From the NCBI GenBank assembly GCA_965218095.1, contig OZ244587.1, positions 5,408,001-5,472,000 of the forward strand: DNA of 64,000 nt. The letters are read 5' to 3'. The notes under the pieces are model-generated. The model searched no databases and had not been told where the DNA came from. It saw nothing but the letters and a program-made list of their open reading frames with translations. A program made the position numbers and the translations under genes. The stretch is from Candidatus Poribacteria bacterium. Its GTDB lineage: Bacteria; Poribacteria; WGA-4E; PCPOR2b. Below are positions 1 to 64,000 of this stretch, piece after piece; the first letter of the stretch is position 1; the number at the start of each line of letters is the position of its first letter.

Positions 1-1
1 G

Positions 2-580
2 TTTGAGGTAAGATCCGTCAAGCCCCCTGATGTCACAGAGATGAAAGACATCAAGCCTCCCTTTCCTGCCCCCCACAGTCTGCTCCCTTACATTTTAGCG
101 ACGCTGCTGATCATCATGGTCGTCGGTGGACTAATCTTTTTCTATGTCCGCAAACGAGCTAAACCCATCCATCCACAGCCCGAAGTGCAGCCCCAACGTC
201 CGTCTCACGAGATTGCTTATGAGCAACTCAACCGGATCGAAGCGTTAAACCTCATCGCACAGAGCAAAATGAAGGTATACCACACCGAAATCTCTCAAGC
301 CATCCGTCAGTATATCGCTGTGCGATACAATATCCCTGCGCTTGAACTAACCACCGAAGATTTGCTAGTCTGTTTGGGTCACGAAGATATTCAGGATGAG
401 CATCTGAGCCTCATCCAAGACTTTTTCGCCAATTGCGATGTGGTCAAGTTTGCCAGGTATCACCCGACTAAGCCAGAAGCACATGAGCGGATGGATGAGG
501 CGCGTCGGATTGTCGATGCAACAAAGGAGTTGTGGGAGGATAAGTGTGCAGGGCAAGAAGACGAGGAGGGTGAAACTTGA
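2..580 (+). CDS. BatD-associated/DUF4381-like membrane protein, 5'-truncated by window edge
   Basis: Frame is open from nt 2 upstream of the ATG at 41; DIKPP motif, one TM helix, then 'ALELTT..L' and 'D.VKFA' helical domain typical of this family. Confidence 0.6.
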   Translation, partial: FEVRSVKPPDVTEMKDIKPPFPAPHSLLPYILATLLIIMVVGGLIFFYVRKRAKPIHPQPEVQPQRPSHEIAYEQLNRIEALNLIAQSKMKVYHTEISQAIRQYIAVRYNIPALELTTEDLLVCLGHEDIQDEHLSLIQDFFANCDVVKFARYHPTKPEAHERMDEARRIVDATKELWEDKCAGQEDEEGET

Positions 581-686
581 TGCGTAAAAAGACTGAAAGA
601 ATGCAATGAGGCCTGAATCCTTTCATAGATCTGAACAGTACAAGGCAACGCAAAGAATTGAAACGCCAATAGGATCGGATGATGTT

Positions 687-914
687 CTATCACTAAACCT
701 GTGAGAAATCTACGCCGTGATTTTCTCGTGCCATGAAAACGAAAAAATGAAACCCCGATAGATCGGGGCAGAGCCTGGTTTCGCGCAGCGGACTCCGATT
801 CTCGAACTCTCGGAACGGAGCTGTGATGCGTGAAACGTGATGCCTCCTACGCAATACGTTCTCGGCTGATGAAAGCATTACCGCCGGCGGATTTTCTCGC
901 ACATTTAGTGATAG
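687..914. mobile_element. MITE-like element
   Basis: 11-bp inverted ends CTATCACTAAA (687-697) / TTTAGTGATAG (904-914) with imperfect extension; internal CCCCGATAGATCGGGG palindrome and heptamer repeats. Confidence 0.45.
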
Positions 915-1007
915 ACATGCGTGTGGACTTCTCGCATCCATTGTGATGGAGGAATTAGACCTCATTGGGGAGCAAAGGGGATGAACCATCCCGGCGGCTC
1001 GTTGACC

Positions 1008-1640
1008 CTACCCTTTGCTCGGTTGATAGTAGGGATTCGTGCCAGCCACATGGTCAGTTGTGTCGATAATATTATTGATTTCAGGGAAGTGTTCCTGGAT
1101 CATCGCCTCGATTCCATGCTTCAAAGTGACATCTGCCATTCCACACCCCTGGCAGCCGCCCCCCATGTGGATGTAAATCGAGTCATCTGAAACGTCCAGC
1201 AGATCGATATGCCCACCGTGAGCCGCAACAGCAGGATTAATCCGGTCGTCGATGAGCTGCTGAATTGCTTGCGCTTTGGGATTATCCCAGGTCGGTGTGT
1301 TGGGATTATCAATATTAAAACCACTTGAGTTGAGGTCTTCAATATAGTCAACGGTTGCGCCCTTGAGATTTTCAGCGCTTTCCGGATCGACAAAGACTTT
1401 GAATTCGCCACAGTCGATCACGACATCGTCCGGGGAAGGTTCTATCTCAAGACCGAGACCGTACTCAAACGCTGATGCCGCGCGCCCGCTAATGCTAACT
1501 CGCAGCCCCTGAACTTCTATCTCCTGCTCCTCGATCACCGATTGAATCTTTTGTTCAGCAGCTTCGGTGACTGTAAGTAGCGGGCCCTCCTGACCTGTTT
1601 CGGGTTGTTTTGCCTTTAGTTTATTCAGTAGGTTTCTCAT
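1008..1640 (-). CDS. nfuA: Fe-S cluster biogenesis protein NfuA (degenerate A-type domain + NifU-C domain)
   Basis: N-terminal HesB-like domain; C-terminal 'INPAVAAHGG...GGGCQGC' CxxC motif. Confidence 0.9.
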   Translation of the reverse strand: MRNLLNKLKAKQPETGQEGPLLTVTEAAEQKIQSVIEEQEIEVQGLRVSISGRAASAFEYGLGLEIEPSPDDVVIDCGEFKVFVDPESAENLKGATVDYIEDLNSSGFNIDNPNTPTWDNPKAQAIQQLIDDRINPAVAAHGGHIDLLDVSDDSIYIHMGGGCQGCGMADVTLKHGIEAMIQEHFPEINNIIDTTDHVAGTNPYYQPSKG

Positions 1641-1763
1641 AATCTTGCAGCAATCGCGGAAGGATGCTGCTGCCTCCTTTTGGTTTCAAGAATGGATTTG
1701 ATCTAGATTATAATCGGCGGGGTTTTAATCTGTCAGTGAACGGTTCAATGCGAAAAGGTCCTA

Positions 1764-2744
1764 CTACGCAGCCGGACGACTTGTGTGTTCCTTCGGAATA
1801 CGGAATTCGCCCGTTTCATCGTACAGCCGTTTTAGCCGATCAATTGCCTCAATTTCCAATTGTCGGATTCGCTCCCTTGTAACGTCCAGTTTCTCCCCAA
1901 TTTCACGCAGCGTTTTTTCTTCACCATCTTCAAGCCCAAAGCGCATCTTGAGGACTTCTTGCTCTCTCATTTTCAGTTTACTGAGCAGCGTATTCACTAA
2001 ATCCTGTTCAACCAAATCCACAATGGAACCGACTTCCGGGTTCGCTTGCGGGTCTTCAACCAGATCGCTCAGGGTCATGGCGCTTTTTTCATCGTTAAGC
2101 GGTAACTCAAGCGAGATCGTATCCGAATTGAGCGCCAAAATCTCTTCGATCTGTTTGTCAGTGAGTTCGAGCGCTTCCGATAGCTCTTCAATTGTTGGTT
2201 CGCGATGGAGGTCTTGGCTGAGGTGTGCATAAGCCGAATCGAATTTGCTGACTTTCGCAACGATGTATGATGGCAGACGGATTGAACGCGAGCAATTGTC
2301 GAGCGTCCTCATAATCGCCTGTCGAATCCACCAAATGGCGTAGGTGCTAAACTTAAATCCCTTTCGATAGTCAAATTTACTCGTAGCCCGCATCAACCCG
2401 ATATTTCCTTCCTGGATGAGATCCTCAAGCGGGACATTATGTCCTTGATACTTTGTTGCAACTGAAACCACTAAACGTAAGTTCGCCTGGACCAATTCAT
2501 CACGCGCACGCTCATCCCCTCGTTCAATTCGCTTGGCAAGCTTCACTTCTTGCTCCCTGGACAAAAGCCCGTGCTGTGAAACCGTATGTAGCCAACTACT
2601 TAAAGCATCGATTTGGAGCGTTGGCGTATCGTCGTCTAGCGACGTGAACCACTCTTCCCCGCCCGGATACATTTCCCTATCTTCCATCGGCGCTTCAACG
2701 ATTTCTTGATTTAGTGTTTCATCAAGCGTTTCATCTGCTGTCAT
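1764..2744 (-). CDS. RNA polymerase sigma-70 factor, RpoD/RpoS-like, no region 1.1
   Basis: 'ANLRLVVSVA', 'DLIQEGNIGLM', 'GFKFSTYAIWWIRQ', 'VTRERIRQLE'. Confidence 0.95.
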   Translation of the reverse strand: MTADETLDETLNQEIVEAPMEDREMYPGGEEWFTSLDDDTPTLQIDALSSWLHTVSQHGLLSREQEVKLAKRIERGDERARDELVQANLRLVVSVATKYQGHNVPLEDLIQEGNIGLMRATSKFDYRKGFKFSTYAIWWIRQAIMRTLDNCSRSIRLPSYIVAKVSKFDSAYAHLSQDLHREPTIEELSEALELTDKQIEEILALNSDTISLELPLNDEKSAMTLSDLVEDPQANPEVGSIVDLVEQDLVNTLLSKLKMREQEVLKMRFGLEDGEEKTLREIGEKLDVTRERIRQLEIEAIDRLKRLYDETGEFRIPKEHTSRPAA

Positions 2745-2827
2745 TTGCCTCGATCTCCTGAAAGTCTGTGAAATTCCTGTGCCATAGCAAGATTTAGCAT
2801 AGAATTGATGTTATGAAAAATCGGTGG

Positions 2828-2915
2828 AATAATAACATTATATTTTAAGTTTTGTCAAGTAAATAACTTAAAAAACCTATTTTGACTTGTAAATGCGTTA
2901 TTTTTCTGATATAAT
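2828..2915. promoter_or_regulatory. Divergent sigma70-type promoters with candidate operator inverted repeat
   Basis: Minus strand TTGACA-18-TATTAT with TG extension; plus strand TTGTAA(2887)-17-TATAAT(2910) with TG extension; IR TTTTAAGTT-N13-AACTTAAAA at 2843-2873. Confidence 0.55.
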
Positions 2916-2943
2916 TGGCGGGATCATCGGGGAAGGTAAAAAT

Positions 2944-3594
2944 ATGAAATCGCTACCTAAAGATACACGCGGAGAAATCGTCGATCTTCTGAAACAAAGC
3001 ACGGGTATGACTGCCGGTGAAATTGCTGGGGAATTGGATCTTCACTCCATGACTGTCCGCCAACATCTGTCTATTCTGGAACGGGAAGGCTATATTCAAC
3101 ACTGCCGTGAAAAAATCCGTCGAGGAAGACCCGTCTATGTATATAAACTCACCCGGGAAGCCAAGGAGAATCTATTTCCCAATAACTATCCACGATTTGC
3201 GCTGGGGGCCTTAGATGCCCTGGTTGTGATAGATGGAGCTGAGAAAGTCACCCAACTCCTTGAGTATCAGATGGAAGCTAAGATTGCGGCCTATTTCAAA
3301 AATATTGAGGGTAAGAGTTTAGCAGAAAAAATGAAAATACTCGCTGGGTTTTTGGATGAAGAAGGCTATGCGGTTGAGATTGAAGAAACACCGAATGCCT
3401 ATATCCTCAAAGAGCATAATTGTGCGCTCGATTCGATTGCAAAAGAATATCCCCAACTCTGTCACCTCGAATTATCACTGTTCAAGCGTTTACTCAATGT
3501 TCCGGTTGAACGAGAATGTCACATGCCTGCAGGTGATTCGCTTTGTAGTTATAAAGTCCTTAAAGTCAATACTGCCCAAGAATTAGGGGAATAG
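2944..3594 (+). CDS. SufR-like HTH transcriptional regulator
   Basis: N-terminal wHTH 'TVRQHL..LE..G', 'GRP'; C-terminal Cys set 'EHNC..', 'PQLC', 'GDSLC'. Confidence 0.8.
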   Translation: MKSLPKDTRGEIVDLLKQSTGMTAGEIAGELDLHSMTVRQHLSILEREGYIQHCREKIRRGRPVYVYKLTREAKENLFPNNYPRFALGALDALVVIDGAEKVTQLLEYQMEAKIAAYFKNIEGKSLAEKMKILAGFLDEEGYAVEIEETPNAYILKEHNCALDSIAKEYPQLCHLELSLFKRLLNVPVERECHMPAGDSLCSYKVLKVNTAQELGE

Positions 3595-3712
3595 GGTAGG
3601 TCATAGTGCAGACTTTATATTCACGAAGGAACGGATGAAATCTTCCTTCCATTCTTCCTTGCCTTCCGAACTCCCGTCAAGGATGATAGAAAAGTGACAT
3701 TCTGTTGCGATT

Positions 3713-4885
3713 TTATGTACTTAACGCTTTTTTAATCCGATCCAGCGCCTCGTCTAATCGCTCATCCGGCACGGTCAAGACAAGCCGAAAATACCCTTCT
3801 CCATACTCCCCGTAAGATGCTCCCGGCGCAATCACAACCGCCGCCTTTTCAAACATCAACGTTGCAAAATCAACAGAACTCATTCCATCAGGGGTTGGCA
3901 GCCAGAGGTAAAACGTCCCCTTTGGCAGTTCATAATTATCCCAGCCGAGTTTCTTAAAGGTGTCAAGGACTTTTTGACGGCGGCGGGCGTAGATGGGTAG
4001 CATTTTCTCAATGTTATACCGGCATTCTGTCAAAGCCACAATCCCGGCGTACTGAATCGCGTTGAAAATTCCTGAGTCGGTATTCCCTTTAACTTTTGCT
4101 ATCCCCGTGATGAGCTCCGCATTCCCCATCGCCATCCCAATTCGCCACCCTGTCATGTTGAACGGCTTGGATAGAGAATTGAGCTCAACGCCAACCTCCT
4201 TCGCTCCCGGTGTCGAAAGAAAACTCAATGGCTCTTCGCCATCAAAGACAATCTCGCTATAGGGATTATCATGACACACAGTGATGTCGTAAGTCCTGGC
4301 GAATTCAACCACTTCCGCGAAGAACTCGGGCGTTGCGGTCGCACCCGTTGGGTTATTGGGATGGTTCAGGAACATCGCTGTCGCCTGTTTGGCGACCTCC
4401 GACGGAATATCGGCGAGTTTGGGTAGGAAACCGTTTTCCTCCCTGATAGGAATATTGTAAGGCTCGCCCTCCGCCATGAAAATACTGGCGCGATATGCAG
4501 GATAGCCTGGGTCCGTCATCAGTACAGTTTCTCCGGGGTTCACAACAGCGAGAATAAAATGGTGGCAGCCTTCCTTGGATCCGATTAACCCAAGCACTTC
4601 ATCCTCCGGATCTAATTCAACGTTGTATCGTTGGGCATACCAATCCGCTACCGCCTTCCGAAATGCAAACATCCCTTTTTCTTCGTCCGTCGGGTAGCGG
4701 TGGTTTGCCGGGTCCGCTGCTGCCCGGCTGAGTTTGTCGATTACAGGCTGCGGTGTTGGCTCAACCGGATCGCCGATGGCGAGGCTGATGACGTCAATTC
4801 CATCAGCGATTGCCTGGTTAATTTTATTTCGGAGCTCAATAAATAGATAAGGTGGAATCCTCTTGAGTCTATTTGCAATCTGCAT
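3713..4885 (-). CDS. dapL: LL-diaminopimelate aminotransferase
   Basis: 'PPYLF', 'GSKEG', 'PNNPTG', 'SLSKPFNMTGWRIG', 'NTDSG'. Confidence 0.85.
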   Translation of the reverse strand: MQIANRLKRIPPYLFIELRNKINQAIADGIDVISLAIGDPVEPTPQPVIDKLSRAAADPANHRYPTDEEKGMFAFRKAVADWYAQRYNVELDPEDEVLGLIGSKEGCHHFILAVVNPGETVLMTDPGYPAYRASIFMAEGEPYNIPIREENGFLPKLADIPSEVAKQATAMFLNHPNNPTGATATPEFFAEVVEFARTYDITVCHDNPYSEIVFDGEEPLSFLSTPGAKEVGVELNSLSKPFNMTGWRIGMAMGNAELITGIAKVKGNTDSGIFNAIQYAGIVALTECRYNIEKMLPIYARRRQKVLDTFKKLGWDNYELPKGTFYLWLPTPDGMSSVDFATLMFEKAAVVIAPGASYGEYGEGYFRLVLTVPDERLDEALDRIKKALST

Positions 4886-4992
4886 CTTTTCTCCTAAAGT
4901 CTTACAGTCTTTTTAACCAAAAAGCAACGTTTGATAACGTCCTTGAAAATCGGGGACATTGTATCAGAAACGTCGTTTATTTGCAAGTGTTT

Positions 4993-5727
4993 TCAAGATG
5001 ACATGAACATTCCCCCGTTGACATTGAGCGTTACCCCAGTCACATATGAACCTTCATCGGAAGCAAGGAATAGGATGGCATTTGCGACTTCCACTGATTC
5101 AGCGACTCGACCAAGCGGCATCTGCGCTGTCAGGTTAGGATGATTCTTCGTCATATCCGTTTCGGCAACGCCGGGAGCGATTGCGTTGACCGTGATGCCG
5201 TATGGTCCCAAGGCACGGGCACACGACTTGGTTAAACACATAACCCCTGCTTTGGAGGCAGAATACGGCGGAGATGCAACAAGCCCGCCCACTTGGCCCG
5301 CCAGGGAACCGAGATTGATAATCCTGCCGGACTTCTGCTCTTTCATCGTTTTCATTACAGCCTGCGAACAGAGGAAGGGGCCCTTGAGGTTGACGGCCAT
5401 CATTCGATCCCATTCTTCTTCGGTACAATCTTCGATCTGGGTGTAGGTAAAGATCCCCGCATTATTGACCAGAATATCAATCCGCCCAAAGGTGTCAAGG
5501 GTTTGTGCAACCATGGAACGGACAGAATCGCTGTTAGAGACATCGGTTTGGATGGCAAAACTCCGCACCCCAAGCGCTTCGACCTCCGCCCCAACCCCTT
5601 CAGCGGTCGTCGGGTTATGTTCTGCAATAACGATGTTTGCGCCTTCCCTTGCGAAAACAAGGCAGGTTTGTCGCCCGATGCCTTGTCCGCCGCCTGTCAC
5701 AATTGCAACCCGATCTTTTAGTCTCAT
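4993..5727 (-). CDS. SDR family oxidoreductase (FabG-like)
   Basis: TGGGQGIG, NNAG, YSASK. Confidence 0.9.
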   Translation of the reverse strand: MRLKDRVAIVTGGGQGIGRQTCLVFAREGANIVIAEHNPTTAEGVGAEVEALGVRSFAIQTDVSNSDSVRSMVAQTLDTFGRIDILVNNAGIFTYTQIEDCTEEEWDRMMAVNLKGPFLCSQAVMKTMKEQKSGRIINLGSLAGQVGGLVASPPYSASKAGVMCLTKSCARALGPYGITVNAIAPGVAETDMTKNHPNLTAQMPLGRVAESVEVANAILFLASDEGSYVTGVTLNVNGGMFMSS

Positions 5728-5878
5728 TGTGCTTCCTCCTCTGTAAACCATTTTTTGTGTTGAGAATCCCAAAGGCTTGTGATAGAATACAACTACGCTG
5801 GATACCTATTATCGCAAAAAGCATCGGATAAATCAACATCAAATGAGGTTTCACGGCATTCCATCATGGAGGATTGTC

Positions 5879-6262
5879 ATGCCACAAAAAAGAATCAAAA
5901 TTACCGCTGAACCTGTTGTCATGGAAGCTGAACTAAACCAATCACAAACAACCCAGAAAATCTGGGATGCGCTGCCGATTGAAGCGCGTGGCAGTAGATG
6001 GGGAGATGAAATCTACTTCTCCATCCCTGTGGAAGCGGAGGCTGAGAACACACAGGAAGTGGTAGAATTGGGCGATCTCGCCTATTGGCCCGCCGGCACA
6101 GCGTTCTGTATTTTCTTTGGACCAACCCCGATGAGCCGAGGGGATGAAATTTGTCCCGCGAGTCCGGTCAACGTAGTCGGCAAGTTGGTCGGCGATCCAA
6201 AGGCGTTTAAACAGGTCAAAAGTGAAAGCGTTGTAAAAATCGAACAAGTTTCTGGTGAATAG
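5879..6262 (+). CDS. Cyclophilin-like fold protein (TM1367/DUF369-like)
   Basis: 'WGDEIYF', 'GDLAYWPAG.AFCIFFGPTP'. Confidence 0.8.
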   Translation: MPQKRIKITAEPVVMEAELNQSQTTQKIWDALPIEARGSRWGDEIYFSIPVEAEAENTQEVVELGDLAYWPAGTAFCIFFGPTPMSRGDEICPASPVNVVGKLVGDPKAFKQVKSESVVKIEQVSGE

Positions 6263-6318
6263 CAAAGCACGAAGAATTTTACGCTTCACGCATCACTCGC
6301 TAAACTTATACTCAGGAG

Positions 6319-6957
6319 GTGAACTTTATGCCACTTAGTGAAGAAGAAAAACAGGCTCTGAAAGAGAAATATAAAGAACAGCGTCAGGCAATGTGGGCGG
6401 GAGAACGTTCTACGCTACGTCCTTCAAGTGAAGATCCGGAGGAGGAATCAGACAACCAAGCAGAGCCTGTGATTTCTTCTCGCCGCGAGGCGGACGATGT
6501 AACGCTCCCAACCGATACTATGTCATCAGACTCGCAAGCTGATCCTTCACTGACAGAAGCGGCTCAGGAGCGGCCGAGCATTCAATCCGATTCGCATGCA
6601 GAAGAACAAGCGCCCGCATCCAATCTCGCGCAAGGCACCGGCGATGAGGAAAATGCTTCCCAAGCACAACAGGCGGTGGTGTCAGAAGATCCCTCGCCAA
6701 CACCCGATGAAGCTGACCGCATCAGAGAGAAGATTCGGGAGCAGAGAGAGGGGATGTGGGAGGGACAATCTTCTGTCCACTCACGTCGTACGAGAGAGCA
6801 GGGTACAGCGAGTGAAGGTGAGAGGGAATTCTGGGAAGAATCAGAGAATAAAGGAAAACCGAGTGTGTTGACATGGAAACTCGCGTTAGGCGTTGTTGGC
6901 GGAGTCATTGTCCTGATCGGTGTGGGAGTTTTGCTAGGATATTGGTTCGCCAGTTAA
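6319..6957 (+). CDS. Hypothetical acidic low-complexity protein with C-terminal TM anchor
   Basis: RBS AGGAG upstream; repeated 'EQR..MW.G' motif; hydrophobic C-terminus. Confidence 0.7.
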   Translation: MNFMPLSEEEKQALKEKYKEQRQAMWAGERSTLRPSSEDPEEESDNQAEPVISSRREADDVTLPTDTMSSDSQADPSLTEAAQERPSIQSDSHAEEQAPASNLAQGTGDEENASQAQQAVVSEDPSPTPDEADRIREKIREQREGMWEGQSSVHSRRTREQGTASEGEREFWEESENKGKPSVLTWKLALGVVGGVIVLIGVGVLLGYWFAS

Positions 6958-7104
6958 TCTCTCAACGCTCATTTCGTAGTTGTATACGAATGGAGATGCT
7001 GGTATTATGCGGAAAAGTCACGATCACAATCAACGAGCAAGTCTACGAAGGTCTACACCGGGTTATAGGCAGCCGTCATATCGGCGCGAGGAGGAACGAG
7101 AATT

Positions 7105-7541
7105 ATGGCATTATTGACAATTCAGACGACAAACGCCAAAGCCGCGGTACATCTTATTCAATCGGCTTTCACGAAAAAGGCTGCTTTCCTGTGTTTAGGA
7201 ATCGAAAAAACCAAAGCGCGGATTGCTCACTTTGAAGAAAAATATGGTTGTTCGTTGCAAGAATTAAGCAATTTTCAAAAAGAAAGTAATGGTTTGTAGT
7301 GAGGTCTCTAGCGTAGCGAGATCCCGTATAGCGGGACGATTCATCACCATCTCAAACGCGTAATTCATTGCGCTACTACAAACAGAATGTATAGTTTAAT
7401 CCTGAAAATTACTTAATCGCCTCCGCCACAGAAATCGACGGCTTTGATCTGGTGGAATGGGAAGGTAAAACCGAAGTCCTATGCCGTTTGAACGACAAGT
7501 TGAAACAGAACCGGTTGAAACTTTTCACGCTTACAGATTGA
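7105..7541 (+). pseudogene. Small antitoxin-like gene interrupted by a MITE
   Basis: Removing 7268-7416 restores ...FEEKYGCSLQELIASATEIDGFDLVEWEG... to the stop at 7539-7541. Confidence 0.65.
7264..7416. mobile_element. ~150-bp MITE with TTAA ends
   Basis: TIR TTAAGCAATTTTCA / TGAAAATTACTTAA (13/14); inner IR GTTTGTAGT/ACTACAAAC; right-end copy recurs at 37507-37570. Confidence 0.75.
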
Positions 7542-7656
7542 TGAATTGAAGATACATAATTTTAACTCAAGTCGCCACTTATAGGGTAGGCACCAACTTG
7601 GGTGAATGAGAGGTAAAGCGAGAAAATCACCGCTCGCAGAGGTTCGCTAGGTAAAC

Positions 7657-7684
7657 GTAGGGAACGCAGATCTGCGTTCCCTAC
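7657..7684. repeat. REP-like palindrome
   Basis: GTAGGGAACGCAGATCTGCGTTCCCTAC. Confidence 0.7.
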
Positions 7685-8149
7685 CGTGCGCTCACCCCAA
7701 GTGGATTGACAAATCCACTACACATGCACAGAGATGGCTTGGATATGTCTATCCAAGCCGAGCGGGGGTAATAAATAGCACGCAACGCAGCACACCAAAA
7801 AAGATGCAAAATACTCTAATTTCCAATAGGTAGCAACTTAGGTTAATTTTATTGGTTTTCCACTAAGGATGAGAAAACCAGTCCTGATAGAATCGGGACA
7901 CAAAGTATCAGGGTTAATTTCCTGTAGTTGGGGTTATGGCGTCCAAATACCTGACACGGTGGCATTACATTGCTTGGTGAATTGAACCAGATACTTTCGC
8001 CCCGCGTTCCGGGTATCTTGTCAAATTCAATTGGCACTTGTGTAAGTCTGTCCCGATATAATCGGGAAATTCAAGAATCTCAATGCTTTAGCTTTGGGAG
8101 TATGTCAAAGGCCAGTCGTGTACTTATCGAGAAGGGGCAGATAGATTTC

Positions 8150-8608
8150 ATGAAATCTTTATTCCACACGCTCAGCAAAACAGCTATCCTATTGGTTTGG
8201 CTATTCATCAGCATTTTCGCAAGCCAGGGATCGCTGCCGACCATGGTGCTTTGCATCGGTGCAGATGGTCATGTGGACATCGAAGCGGCGCACAATAGAC
8301 GGTGCGCTTCTTTTCTGACAGCGATGCAGCAGAAATCTTCCGATTTCCTGCCGGTGTATCAGACACCCCCGATTCAGGCTCACTGCGGGCGATGTTTAGA
8401 CTTGCCTATTTTTATGTTGAGTGCTGAGGGACCGTATATTGTTCCGATCCAAAAGAACGCACCGCAGTTTAACACACTGGTGATTACGCTGCTCCCAGTC
8501 ACTCAACTCATTTTAACTTCAATCCCAACTGATATTTCCCTTCCCAATTCCCAACCAAGAGCCAATTCCACACTCGCTTCCCTTCGTACCGTTACCCTTC
8601 TGATCTAG
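8150..8608 (+). CDS. Hypothetical exported Cys/His protein upstream of czcCBA
   Basis: Signal-like N-terminus, 'VLCIGADGH', 'HCGRCLD', C-terminal 'LRTVTLLI'; typical of small genes preceding metal RND operons. Confidence 0.6.
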   Translation: MKSLFHTLSKTAILLVWLFISIFASQGSLPTMVLCIGADGHVDIEAAHNRRCASFLTAMQQKSSDFLPVYQTPPIQAHCGRCLDLPIFMLSAEGPYIVPIQKNAPQFNTLVITLLPVTQLILTSIPTDISLPNSQPRANSTLASLRTVTLLI

Positions 8609-8716
8609 ATCTTCCGAAATTCACGACAGATTCTAAAGTACGGGTGAATTGTACCTGTATGTTGTTCAATTCGTAAACTCACCCAATATTTCATTGCATG
8701 TATTTCGGAGGAGGCT

Positions 8717-10069
8717 ATGCGACAAAAAACCATCATGCCCCTTGGCATCACGCTGCTGATTTTACTCATCGGCTGCGGTGGTCACCAAGCGGATGTGGCT
8801 TGGCAAGAAGCCCGTCCTTTGGGCAGAGACCTAACAACCTCAAAACCCTCAATTCACCCCCCAACGGCTGAAAAATCGCCCCAATTCCAAGAGCCAACGG
8901 GGACAACTAATCTACGCCAAGCCCTCGCGCTGGCACTGACGCACAATCCCGACTTGAAAGCCTTCTCTTGGGCTGTCCGTGCCGGAGAAGCCAAAACACT
9001 CCAAGCCGGACTTCGTCCGAACCCGGAGTTAGAAACTAAAATCAAGGAATTCGGTGGGTCGGGTGCCCTTAGCGGTTTCAGCGCAATTGAAACAGCGATT
9101 CAACTCAGCACCCTGATTGAACTCGGTGGGGTGCGCGGCAAACAGAGACAGGTCGCTGCCCTTGAGACGGAACTCGCCGGTTGGGACTACGAAACGGCGC
9201 GTCTCGATGTGCTGACCCAAGTGAACCAAGCCTTCATTGATGTTCTTGCGGCACAAGAGGCGGTCGCTTTGAACGAGGAATTGGTTCGACTGGCGGAACA
9301 GGTTTTCAACACCGTCAAGGCACAGATCGAGGCGGGAAAGGTTTCGCCTGTTGAAGGCACACGAGCTCAAGTTGAACTTGTAAACAGTCGAATAGTCCTT
9401 GAGGGTTCAAGACACGGGCTTGAGGCGGCACGTTTTGCGTTGGCTGCCACTTGGGGGAGCACATCACCAACATTTGAAAGGGTAGAAGGTCAGCTTGAAA
9501 TGACTAACCCCATTCCAACAGCCGGACAGTTGGCAAATCGGCTTTCGCAGCACCCGAACATCGCACGTTGGACGGTTGAGATGGCGCACCGTCGTGCGGT
9601 GATTAAGCTGGAAAAATCAGGGTGCCTCCCTGACCTGTCCATCGGTAGTGGGATGAAGTACCTCAACGAGAGCGATGATGTCGCATTTATCTTCGGGTTA
9701 TCCCTTCCGCTCCCACTTTTTGATCGGAATCAAGGGGCGATTCGTGAAGCTGAATACAACCTCGCAAAGGCGTTTGAGGAACGTAAATCGGCGGAAGTTG
9801 CCGTTCGCACGGCACTCGCGACTGTGTATGGTGTGCTCTCTGCCGCCGCAACTACCGTCACGGTCCTAGAAGACGAAGTGTTGCCGAGTGCGCAAAGTGC
9901 GTTCGATGCCGTAACCGAAGGGTATCGTATCGGCAAATTCGACTTTTTGGAAATGCTCGATGCCCAACGAACCCTCTTTGATGTGAGAGGTTCGTACATC
10001 GATGCTTTGACGAAATACCACAAAGCCGTTGCCGACGTGGAACGGTTGATTGGAGAACCCCTTCGATGA
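8717..10069 (+). CDS. czcC: TolC-family outer membrane efflux protein (CzcC-like)
   Basis: Lipobox LIGC; 'NPEL', 'PLPLFDRNQG', 'GKFDFLEMLDAQR'. Confidence 0.85.
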   Translation: MRQKTIMPLGITLLILLIGCGGHQADVAWQEARPLGRDLTTSKPSIHPPTAEKSPQFQEPTGTTNLRQALALALTHNPDLKAFSWAVRAGEAKTLQAGLRPNPELETKIKEFGGSGALSGFSAIETAIQLSTLIELGGVRGKQRQVAALETELAGWDYETARLDVLTQVNQAFIDVLAAQEAVALNEELVRLAEQVFNTVKAQIEAGKVSPVEGTRAQVELVNSRIVLEGSRHGLEAARFALAATWGSTSPTFERVEGQLEMTNPIPTAGQLANRLSQHPNIARWTVEMAHRRAVIKLEKSGCLPDLSIGSGMKYLNESDDVAFIFGLSLPLPLFDRNQGAIREAEYNLAKAFEERKSAEVAVRTALATVYGVLSAAATTVTVLEDEVLPSAQSAFDAVTEGYRIGKFDFLEMLDAQRTLFDVRGSYIDALTKYHKAVADVERLIGEPLR

Positions 10070-10166
10070 GTAGGTGGGGGAGCGAGTACAGGAGGTAGAC
10101 GTTTGGGTTACTTACACAGATACACCCCGATTCGAACACTCTCATATTTTCAAAGGAGATGATTTG

Positions 10167-12053
10167 ATGCAGATTCGGACACTGAAAAATCGAAAAACAT
10201 TACTTATTATCACTGTGGCTGTGTTAGGGTTTTTCGGCGCGTGGCGGATTGGAACAAACGACCTCGCCGCTCAAGATGGGCATGAACACCCTGAAAAGAC
10301 ATCCGACCACGACGACCACGCAGACCACGACGACCACGCAGACCATGATGAGCATGGTGAGCACGACGACCATGAAAAGCATGATGAACATAAAGATGTG
10401 GTCATGCTCTCGGACGCCGATATGAAAAAGTTCGGCATCGAAGTCGCTACGGCGAGCGCGGGGAAACTCCCGGTGGACATCAGCCTGCCCGGCGAAGTCA
10501 CCGTCAATGAAGACCGCATCGCCCACGTCACGCCGCGTGTGCCCGGTGTTGTGCGCGAAGTAAGAAAGACGCTCGGCGATTGTGTTCATGCCGGGGAGAT
10601 CATGGCAATTCTCGATAGCCCGGAGATGGGGGAAGCGCAAGTGGCATACCTCGGTACGAAAGCGGATCTTGATGTTGCCAGAGCGAACGTCAATCTGGCG
10701 GAAACCAAACTTCAGGTCGCCAAAGCACAGCGCGATGTTGCCCGGATACAGGTGGAGGTCACTCAAACCGACTACGATCTTGCCGTCACCCATGTTGCAA
10801 CGGCAAAGACAACCGCTGATGTGAAGCGGGTGGAAGCGAAGATCACAGAGACCGACTATCAGTGGGGTGAAACGGTGCACGACAATACAGGTGAACTCCT
10901 CAAACAGCTTGCGGAAAGCCCGACAATCAACGAAATCGCCATTGCCTTCAAAGGCAAACCGATTGGTGAAAATCGGAAACACATTCTCCAAGCGTATGCC
11001 GAGTTGAATTTTGCCGACGCCGCTTACGATCGGGAGGAGACGCTTCATAAGAAGGGGATTTCCAGCGAGTTTGACTACCTTGAAGCGCAGAAAGGTTACA
11101 CCATCGCGAAAGCGGCGTTTGAAGCCATCACCGAAGAACTGGCGTTCCAGAATCGGTTGGCTTTGATGGAAAAGAAACGGGCGGTTGATGCCGCAATGCG
11201 TGATGTCCAAGAAGCCGGACAGACGCTCAAGTCCGCTAACGGTGCGGTGAAGTCCGCCGCAAGTGTAGTGAACGCCGCCGAAAGTGCGTTGCAAGCGGCG
11301 GAGATGGAAATCCGTGTTGCCGAGCAAGATCTGAAGGTTGCACGGCAGACGCTTGAAGTTGCACGCTTGAAGCTGTGGGCGGCTGAACGGAAACTCTATA
11401 TCTTGGGGTTGGGCGATGACGAAATCGCGGCATTGAATGATATTCCCTCTAATGGGCATCCCGACGTGACCCGGTCCGTGATGTATGCACCGTTTGATGG
11501 CGTCGTTGTCGAAAAACATATCGTCCTCGGCGAAGCCTTAAAGGACGATAGTGAAGCCTTTGTGGTTGCCGATCTGTCTTCGGTGTGGATCAAGATCAAC
11601 GTTTACCAGAAAGATCTGCTCGTTGTGCGGAAAGGGCTCCTTGTTGTGCTTTCCGCCGGACACGGTATTCCCACGGCAAGGGAAAAGATCGCTTGGGTGG
11701 GTCCACTGCTCGATGAGCATACCCGAACCGCGCTGGGGCGAGTTGTGCTCCCAAACCCCGATGGTCACTGGCGTCCGGGACTGTTCGTCACCGCGAAAAT
11801 TGCGGTCGATGAAATCGACGTGCCTCTGCTTGTTCCCAAAGCCGCCCTTCAGACCGTCGAGGACCGGCTCTCCGTTTTCGTCCAGACCGATGAAGGCTTT
11901 GCGCCGCGCCCTGTCACGCTTGGGCGAAGTACCGAAACCTATGCTGAGGTGACAAAGGGATTGCAACCGGGGCAACGGTATGTGACAAAAGGTGCGTTTA
12001 CGCTGAAAGCCGAATTGGTCAAAGGATCTTTTGGTGACGGACACGTTCATTGA
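10167..12053 (+). CDS. czcB: RND periplasmic adaptor (CzcB-like) with His/Asp-rich N-terminus and long coiled-coil insertion
   Basis: DHDDHADH repeats; 'APFDGVVVEK', 'WRPGLFV', 'GL.PG'. Confidence 0.85.
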   Translation: MQIRTLKNRKTLLIITVAVLGFFGAWRIGTNDLAAQDGHEHPEKTSDHDDHADHDDHADHDEHGEHDDHEKHDEHKDVVMLSDADMKKFGIEVATASAGKLPVDISLPGEVTVNEDRIAHVTPRVPGVVREVRKTLGDCVHAGEIMAILDSPEMGEAQVAYLGTKADLDVARANVNLAETKLQVAKAQRDVARIQVEVTQTDYDLAVTHVATAKTTADVKRVEAKITETDYQWGETVHDNTGELLKQLAESPTINEIAIAFKGKPIGENRKHILQAYAELNFADAAYDREETLHKKGISSEFDYLEAQKGYTIAKAAFEAITEELAFQNRLALMEKKRAVDAAMRDVQEAGQTLKSANGAVKSAASVVNAAESALQAAEMEIRVAEQDLKVARQTLEVARLKLWAAERKLYILGLGDDEIAALNDIPSNGHPDVTRSVMYAPFDGVVVEKHIVLGEALKDDSEAFVVADLSSVWIKINVYQKDLLVVRKGLLVVLSAGHGIPTAREKIAWVGPLLDEHTRTALGRVVLPNPDGHWRPGLFVTAKIAVDEIDVPLLVPKAALQTVEDRLSVFVQTDEGFAPRPVTLGRSTETYAEVTKGLQPGQRYVTKGAFTLKAELVKGSFGDGHVH

Positions 12054-12075
12054 AACGTGAAACGTGATGCGTGAA
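12051..12075 (+). repeat. Heptamer tandem repeat (TGAAACG)n
   Basis: TGAAACG TGAAACG TGATGCG TGAA. Confidence 0.7.
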
Positions 12076-12095
12076 GGATTTAGGGAGGGAAGAAG

Positions 12096-12558
12096 ATGAA
12101 TTATAAGGATTGGGAAGTAGACGTGCCTGCGGTGCTCAAGAGTGATTCGTTGTGGAAGATGGAGGCATATCGGCAGACGTTGTTTGCTGCTGATTTGGGC
12201 TGGCATGACGTGACGAAGCTGATGAAAGATCGGCGAACAATTGGACTGTCAGATCAATTGTACCGTGCCTTGGGGTCAGTCAGTGCAAATATCGCCGAAG
12301 GCTATTCTCGTGGTACGCGCAAAGACCGAGCACGTTTTTACGAATACGCCCTCGGCTCGGCGCGAGAGAGTCGAGGATGGTACTACAAGGCAAGACATCT
12401 TCTTGGAGAAGTTGTTGCACCGTTTGGAATTGCTTACCATTATCATCCGGCTTCTGTTGAAGATGATTCCACAACATCGAGATGGCACAATCCGCGAATC
12501 TGAAGCCACATACAACACTGATAGCCGAGATATTTTCACTACCGTTCCACTGCCATAA
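12096..12558 (+). pseudogene. Four-helix-bundle protein (23S rRNA IVS/Avd-like family), frameshifted near 12415-12420
   Basis: 'DQLYRALGSVSANIAEGYSR', 'FYEYALGSARESRGW'; C-terminus HRLELLTIIIRLL... is in another frame ending at 12558. Confidence 0.75.
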
Positions 12559-12596
12559 TTACGTTTCACGTTTCACGCTTCACGTTTCACGTTTTA
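12559..12596 (-). repeat. Heptamer tandem repeat, inverted relative to 12051
   Basis: TTACGTT TCACGTT TCACGCT TCACGTT TCACGTT. Confidence 0.75.
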
Positions 12597-12600
12597 ACAC

Positions 12601-15600
12601 ATGGAGGCACAAATGCACAAAATCATCGAATTCGCCCTGCATCGCCGCACCCTAATCATCGTCATTGGGATACTGGTCATGGTGGCGGGCTACTACAGTT
12701 ACCGTCAGCTACCCGTCGATGCCTTTCCTGATGTGACACCGGCGTTGGTTCAGGTCTTCACACTCACCGAAGGGCTTGCGCCAGAGGAGGTTGAGCGATA
12801 TGTGACCTACCCGGTCGAGGTTGCCATGAACGGGCTTCCCCATCTCAAGGAGATTCGCTCGGTGTCCAATTTCGGGCTGTCGGTTGTGAATATCTACTTT
12901 AAGGACGGCACGGACATCTACTTCGCCCGGCAGTTGGTGGGTGAAAGACTACAACTCGCCCGCGAGGGGATGCCCGAAGGCTTCGGAGAGCCGGAGATGG
13001 GGCCCATCACGACCGGGCTGGGACAAATTCTCTTTTACTTCGTGGAGGACGAGGACAGGGCTTATGACCTGTTTGAATTGAGAACGATACAGGATTGGCT
13101 CATCAAATTCAATCTTCAAACCGTCCCCGGCGTCACGGAAGTGCTGTCCATCGGCGGAGAGGTCAAGCAATTCCATATCCTCGTTCGTCCCGACGACCTT
13201 CTGCGGTACGACCTGACACTCGACGAAATCGTGGAAACGGTCAAGGCGAACAACGCCAATGTCGGGGCGCAGTTCATCGTAAAAAACTCTGAGGAATACA
13301 TCGTCCGCTCAGTCGGGCTTGCCGAGAAGATTTCCGACCTTGAACAGATTGTGCTGAAATCTAAAGATGGTACGCCGGTGTATCTCAATCAGGTCGCTGA
13401 TGTCACAATTGGCGGGGAAATCCGGCGCGGATTGACAACCATCAACGGTCAAAGCGAGACCGTTGTGGGTATGGTTCTGAAACTCATCGGCGAGAACACC
13501 TCGACCGTTATCCGTGATGTGAAAACACGGATGGAAGCAGTCAACAAGGTGCTGCCGCCCGGAATCGAGGTCAAGACGTACTATGATCAGGCGACACTGA
13601 TTTCTAAATGTGTCAAAACGGTCACCGATGCACTCATTCAGGGGATTATCCTTGTTGCGATTGTCCTTTTGGTATTCATGAGCGGTCTGAGACCGAGTGT
13701 GGTCGTTGCAATCGCCATCCCTTTTTCAATCTTCTTCGCCTTCATTCTGATGAACGCCTTCGGAATTTCAGCGAATCTGATGTCACTCGGCGGGCTTGCG
13801 ATTGCCATTGGCATGATGGTAGACGGTACGATTGTGATGGTGGAAAATGTCGATCGACACCTGCGGATGTCCAACCCGCTGGCGTCACGTCTTCAAGTTG
13901 TTGCGCGTGCCTGCACCGAAGTCGCACGTCCAATTGTCTTTGCGATCTCCATTATTATCATCGTCTTCCTACCGCTGTTTACTTTAGGTGGTGTCGAGGG
14001 GAAAACCTTCCGTCCGCTGGCATACACCGTCGCGCTGGCAATGGGTGGGTCGCTGATTTTCGCGCTATTGATGGCGCCGGTCGCGGCATCGCTTCTTATG
14101 CGGCGACCACGCCAACGCGAAGGCGCAGCGACCGATGGGAATGAAAGCCGAATTGTTCAGTTTTTGGTAATTCCATATCGACCTGTGGTGTGCCTTTTTG
14201 TGCGTTTTCGCTCCTTGGCGGTGGGACTGGCGGTACTGATGCTCGCTGTCGGCGCGATTATCTTTCCGTTTCTTGGCTCGGAGTTCGTTCCCCGCCTCAA
14301 TGAAGGTGACCTGCTGATTCGTGCCACGATGGCCCCGTCGATCTCTTTATTGGACGCCCGTGATACGATTCTCCACCTCGAACGCGATATGCAGGAAAAA
14401 TTTCCAGAGGTGACGCAAATCGTCACACGGGTGGGACGTGGCGAAGTTGGGGCGCACGCCGATCCGGTGAACAATGCGGAGATCTTCATCCGGCTCAAGG
14501 AGCAGCGAGAATGGACCTCGGCAAAAACGCTCGACGAACTTTACGCTAAGATGAGCCACACCTTTGAAGATTTCCCCGGCGTGCAGTTGAATTTCAGTCA
14601 ACCCATCGCCATCGCCGTTGATGAACTCTTGACCGGCGTCAAAGCGGAATTGGCAATCAAAATCTTTGGTCCCGATATGGAGGTGTTGAAAGAAAAAGCC
14701 GCCGAAGTCGAAACGGTCATTCGCACGATAAAGGGCGCGGCAGACGTGCAGAAAGATCAGGTGACTGGCACACCACAGCTTCGTATCACCATCGACCACG
14801 CGGCGATTGCCCGTTATGGGATTAACGTCGAAGATGTGCAGCGTGTCATTCAAACCGCTGTCGGTGGAGAAGAAGCGGGACAGATCTTTGAAGGTATTCG
14901 CCGTTTTGATATTCTGGTTCGCTACACGCCTGAGAGCCGCCGCAGTCTGGAGACTATCGGCCATATCTTGATTTCGGCGCCAGATGGCGTGAAAGTACCG
15001 CTTGATGAATTGACAACGATCGAAGATATTGTCGGTCCGCGCCAAATCACGCGGGAGAACAACCAACGGTTCATCACGGTGCAGACCAATGTTCGCGGCA
15101 GGGACATCGGCTCTTTTGTCGAAGAGGCACAAGAAGCCATTGACGCAAGCGTTCAGTTTCCGCCCGGCTATCTTGTAAGTTGGGGCGGTCAGTTTGAACT
15201 CCAACAGGAAGCGAATAAACGGCTGTCCCTTGTTGTCCCAATAACGCTACTCATCGTCTTTCTGCTACTGTTTTCGAGTTTCAACTCCCTGAAGAATGCG
15301 TTGCTAATTATCCTCAACATTCCATTGGCGTTAGTCGGGGGTGTCGTTGGACTCTGGCTGACAGGGCAGAATCTCTCCGTGCCTGCCTCTGTCGGATTCA
15401 TCGCCCTGTTCGGCATAGCGCTGGAGAACGGCATGGTGCTGGTCACCTATCTTAACCTGCTTCTCCGCGATGGTACCCCAATGGATGAGGCATCGGTGGA
15501 GGGGGCGTGTCAACGACTCAGACCTGTATTGATGACTGCGATTACTACCACGCTGGGGCTGATTCCGCTGTTAGTTTCACAAGGCACTGGCAGCGAGGTG

Positions 15601-15732
15601 CAGCGTCCGTTGGCGACGGTGGTCGTCGGGGGTTTGGTCACATCAACCATTCTGACATTGTTGGTGATTCCCGCACTTTATAAGTGGTTCTCCGTTCGGA
15701 TTGAGCCGGAAGCCGTATCCGCAGCCAATTAG
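12601..15732 (+). CDS. czcA: CusA/CzcA heavy-metal RND permease
   Basis: 'DAFPDVT', 'MSLGGLAIAIGMMVD', 'RLRPVLMT', 'GSEVQRPLATVVVGGL'. Confidence 0.95.
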   Translation: MEAQMHKIIEFALHRRTLIIVIGILVMVAGYYSYRQLPVDAFPDVTPALVQVFTLTEGLAPEEVERYVTYPVEVAMNGLPHLKEIRSVSNFGLSVVNIYFKDGTDIYFARQLVGERLQLAREGMPEGFGEPEMGPITTGLGQILFYFVEDEDRAYDLFELRTIQDWLIKFNLQTVPGVTEVLSIGGEVKQFHILVRPDDLLRYDLTLDEIVETVKANNANVGAQFIVKNSEEYIVRSVGLAEKISDLEQIVLKSKDGTPVYLNQVADVTIGGEIRRGLTTINGQSETVVGMVLKLIGENTSTVIRDVKTRMEAVNKVLPPGIEVKTYYDQATLISKCVKTVTDALIQGIILVAIVLLVFMSGLRPSVVVAIAIPFSIFFAFILMNAFGISANLMSLGGLAIAIGMMVDGTIVMVENVDRHLRMSNPLASRLQVVARACTEVARPIVFAISIIIIVFLPLFTLGGVEGKTFRPLAYTVALAMGGSLIFALLMAPVAASLLMRRPRQREGAATDGNESRIVQFLVIPYRPVVCLFVRFRSLAVGLAVLMLAVGAIIFPFLGSEFVPRLNEGDLLIRATMAPSISLLDARDTILHLERDMQEKFPEVTQIVTRVGRGEVGAHADPVNNAEIFIRLKEQREWTSAKTLDELYAKMSHTFEDFPGVQLNFSQPIAIAVDELLTGVKAELAIKIFGPDMEVLKEKAAEVETVIRTIKGAADVQKDQVTGTPQLRITIDHAAIARYGINVEDVQRVIQTAVGGEEAGQIFEGIRRFDILVRYTPESRRSLETIGHILISAPDGVKVPLDELTTIEDIVGPRQITRENNQRFITVQTNVRGRDIGSFVEEAQEAIDASVQFPPGYLVSWGGQFELQQEANKRLSLVVPITLLIVFLLLFSSFNSLKNALLIILNIPLALVGGVVGLWLTGQNLSVPASVGFIALFGIALENGMVLVTYLNLLLRDGTPMDEASVEGACQRLRPVLMTAITTTLGLIPLLVSQGTGSEVQRPLATVVVGGLVTSTILTLLVIPALYKWFSVRIEPEAVSAAN

Positions 15733-15912
15733 GGAATAGGATAACCCACAAGCAGATTCTGGTTTCTCCATACTGTTAGCTCCTCTGCGACGCTCAACCT
15801 GACCGTTGCTTTCCCGACTTTTCCCGGTTCAATTTCCGGATTGAAACTTGAACCTGAGTTATGGTAGACTTTCTTATAACAGATTACTTTGACCCAGTAA
15901 GGAGATGAATCA

Positions 15913-17175
15913 ATGAGCCAAACAATTCACGAAATGATCCGTTCAAAAGCCCAATCCGCCAAAGCCGCCATGCGGAAACTCTCCAGCACATCGGTTGATG
16001 TGCGCAATGGTGCGTTGCTGGCGATGGCAGATAGCATCTTAACGTTCAAGGACAAAATCCAGGAAGCCAATCAGATGGATCTGGAGGAAGGACAAAAAAC
16101 GGGACTCGCCGAACCGCTTATGCAGCGACTGGCATTGGATGAGAAGAAGATTGCGCGGATGGCGGATAATCTGAGGCAGGTTGCTGCCTTGCCAGATCCA
16201 ATTGGAGAGGTCGCACATATTCGGGAGCGGCCCAACGGTCTACAAATAGGGCGCGTCAGTGTCCCAATCGGGGTGGTCGGCGTCATCTATGAATCACGTC
16301 CCGATGTTACCATTGAGGTCTCTGCCTTATGTATCAAGTCCGGCAACGGTGTCATCTTGCGCGGTGGTTCAGAGGCGATTCGTTCTAACATGACACTTGC
16401 CAGCATTCTGAGCGAAACTGCGGAGCGGGAAGGTATAAAGAATGCTGTCCAGTTTGTTGATATTACAGATCGGAAAGCGGTACAAGAGATGATTTCAATG
16501 GCGGATCTGATTGATCTGATTGTCCCACGCGGAAGTCAGGAATTTATCCGTTATATCATGAAAACGTCGGATATACCTGTTGTTGGACATGCGGACGGAA
16601 TCTGCCATGTTTACGTCGATGAGGCGGCTGACATCGATATGGCAGAGGAGATCTGTATCAACGCAAAAATCGGATACAAAGTCGCTGTTTGCAACGCGAT
16701 GGAAACCCTGCTCGTCCACGAGAAGATCGCCCCTGGCTTTCTCCCGTCAATGTGTGAGAAATTCGCCGCCGAAGGAGTTGAACTGCGCGGGTGTGAGCAA
16801 ACGCGAGGGATATGTCCAGACCTCCTCCCTGCTACCGAAGAAGATTGGAGAACAGAATACCTCGATCGCATCCTATCAATTCGAGTCGTCTCAGATTTCG
16901 ACGCAGCGGTGGAGCATATCGAAACCTACGGCTCACACCACTCGGACACGATTGTGACGGAGAACTACACCACAGCGCAACGCTTCCTCAAGGAGGTTGA
17001 CTCGGCGGCGGTCTATGTCAACGCGAGCACCTGCTTCACCGATGGTTACGAATTTGGACTCGGCGCCGAGGTCGGCATCAGCACACAAAAGCTGCACTGC
17101 CGGGGTCCCATGGGGCTTGAGGGGCTGACAAGCTATAAGTACATTATCTACGGGAATGGGCAGGTGCGGACGTAG
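15913..17175 (+). CDS. proA: Glutamate-5-semialdehyde dehydrogenase
   Basis: 'IYESRP', 'VCNAMETLL', 'FGLGAEVGISTQKLH.RGPMGL'. Confidence 0.97.
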   Translation: MSQTIHEMIRSKAQSAKAAMRKLSSTSVDVRNGALLAMADSILTFKDKIQEANQMDLEEGQKTGLAEPLMQRLALDEKKIARMADNLRQVAALPDPIGEVAHIRERPNGLQIGRVSVPIGVVGVIYESRPDVTIEVSALCIKSGNGVILRGGSEAIRSNMTLASILSETAEREGIKNAVQFVDITDRKAVQEMISMADLIDLIVPRGSQEFIRYIMKTSDIPVVGHADGICHVYVDEAADIDMAEEICINAKIGYKVAVCNAMETLLVHEKIAPGFLPSMCEKFAAEGVELRGCEQTRGICPDLLPATEEDWRTEYLDRILSIRVVSDFDAAVEHIETYGSHHSDTIVTENYTTAQRFLKEVDSAAVYVNASTCFTDGYEFGLGAEVGISTQKLHCRGPMGLEGLTSYKYIIYGNGQVRT

Positions 17176-17304
17176 TTAGCTTTCCTTTTTTCGTTCAACA
17201 ATTCATACGGTCTACTAAAGCAAAATTCACAAACGAATCTTGACAATAAAGGTTGAATTATATAAACTTAAGTCTTTAACTGAAGTTATTTCAAGGGGTC
17301 GTCT

Positions 17305-18192
17305 ATGACTGATCGTAACAAGCAAGAACAGGTAGAGACAGAAGTCGCCTACCAGACTTTTTCTGAGTTTCTGCAAAACACTCCCCCGAATCAATTAGGG
17401 TATATATCAGATTTAGCCGTATCACAAAACGTAGGCCCATATCCTAACATTGAAAAGAAAATTAACGCACCTGAATTGAGACTCCACTGTCTGCATGAAT
17501 TGTGCAATGGAGTTCGATTTTTTCGCTGCATCGATCTTCCTGTCGACAGAAAATCTTTAGATCATCGTACTATTAACTTGTATGTTAAGTATCAATGCTC
17601 CAATTGCAAAGAAACACTAAAAGTATATGCTTTGGCGGCGAAAATTGATATAATTGGAAAACTTCACGGGGTGTGTTATAAGTTAGGTGAATTTCCTCCG
17701 TACGGACCGCCTGTTCCGTCAAGACTTATCAAACTAATTGGCCCAGATAGGGATATTTTTCTAAAAGGACGTAGATGCGAGAATCAGGGGCTTGGTATAG
17801 GTGCTTTTGCTTATTATCGACGGGTAGTGGAGAATCAAAAGAATAGAATTTTGGAAGAAATTGTCAAAGTATCGGAGAAAATCGAGGCATCACAGGACAA
17901 AATTAATACATTACGCAAAGCGATTAACGAAACGCAATTTAGCACAGCCCTTAAAATGACAAGGGATGTCATGCCAGACAGCCTACTTATTAATGGTCAG
18001 AATCCAATGCTTTTGTTGCATGGTGCGCTTAGTCAGGGCGTGCATGAATTACCTGATGAGGAATGTCTGGAACTTGCTAGCACTGTTAGGCTCGTTCTAG
18101 GCGAACTGTCTGAAAGATTATCCATCCTCTTAAAAGACAAAGCAGAGTTGACGAAAGCTATATCCACATTAATGCATCATGAAAATAGCTAG
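17305..18192 (+). CDS. Hypothetical Zn-ribbon + DUF4145/HEPN-like protein
   Basis: AT-rich; CxxxxC and CxxC pairs; 'GAFAYYRRVVE'; 'SQGVH'. Stop codon lies in the IS CTAG. Confidence 0.5.
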   Translation: MTDRNKQEQVETEVAYQTFSEFLQNTPPNQLGYISDLAVSQNVGPYPNIEKKINAPELRLHCLHELCNGVRFFRCIDLPVDRKSLDHRTINLYVKYQCSNCKETLKVYALAAKIDIIGKLHGVCYKLGEFPPYGPPVPSRLIKLIGPDRDIFLKGRRCENQGLGIGAFAYYRRVVENQKNRILEEIVKVSEKIEASQDKINTLRKAINETQFSTALKMTRDVMPDSLLINGQNPMLLLHGALSQGVHELPDEECLELASTVRLVLGELSERLSILLKDKAELTKAISTLMHHENS

Positions 18193-19015
18193 GTTCTGTT
18201 GATATTTCATCGTAACCAGAGAATCGTGGCAACGAGACTCAGAAATCCCAAATACCTTACAGCTAATTTATCAAACCGAGAGGAGATACGTCTATATTGC
18301 TTGATTTTGTTGATGAAACATTCCACCAGATGCCTCTGTTGGTATAGATGCACATCATAAGTGCGTGAATCACGGCGGTTGGCACGTGGCGGTATCACCG
18401 GCACTGCACCCCTACGGGTTATCGACTCAATAAATGCCATAGCGTCATATGACGTGTCGGCTATCACATACTCACTGCTATATCCGTCAATCAACGCTTC
18501 AGCACAAATAATGTCGTGCCGTTGACTGGCAGTCAACATAAAACGTAATGGATTGCCTAAGCCATTGACGGCGATGTGAATCTTGGTTGAAAAGCCACCC
18601 CGACTGCGTCCGAGTGCTTGTGAGGCTTGACCCCCACTTGTTTTCAATGCACCCGCAGCACATGGGTGCGCCCGAATGATAGTGGTGTCAATGATGAGCC
18701 ACTCCATATCAGGGTCTTGGACAAAATGGTGGTGCAACCGTTGAAAGATACCTTTATCGCACCATCGAGCGAATCGTTTATAGACGCTGTTCCAGTTGCC
18801 ATAGGTGTCTGGCAGAATCCGCCATTGAGCACCGCTACGGGTCGCCCAGAGAACAGTTTCGATAAAGCGGCGTGTAGAAGCTTCGTTGCCAACATAGATG
18901 GTCGGACAAGTTAGAAGAAACGAGTATATCTTTTTCCATTGGTCATCGGGTAAGGTTATTGGCATCATTCTTCTATTATGCCACAACCTTATACTCAAAT
19001 GTCAACAGAACCTAG
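18189..19015 (-). mobile_element. IS5-family element (IS427-like), copy 1
   Basis: TIRs GTTCTGTTGA(T/C)ATTT flanked by CTAG at both ends. Confidence 0.9.
18207..18968 (-). CDS. IS5 family transposase
   Basis: 'GAQWR.LP', 'IDTT', 'GRSRGGFSTKIH', 'RHLVECFINKIKQYRRI'. Confidence 0.9.
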   Translation of the reverse strand: MMPITLPDDQWKKIYSFLLTCPTIYVGNEASTRRFIETVLWATRSGAQWRILPDTYGNWNSVYKRFARWCDKGIFQRLHHHFVQDPDMEWLIIDTTIIRAHPCAAGALKTSGGQASQALGRSRGGFSTKIHIAVNGLGNPLRFMLTASQRHDIICAEALIDGYSSEYVIADTSYDAMAFIESITRRGAVPVIPPRANRRDSRTYDVHLYQQRHLVECFINKIKQYRRISSRFDKLAVRYLGFLSLVATILWLR

Positions 19016-19472
19016 TGAGGTTGCCGCGGTCAATATCGGAGATCTCAAGGATAATACGCTCACTATCCGGCAGAGCAAAACGGATCAACTCGGCGAGGGA
19101 CGGGTGTTGTTTGTTGGGGATGAGACGGTGCAGGTCATCGAGGAACTTAAAGCGAAAGCGACCATCTCACGCGGGGCTTTGTTCCGCCGGGTGCTGAAGA
19201 ACGGCAAAATGACGACCACACGGCTCACGCCAGAAGCAATCAGAGAGATCGTTAAGAAACGCAGTCAAGGCATTCGAGAAGTCAAAGGTCGGGTGTCGGG
19301 GCACTCGTTACGGGTTGGCTCGGCGGTGTCATTGGCTAGGGGGAATGCGTCGCTAGTGGAAATGCAGGTTGATGGCAGATGGAAGGATTCTCGGATGCCG
19401 TCTCATTATGCAAGCGCAGAAATCGCTCAAAATAGTGCGACGGCGCGGATTAAGTATGGGAAACGGAGGTAA
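19016..19472 (+). pseudogene. Cre-like tyrosine recombinase, C-terminal remnant truncated by IS5
   Basis: 'SKTDQ', 'GHSLRVGSA', 'GRWK..RMPSHY'; N-terminal part absent. Confidence 0.8.
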
Positions 19473-19482
19473 CTGAGAAGAA

Positions 19483-19510
19483 ATATCCGATAAGGGGGCT
19501 TATCGGATAT
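19483..19510. other. Candidate tyrosine-recombinase core site (11-6-11 palindrome)
   Basis: ATATCCGATAA-GGGGGC-TTATCGGATAT. Confidence 0.45.
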
Positions 19511-19643
19511 TCCAGCTACAGCATCCAATAGATTCGTGCGTAACTCCTTTACTTATAAGTTTTTGTTGCTGACATTTTATCAAAATTACACATAAATTAT
19601 AAGCCTAAAACTTTTAATTGGGCAATTTTTGCAGGAGGTCTAA

Positions 19644-21629
19644 ATGTCCGAAACAACAGAACAATCTGATCTTGGCTCGACACAGGGGAGTGAAAAAGTG
19701 AGATTTGACGAAAAACTCATCAATCTGCTCAAAACCAATCCAGACTTTGTTGATGACACAGATGAATTGCTCCGCGACAGAATCAAACACTTCGCATGGC
19801 AGTTTGACCATGACCTGATCAACCTGTTACTCACTGATAAGGAGATAGAATCAAAGTTTTTTGAGGAGGTCAATGGACGTTGGATTTTCAACAATAATAC
19901 CTTTGTTGACTACATCAATGATAAGAACTTCCTTGACGATTCCTATACTCGATTTCGCAATAAGGTTGGCTTGAACATTGGCGATAAATTCCTCCGCGAA
20001 CGGGAGGAAGTAGCACTTGTTTTTCCTTATAAGGACTGCGTGCTGGAAGGAGGGCAGACGAAGGAGGAAGAAAAACGTCGCGAGATTTTTTTTAATGAAC
20101 TTCTGGCCCAAGACGAAATTAACCGGATGCTCGATCCGAAGGTGCTTACCAACTGGAAACGCCATACTGCTAACGGTGAGGAAGATGTGACCGACATCCG
20201 GCGGGCTGAGAACGGACTAATCCGTGAGAACCTTCTCATCAAGGGGAATAACCTCATTGCACTCCACTGTCTGAAACAGCTATTCCGGGGGCAGGTAAAA
20301 CTGATTTACATTGACCCTCCGTACAATACCGGAAGTGACAGTTTTGGATATAACGACAGCTTTAACCACTCCAGTTGGCTAACGTTTATGAAAAATCGGC
20401 TAGAAGTTGCAAGCCAATTATTAAGAGCTGATGGAGTTATTTTTGTTCAGTGCGACGATAATGAACAAGCGTATCTGAAAGTGTTAATGGATGAGCTTTT
20501 CGGTAATAAACATTTTGTCTCAAATTCTGCTGTCATAGTAAACAGAGGGGGCAGAGACTATGGGGGGATTGCGCGAACCCATGAATACCTGCTTATATAT
20601 TCAAAGGAACCCGGAACAGAACTCAATCAAATGGAAGAAAAAAATAAGAAGTTTGATTATGTAGATGAAATCGGTGGCTTTAACCTAATGGAGTTAAGAA
20701 ATCGCAATATCCGATTCAACGTCGAAAACCGGCCCAATTTGTGTTACCCATTTTATGTTAATCCGACTGATCCAGACGCAGCAGATTTATTGGAAGTATC
20801 CTTGGAACAAAAGGAGGGATTTGTTGAGGTGATGCCATTACAATCGCAAGGGGTGCAAACAGTTTGGAGGTGGGGCAAGGAAAAAGCACGCGCATACTTA
20901 AATACAGAAATCAAAGGAAAAGCGAAACGGGATGGAGGCTATATGATTGTCCAAAAACACAGAAAATCTACCAAACGGCAAAGAAGCATCTGGGATGAGA
21001 AGGAATTTATAAACGAGAGGGGAACTGAACACATAAAAGCACTATTCACTCAAAGGGTCTTTGACTACCCAAAGTCAGAACATCTGATTTCACGGATTAT
21101 CGAACTCGGCAGCGATGTAGGAGACATTGTGCTAGATTTCCACCTAGGCAGCGGCACAACTGCTGCTGCTGCGCATAAGATGGACAGGCAATACATCGGC
21201 ATTGAGCAAATGGATTACGTCGCAAACATTCCCGTTGAAAGGCAGAAAAAGGTGATTGCCGGCGAGCAGGGTGGCATTTCTGAATCTGTCAATTGGCAGG
21301 GTGGTGGTGACTTCATCCATTGCGAACTGATGCCATACAACGGGGCATTCACGGAACGGATCCTGTCAGCACAATCTACCAGAGAACTTTTGGACATCTG
21401 GCGTGAGATGTCCAGAGAATCTTTTCTGAACTGGTATGTCAAACCTGAGAGACCGGAAGGAGCGGAAGCCCACTTCATCGCCATCAACGATGTGGATAAA
21501 CAGAAAACCCTGTTGATGGGGTTGCTTGATAAGAACCAGCTCTATGTCCATCTTTCCGAAATAGACGATGTGGATTTGGGGATCAGCGAGGAAGACAAAG
21601 CACTTAATCGTGAGTTTTATTGTGAGTAA
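19644..21629 (+). CDS. mod: Type III R-M adenine methyltransferase (Mod)
   Basis: 'IYIDPPYNTG', 'DFHLGSGTT'. Confidence 0.9.
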   Translation: MSETTEQSDLGSTQGSEKVRFDEKLINLLKTNPDFVDDTDELLRDRIKHFAWQFDHDLINLLLTDKEIESKFFEEVNGRWIFNNNTFVDYINDKNFLDDSYTRFRNKVGLNIGDKFLREREEVALVFPYKDCVLEGGQTKEEEKRREIFFNELLAQDEINRMLDPKVLTNWKRHTANGEEDVTDIRRAENGLIRENLLIKGNNLIALHCLKQLFRGQVKLIYIDPPYNTGSDSFGYNDSFNHSSWLTFMKNRLEVASQLLRADGVIFVQCDDNEQAYLKVLMDELFGNKHFVSNSAVIVNRGGRDYGGIARTHEYLLIYSKEPGTELNQMEEKNKKFDYVDEIGGFNLMELRNRNIRFNVENRPNLCYPFYVNPTDPDAADLLEVSLEQKEGFVEVMPLQSQGVQTVWRWGKEKARAYLNTEIKGKAKRDGGYMIVQKHRKSTKRQRSIWDEKEFINERGTEHIKALFTQRVFDYPKSEHLISRIIELGSDVGDIVLDFHLGSGTTAAAAHKMDRQYIGIEQMDYVANIPVERQKKVIAGEQGGISESVNWQGGGDFIHCELMPYNGAFTERILSAQSTRELLDIWREMSRESFLNWYVKPERPEGAEAHFIAINDVDKQKTLLMGLLDKNQLYVHLSEIDDVDLGISEEDKALNREFYCE

Positions 21630-21655
21630 ACATCTATCAACTGCCGACTACTAAA

Positions 21656-22231
21656 ATGTTAGGGGAGAATGAGATGAACAAAATGTATTCATTTGAGGAC
21701 AACGTAGACTATGCCGACAAGAATCGAAATCATGAGCGTTGGAATCAAGCATATCGCTTCTTTTTTCCTGAAATGTCTCATATGGAAGAGATTCCTAAGA
21801 AGGATAAACGTCAGAGGGTCGGAATCGACTGGATAGTCTATCTGAAAGATGGAACGCAATATAACATAGATGAAAAGGTGGACTGGAAAGGATACCCTCG
21901 TTTTCCTATAGAAATCTGGCAAGCCTATAACAAACAGTATCTCGGTTGGGCATTGAAAGAAGGTCAGGAGACAGATTATATTGCCTATCTTGTTGATCCC
22001 GATCAAGACTATTATCTGATTCCTTATAAAGAGCTGAAAGATGTTTATCGTAGAAATGAGCAGCAGTGGTTACCCAATGCCAAATATCGTCAAAACGGTT
22101 TTGTCTATGGGAAAACGTGGAATAACACAGTAGATGGTGAACCGTGGAATACTCACAATGTTTGTGTGCCGTTTGATGTTCTAATGGATCATATTCCTGC
22201 TATACAGTTATGGAATCCGAACAAAAATTGA
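21656..22231 (+). CDS. Hypothetical PD-(D/E)XK-like nuclease
   Basis: 'GID...IDEKVD...IE...GW...DYIAY' pattern. Confidence 0.5.
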   Translation: MLGENEMNKMYSFEDNVDYADKNRNHERWNQAYRFFFPEMSHMEEIPKKDKRQRVGIDWIVYLKDGTQYNIDEKVDWKGYPRFPIEIWQAYNKQYLGWALKEGQETDYIAYLVDPDQDYYLIPYKELKDVYRRNEQQWLPNAKYRQNGFVYGKTWNNTVDGEPWNTHNVCVPFDVLMDHIPAIQLWNPNKN

Positions 22232-24906
22232 ATAAAATTTACAAGGAGACGCTGATGCGGGATCTATTTAACCATCAACGACCATTTCTTTATCAAGACT
22301 TTGATGATAGTCCGCTTTTTTTTAGAACTTCGGATGTAGAGATCCCTGAGAGTATTACGCGGAATCTGAATCCCACATTTGAGATTCGTGAGTATCAAGA
22401 GGAAGCGTTTGCGAGATTCATTCACTGTTTCAATGAAGATTTCACAGGCAAGGAGAAGCCGTTACATCTGCTGTTTAACATGGCGACTGGCAGCGGTAAA
22501 ACGTTTATCATGGCGGGGCTGATACTCTATCTTTACGAGAGGGGGTATCGGGATTTTCTTTTTTTCGTCAACTCTACCAACATCATTAAAAAGACGGAGG
22601 ACAACTTCCTGAATCCGCTCGCCTCAAAATATCTCTTTAACAGGGAGATCCATATTGGAGGGAGGCGAATCAGATTGACGGAGGTTGAGAGTTTTGAAGG
22701 AGTCAACCATAACGACATCAACATCTGTTTTACCACGATTCAGCAGCTTCATTTGGACATGACGACGGATAGGGAGAATGCGCTCACTCTGGAGGATTTC
22801 GCGGACAAGAAGATCGTCCTCTTATCTGACGAAGCGCATCACATGAATACCAGCACTCAACGGGAACTCTTTGAAAGTTGGGAAAAAACGGTGGAGCGTA
22901 TATTCAAGTCCAACGCAGACAATCTACTATTGGAGTTCACCGCCACACACGACTACGAAAATAGTGCGATGGTCGAGAAGTATCGGAACAAAGTTGTCTA
23001 CCGTTACGATCTGAAAGACTTCCGTAATCATAGGTACTCAAAGGATATTGAGCTCGTGAGGTCGGATTTTGGTCAGGAGGATCGGATGTTACAGGCAATC
23101 ATCCTGAATCACTATAAGCAGCATGTTGCGGCGGAATATGGGATTCAACTGAAACCGGTGATACTGTTCAAGGCGCAGAAGACAATCGCTCAATCACGAG
23201 AGAACAAGGCAGATTTCCACAAGCTGATTGATGAACTTACTGGAAGCCAGATTGACAGGATTAGGGCGTCGGAGGTTGAGGTGGTGCAGCGAGCGTTCCG
23301 CTTTTTTGATGAGAACTGCATCACTTCAGGACAGTTGGCGCAACGTCTGAAATCGGATTTTCAGGAGAGATATTGTCTCTCTGACAACAGCAAGGAGGAG
23401 AAGGAAACCAATCAGATTCTCGTTAATACTCTTGAGGACAGAGACAACCCGATCCGTGCAATCTTTGCGGTGGAGAAACTCAATGAGGGGTGGGATGTCC
23501 TTAATCTCTTTGACATTGTTCGTTGTTATGAAACTCGTGATTCAAGAAACAACAGACCGGGCAAAACGACGATTCGTGAGGCACAGCTTATCGGGCGCGG
23601 GGCACGGTATTTTCCCTTTGTCCTGCCTGAAAGCGATGACGGTCCCAACCGCTCTATAGGCGATGACAAGTTTCGCAGGAAATTCGACAGAGATCTTGAT
23701 CATGACCTCCGTGTGCTGGAAGAACTTCACTATCATAGCATCAACGATTCGAGATACATTACTGAAATCCGCAGTGCACTGGTTAAGCAAGGTATCATCG
23801 ACGAAACGGTAGTGCCTCGAAAACTGAAATTGAAAGATTCATTCACGGAAACGGATCTCTACCAATACGGAGTTGTCTGGTTGAATGAACGTGAACCGAG
23901 AGACTATCAAGATGTCATATCTTTTGCGGATTTGGCAAATCTGAGTGTGAGAGAGCAAAATCATGAACATACTATTCACGGGGCGACCGGGGGCATGACG
24001 ACCGTAATGGAGGATAGGGAAGCTGAGGGCAGGCAGGAGATAGGCAGGCATCCCATACGACTGGTTGAGATTGAACGGAATATCGTTCAATCTGCGATTG
24101 CGCGAAATCCGTTTTTCAAGTTTTCATCACTCAAGCGATATTTTCCTCAGTTGAGAACGATGGACGAGTTTCGGACCTCGGAAAACTACCTCGGTGGGCT
24201 GGCAATCACCTTCAGAGGGGATTTGTCGCAGTTGGAGGAGAACCCTTTGGAAAAGCTCAGGGCGTGTTGTGATTTGTTAGAGCAAGTCGAATCCGAACTG
24301 CGTGAACGAATTACCGATTATAAAGGCACAACCGACTTTCGCAGGAAACAGATTAACGCTATTTTCACTGATAAAACGCTGAACCTCAATGTTGGCAGCT
24401 CTCGCGTTGATGAGGGGTTCGACGAGCGTTTCATAAAAATAAAAGATTGGTTTGCCTTCGATGCGCTCTATGGAACGAGTGAGGAGCGGGAGTTGGTGAA
24501 ACTGCTAGACCGATGGATAAGAAATTCGGGGGAAATCTATGAGGGGATCTATCTGCTCCGTAACGAGAGACATTTTGCGCTCTATAACTTCTCTGACGGA
24601 CGAGCGTTTGAACCCGACTTTGTGCTGTTCTTAGACGCAAAACAGAAGGATGCGCTGACCTACCAACTTTTCATTGAACCGAAAGGTAAGCATCTTCAAC
24701 CCAAAGATCGCTGGAAAGAAAGTTTTTTGAAAGAGATCGATGTTGAGCGGATCGGTGGTGATTACCACAGAAGGCTCATGATAGAGAATAGAAAATACCG
24801 CATCATTGGCATCCCCTTCTTTGACTCGAATCATAAAGCTGAATTCATAGACACCCTCAATACGACGTTGGAAAATGCCTGCAATCGAAGCGCATTGTCC
24901 ATGTGA
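22210..24906 (+). CDS. res: Type III restriction endonuclease subunit (Res)
   Basis: 'MATGSGKT', 'DEAHH', 'EGWDV', 'QLIGRGAR', 'FEPDF..FIEPKG'. Confidence 0.9.
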   Translation: MESEQKLNKIYKETLMRDLFNHQRPFLYQDFDDSPLFFRTSDVEIPESITRNLNPTFEIREYQEEAFARFIHCFNEDFTGKEKPLHLLFNMATGSGKTFIMAGLILYLYERGYRDFLFFVNSTNIIKKTEDNFLNPLASKYLFNREIHIGGRRIRLTEVESFEGVNHNDINICFTTIQQLHLDMTTDRENALTLEDFADKKIVLLSDEAHHMNTSTQRELFESWEKTVERIFKSNADNLLLEFTATHDYENSAMVEKYRNKVVYRYDLKDFRNHRYSKDIELVRSDFGQEDRMLQAIILNHYKQHVAAEYGIQLKPVILFKAQKTIAQSRENKADFHKLIDELTGSQIDRIRASEVEVVQRAFRFFDENCITSGQLAQRLKSDFQERYCLSDNSKEEKETNQILVNTLEDRDNPIRAIFAVEKLNEGWDVLNLFDIVRCYETRDSRNNRPGKTTIREAQLIGRGARYFPFVLPESDDGPNRSIGDDKFRRKFDRDLDHDLRVLEELHYHSINDSRYITEIRSALVKQGIIDETVVPRKLKLKDSFTETDLYQYGVVWLNEREPRDYQDVISFADLANLSVREQNHEHTIHGATGGMTTVMEDREAEGRQEIGRHPIRLVEIERNIVQSAIARNPFFKFSSLKRYFPQLRTMDEFRTSENYLGGLAITFRGDLSQLEENPLEKLRACCDLLEQVESELRERITDYKGTTDFRRKQINAIFTDKTLNLNVGSSRVDEGFDERFIKIKDWFAFDALYGTSEERELVKLLDRWIRNSGEIYEGIYLLRNERHFALYNFSDGRAFEPDFVLFLDAKQKDALTYQLFIEPKGKHLQPKDRWKESFLKEIDVERIGGDYHRRLMIENRKYRIIGIPFFDSNHKAEFIDTLNTTLENACNRSALSM

Positions 24907-25016
24907 GCGTGGAATCGACGCTGATTATTGAAGCACTGTCGTCTCCGTTGCCTGATAGCCCACAGGCGTAAAACTCCATAACGGTATTGAAAATCAGATC
25001 ACTAAACATAACGCAA

Positions 25017-25044
25017 ACATCCGATAATTATTCTTATCGGACAT
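25017..25044. other. Second candidate recombinase core site
   Basis: ACATCCGATAA-TTATTC-TTATCGGACAT. Confidence 0.45.
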
Positions 25045-25164
25045 CTTTGCCCGCCTTAACTTTCTTACCTCCGCCTCAATCCCCTCCAAAAAAGAGTTGC
25101 AATCTTCATGGTAAATCTGCCATAATATGGCAAGTCTACCATGAAGTGAGAGGAAGATATAATT

Positions 25165-25515
25165 TTGAACGAAGCGATGAAAGATGTAACTTGGATTGGG
25201 GATTCTCGCGAGCAAGTCCGACGTTTTCCTAAAGCCGTAAGACGGGCAGTCGGTGAAGCGTTACGTTTTGCCCAGCGCGGTGCGAAACACCCTAAAGCAA
25301 AACCGATGCGGGGCATTGGATTTGGCGTGTGGGAAATTGTCGCACGTTACGATACAGACACATATCGTGCTGTTTACACTGTCAAAATTGGCGAGAAAAT
25401 CTATGTGCTCCATGCGTTTCAAAAGAAATCGACTCGCGGCATCAGAACCCCAAAACAGGAAATTGATTTGATAAAACAGCGACTCACCATCGCGCAACAA
25501 CTGGAGGAAAAATAA
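25165..25515 (+). CDS. RelE/HigB-like (Gp49/DUF891) toxin
   Basis: 'YRAVYTV', 'YVLHAFQKKS'. Confidence 0.85.
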   Translation: MNEAMKDVTWIGDSREQVRRFPKAVRRAVGEALRFAQRGAKHPKAKPMRGIGFGVWEIVARYDTDTYRAVYTVKIGEKIYVLHAFQKKSTRGIRTPKQEIDLIKQRLTIAQQLEEK

Positions 25516-25844
25516 TGAATGAAGATGTTAAAGTCGAGCAGAGCTCCGGGAATGTGTTTAAGGATTTGGGATTTGCTGATGCCGAAGCCGAGCGAGCGTT
25601 GTTGAAGGTAGATTTAGCTCTTGAGATCTACAACATCATTGAAGCGCAAAAACTCACACAGGCAAAAGCAGGGAAAATTCTCGGTGTTGACCCCTCCGAC
25701 ATTTCAAGACTGAAGGCTGGTGATTTTAACCGCTTTAGCGTAGAGCGACTGTTTACACTTCTCAATCGTTTTAACCGTAACATTGAGATTCGGATTACAC
25801 CGGCAGAAGATAGAGGGGGACATCAGCGGGTCGTTGCGGTTTAG
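25515..25844 (+). CDS. XRE/HigA-like antitoxin (HTH_37-like)
   Basis: 'SSGNVFKDLGF', 'LTQAKAGKILG', 'FSVERL'; coupled to toxin stop. Confidence 0.85.
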   Translation: MNEDVKVEQSSGNVFKDLGFADAEAERALLKVDLALEIYNIIEAQKLTQAKAGKILGVDPSDISRLKAGDFNRFSVERLFTLLNRFNRNIEIRITPAEDRGGHQRVVAV

Positions 25845-25864
25845 GGTCGTTTATCACACACACA

Positions 25865-26212
25865 TTGAAGGACATTAAGGAGATAGTTAAATATGGGAAT
25901 TTACATGGCTTAGAGCCTGAGCAACTCGCTCGGATTGGTATGTTTTATCTTGAGGAGGCAGTATTAGAAACTTTGCATGAGGCAAGGCATAGCGAGGATG
26001 AGGAGGAGCAGTGGCTTCAGCCCGCAGATATTAGTAAGAGGTTAGGTATTCGTGCTGCTGAGTATATTCGTGCTCCTGATTATCCAGCTATTATGGCTGC
26101 TTTGGATAAACTACTGGGGACGTGGTGTGTTGAGCAGAAACATCCAAATGAAAGCGGTGCCCCTTATCGACTCACGGAGAAGGAGTTTGAACGTCGCTGT
26201 GATGATTTATAA
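25865..26212 (+). CDS. Hypothetical protein, possible wHTH
   Basis: ORF track; 'PADISKRLGI'. Confidence 0.45.
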   Translation: MKDIKEIVKYGNLHGLEPEQLARIGMFYLEEAVLETLHEARHSEDEEEQWLQPADISKRLGIRAAEYIRAPDYPAIMAALDKLLGTWCVEQKHPNESGAPYRLTEKEFERRCDDL

Positions 26213-26295
26213 AAACCACAAGGCGGGCATACGTCCCCATGCCCCCTTTGTGGCAAAACGTCAAGAGATGGGGATTTGAAAGGAGATTTTTTATT

Positions 26296-26547
26296 ATGGC
26301 AACATCAGTGTTTGCAGGTTATTTGATAAAGGGGATAGATGAGACAAGATGTCCAAAAGAGTATAAATTGAGTAAAGGGGAAGAAGGCAATTCCTATACT
26401 GTATATCTCCGTCTTGAACCTATTGAAACGAATAGTGATGTATATGACGTGCCTCCTGGCATTGATTCAGAGCTTCGGACATTCTGGGGCGAACTTCTCA
26501 AAGAACGTGTCCTCAAAGTGATTAGAGAAAATAAGAATTCTCTATGA
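26296..26547 (+). CDS. Hypothetical protein
   Basis: ATG after AAGGAG RBS within ORF 26239..26547. Confidence 0.4.
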   Translation: MATSVFAGYLIKGIDETRCPKEYKLSKGEEGNSYTVYLRLEPIETNSDVYDVPPGIDSELRTFWGELLKERVLKVIRENKNSL

Positions 26548-26779
26548 TCAGATGTCAAGTATTGCGAGAGAGAAGATGGTCCGATGCTTGCAGTTCACGG
26601 GACCACTCTTGAAAAAATACGAGCAGACCAAGTAGAGGCAGGGAGAAATAGATGGGGTAGCGTTTTAGAACTTCTTGTGTATTATCCTAATAATGGAATG
26701 CGGGAGGAACTCAATAGAAGGCATGTATTCAGAGAAAATGCAGTGGCAATTAAATTTCAGAAAGATCGTCAAACCTAAA

Positions 26780-27121
26780 CACTTAGAAATTATTCGTTGG
26801 GGAGATAATCCTGAATGTCCTTATTGCGAAAGCGGCCATGTTGCGCCAAAGCAAGTATATGGTAAAGTAGGGCGTTGGAATTGTCATAGTTGTAAATCCA
26901 GTTTCAATGTTTTGCAAGGAACACTATTTCAGGGAACGAAGATTCCGCTTCAGAAGTGGTTTATCGCTATTTTTTTGATGGGCGATGCGAAGAAATCATT
27001 GTCCAGTTGCCAACTTGCCCGACACTTAGACGGGAAATTCGCCTGTAAATTTCTCAAGAAGCAGATAGTTAGTGCATTGATTCATCAGTTATACGTACTG
27101 TCAAATGTCAATACGCCCTAG
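26780..27121 (+). pseudogene. IS1595-family transposase N-terminal fragment
   Basis: 'RWGDNPECPYC...WNCHSCKSSFNV..GTLF.GTKIPLQKWF..SSCQLAR'. Confidence 0.8.
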
Positions 27122-27177
27122 CAACTTGGGTTATTTTAAGAAACCGTTTCAAAAGAAGATTAAAGGAGGGAATTGAA

Positions 27178-27435
27178 ATGAATTTAACTGTTGAACTAAC
27201 AACTGATCAAGTTGTTGGTTTTGTCCAACAGATGCCAGCGGAAGAAAGACAGTCACTACTGCTCGCAATTGCAGAGCAGGCAGCAGCCAATCGAGAGGCG
27301 CGTATAGACCGTGCTGAAGCACAGTTGCGGCAATTATGTACGGATCGGGGGTTGGATTGGGATGCCATGACCGAAGCGGAGCGCGAAAATTTTGTTGATG
27401 ACCTCATCCACGAGGATCGTGAATGCAACCAATAG
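27178..27435 (+). CDS. Putative antitoxin
   Basis: Small acidic ORF overlapping the PIN toxin gene. Confidence 0.6.
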   Translation: MNLTVELTTDQVVGFVQQMPAEERQSLLLAIAEQAAANREARIDRAEAQLRQLCTDRGLDWDAMTEAERENFVDDLIHEDRECNQ

Positions 27436-27830
27436 CCGTTTGCGATACAAACATTCTGTTGTCAGGTATCGGTTGGAGAGGTAGTCCTTATCGTTGTCTT
27501 GAACTGGCATGGCAGGGTAGCGTTGAAGGGTTGACCTGTTCTGAAATACTGGACGAATTGGCAGAGAAATTAACGACTAAACTCAACTTTTCGCTGTCTG
27601 AAACTACCGATGTAATCGCAGATCTCCTTGGTTTCTTGCAGATGGTCAAGATTACCAACACGCTCAAAGCCATCCCCGCCGATTCGGAGGACGACAAAGT
27701 CATTGAATGTGCCGTTGTGGGGGAGGCAACCCATGTTGTGACCGGTGATCGCCGTCATCTGTTGCCACTTGGCAGCTATCAAGGTGTCCTTATTGTCACA
27801 GCGGCAGACTTTCTTGCACAGTTTTCATGA
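27423..27830 (+). CDS. PIN-domain toxin
   Basis: 'DTNIL', 'DSEDDKVIECAV', 'VTGDRRHLL'. Confidence 0.85.
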   Translation: MQPIAVCDTNILLSGIGWRGSPYRCLELAWQGSVEGLTCSEILDELAEKLTTKLNFSLSETTDVIADLLGFLQMVKITNTLKAIPADSEDDKVIECAVVGEATHVVTGDRRHLLPLGSYQGVLIVTAADFLAQFS

Positions 27831-27865
27831 AATGAAAAAGATCTACTGAAGATAAAAGTTGAGAA

Positions 27866-28706
27866 CTAGGTTCTGTTGACATTTGAGCATAAGGTTGTGG
27901 CATAATAGAAGAATGACGCCAATAACCTTACCTGATGAACAATGGAATAAGATATACCGGTTTCTTCTAAGCTGTCCCACCATCTATGTTGGCGACGAAG
28001 CTGCTACACGCCGCTTCGTCGAAGCTGTCCTGTGGGTGACTCGTAGCGGCGCTCAATGGAGACTTCTACCAGACCCTATGGCAAATGGAACACCCGCTAC
28101 AAGCGGTTTGCACGGTGGTGCGACAAAGGTATCTTCACACAGATGCACCACCACTTTGCCTCTGACCCCGATATCGAGTCGCTTATTGTGGACAGTACCA
28201 TCTGCCGCGCTCACCCATCTGCGGCGGGCGCCTTAAAAAAAAGGGTGGCACTGAAAACCAAGCATTAGGTCGGTCTCGGGGCGGTTTCAGTACAAAAAAT
28301 CACATCACCGTTGACGGACTAGGCAATCCCCTAAGAATTCATCTGACCCCCGGTCAGAGACATGACATAACTGAGGCGGAAGGGTTGATAATCGGATATA
28401 ACAGTGAATATGTGATTGGAGACAAGGGGTACGATTCGGACGCTTTTATCGCGGTTATTGAGGCGAATGGAGCGATTGCGGTGATACCGCCAAAAAGTCA
28501 TCGTGTTGACCAAAGAACGTATGACAAACGCTTATACAAAGAGAGGCATCTACAAAGAGAGACATCGGGTTGAATGTTTCATCAACAAGATAAAATGGTA
28601 TCGTCGTATCTTCTCTTGGTTTGAGAAGCTAGCTGTCCGTTATTTTGGATTTCTCAGCTTTGTCGCCACTCTTATATGGCTCCCTTGAAATGTCAACAGA
28701 ACCTAG
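27866..28706 (+). mobile_element. IS5-family element copy 2, transposase pseudogene
   Basis: Same TIRs and CTAG ends as copy 1; frameshifts including a 16-bp tandem duplication at 28535-28566. Confidence 0.9.
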
Positions 28707-28885
28707 TACGTACAGTTTACTTTTCCCGCATGGTAGCCTATAAGATTATTGACAACTGTTTAGACCGTGACACGTTGATGCTTTTTACAAAAGACAAAGT
28801 CACCTTTTTCGCTATACTTTCTTTCAGAATTGTGCTAAACTTTTGTTATCTTTCAGGCATGTTCAAACGATTTTAGGAGGCAAAC

Positions 28886-29779
28886 ATGGCAAACTTAGAT
28901 TACAAAATCGGTGTTGTGGGTGTGGGCAGGATGGGAGCAAACATCGCACGCCACTTAAATGATGAAGGATTTCCGGTCGTCGTTGTCTATGACGCTGACG
29001 CAGACCGCGCGAAGTCTCTCGGCGAAGAGATTGGCGCGGAAGCAACGAATCGGCTTGCACGAGTGACGGAGCTCGCGGAGTATATCATCACCGTCGTTAC
29101 CGACGACAACGCGATGCGGCAGATCTTCTTGGAAGATGCCGAAGACAGCCTGCTCAAAGGCGCAAGTGGAACGCTGTTTATCAATTGCGCGACAATCTCG
29201 CCGCAGGTTCATGTGGATGTCGAAAAGCTGGCGGAGAGGCACGGCGCATCGAGTCTTGAGGGCTGTATGGCAAGTAGTATCACCCAAGCCCGCGAAGGTA
29301 CGCTGTATCTGATGTGTGGTGGGAAAGAGGAGGCGTTCAACCGCGCAAAACCGATCCTCGATTCAATGAGCATCTCTCTCCGTTACATCGGTGAGGCAGG
29401 ACGGGCTGCCCAGGTCAAAGCCCTTGTGAATATGGTCATGAATATCAACACCGCGGGCCTGGCAGAAGGACTAGGGCTTGGAGCTGCGCTTGGTTTGGAT
29501 TTGACAATACTGCAAGAGGTCTTCGCCCAGACCGGGGCAAACTCCCGTGTCCTAGAAACAGATGGCGAAGATATGCAGAATCGCGACCACGAGTGCTACT
29601 TCTCTTCGGCGCACGCATCGAAGGACTCGGGAATTGCGCTTGACCTTGCTAAAGCCGCCGGATTGAACCTGCCGCTCGCCGAGGCGACCAAAAAGCAGTA
29701 TGACAAAATGATCGAGCTTGGCAAAGGGGAATTGGATAAATCTGGCGTTGCTGAACTCACTTTCCCCGGTAGAGGGTAA
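28886..29779 (+). CDS. NAD(P)-dependent oxidoreductase, 3-hydroxyisobutyrate/6-phosphogluconate dehydrogenase family
   Basis: 'GVGRMG', 'KALVN'. Confidence 0.85.
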   Translation: MANLDYKIGVVGVGRMGANIARHLNDEGFPVVVVYDADADRAKSLGEEIGAEATNRLARVTELAEYIITVVTDDNAMRQIFLEDAEDSLLKGASGTLFINCATISPQVHVDVEKLAERHGASSLEGCMASSITQAREGTLYLMCGGKEEAFNRAKPILDSMSISLRYIGEAGRAAQVKALVNMVMNINTAGLAEGLGLGAALGLDLTILQEVFAQTGANSRVLETDGEDMQNRDHECYFSSAHASKDSGIALDLAKAAGLNLPLAEATKKQYDKMIELGKGELDKSGVAELTFPGRG

Positions 29780-29807
29780 CCCGAGTTGCTACCTTGATAA
29801 GTGTGAA

Positions 29808-29834
29808 AGGGCAGGCACAAGGCCTGCCCCTACG
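29808..29834. repeat. REP-like hairpin between convergent genes
   Basis: GGGCAGGCACAAGGCCTGCCCCTAC. Confidence 0.65.
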
Positions 29835-29875
29835 GTTGCTAGGGTAAAAACTAGTTCGATGTTAGCCGCACGACT

Positions 29876-31063
29876 TCAAGCGGGAGAGAATGTCCCGAGC
29901 ACCATCGGTTGCGATGCCCCTGTGACCTGTGGTAGGTTCGCTGGATGCCCATGAATCGCTTCGTTGGCGAGGATAGCAAAGGCAACCGCTTCCTTTGCAT
30001 CGCTCGAAATCCCGATGGAATCAACTGACAACAGCGGAATTGGCTGGAATAGTGTCTTTAGGTGTTGCATCAACGTGAGATTATGACTGCCTCCCCCGCT
30101 GATATAGATTTCATCGACGGAATAGTGCGGAAATAAAAACCGACGATAGTAGTCAAAGATTGTTTGTGCCGTAAACGCTGTTAAGGTAGCAACCAAATCC
30201 GCCTGCCCCAAGTTTTGAGTTTGTGCCCGCTGGATTGCCCCATTCGCAAACTGCCTGCCGAATGCTTCACGTCCTGTTGTCTTGGGGGGCCGTGCGCCTA
30301 TAAAGGGGTGTTGCAACCACTCTCCTAGCAGCGACTCACAAACGCTCCCCTGCGCAGCAAACTGCCCCGCATTATCATACATTTCCTCTCCATCCGTGAG
30401 AATTTCCATAACCGAATCAATAATCATGTTCCCCGGTCCGGTGTCGGAGGCGAGAACGTCGCACCCCGCTGCACCTGCAGGTATGAGCGTCACATTGGAA
30501 ATGCCACCAATGTTTTGAAGCGCAATCGTCCGACTCGTCTGCCGAAAGAGCAGAAAGTCAACATACGGAACAAGCGGCGCCCCTTGCCCTCCCGCTGCGA
30601 CATCTGCCACCCTGAAATCCGCGACTGTCGGGATGCCTGTGCGATGCGCAATGACAGCCGGTTCACCGAGTTGTAGCGTTGATGGAATGTACTGCGCTCC
30701 TGTTTGAGGCGGGAGGTGATAGATCGTCTGTCCATGCGATCCGATCAGATCGATTTTGTCCACCCCCAATTTGGCACGTTGAACAACTGCCAACGCTGCA
30801 TTGGCAAAAATTTCCCCGATGAGAAAGTTCATCTGACAGATCTGGTCAACGCGGCTCGTCTCCGGTTGAAAGAGATCAAAAATCCGGGCTCGAACTTCCG
30901 TATCAAAGGGGAGAGAATCGAACGCGAGCAACTCAACCTTTGTCTCTAAACCGTACCCCTGAATTTCCACAAGCGTAGCATCAACACCATCGACTGATGT
31001 GCCAGACATTAACCCGATGACTTTTTTCGTCTGTTTTTGGGAAAGATGATGAAAGGATTTCAT
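29876..31063 (-). CDS. anmK: Anhydro-N-acetylmuramic acid kinase
   Basis: 'GLMSGTSVDGVD', 'GSHGQT', 'GGQGAPLVP', 'DTGPGN', 'KEAVAFA'. Confidence 0.95.
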   Translation of the reverse strand: MKSFHHLSQKQTKKVIGLMSGTSVDGVDATLVEIQGYGLETKVELLAFDSLPFDTEVRARIFDLFQPETSRVDQICQMNFLIGEIFANAALAVVQRAKLGVDKIDLIGSHGQTIYHLPPQTGAQYIPSTLQLGEPAVIAHRTGIPTVADFRVADVAAGGQGAPLVPYVDFLLFRQTSRTIALQNIGGISNVTLIPAGAAGCDVLASDTGPGNMIIDSVMEILTDGEEMYDNAGQFAAQGSVCESLLGEWLQHPFIGARPPKTTGREAFGRQFANGAIQRAQTQNLGQADLVATLTAFTAQTIFDYYRRFLFPHYSVDEIYISGGGSHNLTLMQHLKTLFQPIPLLSVDSIGISSDAKEAVAFAILANEAIHGHPANLPQVTGASQPMVLGTFSPA

Positions 31064-31188
31064 GAACGTGATGCGTAAAACGTAATCAATCAGCAATTTG
31101 CAATTGAGATTTGCGCCATCTGCCTCGACTGTGGCCTTACCGTTTAACAGGAAATGTCTGGGATGCCTTGGTAGTTTTGCGCATGCGT

Positions 31189-32349
31189 TTATTCCGCGTT
31201 GCAGTAAAGCAGATATGGCCTGTGTTTCTTGGTAAATTCCTCCACCTCCGCCCCCCAACCCTGAACAATTTCGGTGGGTGATTCTCCACCCAGAAGCCTC
31301 AACCGCAAGCGATCCGTCCCAGCGAGCAAATCAAAGGTGTATCGCCCCCGATTTTCTCGAAACGCAAATCGATCCGGATAGTCACGCATGATAGTTGAGA
31401 TGAGATGAAGAGCGACTTCGATCGGTTTCAATTCCTCCCGATTCATGACGTGAACCTGCACGCCGTGGCACTGTTGATTAGCGTGTTTGGAAAAGGTGGG
31501 TGTAAAATGTACAGGACGGAAGCGAACGCCCGGCAAGTCGAAATCGTTCAACCTTTCTGCCCATCTATCTGCGTCAATCCATGGCGCCCCGATCCACTCA
31601 AACGGCTTCGTGGTGCCGCGGCCTTCGGAAAGGTTCGTGCCTTCGATGAGACAGGTCCCGGGATACAGCATCGCAGTTTCGAGGATCGGCATATTGGGTG
31701 AGGGAGGCGCCCACGGCAGCCCAGTCTGATCGTACCACATCGATCTTGCCCAACCGCACATTGGAACAACCTCAAGCTGGAGATTCAAATCGAGTTCCGC
31801 TTTGAAAAGTTGCGCAAGTTCACCGACCGTCATACCGTGCCGGATTGGGAGCAGATACGCTCCAACAAAGGATTGGAACGCCGGTTGTAACAGATTCCCC
31901 TCAATACGATCGCCCCGGATCGGATTTGGGCGATCGAGGACGAGAAAATCCACATTGCCGGCTGCGGCCGCTTTCATCGCTAGAAGCAACGTCGAAATGT
32001 AGGTGTAAAAGCGTGAACCGACATCTTGGATATCATATACCAGCACATCAATCCCAGTGAGCATCTCCTGTGCTGGCTGCCGTGTCTCTCCATAGAGGCT
32101 GTAAATCGGAATCTGTTGCTGTTTGTCAATTGCAGAGGGAATGCGGATCGCACTTTGAACGTTTCCCCAGACGCCATGCTCCGGGCTGAAAAGCGCAGCA
32201 AGTCGAATCTTGGGGTGTTCAGCGAAGAGCATCAGGCTGCTCCGCAACTGTGCATCAATTCCGGTTTGGTTGGTGATTAACCCGATGGATTGGCCCTCAA
32301 CGAGTGCCAACCGTTCTCTGAATAAAACGCTTAAACCGACTTCAGTCAT
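31189..32349 (-). CDS. Exo-beta-N-acetylmuramidase NamZ family (DUF1343)
   Basis: 'SPEHG', 'DIQDVGSRFYTY', 'DRPNP', 'SEGRGTT.PFE'. Confidence 0.9.
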   Translation of the reverse strand: MTEVGLSVLFRERLALVEGQSIGLITNQTGIDAQLRSSLMLFAEHPKIRLAALFSPEHGVWGNVQSAIRIPSAIDKQQQIPIYSLYGETRQPAQEMLTGIDVLVYDIQDVGSRFYTYISTLLLAMKAAAAGNVDFLVLDRPNPIRGDRIEGNLLQPAFQSFVGAYLLPIRHGMTVGELAQLFKAELDLNLQLEVVPMCGWARSMWYDQTGLPWAPPSPNMPILETAMLYPGTCLIEGTNLSEGRGTTKPFEWIGAPWIDADRWAERLNDFDLPGVRFRPVHFTPTFSKHANQQCHGVQVHVMNREELKPIEVALHLISTIMRDYPDRFAFRENRGRYTFDLLAGTDRLRLRLLGGESPTEIVQGWGAEVEEFTKKHRPYLLYCNAE

Positions 32350-32371
32350 AGTGGGGCTACGCTGACTCTCA

Positions 32372-33253
32372 TTATTTATTGAAGTCTACTTCCTTGGTTA
32401 AACTCATTGGCACCACACTTTGGACATGCAAATCTCGCTGTGGAAACGGAATTGTAATACCTTGCTCTCGAAATGCTTTTACGATAGCAAAATTCAGATC
32501 GCTTCTCACAAAATACTGACGGGGCGAGTCTTCGATCCAGACCAGCAAATCAAAATTAAGCGAACTGTCACCAAATTCCAAAAACTGTATTTTCGGTTCG
32601 GGACTGTCCAAAACTTCTGGATGGGCGCGCCCCACCTGCAACAAGGTTTCCGCGACCAAGTCAACATCTGAACCGTAAGACACGCCGACAGATACATGAA
32701 TACGCACTTTTGAATCTCGATAGCTCCAGTTTGTCACATTTTCAGATATGAAATTTGAATTGGGCACAATAATCGACACATTGTCTAGAGTTTCAACTAC
32801 TGAACTGCGTGCTTTAATCCTACGAATATTGCCTTGTACACCACTGACCTCCACAAAATCTCCCACCTGCACAGGACGCTCAAACAACAAAATGAGCGCG
32901 CTGATGAAATTACTGGTAATATTTTGCAACCCCAAACCAATCCCCACCATCAATACCGCACTTACCGCAGCCAAGGCCGTTAGATCAATCCCAGCCTGTT
33001 GTATGGCAATAAATGCGCCTAACAACATTATTATATAGTGCAATATGCGGCAGATGGTTGCCTGTGTACCTATGTTTAGGTGCATCCGTCTAAACACATT
33101 GCGCCGCAACATACGCTGGGACAAACGCGATACCCAAAATGCCCCTAACATAATCAACACAACCGTTATCAAAATGGCTGGTGTTATTGTCACATCTCCC
33201 AAAGAAACCAGTTTTTTCCCCAATATGTCAAGAATCTCTTCCCAGCTTTTCAT
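32372..33253 (-). CDS. MscS mechanosensitive channel
   Basis: 'GLGLQNITSNF', 'VPNS', 'IPFPQRDLH'. Confidence 0.9.
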   Translation of the reverse strand: MKSWEEILDILGKKLVSLGDVTITPAILITVVLIMLGAFWVSRLSQRMLRRNVFRRMHLNIGTQATICRILHYIIMLLGAFIAIQQAGIDLTALAAVSAVLMVGIGLGLQNITSNFISALILLFERPVQVGDFVEVSGVQGNIRRIKARSSVVETLDNVSIIVPNSNFISENVTNWSYRDSKVRIHVSVGVSYGSDVDLVAETLLQVGRAHPEVLDSPEPKIQFLEFGDSSLNFDLLVWIEDSPRQYFVRSDLNFAIVKAFREQGITIPFPQRDLHVQSVVPMSLTKEVDFNK

Positions 33254-33299
33254 TCCCTATCCTCCTGAACCAATACGATAAGGTCATCCAGTTCCTGCA

Positions 33300-33409
33300 A
33301 TTGGCTTTGGACTATGAACGCTATCCCGAGACGACTGAGGCGATGGTGTGCGTTGCTTCCATTTACTTGATGCGAAACCGAATCTAATGATTCTTCAAAT
33401 AGGCTCTAA
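33300..33409 (+). mobile_element. IS5/IS1031-like transposase 3' remnant with right end
   Basis: 'LDYERYPETTEAMVCVASIYLM' followed by TTCAAATAGGCTCTA. Confidence 0.55.
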
Positions 33410-33471
33410 GCCACTAGGTGATAGTTAAATCACATCAGCCATTTCGTTCTTTCATCTGCTTAGAGATCTGC

Positions 33472-34257
33472 TCAAAACCTATAACTCAACCCATTAACAA
33501 TTTCTAAATCATGCGTCTCAACATCAGTCGGTGGCTCACTGTCGTAGCGAAAATTCAATCGAGTGTTGAATGATACCGTTTCTGTCACACGAAGTTCAAT
33601 ACGGCTTTCAAAGAGGAGGCGAAAATCAGAAAAACGTTCAAGATCCGGTTGATAATAACCGCTTAGGGCGACGGTGAATCGTTCATCAATTCGCCACGTT
33701 GAAGAGACGTAATTGGTAGAACGAATAATATCCGTTTCGACTTCGCCTTGTTGCGCGTCATTTATAGTTTCGTTTTCCCACATTGCCCCAATGCCGATAT
33801 AGAGGTTCAGTCCTGCACTGTTTTTCGTATTCGTGCGTTGCCTGAGAACTAAGACACGAATGCCGCCGCCAGCCAAATTCCTGTCTTGTAACAGAATCGA
33901 TTCGTTAAACTGTTTCTGAGTAAATATCTCTACGCTCAAGTGATTGTTGATGGAACGGGCACCCCGTAAGTGAATGAACCCCTTATCGGTATACAATTTT
34001 CCACCTTGCTTGCCTTGTTGAAAGGTCACAATACCGAACGTGTGATACTTGTCAACCCAATAATCCGATCGCAAACTGGTTTTGAATCTGAGTAGGTCTG
34101 TATTCCCGGATTGGTATGTTAAACTTAAAGTAATGTCGTTATACCAGCCCGGCTTTGAGTCCAGCCGCCGCAAAGTCTCAATATTGACCTGCCCTTTAGC
34201 ACTCGCGGTGAGAACAAACAGACAGGTCAAACCTACGGCATACTTTATTATGTGCAT
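33472..34257 (-). CDS. DUF481-family outer membrane beta-barrel
   Basis: Signal peptide, 'QVNIE', 'SGNT', C-terminal F. Confidence 0.75.
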   Translation of the reverse strand: MHIIKYAVGLTCLFVLTASAKGQVNIETLRRLDSKPGWYNDITLSLTYQSGNTDLLRFKTSLRSDYWVDKYHTFGIVTFQQGKQGGKLYTDKGFIHLRGARSINNHLSVEIFTQKQFNESILLQDRNLAGGGIRVLVLRQRTNTKNSAGLNLYIGIGAMWENETINDAQQGEVETDIIRSTNYVSSTWRIDERFTVALSGYYQPDLERFSDFRLLFESRIELRVTETVSFNTRLNFRYDSEPPTDVETHDLEIVNGLSYRF

Positions 34258-34301
34258 ATATCCTTGTTACTTTGACCTAAACATAAACGTTGGAACTTGA
34301 C

Positions 34302-35240
34302 TCAATTTTGGTCAACTTCTTGATTGAGGGGCACCTCCTTGAACACCGGTGGTAGAGAAGCCGTCTCAGACAGTTTATATTCTATGGCAGAATGAGGGTA
34401 GGCGAAGCCAAGTTGATCGCTCTTTCCAAACGCCTCTACGACTTTTGCAACGATCTCAGTCGATATCTTTTGTCGATCTACCGCAATTGATTGATAGCGC
34501 AGGCGCATAATAAACCCCGATTCAAAAAACTCCGCTCGCACTTCGGGTTCTTTTCCTGTATCTTCTACAATTTCCTTTGTGACCTCCCGCGCACAAGCAA
34601 TCAGCGTCGTTTCTGCCAGTCTATAATCCGAATCGTAGGATACCCTCACGGGCACCTCATCCAAAATGTATTTGGTCTCGTCAGAAACAGCATAATTGAT
34701 TACCATCTGGTCAAACAACACTGCATTGGGTATCAAAATGCCGCGATTAGAAGCCTCTTCACCACCCACTGTGCCTCCAACTTCACCTAACAAAATGTGT
34801 GTGGGTGTGATTTCCAAAACATCGCCCCGTACGCCCTGAATAATAATGCGATCGCCAATCATAAAAGGGCGCTTAATCATTACCATCAACCATGCTGCCA
34901 CACCTGTTACTGGCCGCTGGAGTGACCAGCCCAAAATCATACTGACAAAGGCAACAGTCAGTCCCATCGCAGCCAGAGATCCCGACATGCTCACAATGAT
35001 AAAAACAAAGGCAGCCAACATAAATGAGTATTTCCACATCGTCGTAAACTGATTAATTTGTGCATCCGTGCGCTGCTGCCCACGCATCGCCCTGACGATC
35101 AAATTCTTCGACACTTTATAGGCAATTAGCAATGCAATCAACAACACAAAAGCATATAGTCCGCCAACTATAGATTCTCCCAATACCTTTGTCATTGACA
35201 GCTTGATACTGTTCAAAAACGTCTTCAATGTCTCTTGCAT
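34302..35240 (-). CDS. MscS-family channel
   Basis: TM segments, 'RPFMIGDRI', 'IPNA'. Confidence 0.8.
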   Translation of the reverse strand: MQETLKTFLNSIKLSMTKVLGESIVGGLYAFVLLIALLIAYKVSKNLIVRAMRGQQRTDAQINQFTTMWKYSFMLAAFVFIIVSMSGSLAAMGLTVAFVSMILGWSLQRPVTGVAAWLMVMIKRPFMIGDRIIIQGVRGDVLEITPTHILLGEVGGTVGGEEASNRGILIPNAVLFDQMVINYAVSDETKYILDEVPVRVSYDSDYRLAETTLIACAREVTKEIVEDTGKEPEVRAEFFESGFIMRLRYQSIAVDRQKISTEIVAKVVEAFGKSDQLGFAYPHSAIEYKLSETASLPPVFKEVPLNQEVDQN

Positions 35241-35262
35241 GTTTGTTACCTCTCTTTCAAAG

Positions 35263-36297
35263 TTAAAAAATGGATTGATAAAACTTGGCTCGAAAATCGA
35301 TGATGCCGGGATAGGAAGCATCGGGATGAACGCGGTTCGTCAGCAGGATAGCGAACATTTTCCTTTCCAGATTGACTCGAATCGAAGTTCCCGTAAACCC
35401 GGTATGGTAGAGTGAGCCGTCTTTCAATATAACCCAGCCAATGCCACGCGATTCGTTTAACCCCGTTGTATGAACGGTCGCCAGCCGCTTGATGCTTTCC
35501 ATCGTCAAGACGCCATCCCCACCATCGACCAGCATCTGACAAAAACGCCCGAGATCTGTGGCGGTCGAAAACAGACCGGCATTGCCTGAGACCCCACCGA
35601 GGAAATGGGCATTCTCGTCATGTACTTCGCCAACGATGATCCCTCCCCGCCAATCGTACCGATGATAGTCCACCATCCGTTTTTCAAAGCTGTTAGAATC
35701 TTCTGTCGCTGCACACCGATCTGCCCACTCCGGCGGCGGGTTATACCGCGTCCAATTCATGGCAAGTAGCTGAAAAATCCATTTTTTTGCGAGGCAATCC
35801 AGCGATTCTCCTGTCACTTGCTCAATGAGCGCCCCGAGCAGAATGTATCCCAGGCAACTGTATATGACCTGAGTCCCCGTTGGATACTCTAAAGGCATCT
35901 GACCGAGATAATTGACAACCAGATCTTTTGACTCCGATTCTAAGTAGGTCGCCCGCCAGTCCGGTAGCCCAGAGGTGTGGGTTAAGAGATCAAGGGCTGT
36001 CATCTGCCGATGTGCGAACTCAGGGAGGTACTTCTGGATTGGTACGTTGAGTGCTACATCCCCTTGCTCAACAAGGCGCATGATGAGCGTCGCAGTCACA
36101 ACCGGTTTGGTAAGCGATGCCAGGTCAAAGATTGTTTCGCGCTGCATCGGCTTGATCTCGGGAGTAATCATTCTATACCCAAATGCCTCATAGTAGGAGA
36201 TTTTACGACCTTCGGCGATATAGGCAACTGCGCCGGGGAAAACCTCTTCCGAAATGCCACCTTGGATGAGTTGGTCAATTTCATTTCCTTTCCCCAT
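35263..36297 (-). CDS. Serine hydrolase, beta-lactamase family (AmiE-like)
   Basis: SLTK, 'LLTHTSG', YSC, 'HTGFTG'. Confidence 0.85.
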   Translation of the reverse strand: MGKGNEIDQLIQGGISEEVFPGAVAYIAEGRKISYYEAFGYRMITPEIKPMQRETIFDLASLTKPVVTATLIMRLVEQGDVALNVPIQKYLPEFAHRQMTALDLLTHTSGLPDWRATYLESESKDLVVNYLGQMPLEYPTGTQVIYSCLGYILLGALIEQVTGESLDCLAKKWIFQLLAMNWTRYNPPPEWADRCAATEDSNSFEKRMVDYHRYDWRGGIIVGEVHDENAHFLGGVSGNAGLFSTATDLGRFCQMLVDGGDGVLTMESIKRLATVHTTGLNESRGIGWVILKDGSLYHTGFTGTSIRVNLERKMFAILLTNRVHPDASYPGIIDFRAKFYQSIF

Positions 36298-36301
36298 TTT
36301 C

Positions 36302-37348
36302 TCAATCTCCTTTTTTCACAATTTCCCCCGGTTTCCCTTCAGCCCCATTGACTTCAAATTGAACGGGTAAAAACTGTTGAACCAACCAGATGTTTGTGGT
36401 GAGATGCCGCGTGATTCGGGAGGTTGTAAAACAGGATTCTCCTTGCGCAAGTGCCATCGGCAGGATGAGTTGATCCGCAAGGTGAGGCTCGATTGCTGTG
36501 TCTGACGCTAGGAAATCTTCCAGCGCTTGGCACGCTTCATCGGCGACCTGTTCAGCGCGTTTGCCGCGTGCGCCAAGGGCAGAGAATCCCGCCTGGACAT
36601 TTTCAAACTGCGCTTTCAGAAAAACGAGCGTTCCCTGCCCGATAGATTCCCCCTCGACCAGATCGATGTTGAGTTGTTGGCCAAATCGTATCAGGCGTTT
36701 CTGGCTCTGGTCGCGCTGTCGATTGAGGATATGTTCGGGCAGATTGGAAGCCGCAGAGATGCCTTGGATCTCCTTCAGTTTTCCCCGAACCCGTAAATCT
36801 ACGCCATGCCAATCAGATGAGGGCTGGATGCTTGCGATTGCTTCGCCCCCGCCTTTGGGATACCAGCCCCACCGGTTCAACTTCAGCGAACCTTGAAACC
36901 CAAATTTTGCTGCCATCGGTATGAAGATTTCCTGGAGGTAGTGAATAGCTGGACTCCAGGGAACATGCGTCCCGCCACGCAAGGTGGCGGTGGAAGGGAC
37001 TTCTGCGTGCGCCAGCGGCGCCGCAATCGACTGGAAAACCAGCGATAACGCCCCCGCACTCGGGCGAATATCGGCGACATCGAAGGTATAGCCTCCGCCG
37101 CGGATTTCTTGGGGAACGAAGGTCAAGGTCTGTGAGCCAAGTGATCCGCCGTTCACTTCGGCGTTGGTGATTGCGGCGACCGCATTGACACCGGTGAGGT
37201 GCTGCGCGGCGATCCCAGGTTTTTCGCGTCCTGCCCGTATGTTCTTAATCCGGATCGGCTGTCTAAGAATCGCGGACAAGCTCAGACTCGATCGCAGAAT
37301 CTGTCCGCCGCCTTCGCCGTAATTTCCGTCAATTTCAAGTAGGTTCAT
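36302..37348 (-). CDS. rtcA: RNA 3'-terminal phosphate cyclase
   Basis: 'GEGGGQILR', 'GGTHV', 'YPKGGG', 'HLADQL'. Confidence 0.93.
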   Translation of the reverse strand: MNLLEIDGNYGEGGGQILRSSLSLSAILRQPIRIKNIRAGREKPGIAAQHLTGVNAVAAITNAEVNGGSLGSQTLTFVPQEIRGGGYTFDVADIRPSAGALSLVFQSIAAPLAHAEVPSTATLRGGTHVPWSPAIHYLQEIFIPMAAKFGFQGSLKLNRWGWYPKGGGEAIASIQPSSDWHGVDLRVRGKLKEIQGISAASNLPEHILNRQRDQSQKRLIRFGQQLNIDLVEGESIGQGTLVFLKAQFENVQAGFSALGARGKRAEQVADEACQALEDFLASDTAIEPHLADQLILPMALAQGESCFTTSRITRHLTTNIWLVQQFLPVQFEVNGAEGKPGEIVKKGD

Positions 37349-37399
37349 TTGTTTCTTGTCATCCCCTTCATTACGTTTTACGCCTCACGCCTCATCCTC

Positions 37400-37505
37400 C
37401 TCGAATCCATACATAAACAGGTTATTCAGCGACTCCGCCAGCGTCAGGTGAGCAAAGATACCATCCCGAATCGCTGTATAAGGCACCTGACCCATCATCG
37501 CCATC
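37400..37505 (-). pseudogene. C-terminal fragment of a pyridine nucleotide-disulfide oxidoreductase
   Basis: Translates to '[29 protein letters not shown]'; abuts a MITE end. Confidence 0.55.
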
Positions 37506-37506
37506 C

Positions 37507-37570
37507 CAAACGCGCAATGAATTGCGCTACTACAAACGGAATGTATAGTTCAATACTGAAAATTACTTAA
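37507..37570. mobile_element. Right end of the TTAA MITE family
   Basis: Close match to 7355-7416 (ATTGCGCTACTACAAAC...TGAAAATTACTTAA). Confidence 0.7.
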
Positions 37571-37705
37571 CCTTTGATGCTAGTTGGTGAGGATGTAGTT
37601 TCCACAAGGGTTGTAGAATTTACATATTCGACTTGGCAAAGAATAGATCGTTACTGACTGGATCTTTGATTTCAGACTAGTACATTAGTTATTATGACTG
37701 TTCCC

Positions 37706-38335
37706 CTATGACCAGGTGTTGCGAAACCAGACTTGTGGCAGCAGATTGAGCGTTGTTTCTTCACCCCCGCAATTGTATGCCGTAATGCGAATCAGTAAAT
37801 CTTCCGGCGAAGCCTTTGCGTACTCCACGAACACATCGAAGTATCGGTCTTCATCAAAGATGCCAATGTCTATAAGCTCAAACTCTAGTGGTTCTTTGCC
37901 GCGCTGGCGGTTTTCCTCTACAAGCTAGGCATACGGAGATTCCGACTGTGGATATTTGTAGAGCATTTTCATGTACGAATGGGTCGGCGTGCTATCCAGA
38001 TAGTAGTAATACTCTTTCACCTCCTCACCGTGATTGCCTTCGTTGTTTGTAAGGCCAAAAAGACGTCCTTTCAAAATGGCATCTCGCCCATTCCACAGCG
38101 CCAGCGAGAAGCAGAGGAATTGCAGTTCATCGCTGATTCCGGCGATTCCCTCTTCGCCCCAACGATAGGCTTTGCTGCGTGCCATATCGTGAGAAACATA
38201 TTCCCACGCGGCGCCGTGCGGACTGTAATCCTCCCGCACGGTACCCCATTGACGCTCAGTCAGATATGGCCCCCATTTCTTCCATGGGGCTTTTTGGTCT
38301 CTCACTTCTTGTAATCGTACCTTTTCTGCGTTCAT
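37706..38335 (-). pseudogene. GH63/MGH1-like glucosidase N-terminal fragment
   Basis: '[18 protein letters not shown]', '[12 protein letters not shown]'; homology continues past TAG at 37925 to a second TAG at 37706. Confidence 0.8.
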
Positions 38336-38348
38336 AAGAAATCTTGGC

Positions 38349-39305
38349 TTAGTTTCGTAGTTCTTGCAGCAGACATTCCCATCTCTGCCGCTCGCGGTCG
38401 GGATGGACAATAGGCTTTAGTCGCTCACACCACACTTTGAGCGTGGTGTAAAATTCCAGGTCTGTTTCAACTCGCTGCAGGAGATTCGCCAACGCTTTTG
38501 TGTCTCCGACCGGAAAGTATCCCGGATAATCTTCTCCTAGCAAGCCAATCGAGCCCGATATCCGCGATGAGATGACGGGCACTGAACAAGCAATAGCCTC
38601 GCAAACGACATTAGCCCCACCTTCCATTTGCGAAGTGAGCGCGAGAAGCCGACTGCGAGCCAGGATGCGGAGCGCCTTCCAGCGTGGGAGTTCCCCTAAC
38701 CACTGGTAGCGGGGATTGGAGAATACTTCGGCATGCGCATGTATTTCCATATCTTTGGTGAGGGCGCCCCCAACATGCACCACCTGAACTCGTGAAGATG
38801 GAGGCAGCAATCGGGCTGCTATGGCGGTTCGGAATGGGTCCTTCACGGGACGCAGATGGCCCAGCACTGACACCTCAAAAACTCCCTTTTTGGGAGAAAA
38901 CGCTCCCGGCGGCGGTTTCACAGATTGATAGATTACCCACGCCTTGCCACGCAGATGCTCCGGCAGTTCCGCAATGCCTGCGGGTTGCAGCAGAATGAAA
39001 CGATCCGCCATCTCCAGAGATTCTTGAGCTGACGTAGCTGTGTGGATATCGCCGTAAAGATCCGTTCCGGTCAGCGCGAGGATAAGGGACAAGTCCGGAT
39101 ATTCACCTCGAAAGCGTGCGATGGAATTGTGGCTGCGGCGTGCGTGGAGGGCAATCATCAGATTGCATCGCTGCCCTTGATACTCCTGCGCGATAGTGAC
39201 ATGGTGACCGAGTTCTCGTAAGATGTGGCTCCACCGAAGGGCGGTCACACGATTCCCCTTGCGGGAGTATGTTGGAGCTGGGGTTATCAGACAGATTTTC
39301 ATCAT
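38349..39305 (-). CDS. senB: Selenosugar synthase SenB (glycosyltransferase)
   Basis: 'GNRVTALRW', 'ALHARRS', 'LTGTDLY', 'GHLRPVKDP', 'MEGGANVV'; adjacent to selD. Confidence 0.9.
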
Positions 39306-39319
39306 TGCTCCTTGAAACT

Positions 39320-40381
39320 TTATACAAAAACAAGGTGGTTCGAGTCAACGAGGGGCATCACATGCCCGATAATCCGCGCTTTTTCTACACCATCATTGTG
39401 TAGGGCCATCAATAGTGCCTGGCTTTGGGCTTCAGGCACAGAAACCAGGAGCCCACCACTGGTCTGGGGGTCAACAAATATTTCCGTATGCCACGAAGGT
39501 AGTGAATTTTCAAAACGCGCAAGGTCTGAAATTAACGCACGATTGGCAGCATTGACGCCTGTACTCATCCCTTTTTGGTACATTTCCAAAGCCTCGCGCA
39601 TGATCGGCACTTCGTCGGTGTAGATTTGCAAAGTGATGCCAGACCCCTTTGCCATCTCCAAGGCATGGCCAGCCAGTCCAAATCCGGTGATGTCCGTCGC
39701 CGCATGGATGTCAAAGTCAGCCATGATCTCTGCCGCTTTTTTGTTGAGCGTTGTGATAGTTTGTATACATTCCTCTAGTGCCTGATCTAATACCCAATTT
39801 TTCAGATTAGCATTAAAAATTACGCCACTGCCGATAGGCTTGGTCAAGATCAGAACATCCCCCGGTTTGGCACCGACGTTTCGCCAATATTTTTGCGGAT
39901 GCACAATTCCGGTGACTGACAGCCCGAACTTCGGTTCTTCATCATCGGTTGTATGACCGCCCGCTAGGACCGCGCCGGCTTCAGTGATTTTACTCAATGC
40001 CCCCTCAACAATTGCATGCAGGATTTCTGGCTCCAGTTTATCTGACGGAAAACCCACCAAATTTAGACAGGTTACGGGGCTGCCACCCATTGCATAGATG
40101 TCGCTGATTGAATTGGCTGCACCGATCTGACCAAACAGGTATGGGTCATCCACCGGTGGGGTGATAAAGTCGGCAGTAGTCACCAAAGCCATTTCGTCGT
40201 TCAGGCGGTAGATAGCTGCATCATCGCTGGTTTCAAATCCGACAAGCAGGTTTGGGTCATCTTTCTTCGGCAGCTTTGCCAAGAGTTCTCCCAGTCCAAC
40301 TGGACTGACCTTGGCCGCTCACCCACAGGTCTTCGCGAGGCTTGTGAGGGTATGTTTTCGTGACAGTTTATTTAAGTTCAT
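39320..40381 (-). CDS. selD: Selenophosphate synthetase (SenC/SelD), Sec-containing
   Basis: In-frame TGA at 40321-40319 gives TCG-U-AAKV; 'SDDAA', 'DFITPPVDDPY.FG', 'DITGFGL', 'DPQTSGGLL'. Confidence 0.92.
40278..40315 (-). promoter_or_regulatory. Candidate bacterial SECIS for selD
   Basis: GCCAAG..CAGUCC-AGUU-GGACUG..CUUGGC; apical loop starts at nt 18 after UGA. Confidence 0.6.
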
Positions 40382-40449
40382 CGTATTGCTCCAAAGCTTT
40401 TTTAAGAGGTGACGGTGATAGGTGACAAAGACACACCGGGGTTCGAGGC

Positions 40450-40659
40450 TCAATCCCCTATCGCCGCTTTTGCTTGCGCTACCCTGTTGGTTTCGGCTTC
40501 CTCTCTGGTCGAACCGGTAGATCGAGCGATGACGGCGCCGGGGCTCACATTGTCTACGGTACAAACATACGCATTCCCGAGTTGGTAAGACTTGATCCGG
40601 ATCGTCCATTTGCCAACGGATTCGGTTCGCGTTTGATGGTTTTTAGGGGCTTGAGCCAT
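40450..40659 (-). CDS. Small hypothetical protein
   Basis: AGGAGG RBS; 'SYQLG..YVCTVDNVSPGAVIARS.G.TREEAE'. Confidence 0.6.
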   Translation of the reverse strand: MAQAPKNHQTRTESVGKWTIRIKSYQLGNAYVCTVDNVSPGAVIARSTGSTREEAETNRVAQAKAAIGD

Positions 40660-40909
40660 GTCGTACCTCCTTCAGGGGATTCTTTTTGTCTAAAAACGAA
40701 AGGAGTTGAAATTCTTGGTTTTCCTCAGTTGTCAACGTAGCAGTATCGTAACGAATTCCGTTTTTGCTCAATTCATCAAGAATCGTCTGTAGCACAATGT
40801 AGACGCCTTCACGGACAAAAGTAGCATCGCAGTGATACTTTCTCATTAATCGAAAGATTTCTTTCCAGGCAGCTTGTTTGTCGCTTAGAATGCGCATCGC
40901 ATGGGACAT
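40643..40909 (-). CDS. Small hypothetical protein
   Basis: ORF co-oriented with the cluster, GAGGG upstream. Confidence 0.45.
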   Translation of the reverse strand: MSHAMRILSDKQAAWKEIFRLMRKYHCDATFVREGVYIVLQTILDELSKNGIRYDTATLTTEENQEFQLLSFLDKKNPLKEVRHGSSP

Positions 40910-40988
40910 GTAATTCTATCCCTCTTTTTAATGCTCCCGATGGATAGACATATCCAAACCGAGCATAATCGGATCCGCCAACGACGGA

Positions 40989-42284
40989 TCAACCCAACGC
41001 ACAAGTCCGAAATCCCGCCCACACGTCCCGGCGATCTGGCGTATAAAAGTTCCGCCATGTGTTACGAAGCATACGAGCGCGGGTCGTCCAGCATCCACCT
41101 CGCAGGACTTTACGGGTTTTAAACCAGGGATCGGAATACTCTTTGTAGGGGTCAATCTCGAAGCCGGGGTAAGGGAGAAACGTGCTGCTTGTCCACTCCC
41201 ACAGGTTACCAATCATCTGTCGGCAGCCGAAGGGGCTGTCACTTTCAGGCAAGGCTCCCACATCGATACAACCCATGGTAGTCCAGTCGAGGTTAGCTCG
41301 ATCCGGATTCGGCGGTTCATCACCCCATGGAAAGTGACGCTTCCGCGAGGAGAGTCCCTGACCGTCCGAATTTGGCTCGACAGCGGCAGCAACCTCCCAC
41401 TCGGCTTCTGTTGGCAATCGGCGTCTAGCCCAACGACAGTAAGCTTCTGCCTCATGCCAGTTGACATGGATGACAGGCAGATCCGGTTCAAGCGCCCTCC
41501 ATTTGTCAAAATGCCGGCGCAGCCAGTCGCCGTTAACGTCACGTCGCCAGTAGACCGGGTGTTCCGCACTCTCCGTTTTCCGCCATTCCCATCCCTCCTG
41601 ACTCCAGAGCTCTTTTCGGCGATAGCCCGCATTGTCCACAAACCCTGCAAACTCGGATTGAGTTACGGGAGCGCGGGCAATGGCAAACGGTTCAATCTCG
41701 ATCGGATGCGCCCACTTTTCGTTGTCAAACACGAACGGTTCGTCCGATGTGGCCCCCAAAATGAACGCACCGCCAGGAATCTCTACGTCACCCAACAGCG
41801 CCCCCTCTTCGGCCTGTGAGTTGCCGCCACTGGAAAATCGCGGAGGTGGGTATGCCAGCGTCTGGCGCGTATAGGTAAACGCCTCATTGTGCATGTCTTC
41901 GTGATAGACCGTATAGCGCACAAAATAGACCTGTGCTTCGCTGGGCTCGCCCCGCTGAAGCTGCTCGATAACCCGATTGCACACTTCACGCATGTATGCC
42001 AACGTCCCTTCGCGGGAGGGCAGCGGCAAATCCCATCGCGTTGTATGGGGGATGGCAATCGAGTCCCAAAGTGCGTCGGCGTCATCACGAATCGGTTTCT
42101 GCTTGTAGACCTCCCGCAGGACCCATTTCTCCTGAAACCACGCCACATGCCCAATCTCCCAAATCAACGGGTTGATGATCGGCAGATAGGGACTCATCAG
42201 TTGTTCGTCGCTGAGATCTGCAACCAGATCGAAGGTTCGCTGACGGGCATCATGCACCCACTCAGCAAGTTCTGCGCTATCCAT
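40989..42284 (-). CDS. senA: Selenoneine synthase SenA (EgtB-like: DinB + FGE domains)
   Basis: 'INPLIWEIGHVAWFQE', metal motif 'HEDMHNE', 'RLPTEAEWE', 'GNLWEW', 'AGFRTC'; clustered with senB and selD. Confidence 0.88.
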   Translation of the reverse strand: MDSAELAEWVHDARQRTFDLVADLSDEQLMSPYLPIINPLIWEIGHVAWFQEKWVLREVYKQKPIRDDADALWDSIAIPHTTRWDLPLPSREGTLAYMREVCNRVIEQLQRGEPSEAQVYFVRYTVYHEDMHNEAFTYTRQTLAYPPPRFSSGGNSQAEEGALLGDVEIPGGAFILGATSDEPFVFDNEKWAHPIEIEPFAIARAPVTQSEFAGFVDNAGYRRKELWSQEGWEWRKTESAEHPVYWRRDVNGDWLRRHFDKWRALEPDLPVIHVNWHEAEAYCRWARRRLPTEAEWEVAAAVEPNSDGQGLSSRKRHFPWGDEPPNPDRANLDWTTMGCIDVGALPESDSPFGCRQMIGNLWEWTSSTFLPYPGFEIDPYKEYSDPWFKTRKVLRGGCWTTRARMLRNTWRNFYTPDRRDVWAGFRTCALG

Positions 42285-42433
42285 GATTCCCTCCTCATAC
42301 GTGAAACGTGAAGCGTGATTATAGCGCGGATTTGCAGAATTCGTGGATTGGCAAAAATCCGTTTATTCTGTCAATCCGTGTTCTTGTTCTCCTATTTCTT
42401 CTCTTCCCCTATCAACCGTCCCCCTGTCCCAGT

Positions 42434-43543
42434 TTAGCCCCACACCGCTCCGGCAGTTTCAACGATAACTTTCAGCTTACGCTTCTGATCTCCTACGGTG
42501 ATATGATTGCCGACGATTGAAGTCGAGAAACCACACTGCGGACTCAACGCCAACCGCTCCAGAGACACGAATTGACTTGCCTCCTTGATGCGCGCGATAA
42601 GTTCTTCCGGCGTTGCTCGGCGTGGTGTCTTCGTGGTGACCAACCCTAACACGGCGATCTTGTCATCAGGGATCTCCTTCAGCGGCTCAAACGAACCGGA
42701 GCGTTTATCGTCGTACTCAAGCAACAACCGCTGCGCATGGATGCCCTGGAAGATCGGTTTGGCAATCAGGTCATATCCGCCCTCAGTCAGCCACCGGCTG
42801 CCCTGGTTGCCGCGTCAAAGGTGAAAGCCAAACGTGACTTCTGGAAAATCGCGAATCACGGTGTTGTCCATCTCGATTCCTCGGCGCAGCCACTGATCGA
42901 GCGTCCAGCCCTGTGCCTCGTAAAAAGCCCTGGTTTTTGGATCGAGCAGCAACGGATAATGCGGTGCATCAAGTTGAATGTAAGTGGCGCCCAGGCGGGC
43001 CAGCTCGGCGACCTCCTCTCGCAAGATGTCAACCACATCCGCCAGAAAACTGTCGAGCGTGGGATAAACGGGGAGGGAGTATTCTGGTGACCAGAAGTTT
43101 GTCCACAGACTTGGGCTTGGCAGCGTGATCTTTGGTATGCGAGTCGTCCGGGCCCGCAGGTAGGTAAACTCCTCTGCTGAGAGGTGGCGCTTGCGGGTCA
43201 GTTTGCTCATAACGCCCATATTTTTAGGGCGTTCCAAGCGTCGATCTCCCACGCCCTCGTTGCCGCACCAGTCACCCCAGAGAAAGGTGTCGATGTCGTA
43301 TTCTCCGAAACCATCGACAGCTTCCGTCATCTGGCTCTGGAAGGATAACCGGCGCATTTCCCCGTCGGTGACGACTTCCAGGCCTGCTTCTTCCTGGAGC
43401 GCGATGGCTTTGTCAACCGCTTGGTCCTCGATTGCTTTGAACGCTGCTTGCGTCATACGGACCGTGGCTACATCCTCTCTCGCCTTGAGCAACTCGGGTG
43501 GACGGAGCAAACTTCCAACGACATCAGCATGTGTGTGAATCAT
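42434..43543 (-). CDS. Cobalamin-independent methionine synthase II-family (MetE catalytic-domain-like) protein with in-frame TGA, predicted Sec243
   Basis: 'ADVVGSLLRP', 'TDGEMRR', 'YIQLDAP', 'GFHL-TGA-RGN', 'LEYDD.RSG.FEPL', 'LSPQCGF'; both ORF-track pieces share one frame. Confidence 0.85.
42784..42805 (-). promoter_or_regulatory. Candidate bacterial SECIS for the MetE-like gene
   Basis: CAG-GG-CAGCC-GGU-GGCUG-A-CUG; loop starts at nt 20 after UGA. Confidence 0.5.
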
Positions 43544-43566
43544 GATTTTTCCCCGCAAACGGTGAA

Positions 43567-43870
43567 CTATTCTTTTTCTGCTATTAATACCACATGGTCT
43601 CCAAAGCACCTCAAGAAGGGGAACACCTTAAATAATATCCAATTGATTTTTTCTAAACGTGCCCGATCGCCTGCTAAAGCACTTAGTACGGCGACGAAGC
43701 GAAATTTCTTGATTGTCAATTTCGGGAAGAACTTCTTAATGATCGAAATATCGTTTTTGTTTAATGGTCGTTCATCCGGTGTGTCGTGGTAACTGATTTG
43801 GCGCGAGAGGTTTTTAACGTCTTTTGGAATGAAATGGGTCACGATTTTGCTGTTTCTGATTCGATTGCGT
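43567..43870 (-). pseudogene. Possible C-terminal fragment of a SAM-dependent methyltransferase
   Basis: AT-rich 'HDTPDERPL..DI..IKKFF...WILFKVFPFLR'; no SAM-binding motif present. Confidence 0.35.
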
Positions 43871-44033
43871 ACTTCCGTTTGCATGGAATCTTTAAAAATC
43901 GCGCATCCACAATGACGCCTTTGCATCTTGTATCTTGCATGAACAACGGATTCAAGATACAAGATGCAGGTATAGAAAGTGTAGTCTATACCATCTTGCG
44001 GTATATTTTGGGGACGCTCGCAGCTCTGATCGA

Positions 44034-45572
44034 TCACTCCGTTTTCAATCGAAGGCCTTTTGACACCAGTCCTCGCTCGGCGATCTCGAAAAGCCCCTGT
44101 ACCAATAGGGCAAGCCCCGCGGCTGGCACTGCGCCTTGCAGGATTAACCCAATATTGTCCAGGCGGATACCCGTGAGAATTGGCTGCCCATAGCCGCCCG
44201 CCCCGATCAGTGCCCCAAGCGTGGCAGTCCCGACGTTGATAACCGCCGATGTCTTGATGCCAGCCAGAATAGACCGTGCTGCCATCGGCAACTCCACCAA
44301 ACAGAGGCGCGCCCGCGGTGGCAGCCCTAGTGCTTCCGCAGATTCGCGTATCTGCACCGGGATGTCATGGAGCCCTGCGTAGGTGTTTCGCACGATCGGC
44401 AGCAGGCTGTAGAGGAACAGCGCGACAACCGCAGGCGGGCCGCCGATGCCCAAGAGTGGAATCATGAAAACGAGTAAGGCTAAAGAGGGGATCGTCTGGA
44501 TGATCCCCACTATTCCTAGGATGAATTGCCCAATCTGCGGGATTTTCGTTGCTAAAATGCCAAGCGGAATGGAGAGGACGATCGCCCCAAGTAGCGAAAT
44601 TGCTACTAAGAGAAGGTGTTCCTTTGTGTGCTTCACGAAACGGCTGACCATGTTTCCCTCCTGCTGCATCCTGGTCGTTAAGTTGAGGCTTGCCTCCCAG
44701 CGGTAGTCGAAGAGATCGTTTATCATTTCGATAAATTCAGATACCACAAGACTTTCCGGTTCCCGATCCAGCTTCACGCGTGCGTTCATCCGCACCATTT
44801 CTGCCTCGGAGATGCGCCCCTCTAGCTTCAACAGAGATAACACCACCTCCGGCGCCCGCTTCTGTAGGTCATCCCGGTAGAGCAGCAATGCTTTATAGGT
44901 AGGAAAGTGGTGCAGATCATCCTCCAGTCCTCGTAGGTTATAGTACTGGATTTCTGCATCAGTCGAGTACAGATCGATAGCGTGGATGGTACCGTCCTCC
45001 AGACCGCGGTAGGCGAGGTCGTGATCCATACCTCTCACATCGCGGTGTGGCAGGCTGTATCGGTCGCGCAGGCTTGGCCAGCCGTCTCCGCGGTCCATGA
45101 ACTCGTTTGAAAAACCGAGCTTCAAATCTGGGTGATTGCGCAGATCTGAGATTGTCCGAACCCCCAGTTTTTCGGCAATCTCTTCCTTCATTCCAATGAC
45201 GTAGGTGTTATTGAAACCCAAAGGAAGACTCACACGGATATCCCGATTAGCCAACGCCTTTAGGATTTCTTCCTCACTGCGTATTCCACTACCAGCCAAG
45301 ATTTCTCCACTAATTGTACCGGTGTATTCTGGATAGACATCAATTTCGCCTCCCAGCAAGGCATTCCAGAGCACCCGAGTCCCGCCGAGTTCTCGACGGT
45401 GGACGACATCAGCGCCGGCGCTTCGTGCTAAATAAGTAATCAATTCTCCCAAGATGACTGACTCGGTGAACTTTTTTGAACCGACCTTCACCTCCGGGAC
45501 ATCGCCGTTCACCGGCGGAATTAGCGCCCAGCATATCGCTGTGAGAAACAGAGTTAGCCAAAATTGCTTCAC
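44034..45572 (-). CDS. OpuAC/betaine-family ABC substrate-binding protein fused to permease
   Basis: Signal peptide, 'VGSKKFTE', 'YPEYTGT', 'GFNNTY'; permease 'QTIPSLALL', 'LGALIGAGGYG'. Confidence 0.9.
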   Translation of the reverse strand: MKQFWLTLFLTAICWALIPPVNGDVPEVKVGSKKFTESVILGELITYLARSAGADVVHRRELGGTRVLWNALLGGEIDVYPEYTGTISGEILAGSGIRSEEEILKALANRDIRVSLPLGFNNTYVIGMKEEIAEKLGVRTISDLRNHPDLKLGFSNEFMDRGDGWPSLRDRYSLPHRDVRGMDHDLAYRGLEDGTIHAIDLYSTDAEIQYYNLRGLEDDLHHFPTYKALLLYRDDLQKRAPEVVLSLLKLEGRISEAEMVRMNARVKLDREPESLVVSEFIEMINDLFDYRWEASLNLTTRMQQEGNMVSRFVKHTKEHLLLVAISLLGAIVLSIPLGILATKIPQIGQFILGIVGIIQTIPSLALLVFMIPLLGIGGPPAVVALFLYSLLPIVRNTYAGLHDIPVQIRESAEALGLPPRARLCLVELPMAARSILAGIKTSAVINVGTATLGALIGAGGYGQPILTGIRLDNIGLILQGAVPAAGLALLVQGLFEIAERGLVSKGLRLKTE

Positions 45573-46348
45573 GAGGAGCCTCCTTCTAACGCTTCCAGCG
45601 GACTGCGCTGGGCATTGATAAAACTGGTTACGAAGGGATCAGCAGGCGAGCGCACCAACGCTTCCAGCGTACCTTCCTGCACGATGTATCCATCACGCAG
45701 CAGCAAGATCTCGTCGCCGACGAAACCCGCCTCACCGATGTCATGCGTCACCATGACCACCGTCTTGCCGAGCGTCTGGAAGATTCCTCGGAGATCGGTC
45801 TGTAGTCCGGCGCGGATTATCGGATCCAACGCCCCCAACGGTTCATCCATCAGCAGCACATCCGGATCTAGCATAAGCGCACGCATCAAGCTTACACGCT
45901 GCTGCTGCCCACCAGAAAGTTGCGCCGGGTAACGCCCTAAGCCATCGTTCGGGAAGTGGGTCAGATCAGTAAGCTCGGTCAAACGCCCCTCAATCCGATT
46001 TTCGTCCCATTCGAGATAACGTGCCATGAGCGCAACGTTGTCTCGTGCTGTAAGGTGTGGAAAAAGCCCGCCATCCTGAATCACGTAGCCCATCTGATGC
46101 CGGAGATCAAGAACATTGTCAGGCGTCAGCTCCGTTCCTTCAAAGCGGACAGTGCCTGTATCTGGTTGGATAAGACCAATCATCAACCGCAGCAGGGTTG
46201 ACTTACCACAGCCGCTCGGGCCAATCAGCACCGTTGTTTTGCCAGACACAACGGCCAGATTCATTCGCTGAACCGCCTGTGTCTGGCCAAAGGTTTTCGA
46301 GACGCCGTTTAATTCGAGTATGTAGTTATGTTCCATGGCAACCCTCAA
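45569..46348 (-). CDS. ABC transporter ATP-binding protein (OpuBA/ProV-like)
   Basis: GPSGCGKS, LSGGQQQR, DEP. Confidence 0.93.
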   Translation of the reverse strand: MRVAMEHNYILELNGVSKTFGQTQAVQRMNLAVVSGKTTVLIGPSGCGKSTLLRLMIGLIQPDTGTVRFEGTELTPDNVLDLRHQMGYVIQDGGLFPHLTARDNVALMARYLEWDENRIEGRLTELTDLTHFPNDGLGRYPAQLSGGQQQRVSLMRALMLDPDVLLMDEPLGALDPIIRAGLQTDLRGIFQTLGKTVVMVTHDIGEAGFVGDEILLLRDGYIVQEGTLEALVRSPADPFVTSFINAQRSPLEALEGGSS

Positions 46349-47349
46349 ATTGGGGTAAGCAGATTTAAAGAAAAGTAACCCCGATCATCCTGCCAGCTTT
46401 GAGCCAGGTGAAATCGAGTCTGGGAACACATCTCGATGATCTGTGCTTTGTTGTATTTGTATGAATTCTCCGTATGGATGGTCTCACCCTGTCTAAACTG
46501 GAATGTCTTATTGAGTTGACCGATATGTACCTCCTGCTCTTTTTCGCTGCGCAAGTGCATTTCTATGCGGTTTTTCTCTGCACTATAGAAAGCGAAATGA
46601 GAGAAATTCTTCACATTAAGATCACCGCCAAGCTCATGATTGATACGCCGGAGTAGATTCATATTAAACGCTGCAGTGACCTGCTGCGAATCGTCGTAAG
46701 CCGCTTCGAGGATCGGCACATCCTTCTGCATATCCGTACCGAGCAAGAAGTAATCATTACGATTCATCCCCCGGCGGATCTTACACAAAAAATCTGAGGC
46801 TTCATCGAGTTCAAAATTACCAATATTCGAACCGAGGAAAACAACCATCTTTTGCTCAAAATCTTCTTCAGCGATTCTCTGGATTCCCGCATTGTATTCG
46901 GCGACATGTGCAGTGATTCTCAGTTCAGGAAATGTCTTGAGAAGATGTTTGGCGCTTTGCACAAGCATTGATTCGGAAATATCAATTGAAAGATAGTGAA
47001 GGGCACCCTGTCGCGTAATGAGGGCTTCGATGAGCAAACCGGTCTTGCGGGAGTTCCCGCTTCCCAACTCGATGACCGACATGTTCCCTTCGGAATACCT
47101 TGCAATTTGCGGTGCGAAGCGTTGGAGGATTGAGCGCTCGGTGCGGGTGACGTAATATTCAGGCAGATTGCAAATGTCTTCAAATAACTTTGAACCGGTT
47201 TCATCGTAAAAATATCTGGGTGACAACCGTTTGGGCTGTGTGGAAAGTCCCTCAAGCACATCTTCAGCAAAATGAGACGTTGCATTGGCAGAGGAATTTA
47301 CCTTGACTGTCAGACGTACATTTAAGGATAAATCGCCGGATTGGGACAC
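46345..47349 (-). CDS. egtD: L-histidine N-alpha-methyltransferase
   Basis: 'YFYDETGS.LFEDIC.LPEYY.TRTE', 'ELGSG', 'FLGSNIGN', 'IHTENSYK'. Confidence 0.92.
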   Translation of the reverse strand: MSQSGDLSLNVRLTVKVNSSANATSHFAEDVLEGLSTQPKRLSPRYFYDETGSKLFEDICNLPEYYVTRTERSILQRFAPQIARYSEGNMSVIELGSGNSRKTGLLIEALITRQGALHYLSIDISESMLVQSAKHLLKTFPELRITAHVAEYNAGIQRIAEEDFEQKMVVFLGSNIGNFELDEASDFLCKIRRGMNRNDYFLLGTDMQKDVPILEAAYDDSQQVTAAFNMNLLRRINHELGGDLNVKNFSHFAFYSAEKNRIEMHLRSEKEQEVHIGQLNKTFQFRQGETIHTENSYKYNKAQIIEMCSQTRFHLAQSWQDDRGYFSLNLLTPI

Positions 47350-47967
47350 TGCAGAAACCTTTCTAACTGTTGTACAAAATCCAATGATTCACTTATTCCC
47401 ACTTAAGAGCTTATCCGGAAAGTCAGTCTTCACTTTTTTCGTTCCTGTTGGTCCCCGGATCGGGGGCTCGAACTCTCGCGCATTCTTATCTATCGGGGCC
47501 ACGCCAGGTATTTTCCGGATGGCCTCTAAGCCTGAATTTCCGTTAATTCACATACTTTTTCACTCAGTCGTAATCTACCCATGAATAACTTCCGTGGGGA
47601 CTAGTACGGAGATTTCAGCTTAATCTTGGGATGGTTCAGAAATCGGTTATAACACGTTCAAACCGCAACAAAATGCGAGATCTCATCCTTGAGGTCGAGA
47701 GTTAATGAGAAGCAGCAAATAGAGTGAAAGGTGGTAACTTGGGTTTATATAATAGCATGGATTTGGAAAAATACAACCAAAATTTCAAATTTCATCCTGC
47801 GAACGTCATCAATTCAATCGTTGCCGATGTCATCCGATTATCGTATACAGGGTGAGTGGAGTGGTGATTTCGGGTCACTTACGACTCCACCACTCACCAA
47901 TTGAGAACATACTTCAACAATGACTATCATGTTGACTAAGACCTATGGAAATATCCCGGGATGCGTA

Positions 47968-48132
47968 CTAGGTTCTGTTGACATTTCGCTGTCGCGAATT
48001 CGGCAAACGCTGTAATCATCGTGCGACCCGCCAAAAACCAAGACGGTTGTCCGAAATCGCCTCAAGGTGCATCAGGTCGAAGACTCTTGGAACGGAGATT
48101 GGTTCAATCCGTCAAATGTCAACAGAACCTAG
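47968..48132. mobile_element. 165-bp MITE with the IS5 ends
   Basis: CTAGGTTCTGTTGACATTT...AAATGTCAACAGAACCTAG, matching the IS5 TIRs; no transposase inside. Confidence 0.85.
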
Positions 48133-48134
48133 AT

Positions 48135-49160
48135 TCAATCCCACGGCAGCGGAACCCCAAGCCGTTCACTCACAGCGCGCGCCGATTCCTGCTCCATTTC
48201 TCCGTAGCGGATGCCCTCATGAGAGTACATCTCAATTCGCTCTTCCTCAATGGCACCGGGAAGCAGTGCACGGTCATAGTTGGGCATCGGTTCGTAGGTT
48301 TCCCTCACGTCGCGAACCATCCGATCCACTTCAGCGCGGAAAACTGCCTCGGGGACTACAGTGCCCACATGGATGGCGAGGACCATGCCTCCCGACCGAG
48401 CCCCGCCTGTCCAACGTTCACGAACCCCCTCGTCGTCGGGAAGGGTGAATCCCGTCAGTCCACCACCCAGGAGGCTTGCGACAGCGGTATATCCCATGCT
48501 CTTGAAAAAGGCTGCGGGGATGGAGGACAGGAGTGCATCAAATTCGGAACCCCGCTGATAGTCAGCCATGATACAGGTCGCTGCGTCAAGAACCACAGAT
48601 GGCTCGTCACCAGCAGGGATGGCGAAGCAGATGGGTGGATTGCCGAAGTAGCCGAGTTGCGGTTTGGGTTTGCTTCCTGCCGCATTCCCTTGCCCTTGAG
48701 ATCCCTGGACGGAGAAGCCAACGCATCCCGCTTCCACGCACATCCGCGAGTAGTGCCCTGCCGAGCCGTAATGCCCAATGTGGCGCACAAGCCCCATGCC
48801 AAGCCCAACCTCCGTTGCTTTGGCGATGGCATGCTCGGTGGCTCGCGTCATCGGGAGATAACCGAGTGTTCCATCGCCGTCCAGGACCACGGCAGTCGGG
48901 GTTTCGTGAATGAGGCGGACGTTGGGTTGGGGATTCATATCCCCATTCTCAAAACCACTACAGTAACCGTTCACCGTCCGCGTGCCGTGACTCCGGACAC
49001 CGCGGAGATCTGAATTGACGAGCAGGCGGCTGATGAGCGCTGCGTGGTCGTGGTCTAGTCCTGCCTTCTTGAAACAGGCAGTACTGAAAGCGAGGAGACG
49101 GTCTTCCTGTATGCTAACAAAAGTTTCTGGCGGTTGATTCATGGTATGCTCCCTTGTCAT
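48135..49160 (-). CDS. Ldh_2 family oxidoreductase (type 2 malate/L-lactate dehydrogenase-like)
   Basis: 'DLRGVRSHG', 'HYGSAGHY', 'GNPPICFA'. Confidence 0.85.
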   Translation of the reverse strand: MTREHTMNQPPETFVSIQEDRLLAFSTACFKKAGLDHDHAALISRLLVNSDLRGVRSHGTRTVNGYCSGFENGDMNPQPNVRLIHETPTAVVLDGDGTLGYLPMTRATEHAIAKATEVGLGMGLVRHIGHYGSAGHYSRMCVEAGCVGFSVQGSQGQGNAAGSKPKPQLGYFGNPPICFAIPAGDEPSVVLDAATCIMADYQRGSEFDALLSSIPAAFFKSMGYTAVASLLGGGLTGFTLPDDEGVRERWTGGARSGGMVLAIHVGTVVPEAVFRAEVDRMVRDVRETYEPMPNYDRALLPGAIEEERIEMYSHEGIRYGEMEQESARAVSERLGVPLPWD

Positions 49161-49251
49161 TGATGATCAATGATTGATTATTGAATCTACACATGTCCAC
49201 TCACGAAGAACAGCGTAATGCGTAAAACGTGAAAATCCTATGCAGTATGTT

Positions 49252-50241
49252 TCACAGTCTAGCTTCAAGTGCCTTTAACATCGCTTTGACGTAAGCCACT
49301 GCATAAGCCGAGGCAATGCGCGGCTCCGGGTCGCCGGCATAGTTAGGCAGGCGATTGATCTGTAAGCCGCCGTCAAAGTCGACTTCCTTCAGAGTCCGAA
49401 GCACCTTGAACATGTTTGTGTCTCCATTGTCGAGGATAACTTCCATATATCCGCCCGTCGGAATCGTCCCCTGCACGTTCCGGAAATGGGTGTGGAAGAT
49501 TTTCCCCTTCGCTCCGAAATAACGAATATTCTCCAAGATGTCTACACCCGGCTCATAACAGGTGCCGATGCAATAAAGCAAACCACTGTGGTTGCTCGGC
49601 ACCGCATCCAGAATGGTAGCCCAGCGTTTCAGCGAAAATTCAGTCTCCGGCAGCGGCGGATCTGATGGATGAATGATGAGCTTCACCTCGTACTTTTCAG
49701 CGAGCGGAACAAGCTGTTGATACGTCTGCACGCAACGTTCCCAATGCTTTTCAACAGAGAATGGTTCAAGCGATTTCTCTGCGATACTCTGGTTCATCTG
49801 TTCTACATCAAACCCACCCAATGTATAACCACCTCGAAGGGGTTTGGTATATCCGCCCCGGTATCCCGGGTTGGCATCTCGGTGTTCCGGAGTTTGTGCC
49901 AGATGAACGGGCATCAACATAAACGGAATTCCTACTTGACCAGAAATCTCAAGCGACTTACACGATTCGATTGAATTCGTCAACATGCCCTAGTTCTTCC
50001 TCGCCACCCGGTTCGCCCATAAGAAACTTCTGTGGTTCGGCGGGTGCAACGCGGTAAATATTAAGCCCGGCGGCGTTGACCACTCTTTCAACTTCACCAA
50101 CTGTTCTAAATCTGAGTAGTCTTGCTCTACCAATCCGGGGACGCTTTCGGCATTATGGATGTCAAATCCATCGGCACCGATCTGCTGTGCAAACAAAATA
50201 TAATCGTTCGAAAGGTCACGTTGTCTCATTAGAATTTTCAT
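49252..50241 (-). pseudogene. Mannonate dehydratase (UxuA)-like, frameshifted
   Basis: 'HPSDPP', 'HFRNVQG'; split into two frames. Confidence 0.7.
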
Positions 50242-50601
50242 CGTGGCCTCCTCTCAATGGTGGTGTGCCAGAGAAATCAACGCATGAACCCATTTTCAAT
50301 TTTCTCACGCAACATGCATGATGCAGTAAAAAAAGTGTAGCAGAGTTCAGCTAGAAGATCAAGTCAAAAAGGATAATTTTCTGCCCTTGACCAACATTGT
50401 AATCTGTGCATATGTGGAGAATTATGGAGGCTCAGGCATCAAATCACATAACGATTATACTGAGCTTACAAAGGAGATTGCTATGAGAAAATTTTCCCTC
50501 AAAGCTTATCTGCAAAACGGTTTTGAGTTTGGTTATTGTTGCAGGCTGGCTTCTGTCTGGTCAAATGACATAGGCCATCATCACATGGACCTTCGATTAC
50601 A

Positions 50602-51273
50602 GTGCAAACACCCCTGGCATCGGTTTCCTCGATCCTACGTTTGGAGGGGCCCGACGCGATGATTTGGAGACGGCAGTCATCAGTATGGCACTCTATTCAC
50701 CGACATGGGCAACATCACAATGGAGGTGACTTCTTCCGAGATCCGTTTGACGACACGGTGCCGTTTGAGGATGGCGGTGACCTGTTCGGAGTCTTGTCCC
50801 CGGATCCGGGACAGTGGACGCTTTTCGATTTCTTTATTGTTGCCCCCTTCTTCAACTTCATCATTGACGATTTCTTTGTCCTTGATCAGACCGCATGGGA
50901 TATGCACAGAATCGGAGGGGCAAGTCCCGACAATGGACTGTTTTTTGCCGGGCCAAATGCGGCAGCAGCCAACGGCAGAAACCCGGTAGGGTTTTATACC
51001 TCATTTTCTTTTTTTGAACCCGCGAGCAGCGTCAGCCATCTTGATGATGAAAATCCGATGCTCGCTGGGCTGTTGATGCTTGCCTTCGCGGATACAGGCC
51101 TCAGTGCGCGGCCCCTTAGCGGCATCGAAATAGGAATTTACGAGGATCTGGGTTATATACTCGTCGCACCGGAACCTTCAGTCGTACCGGAACCCTCTAC
51201 CCTACTTCTCTTTGTCGTGGGCATCCCTGGTATTATCGGCATGGGCTGGTGGCGTCGTAAGAAAGCCGCATAA
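50602..51273 (+). pseudogene. PEP-CTERM protein, N-terminally degraded
   Basis: 'VPEPSTLLLF...GWWRRKK'; 'SSVSHLD' region; no intact signal peptide in frame. Confidence 0.6.
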
Positions 51274-51665
51274 CAGCATCACCAACGCAGACACACAAAG
51301 CATCAAGATTTGCTCTGGATGCTTTCCTTGTGAATATAGTATCATAACGTCACGCACGCCTCGAAGAGGGTGCCGTAAAGGCGCCTTTCGGGGCGTTTTT
51401 TGTAGATTGACGCTTTGCATTGTCGTGAAGCGTAAAATGTGAGTGGTCAATGGTAAGTGGTTTGGGTCCTGACTCGACGATTCACCATTTCCTTTCCCGA
51501 AAAATGACTTGACTTTTATTCTCATATCGAATATACTGCTCCCCAGAAACAGAAAAACCTCTAAATCACCTATGTTTTGGAGGCTTTCTAATACTTCTAC
51601 TAGCGATAGTTAAATTGTTAGCGAAGCATCTCACTCAAACCAAACCATTTCATAAGGAGGATTCA

Positions 51666-52280
51666 ATGAAACTGAAGATTCTTTTCCGGTTGGCATTCGC
51701 CCTTGTAATCTGCTGCCTAACTTGGACGGTCCAGGGTCAGGGAGGCGAAAGTCAGGCCGTCCAACCGATGTACGGTGGGTTGCTGATAGACGGTTACGAT
51801 TTTAAGAAGGACATTGGTCCCAAGGGAACTATCTTATATGATAAGGAAGCAAACGAATTCCGAGGTACTTACATTGGGCTAAGGATGCCCAAGGGGCGTC
51901 GTGCAATTTTCGCGTGGCTCCACGATACAGTCAATCAAAAAAGTGAATATCTTGGCCCCGTTGGGTGGCTCAAAGTGGATACCGGCGGAAAAAGGAAGGG
52001 AAAGTTCCAAATCAAGGTTCCCAATAAGTTCAAAGGTGGGAATTTTGGGAATTATGAAATCATCGGGTTTACTTCCGAAAAAACATCGTATTTGAAGAAT
52101 GGCACGGAAGTCGTGGAGGTTCCAAAAGCGCCTTCTGGCAGCGATATTCTTGCCAAGCTGAAACCGGCCTTTTACCTATTTGCTGCCCTTCCGGGGGCGG
52201 ATACAGGCTTACATTACTGCGGTCACGGGCAGGATTTTTTTTATGCCAAAGACCTGGATAAACAATTTTGCTACGACTGA
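51666..52280 (+). CDS. Hypothetical secreted protein
   Basis: AAGGAGG RBS, signal peptide. Confidence 0.75.
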   Translation: MKLKILFRLAFALVICCLTWTVQGQGGESQAVQPMYGGLLIDGYDFKKDIGPKGTILYDKEANEFRGTYIGLRMPKGRRAIFAWLHDTVNQKSEYLGPVGWLKVDTGGKRKGKFQIKVPNKFKGGNFGNYEIIGFTSEKTSYLKNGTEVVEVPKAPSGSDILAKLKPAFYLFAALPGADTGLHYCGHGQDFFYAKDLDKQFCYD

Positions 52281-52399
52281 CTATGCGGTCAAAAATATTC
52301 GGCCTGTAAGGCCGCTGGATTGAAAGCTCACTAGGGGTGGATAATAGTTCATTATTATTTCTATTGATCAACAAACAACTTACATCGAAAAGATTAACC

Positions 52400-53321
52400 A
52401 ATGAAAAAAACAACTTTGCGGTATGGCGTTAACAGGTTTCCTCATCGGGTTGTGCTTGTCGAATGCAGATGCGGAAAGTTACATGGGGAAGCAACACACA
52501 ATCGAGTTTTCGACAGGTGACTTGATAGCAATTCTAGACGATCAGGAGATAATAGCCCGGAGGACATGGTCAAAGCACTGTTTGAAAAGGTGCAAAGCAA
52601 GGGGGTGTCGCCGGAAATAACGGAGTCCACGCTTTACATCTCAGACAAAAAACTCCGCTTTGATACAGAAGCGCCAGAGGGAAAAATGTCTCAACCGATG
52701 CGGTTGGACGAGGGTAAGATGTACAACATCATGTGGGACAAAAAAACAGTACATAGAAATGTCGATTGAAAATATTCGGCAGATGCAGGCGAAAACCCAA
52801 AATGCCAGAGAGCAGATGAGAGGGATGGAAAGCATGCTTGAGAGACTTCCCCCAGAAGCACGCGCTGAATTGGAAGCACGAATGGGGAAGAAGATGGGCG
52901 GTGAGAGCAAGTCAGTGCGTATCAAAAAGACTGGCCAGAGCAAAACCATTAATGGCTTTCACTGTGAAGAATCCCGCATAAAAAACAAGTCCGAAAAAAA
53001 CAGGCCTGGGTGAGCCGCAAGTATCCTCCACTCCGGAAGGCTTTTGAAACCATGTTGATTGAATTTCCTAGTTTCGATGGTTCGGACAAGGAAGATAAGA
53101 CAGATCTCGAAATCTGGAAATAGATTCCTGACGCCTGACCTGTGGTGATGAAGGCGTTTGAATTTAACGCCTTCCGCGGGGAGGCTTCCCTTGATATACA
53201 AGAGATGGTGTCTATGGAGGAAAAATCTCTATCCTCGAAAACATTCGACGCACCTGCAGGCTTCAAAAGAACCACCATACAGGATATGATGCAGGGCATG
53301 ATGCCAGATGGTACACGATAA
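52400..53321 (+). pseudogene. DUF4412-like secreted protein, multiply frameshifted
   Basis: Fragments 'KKQYIEM', 'KKTGQSKTINGFHCEE', 'FDAPAGFKR' in different frames. Confidence 0.55.
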
Positions 53322-53460
53322 AGAGGAGAAAAGGCACGACATTTCCAGTGTGCTTTGTGAACGGAGATTAAGCAACCATCGTGCTCCTTTCATCGGAAAA
53401 AGTTCCCGAACTTTTGGGAAGCTTGTTTTGTGAGTAGCGGTGCGTTAGTAGAGGTAGCCG

Positions 53461-54327
53461 ATGAAAGCCAAATACCATATGCGCTTCCTACTTTGTGTGA
53501 TATGCTTCGTTAGCGTGGGATGCAATACAGGGAAGTCTCAAGATCAACGACGTCCAGATACACAGAACAATGATAGCCATGAGAAAGCATCCCCTACACA
53601 CATCGCCGGCAAAGATGGCGCAGCGATGGCGCTGATTCCGACGGGAGTGTTTCAGATGGGCAGCGACAATGGTGCCCCCGATGAACAGCCGGTGCATACG
53701 GTCTACCTTGATGCCTTCTATATCGATAAGTATGAAGTCACCGCTGGGGAATACAAGCAGTTTGTCAAAGCAACTGGACATCCCGCTCCTGATTGGGATA
53801 GAGTCGTGGAATATGCCTCGACGGATGGACACCCAATCGTTTATGTCAGTTGGTACGACGCGATGGCTTATGCCAAATGGGCTGGAAAAACACTCCCAAC
53901 AGAAGCACAGTGGGAATATGCCGCCCGTGGTGGCTTGGAAGGGAAAGCGTACCCGTGGGGAGATGAGGCATGTGACAAAACGAAGGCAAACTACGACGGT
54001 TCAGAGATTGGAAAAACCACGCCTGTTGGTAAATATTCCCCAAACGGCTACGGTTTGTACGACATGGCTGGCAATGTCTGGGAGTGGTGCATGGATGAGT
54101 ACGATGTTGGCTTCTATGCGAAAAGCCCTGCCAATAATCCTGTATCGGGCGGTTTTATATCATTTGTTGACGACGTCTTTACAAAGGTTACCACCCGGCG
54201 CGTCGTGCGCGGCGGGGGGTGGGATGCCCCATCGCGTAGAGTACGTGTTGTGCATCGAGACGGCAATGGGCCAATCGGGGCGGTTGATAGCATTGGGTTT
54301 CGTTGTATAGCGCCTGTGGCGCCTTAA
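53461..54327 (+). CDS. FGE-sulfatase (SUMF1) domain lipoprotein
   Basis: 'LPTEAQWEYAARGG', 'NGYGLYDMAGNVWEW', 'GFRC'. Confidence 0.9.
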   Translation: MKAKYHMRFLLCVICFVSVGCNTGKSQDQRRPDTQNNDSHEKASPTHIAGKDGAAMALIPTGVFQMGSDNGAPDEQPVHTVYLDAFYIDKYEVTAGEYKQFVKATGHPAPDWDRVVEYASTDGHPIVYVSWYDAMAYAKWAGKTLPTEAQWEYAARGGLEGKAYPWGDEACDKTKANYDGSEIGKTTPVGKYSPNGYGLYDMAGNVWEWCMDEYDVGFYAKSPANNPVSGGFISFVDDVFTKVTTRRVVRGGGWDAPSRRVRVVHRDGNGPIGAVDSIGFRCIAPVAP

Positions 54328-54350
54328 GGCTATGAAAGGAGGCCCGTCGG

Positions 54351-54803
54351 ATGTCGTATCGACTGAGATGAGTTGAACTGAAGAGTTACAAGAATCTGGC
54401 TGCGACAAGTATTACCCTTGAACCGCTTACAATTTTGGTGGGCGCCAATGGCGCCGGCAAGAGCAACTTTGTGGACGCGCTTCGTTTCGTCAAGGAATGC
54501 TTGACCTAATCCGTCACTGTGGCCTTACAGAATCGCGGTGGAATTGGCGCCGTCCGCCGACATTCCAGAGGACATCTAACCCATTTCGGTTTTCGTTTCC
54601 AGATAGAAGGACCTCAACTGTCGGCCGATTATGCCTTTGAAATAGCCGCGAAATCTCATGGTGCCTTTGAAGTAAAGCGAGAGAGATGCCTTGTCGAATA
54701 CACACTTGGTGAACTGTTGCGGATGGGAGAAATGGTGACTGATAGTGAACCTGAAAAACAACCCATCCAGCAGCTTAATCTGTTTAGGACGAAGAAGGAT
54801 TGA
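54351..54803 (+). pseudogene. AAA ATPase remnant
   Basis: 'LVGANGAGKSNFVDALRF' followed by a stop and an internal deletion. Confidence 0.6.
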
Positions 54804-55330
54804 TGATGTTGGCAATTGTTCCAATCGTAGAGGGACATTCTGAAGTCAAATCCGTGCCTGTCCTCATGAGAAGAATCCTCAACCGGCATGGTATCTACGA
54901 TGTGGAGATCGCGAAACCGATCCGAGTCAAACGCCATCAAGTTGTTAAAGAGGGTGAGTTAGAAAAAGCAATTGGATTAGCTTGCTTGCGTCCCAACTGT
55001 GGTGCAATTGTCATTATTCTTGACGCAGATCATGATTGTCCAAAAGAACTGGACCTTGTTTACTTTGCCAAGGACAACAGGCGGCGTCAGACCTTCCTGT
55101 TTTGGTTGTTCTGCCCAAGTCTGAATTTGAAGCCTGGTTCCTGGGCAGCGTCGAATCTCTACGGGGAATCCGGGGTATTACAGACACGGCTGACCCGTTA
55201 TCCGATACGGAAGCAATCCGGGGTGCAAAGGCGTAGTTGAGCGAGCAGATGCCGGAACATCGCTATGTTGAAACGGACGACCAACCGGCTTTAGCCGAGC
55301 GTTTTTCTTTTGAGCAAGCCCATGAATAGT
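54800..55330 (+). pseudogene. DUF4276-family protein, frameshifted
   Basis: 'IVEGHSE', 'LDADHDCP', 'EFEAWFL' split over frames. Confidence 0.65.
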
Positions 55331-55444
55331 GCCGCTCATTCCGAAAGTTCATGAAAGATTTCAAAGGAATCCTGAACCAGATCTCCCAATTTGCAAATGC
55401 GCCCGGAGCGGTAACTGAGGCAATATGAATAAGGTTTCGGAATT

Positions 55445-56629
55445 ATGAAAATCATAGCCGTTGATCCATTTTACCTCAAAATGCCCCAAATCACCGACGC
55501 AGCAGATGGTACACAGGATACGCTCCTTGTGCGCATCCAGACAGACGAGGGGATCACCGGGTGGGGCGAATGCGATGCCTCACCGCTTGTATCGTTAGCC
55601 GCCTACTGCTGCCCGATGTCACATGGGAACATCATCAATATTCGTGAATCCTTAATTGGGGAAACACTTGATAGCCCCGACGATGTTTCCCGACTGCACA
55701 CAAAGGCGTTGCGTAACGGACTTGACATCCAGCAGATCCACCACGCCTACAGCGGCGCAGACATCGCCCTCTGGGACATTATCGGGCAAAAACTGGGTGA
55801 GCCGACCTACCGTCTGCTTGATAGCCAGTTCCAAAGCGCACATCCCAAGCTGCCGTATGCATCCGTTCTGTTTGGGGATACCCCCGAAGAAACATATCAA
55901 ATCGCATCACGGTTACGTGAGCAGGGGTATCGCGCTGCAAAATTCGGTTGGGGACCGATGGGGAAATTTGGTGAGGAGAACGATATTGCACTTGTCCGTG
56001 CCGCCCGCGAGGGCATGGGAGCAGATGCACAGATCATGATTGATGCTGGCGTGGCCTGGGGCGATGACCATGAGATAGCTTATGCCCGCGCCAAAGCATT
56101 TGCGCAATTTTCCCTTACATGGTTGGAGGAACCCCTCGCCCCTGATGCAATCGAGGCATATCGTGCGCTATCAAAGCAGAATCTACCTGTGCCAATTGCA
56201 GTGGGCGAGGGGTCTGGAACGTATCGCATGGCGGAAGACCTCATCTGTCACGGCGGGATTCAGTTTGTGCAGATCGATGTCGGGCGAATTGGCGGCATCA
56301 CAACCGCTTTCCGTGTGCGACAACTTGCCGAGCAGCATGGGGTTCAGTATGTGAATCACACTTTCAAGAGCCATTTGAGCCTTGCTGCTTCACTGCATGT
56401 GTTTGCGACCAATGAATCATTCAATCTGTTGGAGTATCCGGCTGCAGACTCTAAGCTATCTCAATGCCTGACGGTTGAGCGACTAAAAGTTAAATCTGAT
56501 GGACGGGTGGAGTTGACGGAGGGGCCGGGGCTAGGCGTGCGGGTTAATACAGAAGCGATGGGGGCGTATTTAGCCCCTGTGCGGATTCAGGTCGGTAACG
56601 AGGTTATCTTTGAGCCGGTTGAACTCTAA
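55445..56629 (+). CDS. Mandelate racemase/muconate lactonizing enzyme family protein
   Basis: 'DIALWDI', 'KFGW', 'WLEEP', 'GPGLG'. Confidence 0.88.
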   Translation: MKIIAVDPFYLKMPQITDAADGTQDTLLVRIQTDEGITGWGECDASPLVSLAAYCCPMSHGNIINIRESLIGETLDSPDDVSRLHTKALRNGLDIQQIHHAYSGADIALWDIIGQKLGEPTYRLLDSQFQSAHPKLPYASVLFGDTPEETYQIASRLREQGYRAAKFGWGPMGKFGEENDIALVRAAREGMGADAQIMIDAGVAWGDDHEIAYARAKAFAQFSLTWLEEPLAPDAIEAYRALSKQNLPVPIAVGEGSGTYRMAEDLICHGGIQFVQIDVGRIGGITTAFRVRQLAEQHGVQYVNHTFKSHLSLAASLHVFATNESFNLLEYPAADSKLSQCLTVERLKVKSDGRVELTEGPGLGVRVNTEAMGAYLAPVRIQVGNEVIFEPVEL

Positions 56630-56848
56630 CTTTACCCTCGCATAGCGAAAACTTACTGACTTCGATCTGGAATCGCCATATATTAAGTAGCGGACAAAAG
56701 TAGATCGATAATCGAAGGCACGTCACCCGCCGCTCAACTTTCAACTGTGCAACCTCAGAAGTGATTCATCACTTATCATGCCAGATGCCTGAACCACTGT
56801 TACTAAATGTTGAAATAATTCTGTCCAACGACTGACTGGAATCTAACA

Positions 56849-57619
56849 ATGGAGGAAAATATGATTCAAAAATATCTAGGTCTCTTGATTTTGAACCTTG
56901 CTATTATCGCAACAGCTTTTATTGCCTGTGCGATTTTCGTTTCTTGTGGAGATGAGGGGGAAGTGGTGACACCTGAGCCACCCACCCCGCAGCACCCATC
57001 GCCGGGTGAGCCAACACTTGAACCCCCTAGCCAACAGCAACCGGGTGAACAGACGCCGCAACCACAACCGGAACCACCGCTAGTTGAACAGATGCCACAA
57101 CCACCTGACCCACAACAACCGCAGCCAGCAGAACAGATGCCGCAACCACAACCGGAACCACCGCTAGTTGAACAGATGCCACAACCGGAACCGGAACCAA
57201 AGCCACCTGTTGCCCTTCCGGGACTCCCTGATGACACAGCGGGATATGAGCAGTGGTTGAAGCTGAACGCGCAACCGATCCCTCCGGTAGCGGGCTTCGA
57301 CCCACATCGTGGAACGAAAAATGTTTATGTCAACCAAACGCGTGAGGTCATTGCTCCGAATGGTCAGCAGCAGTTCCCTTATCCGGATGGCACGATTGTC
57401 GTGAAGGAAGCAATTCGTCCAGGTAAAGACTTTATTGGGCTGGTCGCAGTTATGTGGAAGGAAGCAGGAAGCAATCCCGCCGCTGGAGACTGGAAATTTG
57501 AGGAATTTACGCGAAACGCACCGGATGCAGAGTTTGGCTTGATTGCTGAGGGAGCAGCCTGCGCAGGTTGCCATTCGGGGGCTGCTGCTACAGACTTTGT
57601 GTTCACGCGACTTGAGTGA
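56849..57619 (+). CDS. Lipoprotein with Pro/Gln linker and cytochrome P460-family domain
   Basis: Lipobox VSC; 'YPDGTIVVKE', 'VM.K', 'GDW.F', C-terminal CAGCH. Confidence 0.75.
   Translation: MEENMIQKYLGLLILNLAIIATAFIACAIFVSCGDEGEVVTPEPPTPQHPSPGEPTLEPPSQQQPGEQTPQPQPEPPLVEQMPQPPDPQQPQPAEQMPQPQPEPPLVEQMPQPEPEPKPPVALPGLPDDTAGYEQWLKLNAQPIPPVAGFDPHRGTKNVYVNQTREVIAPNGQQQFPYPDGTIVVKEAIRPGKDFIGLVAVMWKEAGSNPAAGDWKFEEFTRNAPDAEFGLIAEGAACAGCHSGAAATDFVFTRLE
57047..57186 (+). repeat. Intragenic direct repeat (84-bp period) encoding EQxPQPQPEPPLVEQMPQP
   Basis: Two near-identical ~56-bp copies. Confidence 0.8.
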
Positions 57620-57689
57620 TAGACGATGGACAAATCAGCGTCTCTGTTTTTCACGCTTTATCACCTTTTACATATAAGGAGGTCATCAA

Positions 57690-58862
57690 TTGATATACAG
57701 GTTTCAGCTTGGATTTTTGGTCTTTTTACTCAGTGCATTGTTGGCAATTTCTTTCGTCCATGATAGCATGGCGCGCCCGGAATTTGCGGCGATGGAAGAG
57801 AAAGAGTGTAGCTTCTGCCACCTCGATCCGGCGGGCGGCGGACCACGCAACCCAGTTGGGCAAGTTTTTGAAGATAACTACTTTGAATTTCCTGAAGATT
57901 TCGATCCGGAAGCAATTATGGAGGAGGCGGAAGAGATTCGCCAGAAACTCACAACAGCGGTCAACATTCGTACCGCTTATGTCAAAACAACCGATGTTGA
58001 CCACGGAGGACGTGCAGGCAATTGCACGTCCTGCCACTCATCCATTGATAGTTTCCTGATGATGCAGGGCGAGTTGACCGTCAATGCACAAGCCTCGGAT
58101 AAACTTCGGATGACCCTATCCAACAATATGGGGACGCCCCTCAACATGTTTGCGACGGTTGATGCTATCCCCAAACACCTCTACGTCAAGGTGGGTCAAT
58201 TCCGCCTTCCCTTTGGTCTTAAACAGAAAGACCACAATATCCTGGTCCGTCAAGGGTATAACCTTGGATCGCATAAGCGGGATGTCGGGGTCGAGGTCGG
58301 GGGCACTTACGGCAAGTTGTTCTATAATGCCGCCGTGTTCAACGGAAATCGGAGTGCTGGGGGAGCCGTAGATACGAACCACCATAAGGGGCGGGTTGCA
58401 ACCGCTGGCGGTACGCTTGGACCCCTGCGGGGAGGCATCTCCTTTCTCCTTGATAGACCGTCAGATCGTGAAATGACCGCAGGAGCGTTTTTAACTGCCG
58501 TCCACAAAAATCTCACCCTCGAAGGCGAGTTCGATTTCGGAGGCAGTTTCGGCGACGATGAGAGCATCGGTTTCAGTGATGATGACATCACATCCAAGGG
58601 TTACTATTTTGGTGCGAAATATCGCGTGATGCCGGAACTGATGCTCTCTGGACGTTACGGATTGTTCGATCCGGATCGCACGCTCAAGGGGGATGCGAGC
58701 CAGCGCGTGACGCTTGCTGCACAATATATCTTTATGAAAAACGGTTCCCTTGAGCTATTCTATTGGCTCAATATCGCAAACGAGGACCACAACGAAACGA
58801 ACTCTGACCGGCAGCTTGAGGGGGTAGATCAGCTCATCCTGATGTCGCATTTTTGGTTCTAG
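57690..58862 (+). CDS. Cytochrome c-porin fusion (Cyc2-like), two CxxCH
   Basis: Signal peptide, 'RPEFA...CSFCH...GGG.RN..G..F', second CTSCH, beta-barrel ending in F. Confidence 0.65.
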   Translation: MIYRFQLGFLVFLLSALLAISFVHDSMARPEFAAMEEKECSFCHLDPAGGGPRNPVGQVFEDNYFEFPEDFDPEAIMEEAEEIRQKLTTAVNIRTAYVKTTDVDHGGRAGNCTSCHSSIDSFLMMQGELTVNAQASDKLRMTLSNNMGTPLNMFATVDAIPKHLYVKVGQFRLPFGLKQKDHNILVRQGYNLGSHKRDVGVEVGGTYGKLFYNAAVFNGNRSAGGAVDTNHHKGRVATAGGTLGPLRGGISFLLDRPSDREMTAGAFLTAVHKNLTLEGEFDFGGSFGDDESIGFSDDDITSKGYYFGAKYRVMPELMLSGRYGLFDPDRTLKGDASQRVTLAAQYIFMKNGSLELFYWLNIANEDHNETNSDRQLEGVDQLILMSHFWF

Positions 58863-58916
58863 TGCAGTTTTTAGCGAAAATTTCTAGAGGTTTGATCTAT
58901 AGGGGGAAGAGATAGG

Positions 58917-60002
58917 ATGTCTATTGCAACTAGTGCAATACTTGGTATTATTTTTCTTGGTTTGGGAAATGCCTCCGTGTTTTTGATGTATAAACTGTGG
59001 GGCTATCCCTTCGACCATGAAACCCGTACTAGCGCGGCCCCGAAATCGCTAATGTTTGTCCACCGCGCTATCGGCTATGCCTATCTGATCCTTTACATCT
59101 TCATGATGTGGCACATGGTGCCCCGCCTGTGGAATTATCAGGTTGAACTCCCACCGCGTACCGTTGCTCACCTGATGCTCGGTATCACAATCGGCGTTTT
59201 ACTTCTGGTCAAAATTTCGATTCTCCGCTTCTTCCGACACTTTGAGGAAGCGATGCCTTATATCGGGACAGCGCTCTTGATATGTACTTATCTGCTGATT
59301 GGTCTCTCTGTACCCTTCACATTGCGGGAAAGTGCTCTGCGGGTCAAGAGCGATGTCTTCAGCGATGCCAGCATCCAGCGGACGCATGCACGACTGCAAA
59401 TGGCGGGATTGCCGCCTGATGCGCCACTTGATAAGCTGGCTTCGAGGCGGAAACTGCGTGAAGGACAGGACGTTCTGTTGAAGAAATGCGTTCAGTGCCA
59501 CGATTTGCGAACCATCCTAGCGCGTCCACGCACTCCACCGGATTGGGTACGGACGGTGGATCGGATGGCAATCAAGCCGATGATAGGGGAACCGATTACC
59601 CAAGAAGATCAGTGGACGGTGTCCGCATATCTCATCGCTATCACGCCCGAACTGCAAAATTCAGCAAAAGAACAGCGGAAGCAGCGAATACAGGTCAGCA
59701 AAGCACAAACCGCCCTAGCCGTTTTAACGAATCCGGATGAAGTGATTGTAAATCCCGATGAGGTTGAGGAGACGGGTGAGATTCCTGCTGAAACGCCCTA
59801 TGCCCCGGACGTTGCGAAGGAGCTTTTTGAAATTACCTGTTCCCAATGCCATGAGCTTTCAGACGTTGATAATGTGCCGCCGACATCGGAGGAAGAAACC
59901 ACAGAACTGATCGCCCGCATGATTGATAATGGGCTCTTCATTGAAGAGGAGGATATCAAAATTATCGCTCGCTACCTGAATGAAACTTATGTGAATCGGT
60001 GA
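58917..60002 (+). CDS. Membrane protein with ~4 TM helices (His-containing) and two c-type hemes
   Basis: TM 'HRAIGY', 'AHLMLG'; CVQCH and CSQCH. Confidence 0.75.
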   Translation: MSIATSAILGIIFLGLGNASVFLMYKLWGYPFDHETRTSAAPKSLMFVHRAIGYAYLILYIFMMWHMVPRLWNYQVELPPRTVAHLMLGITIGVLLLVKISILRFFRHFEEAMPYIGTALLICTYLLIGLSVPFTLRESALRVKSDVFSDASIQRTHARLQMAGLPPDAPLDKLASRRKLREGQDVLLKKCVQCHDLRTILARPRTPPDWVRTVDRMAIKPMIGEPITQEDQWTVSAYLIAITPELQNSAKEQRKQRIQVSKAQTALAVLTNPDEVIVNPDEVEETGEIPAETPYAPDVAKELFEITCSQCHELSDVDNVPPTSEEETTELIARMIDNGLFIEEEDIKIIARYLNETYVNR

Positions 60003-60305
60003 TGGGGAGCATGGGATTAGAAGTAACGCGAAAACCGATGGAGGGAACGAGACCGTTTGGCGGCTGTTATACTGCGAAAGGGCATAAATGACGCTTTTGT
60101 ATCTTGAATCCTGAATCTTCGATGGATATCACATTCAAGATGCAGGATACAGGACGCCAGTGATGTAAGTCATAACCTGTTGCGGTAATGTATGTATAGA
60201 CATGGTTTTTAAAGAGTAACAGATTCTCGGTGCTTCGCGGCGGGACTGGGGGAGAATCGCAAAAACTCCCCTGATCCACCGGGGAATTAGGGGCCGGGGG
60301 GCAAA

Positions 60306-61364
60306 CTAAAACAATCCAGAGATTGAAATCCGCTGCGAATCGCCGAGATCATGGGCGTTGAAAGCGTAGTCTGCAAAGAGCGTCGCTTCGCCGAAACGGA
60401 GGCGAAGTCCGGCGCCTGCTGCAAGTTCATCCCCCTCTACGCCGATACGGACGGCGACTATGTTGAACAACCAGTATTCCCCACCGAACCGGAAAAGCAC
60501 CTCAGAACCCCCAGTCGCCTTGAGCTCTTTCTGATCCGTCTCCAAATCTGCCCCGAACGTTGCATCACCGATTACAGGGAATGCGATATGGTAAGATACA
60601 CCAATCCGGAGCCGTAGAGCACGGGTGAACATGGGTTTGTCGGGCGTATTCCAGCGGATCTGTGTGCCGGTGACATCTTCCAACATCGCCCCGATCCGGA
60701 GTCCACGATATAGCTTAAGCATGAAGCCGAGATCAACCCCGAAACCATTCCCCCTGTTTTCAAAGAGCGACTGTCTGAGTAGCTTCAGATTCCCACCGAT
60801 CGCGAGCCTTTGACTGATCTGACGGGCATAGGAAATCAGCACCGCATTGTCTGTGTTACTGAAATATCCTGCGATCTGGGGAGGCTCAAAGTAAAACTCG
60901 CCTTCCTCCTTGATTCCGTTACCATTCTTATCTTGAAAATCATCTAAAATGCCATTGCCGTTTGTATCCGTGAAAGTGGTGTGCGGGATGTCGTTCACAC
61001 CGAGTCGAATCCAACTAAGCCCTAAGCTCCCGATACCTTCAATCTGATGAACGTAATTGACAAAGTTGTACTCTACCAAACCTTTGCTGAGAAAGCCTCC
61101 CCCTTCTGTCCCAAAGGAATCGGAGTACATCGCGGAGAAGGCGTGCTTTTGAATCTGGGCAAGCCCGGCTGGATTCCAGTATGCCGCCGTGGCATCATCC
61201 GCAATGGATACGAACACACTCCCCATGCCCAACGCCCGTGCCCCAACGCCGTGACTGAGAAATGCCGCTGCATGGCCACCTTCTTCAGCGAACGCCGCCA
61301 TTGATACAATCGTGAACCCGAGGGCAAAGGCGAATAGAAATACGATCAGATACTTTTCAAACAT
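60306..61364 (-). CDS. PorV/UPF0164-like outer membrane protein
   Basis: 'FL..GVGARALGMG', 'DDATAAYWNPAGL', 'DYA'. Confidence 0.8.
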   Translation of the reverse strand: MFEKYLIVFLFAFALGFTIVSMAAFAEEGGHAAAFLSHGVGARALGMGSVFVSIADDATAAYWNPAGLAQIQKHAFSAMYSDSFGTEGGGFLSKGLVEYNFVNYVHQIEGIGSLGLSWIRLGVNDIPHTTFTDTNGNGILDDFQDKNGNGIKEEGEFYFEPPQIAGYFSNTDNAVLISYARQISQRLAIGGNLKLLRQSLFENRGNGFGVDLGFMLKLYRGLRIGAMLEDVTGTQIRWNTPDKPMFTRALRLRIGVSYHIAFPVIGDATFGADLETDQKELKATGGSEVLFRFGGEYWLFNIVAVRIGVEGDELAAGAGLRLRFGEATLFADYAFNAHDLGDSQRISISGLF

Positions 61365-61398
61365 AAAAATCTATGATATTTTGTAACATTTGTATTGG

Positions 61399-61830
61399 TC
61401 AGGAAGATGGCAGACAATTTACGGCTTGGATTTGGCGAGCAAAAGTGTCGATCATCCTATTGACCATTACAATATTTTGTAACATTCCTAAAATCTGTCC
61501 CATGTTGTCAAGATAGTAACCTTTTGATAAAATGAAATCACACTCGCCACTTAGCCCCTTTTCTGGAAGCACATCGAATCTTTTACCCGAATGAACTGCA
61601 AGATGTCCATGGTTTCTTTTGCCCAATTCCAGAAGAATTGGAGCGACAATAAACTCAGACCTTGCCTTCTCACTTGATGAAAATAGCCCCCAATCAAGAC
61701 TGACTGCAAATGTTTCCTTGAGCCATTCGCTCATCTCTAATGTGTCCACACTGTCAAACAGTTTCGCTCGTTCCTCAACTAAGTCAAATTCTGTTACAAC
61801 GTCTTGTAAACTAAAATCACTGTACGCCAT
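61399..61830 (-). pseudogene. Conserved hypothetical protein (restriction-fold-like), internally deleted
   Basis: 'MAYSDF', 'SEKARSEFIVAPIL', 'GL.G.CDF' then an abrupt jump to the C-terminus. Confidence 0.5.
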
Positions 61831-61907
61831 TGAAGAACACTCCCTTCTGCGGGACAATTTTCCTTACGGAAATATACAACAGCATCACATCCCATCTGTT
61901 TTTCCTT

Positions 61908-62177
61908 TAGAGCCTCTCCCAAAAATGTCATCCTGAGTGCAACGAAAGATCTCAAGGATAGTGGAAATTGAGATTCTTCACTTCGTTCAGAATGACAAGG
62001 TAAAAGCTAACAGAATCAGGACTTACGTACTTGAATGTTCCAAATTGAGCTGCAACCTGTTATAAATCCTGTATCTTGAATCGTGCACCAGATGCAGGAT
62101 ACAGGATGCAAAGTTCAGCATAGACACTCATTTCTTGTAGAAACTGCGTAAGTCCTAAGAATTTGGGATAGGCTCTT
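61908..62177. mobile_element. Nested MITE/REP cluster
   Basis: Outer IR AGAGCCTCTCCCAAA / TTTGGGATAGGCTCT; hairpin 61926-61997; inner IR CAGGACTTACGTA / TGCGTAAGTCCTA. Confidence 0.6.
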
Positions 62178-62189
62178 AGTGCAGTCCGT

Positions 62190-63686
62190 TCACGTTTCAT
62201 CCCTGATAAGTCGCAGGCGGACGTGCCCAAACTCAAACGCCCCCGACGATGAGCCGGTAAAGACTTCTGCATTGAGCCCCCAGGCCAGTTTGTAAGCCGC
62301 AAGGATCTGGATCATGGAGTTAGAAGTATCACCGTGACAAAGAACGGCGACGGTCCCACCGCCACCGCCGCCGGTAATTTTCGCGCCGTAGAAACCACCC
62401 TGTACCCCAATCTTCCGAACCGATCCCACAATCTGATTCACCTGTAATGAGCCAAGGCCGACCCGGCAACGATAGCTCCAATCCGATGTGTACATCAGTT
62501 TTCCCGCATTCATCAGATGCCTCCGAATGTTTTGCGGTTCGGCATTTGCTTTTTTGAGATACATGATAAACTTCTGCACGCGGGCGTGTTCGTAAATCGG
62601 ATGTTCGACACGGCTGCGAACATGATAGGTCTTTTCGGGCTCGACTTGCGTAACGGTATCAACCGTTTCGCCGTATCGGTCAAGGAAATCTGCCCCTTTC
62701 ATCCGCGCGGGCAAAATCTCCCAACACTTTCGACGAAAATCTTCCACAGAGAGTTTGCACAGGTAATTATCCCGAAGTTCCTCCAGATCCAACTCTCTCT
62801 GAAGGATGGTCAGTCCCATAAATGCGGCGGTACGGGCATCAATATAGGCGGAACTCGATGTGCTCCGTTTGGCTTTGCTGTAGATACCGATCAACCTCGT
62901 ATTCGGAGGAAGTGGGACAGTTTCAAGAATCTGATCCGGCTGGCAGCGGATGGAGAGAATTCGATCCTTTTCTCCGACGGCAACGGTAATCTGATCCATA
63001 ATGCCACACGGGGTGCCGACGATACGGTTTTCGACAATTTGCCCGATTCGAGCGATTTCTAACGCACCGAGATTGAGCCCATATAGATGGTTGATTGCTG
63101 TCAGAGCCGCTACTTCGATTGCCGCAGAAGAGCTGATCCCCGCCCCCATTGGGATATTGCTCTTAATAGCAACGGCTGCGCCGTGTGGTAGGCGATCGAC
63201 TTTCCGCTCTTTTAGAAGCGCGAAAAATCCACCGAGAACGTATCCTGCCCACAGGGTTTGTGGACTTTGCCCGAAAAGTTGGCGGGCCTGCTCGTAAGAT
63301 TTAAGGTTCCCGTCTGTGTAGAAGTCATCGAGGGAGATCTGTAGGGCCGGCAGATGCCCTTCCGTAGAAACGGCAAAGGTTAACGCACTCAACCGGCGAT
63401 CCCGTCTTGCCTGGCAACCGACGACTGCTGCACGGTCGAGTGTCGATTCAAAGACGTTGGCGCCGCAGTAGTCAGCAATCCCACCCATGACATCGAGCCG
63501 CGCTGGTGCTTTTGTGATGATGACTTCTCCACTTTTTTCAAATCCATATTCGCCAAACATCCGAAAATCTTCATAGTGCAGCATGGATTCAAATTCAAGG
63601 ATTTCATAAAGTTTGGTTTCGGGGCCAAAAATCTGTTCAATTTTCATGGGGTTGTGCCCCTTGAGGACTTCGGTGGTTGCGTCCAT
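62190..63686 (-). CDS. GHMP-family sugar kinase (galactokinase/arabinokinase-like)
   Basis: 'APARLDVMGG', 'PMGAGISSSAA', 'CGIMDQ', 'GAKITGGGGGG'; start uncertain. Confidence 0.85.
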   Translation of the reverse strand: MDATTEVLKGHNPMKIEQIFGPETKLYEILEFESMLHYEDFRMFGEYGFEKSGEVIITKAPARLDVMGGIADYCGANVFESTLDRAAVVGCQARRDRRLSALTFAVSTEGHLPALQISLDDFYTDGNLKSYEQARQLFGQSPQTLWAGYVLGGFFALLKERKVDRLPHGAAVAIKSNIPMGAGISSSAAIEVAALTAINHLYGLNLGALEIARIGQIVENRIVGTPCGIMDQITVAVGEKDRILSIRCQPDQILETVPLPPNTRLIGIYSKAKRSTSSSAYIDARTAAFMGLTILQRELDLEELRDNYLCKLSVEDFRRKCWEILPARMKGADFLDRYGETVDTVTQVEPEKTYHVRSRVEHPIYEHARVQKFIMYLKKANAEPQNIRRHLMNAGKLMYTSDWSYRCRVGLGSLQVNQIVGSVRKIGVQGGFYGAKITGGGGGGTVAVLCHGDTSNSMIQILAAYKLAWGLNAEVFTGSSSGAFEFGHVRLRLIRDET

Positions 63687-64000
63687 AAAGCGGTCTCCGA
63701 TCAAGATTGATTGAAGGTTACCCGGAATATAGGCTTTATCATCATTATAATATATTGTTGGTATTGTGTTGTCAACATCTTTGTCGTTAGTCCTCAACTT
63801 TATGCGGCTGCAGATTTCCAGGTTTTGTAGAATTTGCAAAGGTTACTGAATTCCAGAGACCCCATCAGTTTGGTTGATTTCTTTCGGCGAAAAGAGATCT
63901 AAAATACTGCGCTTTTTGATAGACACCTCCACGAATGTATGATAGCATAGTCTGTGATCGGGGTGTGATGCTAGGAGATGATTGACAGTCCTTGGCGGGG

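Follow-up and report, generated by a model that had tools for sequence, protein, structure and literature searches.

The stretch of DNA analysed here (the window, 64,000 nucleotides in total) belongs to a Candidatus Poribacteria genome, G000 in the following, and carries on its minus strand a MetE-like gene with an in-frame TGA in the company of genes for selenoneine and selenophosphate synthesis (Table 1). The gene order is MetE-like, senA, orf88, orf69, selD, senB, with 149 nt separating the first two, and a hercynine synthase gene and a betaine-type transporter are found on the other side. A 156-aa open reading frame at 43567-44037, for which neither a family nor a homolog in related loci could be found, is probably non-coding and was rejected. 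An Rfam scan of positions 38000-48000 yielded only two sub-threshold chance matches, both to eukaryotic families, and a scan for promoters and terminators returned fewer sites than shuffled sequences and nothing usable.

Table 1. Genes and features at the locus (positions within the window)
Feature	Position	Strand	Remarks
egtD (histidine N-alpha-methyltransferase, hercynine synthase)	46345..47349	-	TIGR03438, 374.7 bits (cut-off 290.9)
betaine-type ABC transporter	44034..46348	-	OpuAC substrate-binding domain fused to permease, 44034-45572; ATPase, 45569-46348
MetE-like (PF01717, YxjG/1YPX-like) selenoprotein gene, putative	42434..43543	-	369 codons and TAA stop; Sec at codon 243
in-frame TGA (U243)	42815..42817	-	aligned to E. 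coli MetE zinc ligand Cys643
SECIS-like hairpin	42786..42802	-	core stem CAGCC/GGCUG, 7 pairs when extended; apical loop GGU, 42795-42793
senA (selenoneine synthase)	40989..42284	-	NF041186, 526.4 bits (cut-off 420); DinB_2 and FGE-sulfatase
orf69 (conserved 69-aa ORF)	40450..40659	-	no Pfam family; 67-87% identity in 15/16 g4 loci
selD/senC (selenophosphate synthetase)	39320..40381	-	selenoprotein; TGA 40321-40319 = U21, motif TCGUAAK
senB (selenosugar synthase)	38349..39305	-	TIGR04348, 387 bits (cut-off 300)

In the list of open reading frames the MetE-like gene appears as two pieces of the same frame, 42815..43609 and 42434..42727, and the minus strand around the TGA reads TTT GGC TTT CAC CTT TGA CGC GGC AAC CAG GGC AGC CGG TGG CTG ACT GAG GGC GGA TAT GAC, which translates as GFHL-TGA-RGNQGSRWLTEGGYD. 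When TGA is read as selenocysteine (Sec, U) from the ATG at 43543, a start that agrees with the N-termini of full-length homologs, a protein of 369 residues with U243 results, which contains the motif SPQCGF (C337) and ends at a TAA. Contigs assembled from three sponge metatranscriptome libraries, all of one study, and from a DNA run of another bridge the TGA without any difference at it, as a check at read level, suggested when the gene was first noticed, had called for. It should be noted that contigs from RNA libraries are no proof of transcription and are silent on translation.

The protein matches PF01717 (Meth_synt_2) with 57.1 bits (cut-off 21) over residues 8-342, and hhalign relates it to E. 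coli MetE (b3829) with a probability of 97.5%, covering only MetE residues 430-731. In this alignment H241, U243, E276 and C337 fall on H641, C643, E665 and C726, and S11, E62 and D192 on S433, E484 and D599; according to the accessible part of the source, the former four are the zinc ligands and the latter three the homocysteine-binding residues of the E. coli enzyme (PMC7857596). S11, E62 and D192 are furthermore invariant in the alignment of 17 full-length homologs. The MetE barrel is recovered in the structural comparison as well (Foldseek TM 0.72-0.74 to T. maritima MetE, 1XPG/1T7L), whereas the overall identity to MetE is only about 17-27%, the length is 369 instead of 753 residues, the N-terminal folate-binding half is absent and Sec stands at the position of Cys643; the score for TIGR01371, the model of canonical two-domain MetE, is far too low (36.2 bits, cut-off 929.95). 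A full-length match is found in PDB 1YPX of Listeria monocytogenes (E 1.9e-46; Foldseek TM 0.70/0.80), with HICRGN, LEYD and SPQCGF aligned. Like this protein and the other YxjG/YxjH-type proteins (PRK06233, PRK06520), the MetE-like protein consists of about 370 aa in a single MetE-type barrel with H-x-C-RGN, LEYD and SPQCGF, but it has Sec for Cys in H-x-C, remains below both NCBIfam cut-offs (228.6 vs 313 bits for PRK06520, 215.1 vs 576 for PRK06233), and it forms a tight clade of its own, 73-80% identical across phyla. Weaker matches are given by PRK04326, PRK09121 and PRK00957 (85.5, 49.8 and 31.8 bits, respectively), which we take to be models covering MesA-MesD-like enzymes. The protein is a member of the single-domain YxjG/YxjH/1YPX-like branch of the MetE catalytic-domain superfamily, and its Sec occupies the place of the Cys in the H-x-C motif, which binds zinc. 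The sequence-only reading had arrived at the same picture from the letters alone: two same-frame pieces split by a single TGA at 42817-42815, a MetE-like enzyme of 369 aa with Sec243 at the HxC metal ligand, a later Cys in SPQCGF (here aligned to zinc ligand C726), and a position directly upstream of senA, a gene now identified by NF041186. None of these statements has to be altered.

Among 41 Poribacteria genomes searched (G000 counted), an ortholog is present in 19, G000 included, and the copies of the 18 relatives share 79-84% identity with that of G000. All 19 orthologs carry TGA at the same codon, dS relative to G000 exceeds 1, and the residues RGNQGSRW encoded directly after the TGA are invariant at the protein level. 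Purifying selection is as strong behind the TGA as before it, with a Nei-Gojobori dN/dS median of 0.097 downstream and 0.093 upstream (171 pairs), and in the Chloroflexota clade dN/dS downstream of the TGA is 0.13. One of the relatives, G023, contains an additional in-frame TGA at codon 130 (CGA -> TGA), and this copy may be broken. Sec forms are not confined to Poribacteria: they make up 3 of 5 orthologs in Acidobacteriota and 7 of 19 in Chloroflexota (401 genomes sampled in each case) and occur in Binatia too, and 37 metagenome contigs comprise 6 with TGA, 28 with Cys codons and 3 without the motif. The best 120 database proteins are 73-80% identical, and the 17 of them that were aligned, all full-length homologs, have Cys at position 243 without exception; at the DNA level, TGC or TGT occupies the Sec position in 29 distinct sequences. 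Mapping the Sec label onto a FastTree tree of 187 rows takes 8 changes, at least 3 of which are forced by well-supported branches. The comparison of sequences shows that the frame continues through the TGA under purifying selection and that, among close homologs, TGA alternates with Cys codons in several independent lineages.

The machinery required for Sec decoding is encoded in G000. A tRNA-Sec with anticodon TCA (76.6 bits) adjoins selB (353.7 bits), selA scores 605.7 bits, neither selA nor selB has internal stops, and the sole SelD of the genome is itself a Sec-containing protein. Across the 46 ortholog-bearing genomes tested, selA was detected in 45, the lone miss being G006, an assembly of 730 contigs and 90% completeness. 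Whether this co-occurrence points to a selenium-linked function was considered, and the argument was rejected as uninformative, because selA is also present in 308 of 401 sampled Chloroflexota (a tally including the unpublished genomes G264, G083, G190, G218 and G317) and in 40 of 41 Poribacteria relatives. The sequence-only reading had named what would speak against a selenoprotein, namely close relatives with TGC or TGT only, missing Sec machinery or relaxed selection downstream of the TGA; the relatives carry TGA, selA, selB, tRNA-Sec and a Sec-containing SelD are all at hand, and selection is not relaxed. Independent homologs with TGA aligned to Cys, which it had proposed to look for, were found in several lineages, and with the conserved TGA, the Cys homologs and the purifying selection on both sides its selenoprotein claim is upheld.

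The core CAGCC-GGU-GGCUG lies at +15..+27 after the TGA with the GGU loop at +20..+22, and a hairpin of suitable shape and distance can be found in all Sec forms. The hairpin with a GGU loop starting at nt 20, as initially described, is present, but it is not statistically distinctive on its own: single-sequence folding of the G000 hairpin gives an MFE of -20.4 kcal/mol with z = 0.00, a stability equalled or exceeded by 98 of 200 shuffles. Among 26 Sec-form sequences no pair with compensatory changes was counted, and the paired fraction (85.2%) hardly differs from the shuffled mean (84.9%) or from a register slide of -3 (84.1%). The sequence of the stem is dictated by a conserved peptide, (S/G)RWL (S-R-W-L in G000), and the stem is present in Cys forms too. 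What supports the hairpin is the comparison with relatives, not folding energy, and no structural proof is claimed. Synonymous variation in the gene is lowest in the first 10-14 codons after the TGA; in a scan of 17 sequences and 326 windows of 10 codons, the windows starting at codons 242 and 245 rank first and second, with a synonymous codon diversity of 0.11-0.12, the mean of the gene being 0.34. Of 35 distinct Sec-form sequences, 28 use NGG as the loop-forming Arg codon, compared with 1 of 29 Cys-form sequences. That NGG is used by all Sec forms held at first (26/26) and was overturned by the seven Chloroflexota Sec forms, all of which (7/7) have CGT and hence a GUU loop, the same as in their Cys sisters. 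An outer helix of GGCAAUCAG with CUGAUUGCC, seen in many RNAfold outputs, was dropped, as inspection by eye showed its third-position changes to break pairs and not to compensate.

Taken as a whole, we consider it highly probable that the gene encodes a genuine Sec-decoding MetE-like zinc enzyme, with Sec as an inferred metal ligand and homocysteine methylation as its suggested reaction. UGA243 would be decoded as Sec by the SelA/SelB/tRNA-Sec system of the genome, possibly helped by the small hairpin with its G-containing apical loop about 20 nt downstream. Along with H241 and C337, and with E276 in the resting state, Sec243 is inferred to be a ligand of the active-site metal, presumably Zn. 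S11, E62 and D192 may bind a thiol or selenol of the alpha-amino-acid type, with homocysteine the likeliest, and the bound thiol or selenol would be methylated from an unknown donor; as the N-terminal folate-binding half is missing, this donor is unlikely to be bound in the way MetE binds folate. For homocysteine methylation taken by itself, which is inferred from conserved residues only and without activity data, we would put the chances at about even. Within the sen cluster, the enzyme would regenerate methionine and SAM for the SAM-consuming EgtD, and among the functions suggested earlier, the supply of Met/SAM for EgtD best fits the homocysteine-binding residues; the selenium-specific ideas are speculative. 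A search of the genome for MetH revealed only split MetH-like modules, none of them over the cut-off, so that the MetE-like enzyme can be called neither the sole methionine synthase nor redundant. The benefit of Sec over Cys probably lies in a higher reactivity or a better recovery of the metal-site thiolate from oxidation, which again is an inference; the zinc-site Cys of MetE, and likewise the protein YxjG, are targets of S-thiolation under oxidative stress, as stated in the accessible part of the source (PMC4360819). The present data contain no direct evidence of selenium in the protein, of the metal identity or of activity, and both reaction and donor are inferred.

The neighbouring genes invite another interpretation, in which the enzyme does not serve general methionine synthesis and has a selenium-specific job coupled to SelD, SenB and SenA, (de)methylating a selenol (selenohomocysteine, methylselenol, Se-methyl amino acids or selenoneine) and feeding or modifying the selenoneine/selenophosphate pathway. 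The MetE-like gene indeed stands beside selenium genes in two phyla. Besides G000 there is genus g4 of the Poribacteria, where orf69 sits immediately between the MetE-like gene and selD; it comes next after the MetE-like gene in 15 of 16 genomes, and the flanking sequence retrieved includes selD in at least 13 of these. In the Acidobacteriota genome G576 egtD, the MetE-like gene (with TGA) and senA form a tight operon in which the genes are 85 and 56 nt apart. SenA is also present in all 19 ortholog-bearing Poribacteria, and for the MtaA-like Mlps, a related superfamily, a (de)methylation of methyl-selenium compounds has been proposed, as far as the accessible part of the source goes (PMC10418091). 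Against this, senA is megabases away from the MetE-like gene in g4, 12 SenA-bearing Poribacteria (genera g5, g6, g9, g10 and g11) have no MetE-like ortholog, and in a class sample of Acidobacteriota the gene adjoins only 1 of 10 true senA loci (one of the nine loci without it comes from the unpublished genome G1187). For about 9 kb around the Sec forms of G754, G242, G188 and G259 there is no sen or selD gene, and the shorter flanking sequences of L056, L060, L072-74 and L099 have none either. Cys forms that are 73-80% identical abound in other phyla, and the few with sizeable flanks (for example L054/L075 and L094) have unrelated neighbours (sigma factor, NMT1-like, GST), which give no functional lead. 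The conserved residues holding a free alpha-amino acid argue against selenoneine, a betaine, as substrate. The link to the selenoneine genes is real and found in two phyla, but it is not general: what had been described as a gene inside a selenoneine cluster does sit in egtD-transporter-MetE-like-senA-selD(Sec)-senB, yet it is not a regular sen-cluster member and does not consistently accompany senA, senB and senC from one lineage to the next. We regard a selenium-specific job as unlikely, though it cannot be put aside. An equally doubtful extension is that the Sec-ligated site marks a selenium-handling fourth, accessory step of the selenosugar/selenoneine pathway; if true, a methyl group would be moved to or from a selenol, for example in the salvage of Se-methyl amino acids for SelD or to give a Se-methylated product, and this coupling would be the reason why the gene clusters with selD-senB in Poribacteria and egtD-senA in Acidobacteria.

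Far less can be said for a UGA read without Sec, by near-cognate insertion of Trp or Cys or under a reassigned code. The hairpin lacks covariation support and the Sec and Cys sisters in Chloroflexota have the same downstream sequence, both of which would suit such a reading; against it stand the complete Sec machinery of G000, the presence of selA in nearly all ortholog-bearing genomes, and the fact that the position alternates only with Cys codons, a classic Sec/Cys pair. TGA furthermore serves as terminal stop in 3 of the 19 Poribacteria orthologs, selA and selB are free of internal stops, and we give this route hardly any credence. Just as little remains for a true stop, whether in a pseudogene or in a split gene with a 242-residue N-terminal and maybe a separate C-terminal piece, for which one might cite the gene callers that split the locus at the TGA, the second TGA of G023 and the earlier description of the genome as pseudogene-rich, given that the same TGA recurs in Poribacteria at dS >1 and in several other lineages, that selection and the invariant RGNQGSRW extend beyond it, that the downstream ORF offers no possible restart codon until 29 codons past it, and that two of the four metal ligands reside in the C-terminal part.

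Sec usually belongs to a redox active site or serves as ligand to a redox metal, as in formate dehydrogenase (Mo/W-Sec) and [NiFeSe] hydrogenase (Ni-Sec). With such Sec-ligand enzymes, including the predicted metal-binding SaoB, SaoC and MbdU, the MetE-like protein shares Sec in place of a metal-ligating Cys and the coexistence of Cys homologs, whereas its site presumably is a zinc Lewis-acid site for alkyl transfer and not a redox metal. The core folate-independent methionine synthases MesA-MesD are also comparable: they are described, in the accessible part of the source, as single-domain MetE homologs of up to 386 aa in which the zinc and homocysteine residues are conserved and which use methyl donors other than folate, such as corrinoid proteins or MesX, and no Sec form is mentioned there (PMC7857596). 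As to the selenoneine cluster, the window has senA, senB and selD/senC over the NCBIfam cut-offs and egtD in addition; senABC is described, in the portion of the literature available, as a set of three genes, without the MetE-like gene among them. A selenoprotein of the MetE/PF01717 family was not found by full-text searches of the open literature or by looking up terms in PMC13188914, PMC12013277, PMC2398784 and PMC9312934, with supplementary tables and subscription-only papers outside the scope, and no zinc-ligand Sec enzyme of MetE fold was found in the literature searched. Within these limits, the MetE-like family would be a previously unlisted enzyme family among known selenoproteins.

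In the proposed Sec-decoding enzyme, Sec would replace the Cys ligand of a Lewis-acid zinc site in an alkyl transferase of MetE fold, a site type known to be inactivated by oxidation, according to the accessible part of the source (PMC4360819). If confirmed, the Sec and Cys forms would constitute a natural pair with which the effect of selenium on zinc-thiolate alkyl-transfer chemistry and on oxidative robustness could be probed. The finding also draws attention to an accessory gene beside the selenoneine genes of sponge symbionts. It further illustrates how cheaply a selenoprotein may originate: the codons of the conserved (S/G)RWL peptide already supply a correctly spaced, SECIS-shaped hairpin, and in Chloroflexota the Sec and Cys forms are little more than one codon apart, which fits the repeated switching on the tree. 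Since standard gene calling splits or truncates the MetE-like Sec gene, Sec forms of this family are probably under-annotated.

The MetE-like gene of the window represents, with robust support, a selenoprotein family that is new to an already known enzyme superfamily and has selenocysteine (Sec) at a presumed zinc ligand. Its minus-strand frame runs from the ATG at 43543 to the TAA at 42434-42436 and contains a sole internal stop, the TGA at 42817-42815 (codon 243; context GFHL-TGA-RGNQGSRWLTEGGYD). The sequence-only reading had joined two same-frame ORF pieces across this codon and proposed its read-through; both pieces are present in the ORF list of the window, and the related genomes bear the proposal out. 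A six-frame search of 41 of these, including the genome holding the window (G000), yielded an ortholog in 19, distributed over the genera labelled g1, g2, g4 (16/16) and g7, the 18 relatives being 79-84% identical to the G000 copy. All 19 carry the in-frame TGA (one genome, G023, has two) at the identical codon position, flanked by FGFHL and RGNQ. The dS of the orthologs against G000 exceeds 1, and the median Nei-Gojobori dN/dS (171 pairs) is 0.093 before and 0.097 after the TGA; purifying selection on the 126 codons following it thus equals that on the 242 preceding it. Reassignment of TGA can be dismissed, since it serves as the terminal stop in 3 of the 19 orthologs. An assembly error is excluded as well, because the codon is bridged without any difference by contigs of two studies, one contributing three sponge metatranscriptome libraries and the other a DNA run; as evidence of transcription, these metatranscriptome contigs are only weak. 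It should also be noted that the second TGA of the G023 ortholog (L026 / L050) lies at codon 130, which is Arg in the other 16 compared orthologs (13 CGA, 2 CGG, 1 CGC), and as a single C-to-T change suffices for it, this copy may be inactivated or carry an assembly error. In an independent sample (run X3), DNA contigs break near the TGA and hairpin (42770-42830), where the summed depth is 89.5 versus about 17-21, as expected if several co-occurring strains have a highly conserved stretch in common.

The machinery for Sec insertion, which had been left to be looked for in the genome, is complete in the single 6.35-Mb contig of G000: selA (605.7 bits), a tRNA-Sec with anticodon TCA (76.6 bits), selB directly upstream of it (353.7 bits) and SelD. 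Only one SelD in the genome exceeds the cut-off, so Sec synthesis and the selenosugar pathway must both depend on this protein. SelD is a selenoprotein, too (TGA 40321-40319, motif TCGUAAK, context MNLNKLSRKHTLTSLAKTCG-U-AAK), the plain ORF list beginning the gene 33 codons late, at 40282. Among the ortholog-bearing genomes tested, selA was found in 45 of 46, the lone miss being G006 (730 contigs, 90% complete); selA is very common in these phyla (308/401 and 40/41 genomes), and its co-occurrence with the MetE-like gene therefore shows consistency only.

The protein belongs to Pfam Meth_synt_2 (PF01717; 57.1 bits, cut-off 21), while the NCBIfam methionine-synthase models remain below their cut-offs. 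Its nearest solved structure is 1YPX from Listeria, labelled 'putative vitamin-B12 independent methionine synthase family protein', which aligns over the full length (E 1.9e-46) including HICRGN, LEYD and SPQCGF. An AlphaFold model (pLDDT 76.9, pTM 0.81; low-confidence loops 9-14, 61-68, 246-250, 339-345) matches 1YPX and MetE catalytic domains with TM 0.70-0.74. In a profile alignment to E. coli MetE (probability 97.5%), H241, U243, E276 and C337 correspond to the zinc ligands H641, C643, E665 and C726, and S11, E62 and D192 to the homocysteine-binding residues S433, E484 and D599, the roles of which are described in PMC7857596. All seven are invariant in an 18-sequence alignment. The protein thus combines the full set of metal- and amino-acid-binding residues of a MetE-type site, Sec taking one of the ligand positions, but lacks the folate-binding N-terminal half of E. 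coli MetE; the earlier proposal of a MetE-like enzyme with Sec at the HxC metal ligand agrees with the predicted equivalence of U243 and C643. Such a selenoprotein was not found in the searchable literature, which is no claim that it has never been reported: the main text of a 2026 review of prokaryotic selenoproteins (PMC13188914) mentions neither MetE, methionine synthase, homocysteine, PF01717 nor Poribacter, the main texts of the deep-Sep paper, the GOS paper and a 2022 review contain no methionine synthase, homocysteine or MetE, and a full-text search, supplementary tables and subscription-only papers being outside its scope, returned nothing closer. The nearest printed idea assigns the handling of methyl-selenium compounds to MtaA-like methyltransferases, members of the wider UroD superfamily (PMC10418091); these enzymes are not Sec proteins of MetE-like fold.

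Outside Poribacteria, TGA occupies the aligned position in an Acidobacteria MAG (L056) and a Binatia MAG (L060), and 37 metagenome loci comprise 6 with TGA (Sec forms), 28 with TGT or TGC (Cys forms) and 3 in which the motif was not found. Chloroflexota hold 19 orthologs in 401 genomes (7 with TGA) and Acidobacteriota 5 in 401 (3 with TGA); in 201 Binatota genomes searched, the gene was met in the starting genome only. The best 120 protein-database matches are 73-80% identical, and the 17 aligned among them are all full-length with Cys at position 243; as protein databases truncate Sec forms, this share is uninformative on their frequency. Judging by the sequences compared, Sec and Cys have switched repeatedly: a FastTree phylogeny of 187 rows requires 8 changes of the Sec label, at least 3 of them forced by well-supported branches (4 and at least 2, respectively, in an earlier 163-row tree), and in a Chloroflexota clade both forms are interleaved among close relatives, with a downstream dN/dS of 0.13. 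Two Chloroflexota loci of close relatives (L119 and L122, genomes G215 and G179) differ, over 48 nt from the codon, only at TGA/TGC and one synonymous site; one base change appears to be enough for the switch.

The GGU-loop hairpin proposed about 20 nt behind the TGA is present (CAGCC-GGU-GGCUG, loop 20-22 nt after the TGA), and every Sec form shows a small hairpin in this position whose first loop base is G. Across 17 Poribacteria sequences, synonymous codon diversity reaches its gene-wide minimum in the windows that begin with codons 242 and 245 (0.11-0.12, the mean over the gene being 0.34; first and second of 326 windows), with zero synonymous change at Q247, G248, S249 and R250. Of 35 distinct Sec-form sequences, 28 have NGG as the loop-forming Arg codon, versus 1 of 29 Cys-form sequences. 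Folding statistics lend no support: the single-sequence fold of the 76-nt stretch (-20.4 kcal/mol) has z = 0.00, 98 of 200 shuffles being at least as stable, the share of paired positions is the same as in the shuffles on average, shifting the register by -3 costs hardly any pairing, and a search for compensatory changes in the hairpin pairs found none. The conserved peptide (S/G)RWL imposes the stem, which consequently exists in Cys forms as well; in the 7 Sec forms of Chloroflexota the loop is GUU, the same as in their Cys sisters. The SECIS-like hairpin thus seems pre-encoded by the peptide, from which we infer that the latter pre-forms a SECIS-competent structure, making Cys-to-Sec switches cheap, and that the GGU loop would be a later optimisation in most lineages. 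By eye, a comparable hairpin (CAGUCC-AGUU-GGACUG) starts 12 nt after the TGA of the G000 selD.

Genes of the stretch 38349-47349, all on the minus strand, in order of transcription
Feature	Coordinates	Strand	Match
egtD (hercynine synthase)	46345-47349	-	TIGR03438, 374.7 bits (cut-off 290.9)
ABC ATPase	45569-46348	-	Pfam ABC_tran; NCBIfam proV subfamily, 222.5 bits (below 326.6 cut-off)
OpuAC-permease fusion	44034-45572	-	Pfam and NCBIfam matches
MetE-like gene	42434-43543	-	PF01717
senA	40989-42284	-	NF041186, 526.4 bits (cut-off 420)
orf88	40643-40909	-	small ORF, no family
orf69	40450-40659	-	69-aa ORF, no Pfam family
selD/senC	39320-40381	-	TIGR00476
senB	38349-39305	-	TIGR04348, 387 bits (cut-off 300)

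A listed 156-aa ORF between transporter and MetE-like gene (43567-44037, minus strand) has no family and no homolog in the related loci. The roughly 490-nt stretch before the MetE-like gene is probably intergenic, in which case this gene would be the first of its own transcription unit. The transporter (44034-46348, minus strand), an OpuAC-permease fusion with ATPase that resembles the EgtUV type of ergothioneine transporter, adjoins egtD, and homologs of 50-64% identity stand beside EgtB-like and EgtD genes in three Acidobacteriota loci (L155, L161, L167).

A partial genomic association of the MetE-like gene with selenoneine and selenophosphate genes exists in two phyla. The placement inside a selenoneine cluster held for G000, with senA, senB, selD and egtD nearby, but does not extend to a general sen gene: among the 10 true senA loci that a class sample of 251 Acidobacteriota genomes contains, senB is adjacent in 9 (one in the unpublished genome G1187) and the MetE-like gene only in G576, whose 3.2-kb contig reads egtD, MetE-like (TGA) and senA with gaps of 85 and 56 nt. 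In genus g4 the order is amidohydrolase, MetE-like gene, orf69, selD and senB, with orf69 following in 15 of 16 genomes, selD within the fetched flanks of at least 13 and senA megabases away; in G000, senA and orf88 are inserted before orf69. SenA occurs in all 19 Poribacteria with the ortholog and in 12 without it. No sen gene lies within 1.5 kb of the MetE-like gene in the Poribacteria G001 and G006, the Sec forms in G754, G242, G188 and G259 lack any sen or selD neighbour within about 9 kb, and the genes beside those Cys forms for which sizeable flanks were fetched are unrelated. These mixed data make the gene an occasional accessory of selenium clusters rather than a core sen gene, and co-regulation of selenoprotein genes with selD may likewise account for the adjacency. 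The orf69 product is 67-87% identical across loci (L023, L026, L029, L035 and others), and in g4 its gene immediately follows the MetE-like gene and precedes selD; the product may represent a small cluster protein that has gone unrecognised.

Function and metal ligation remain inferences. By inference from its site, the protein would methylate homocysteine, or a near analog (selenohomocysteine, for example), in a Zn-dependent reaction with an unidentified methyl donor. EgtD consumes three SAM per hercynine, and the simplest role in the G000 cluster would be methionine/SAM regeneration for this enzyme. Following general selenium chemistry, a selenolate ligand could increase reactivity or make oxidation more reversible. 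The zinc-site cysteine of MetE, as well as YxjG, are prominent targets of oxidative S-thiolation leading to methionine auxotrophy, according to PMC4360819. G000 further encodes five single-domain MetE-like paralogs (about 27-36% identity; G000:C1, the genome's contig, at 2461453, 5018, 2334416, 5533584 and 6011778), none with an internal stop, and related Poribacteria hold similar sets, an unusually large family for one genome. A full-length MetH is absent from G000; separate genes at G000:C1:6266870-6280094 and 2481868-2482722 match the homocysteine, pterin, B12-binding and activation modules, suggesting a split MetH or other corrinoid methyltransferase systems.
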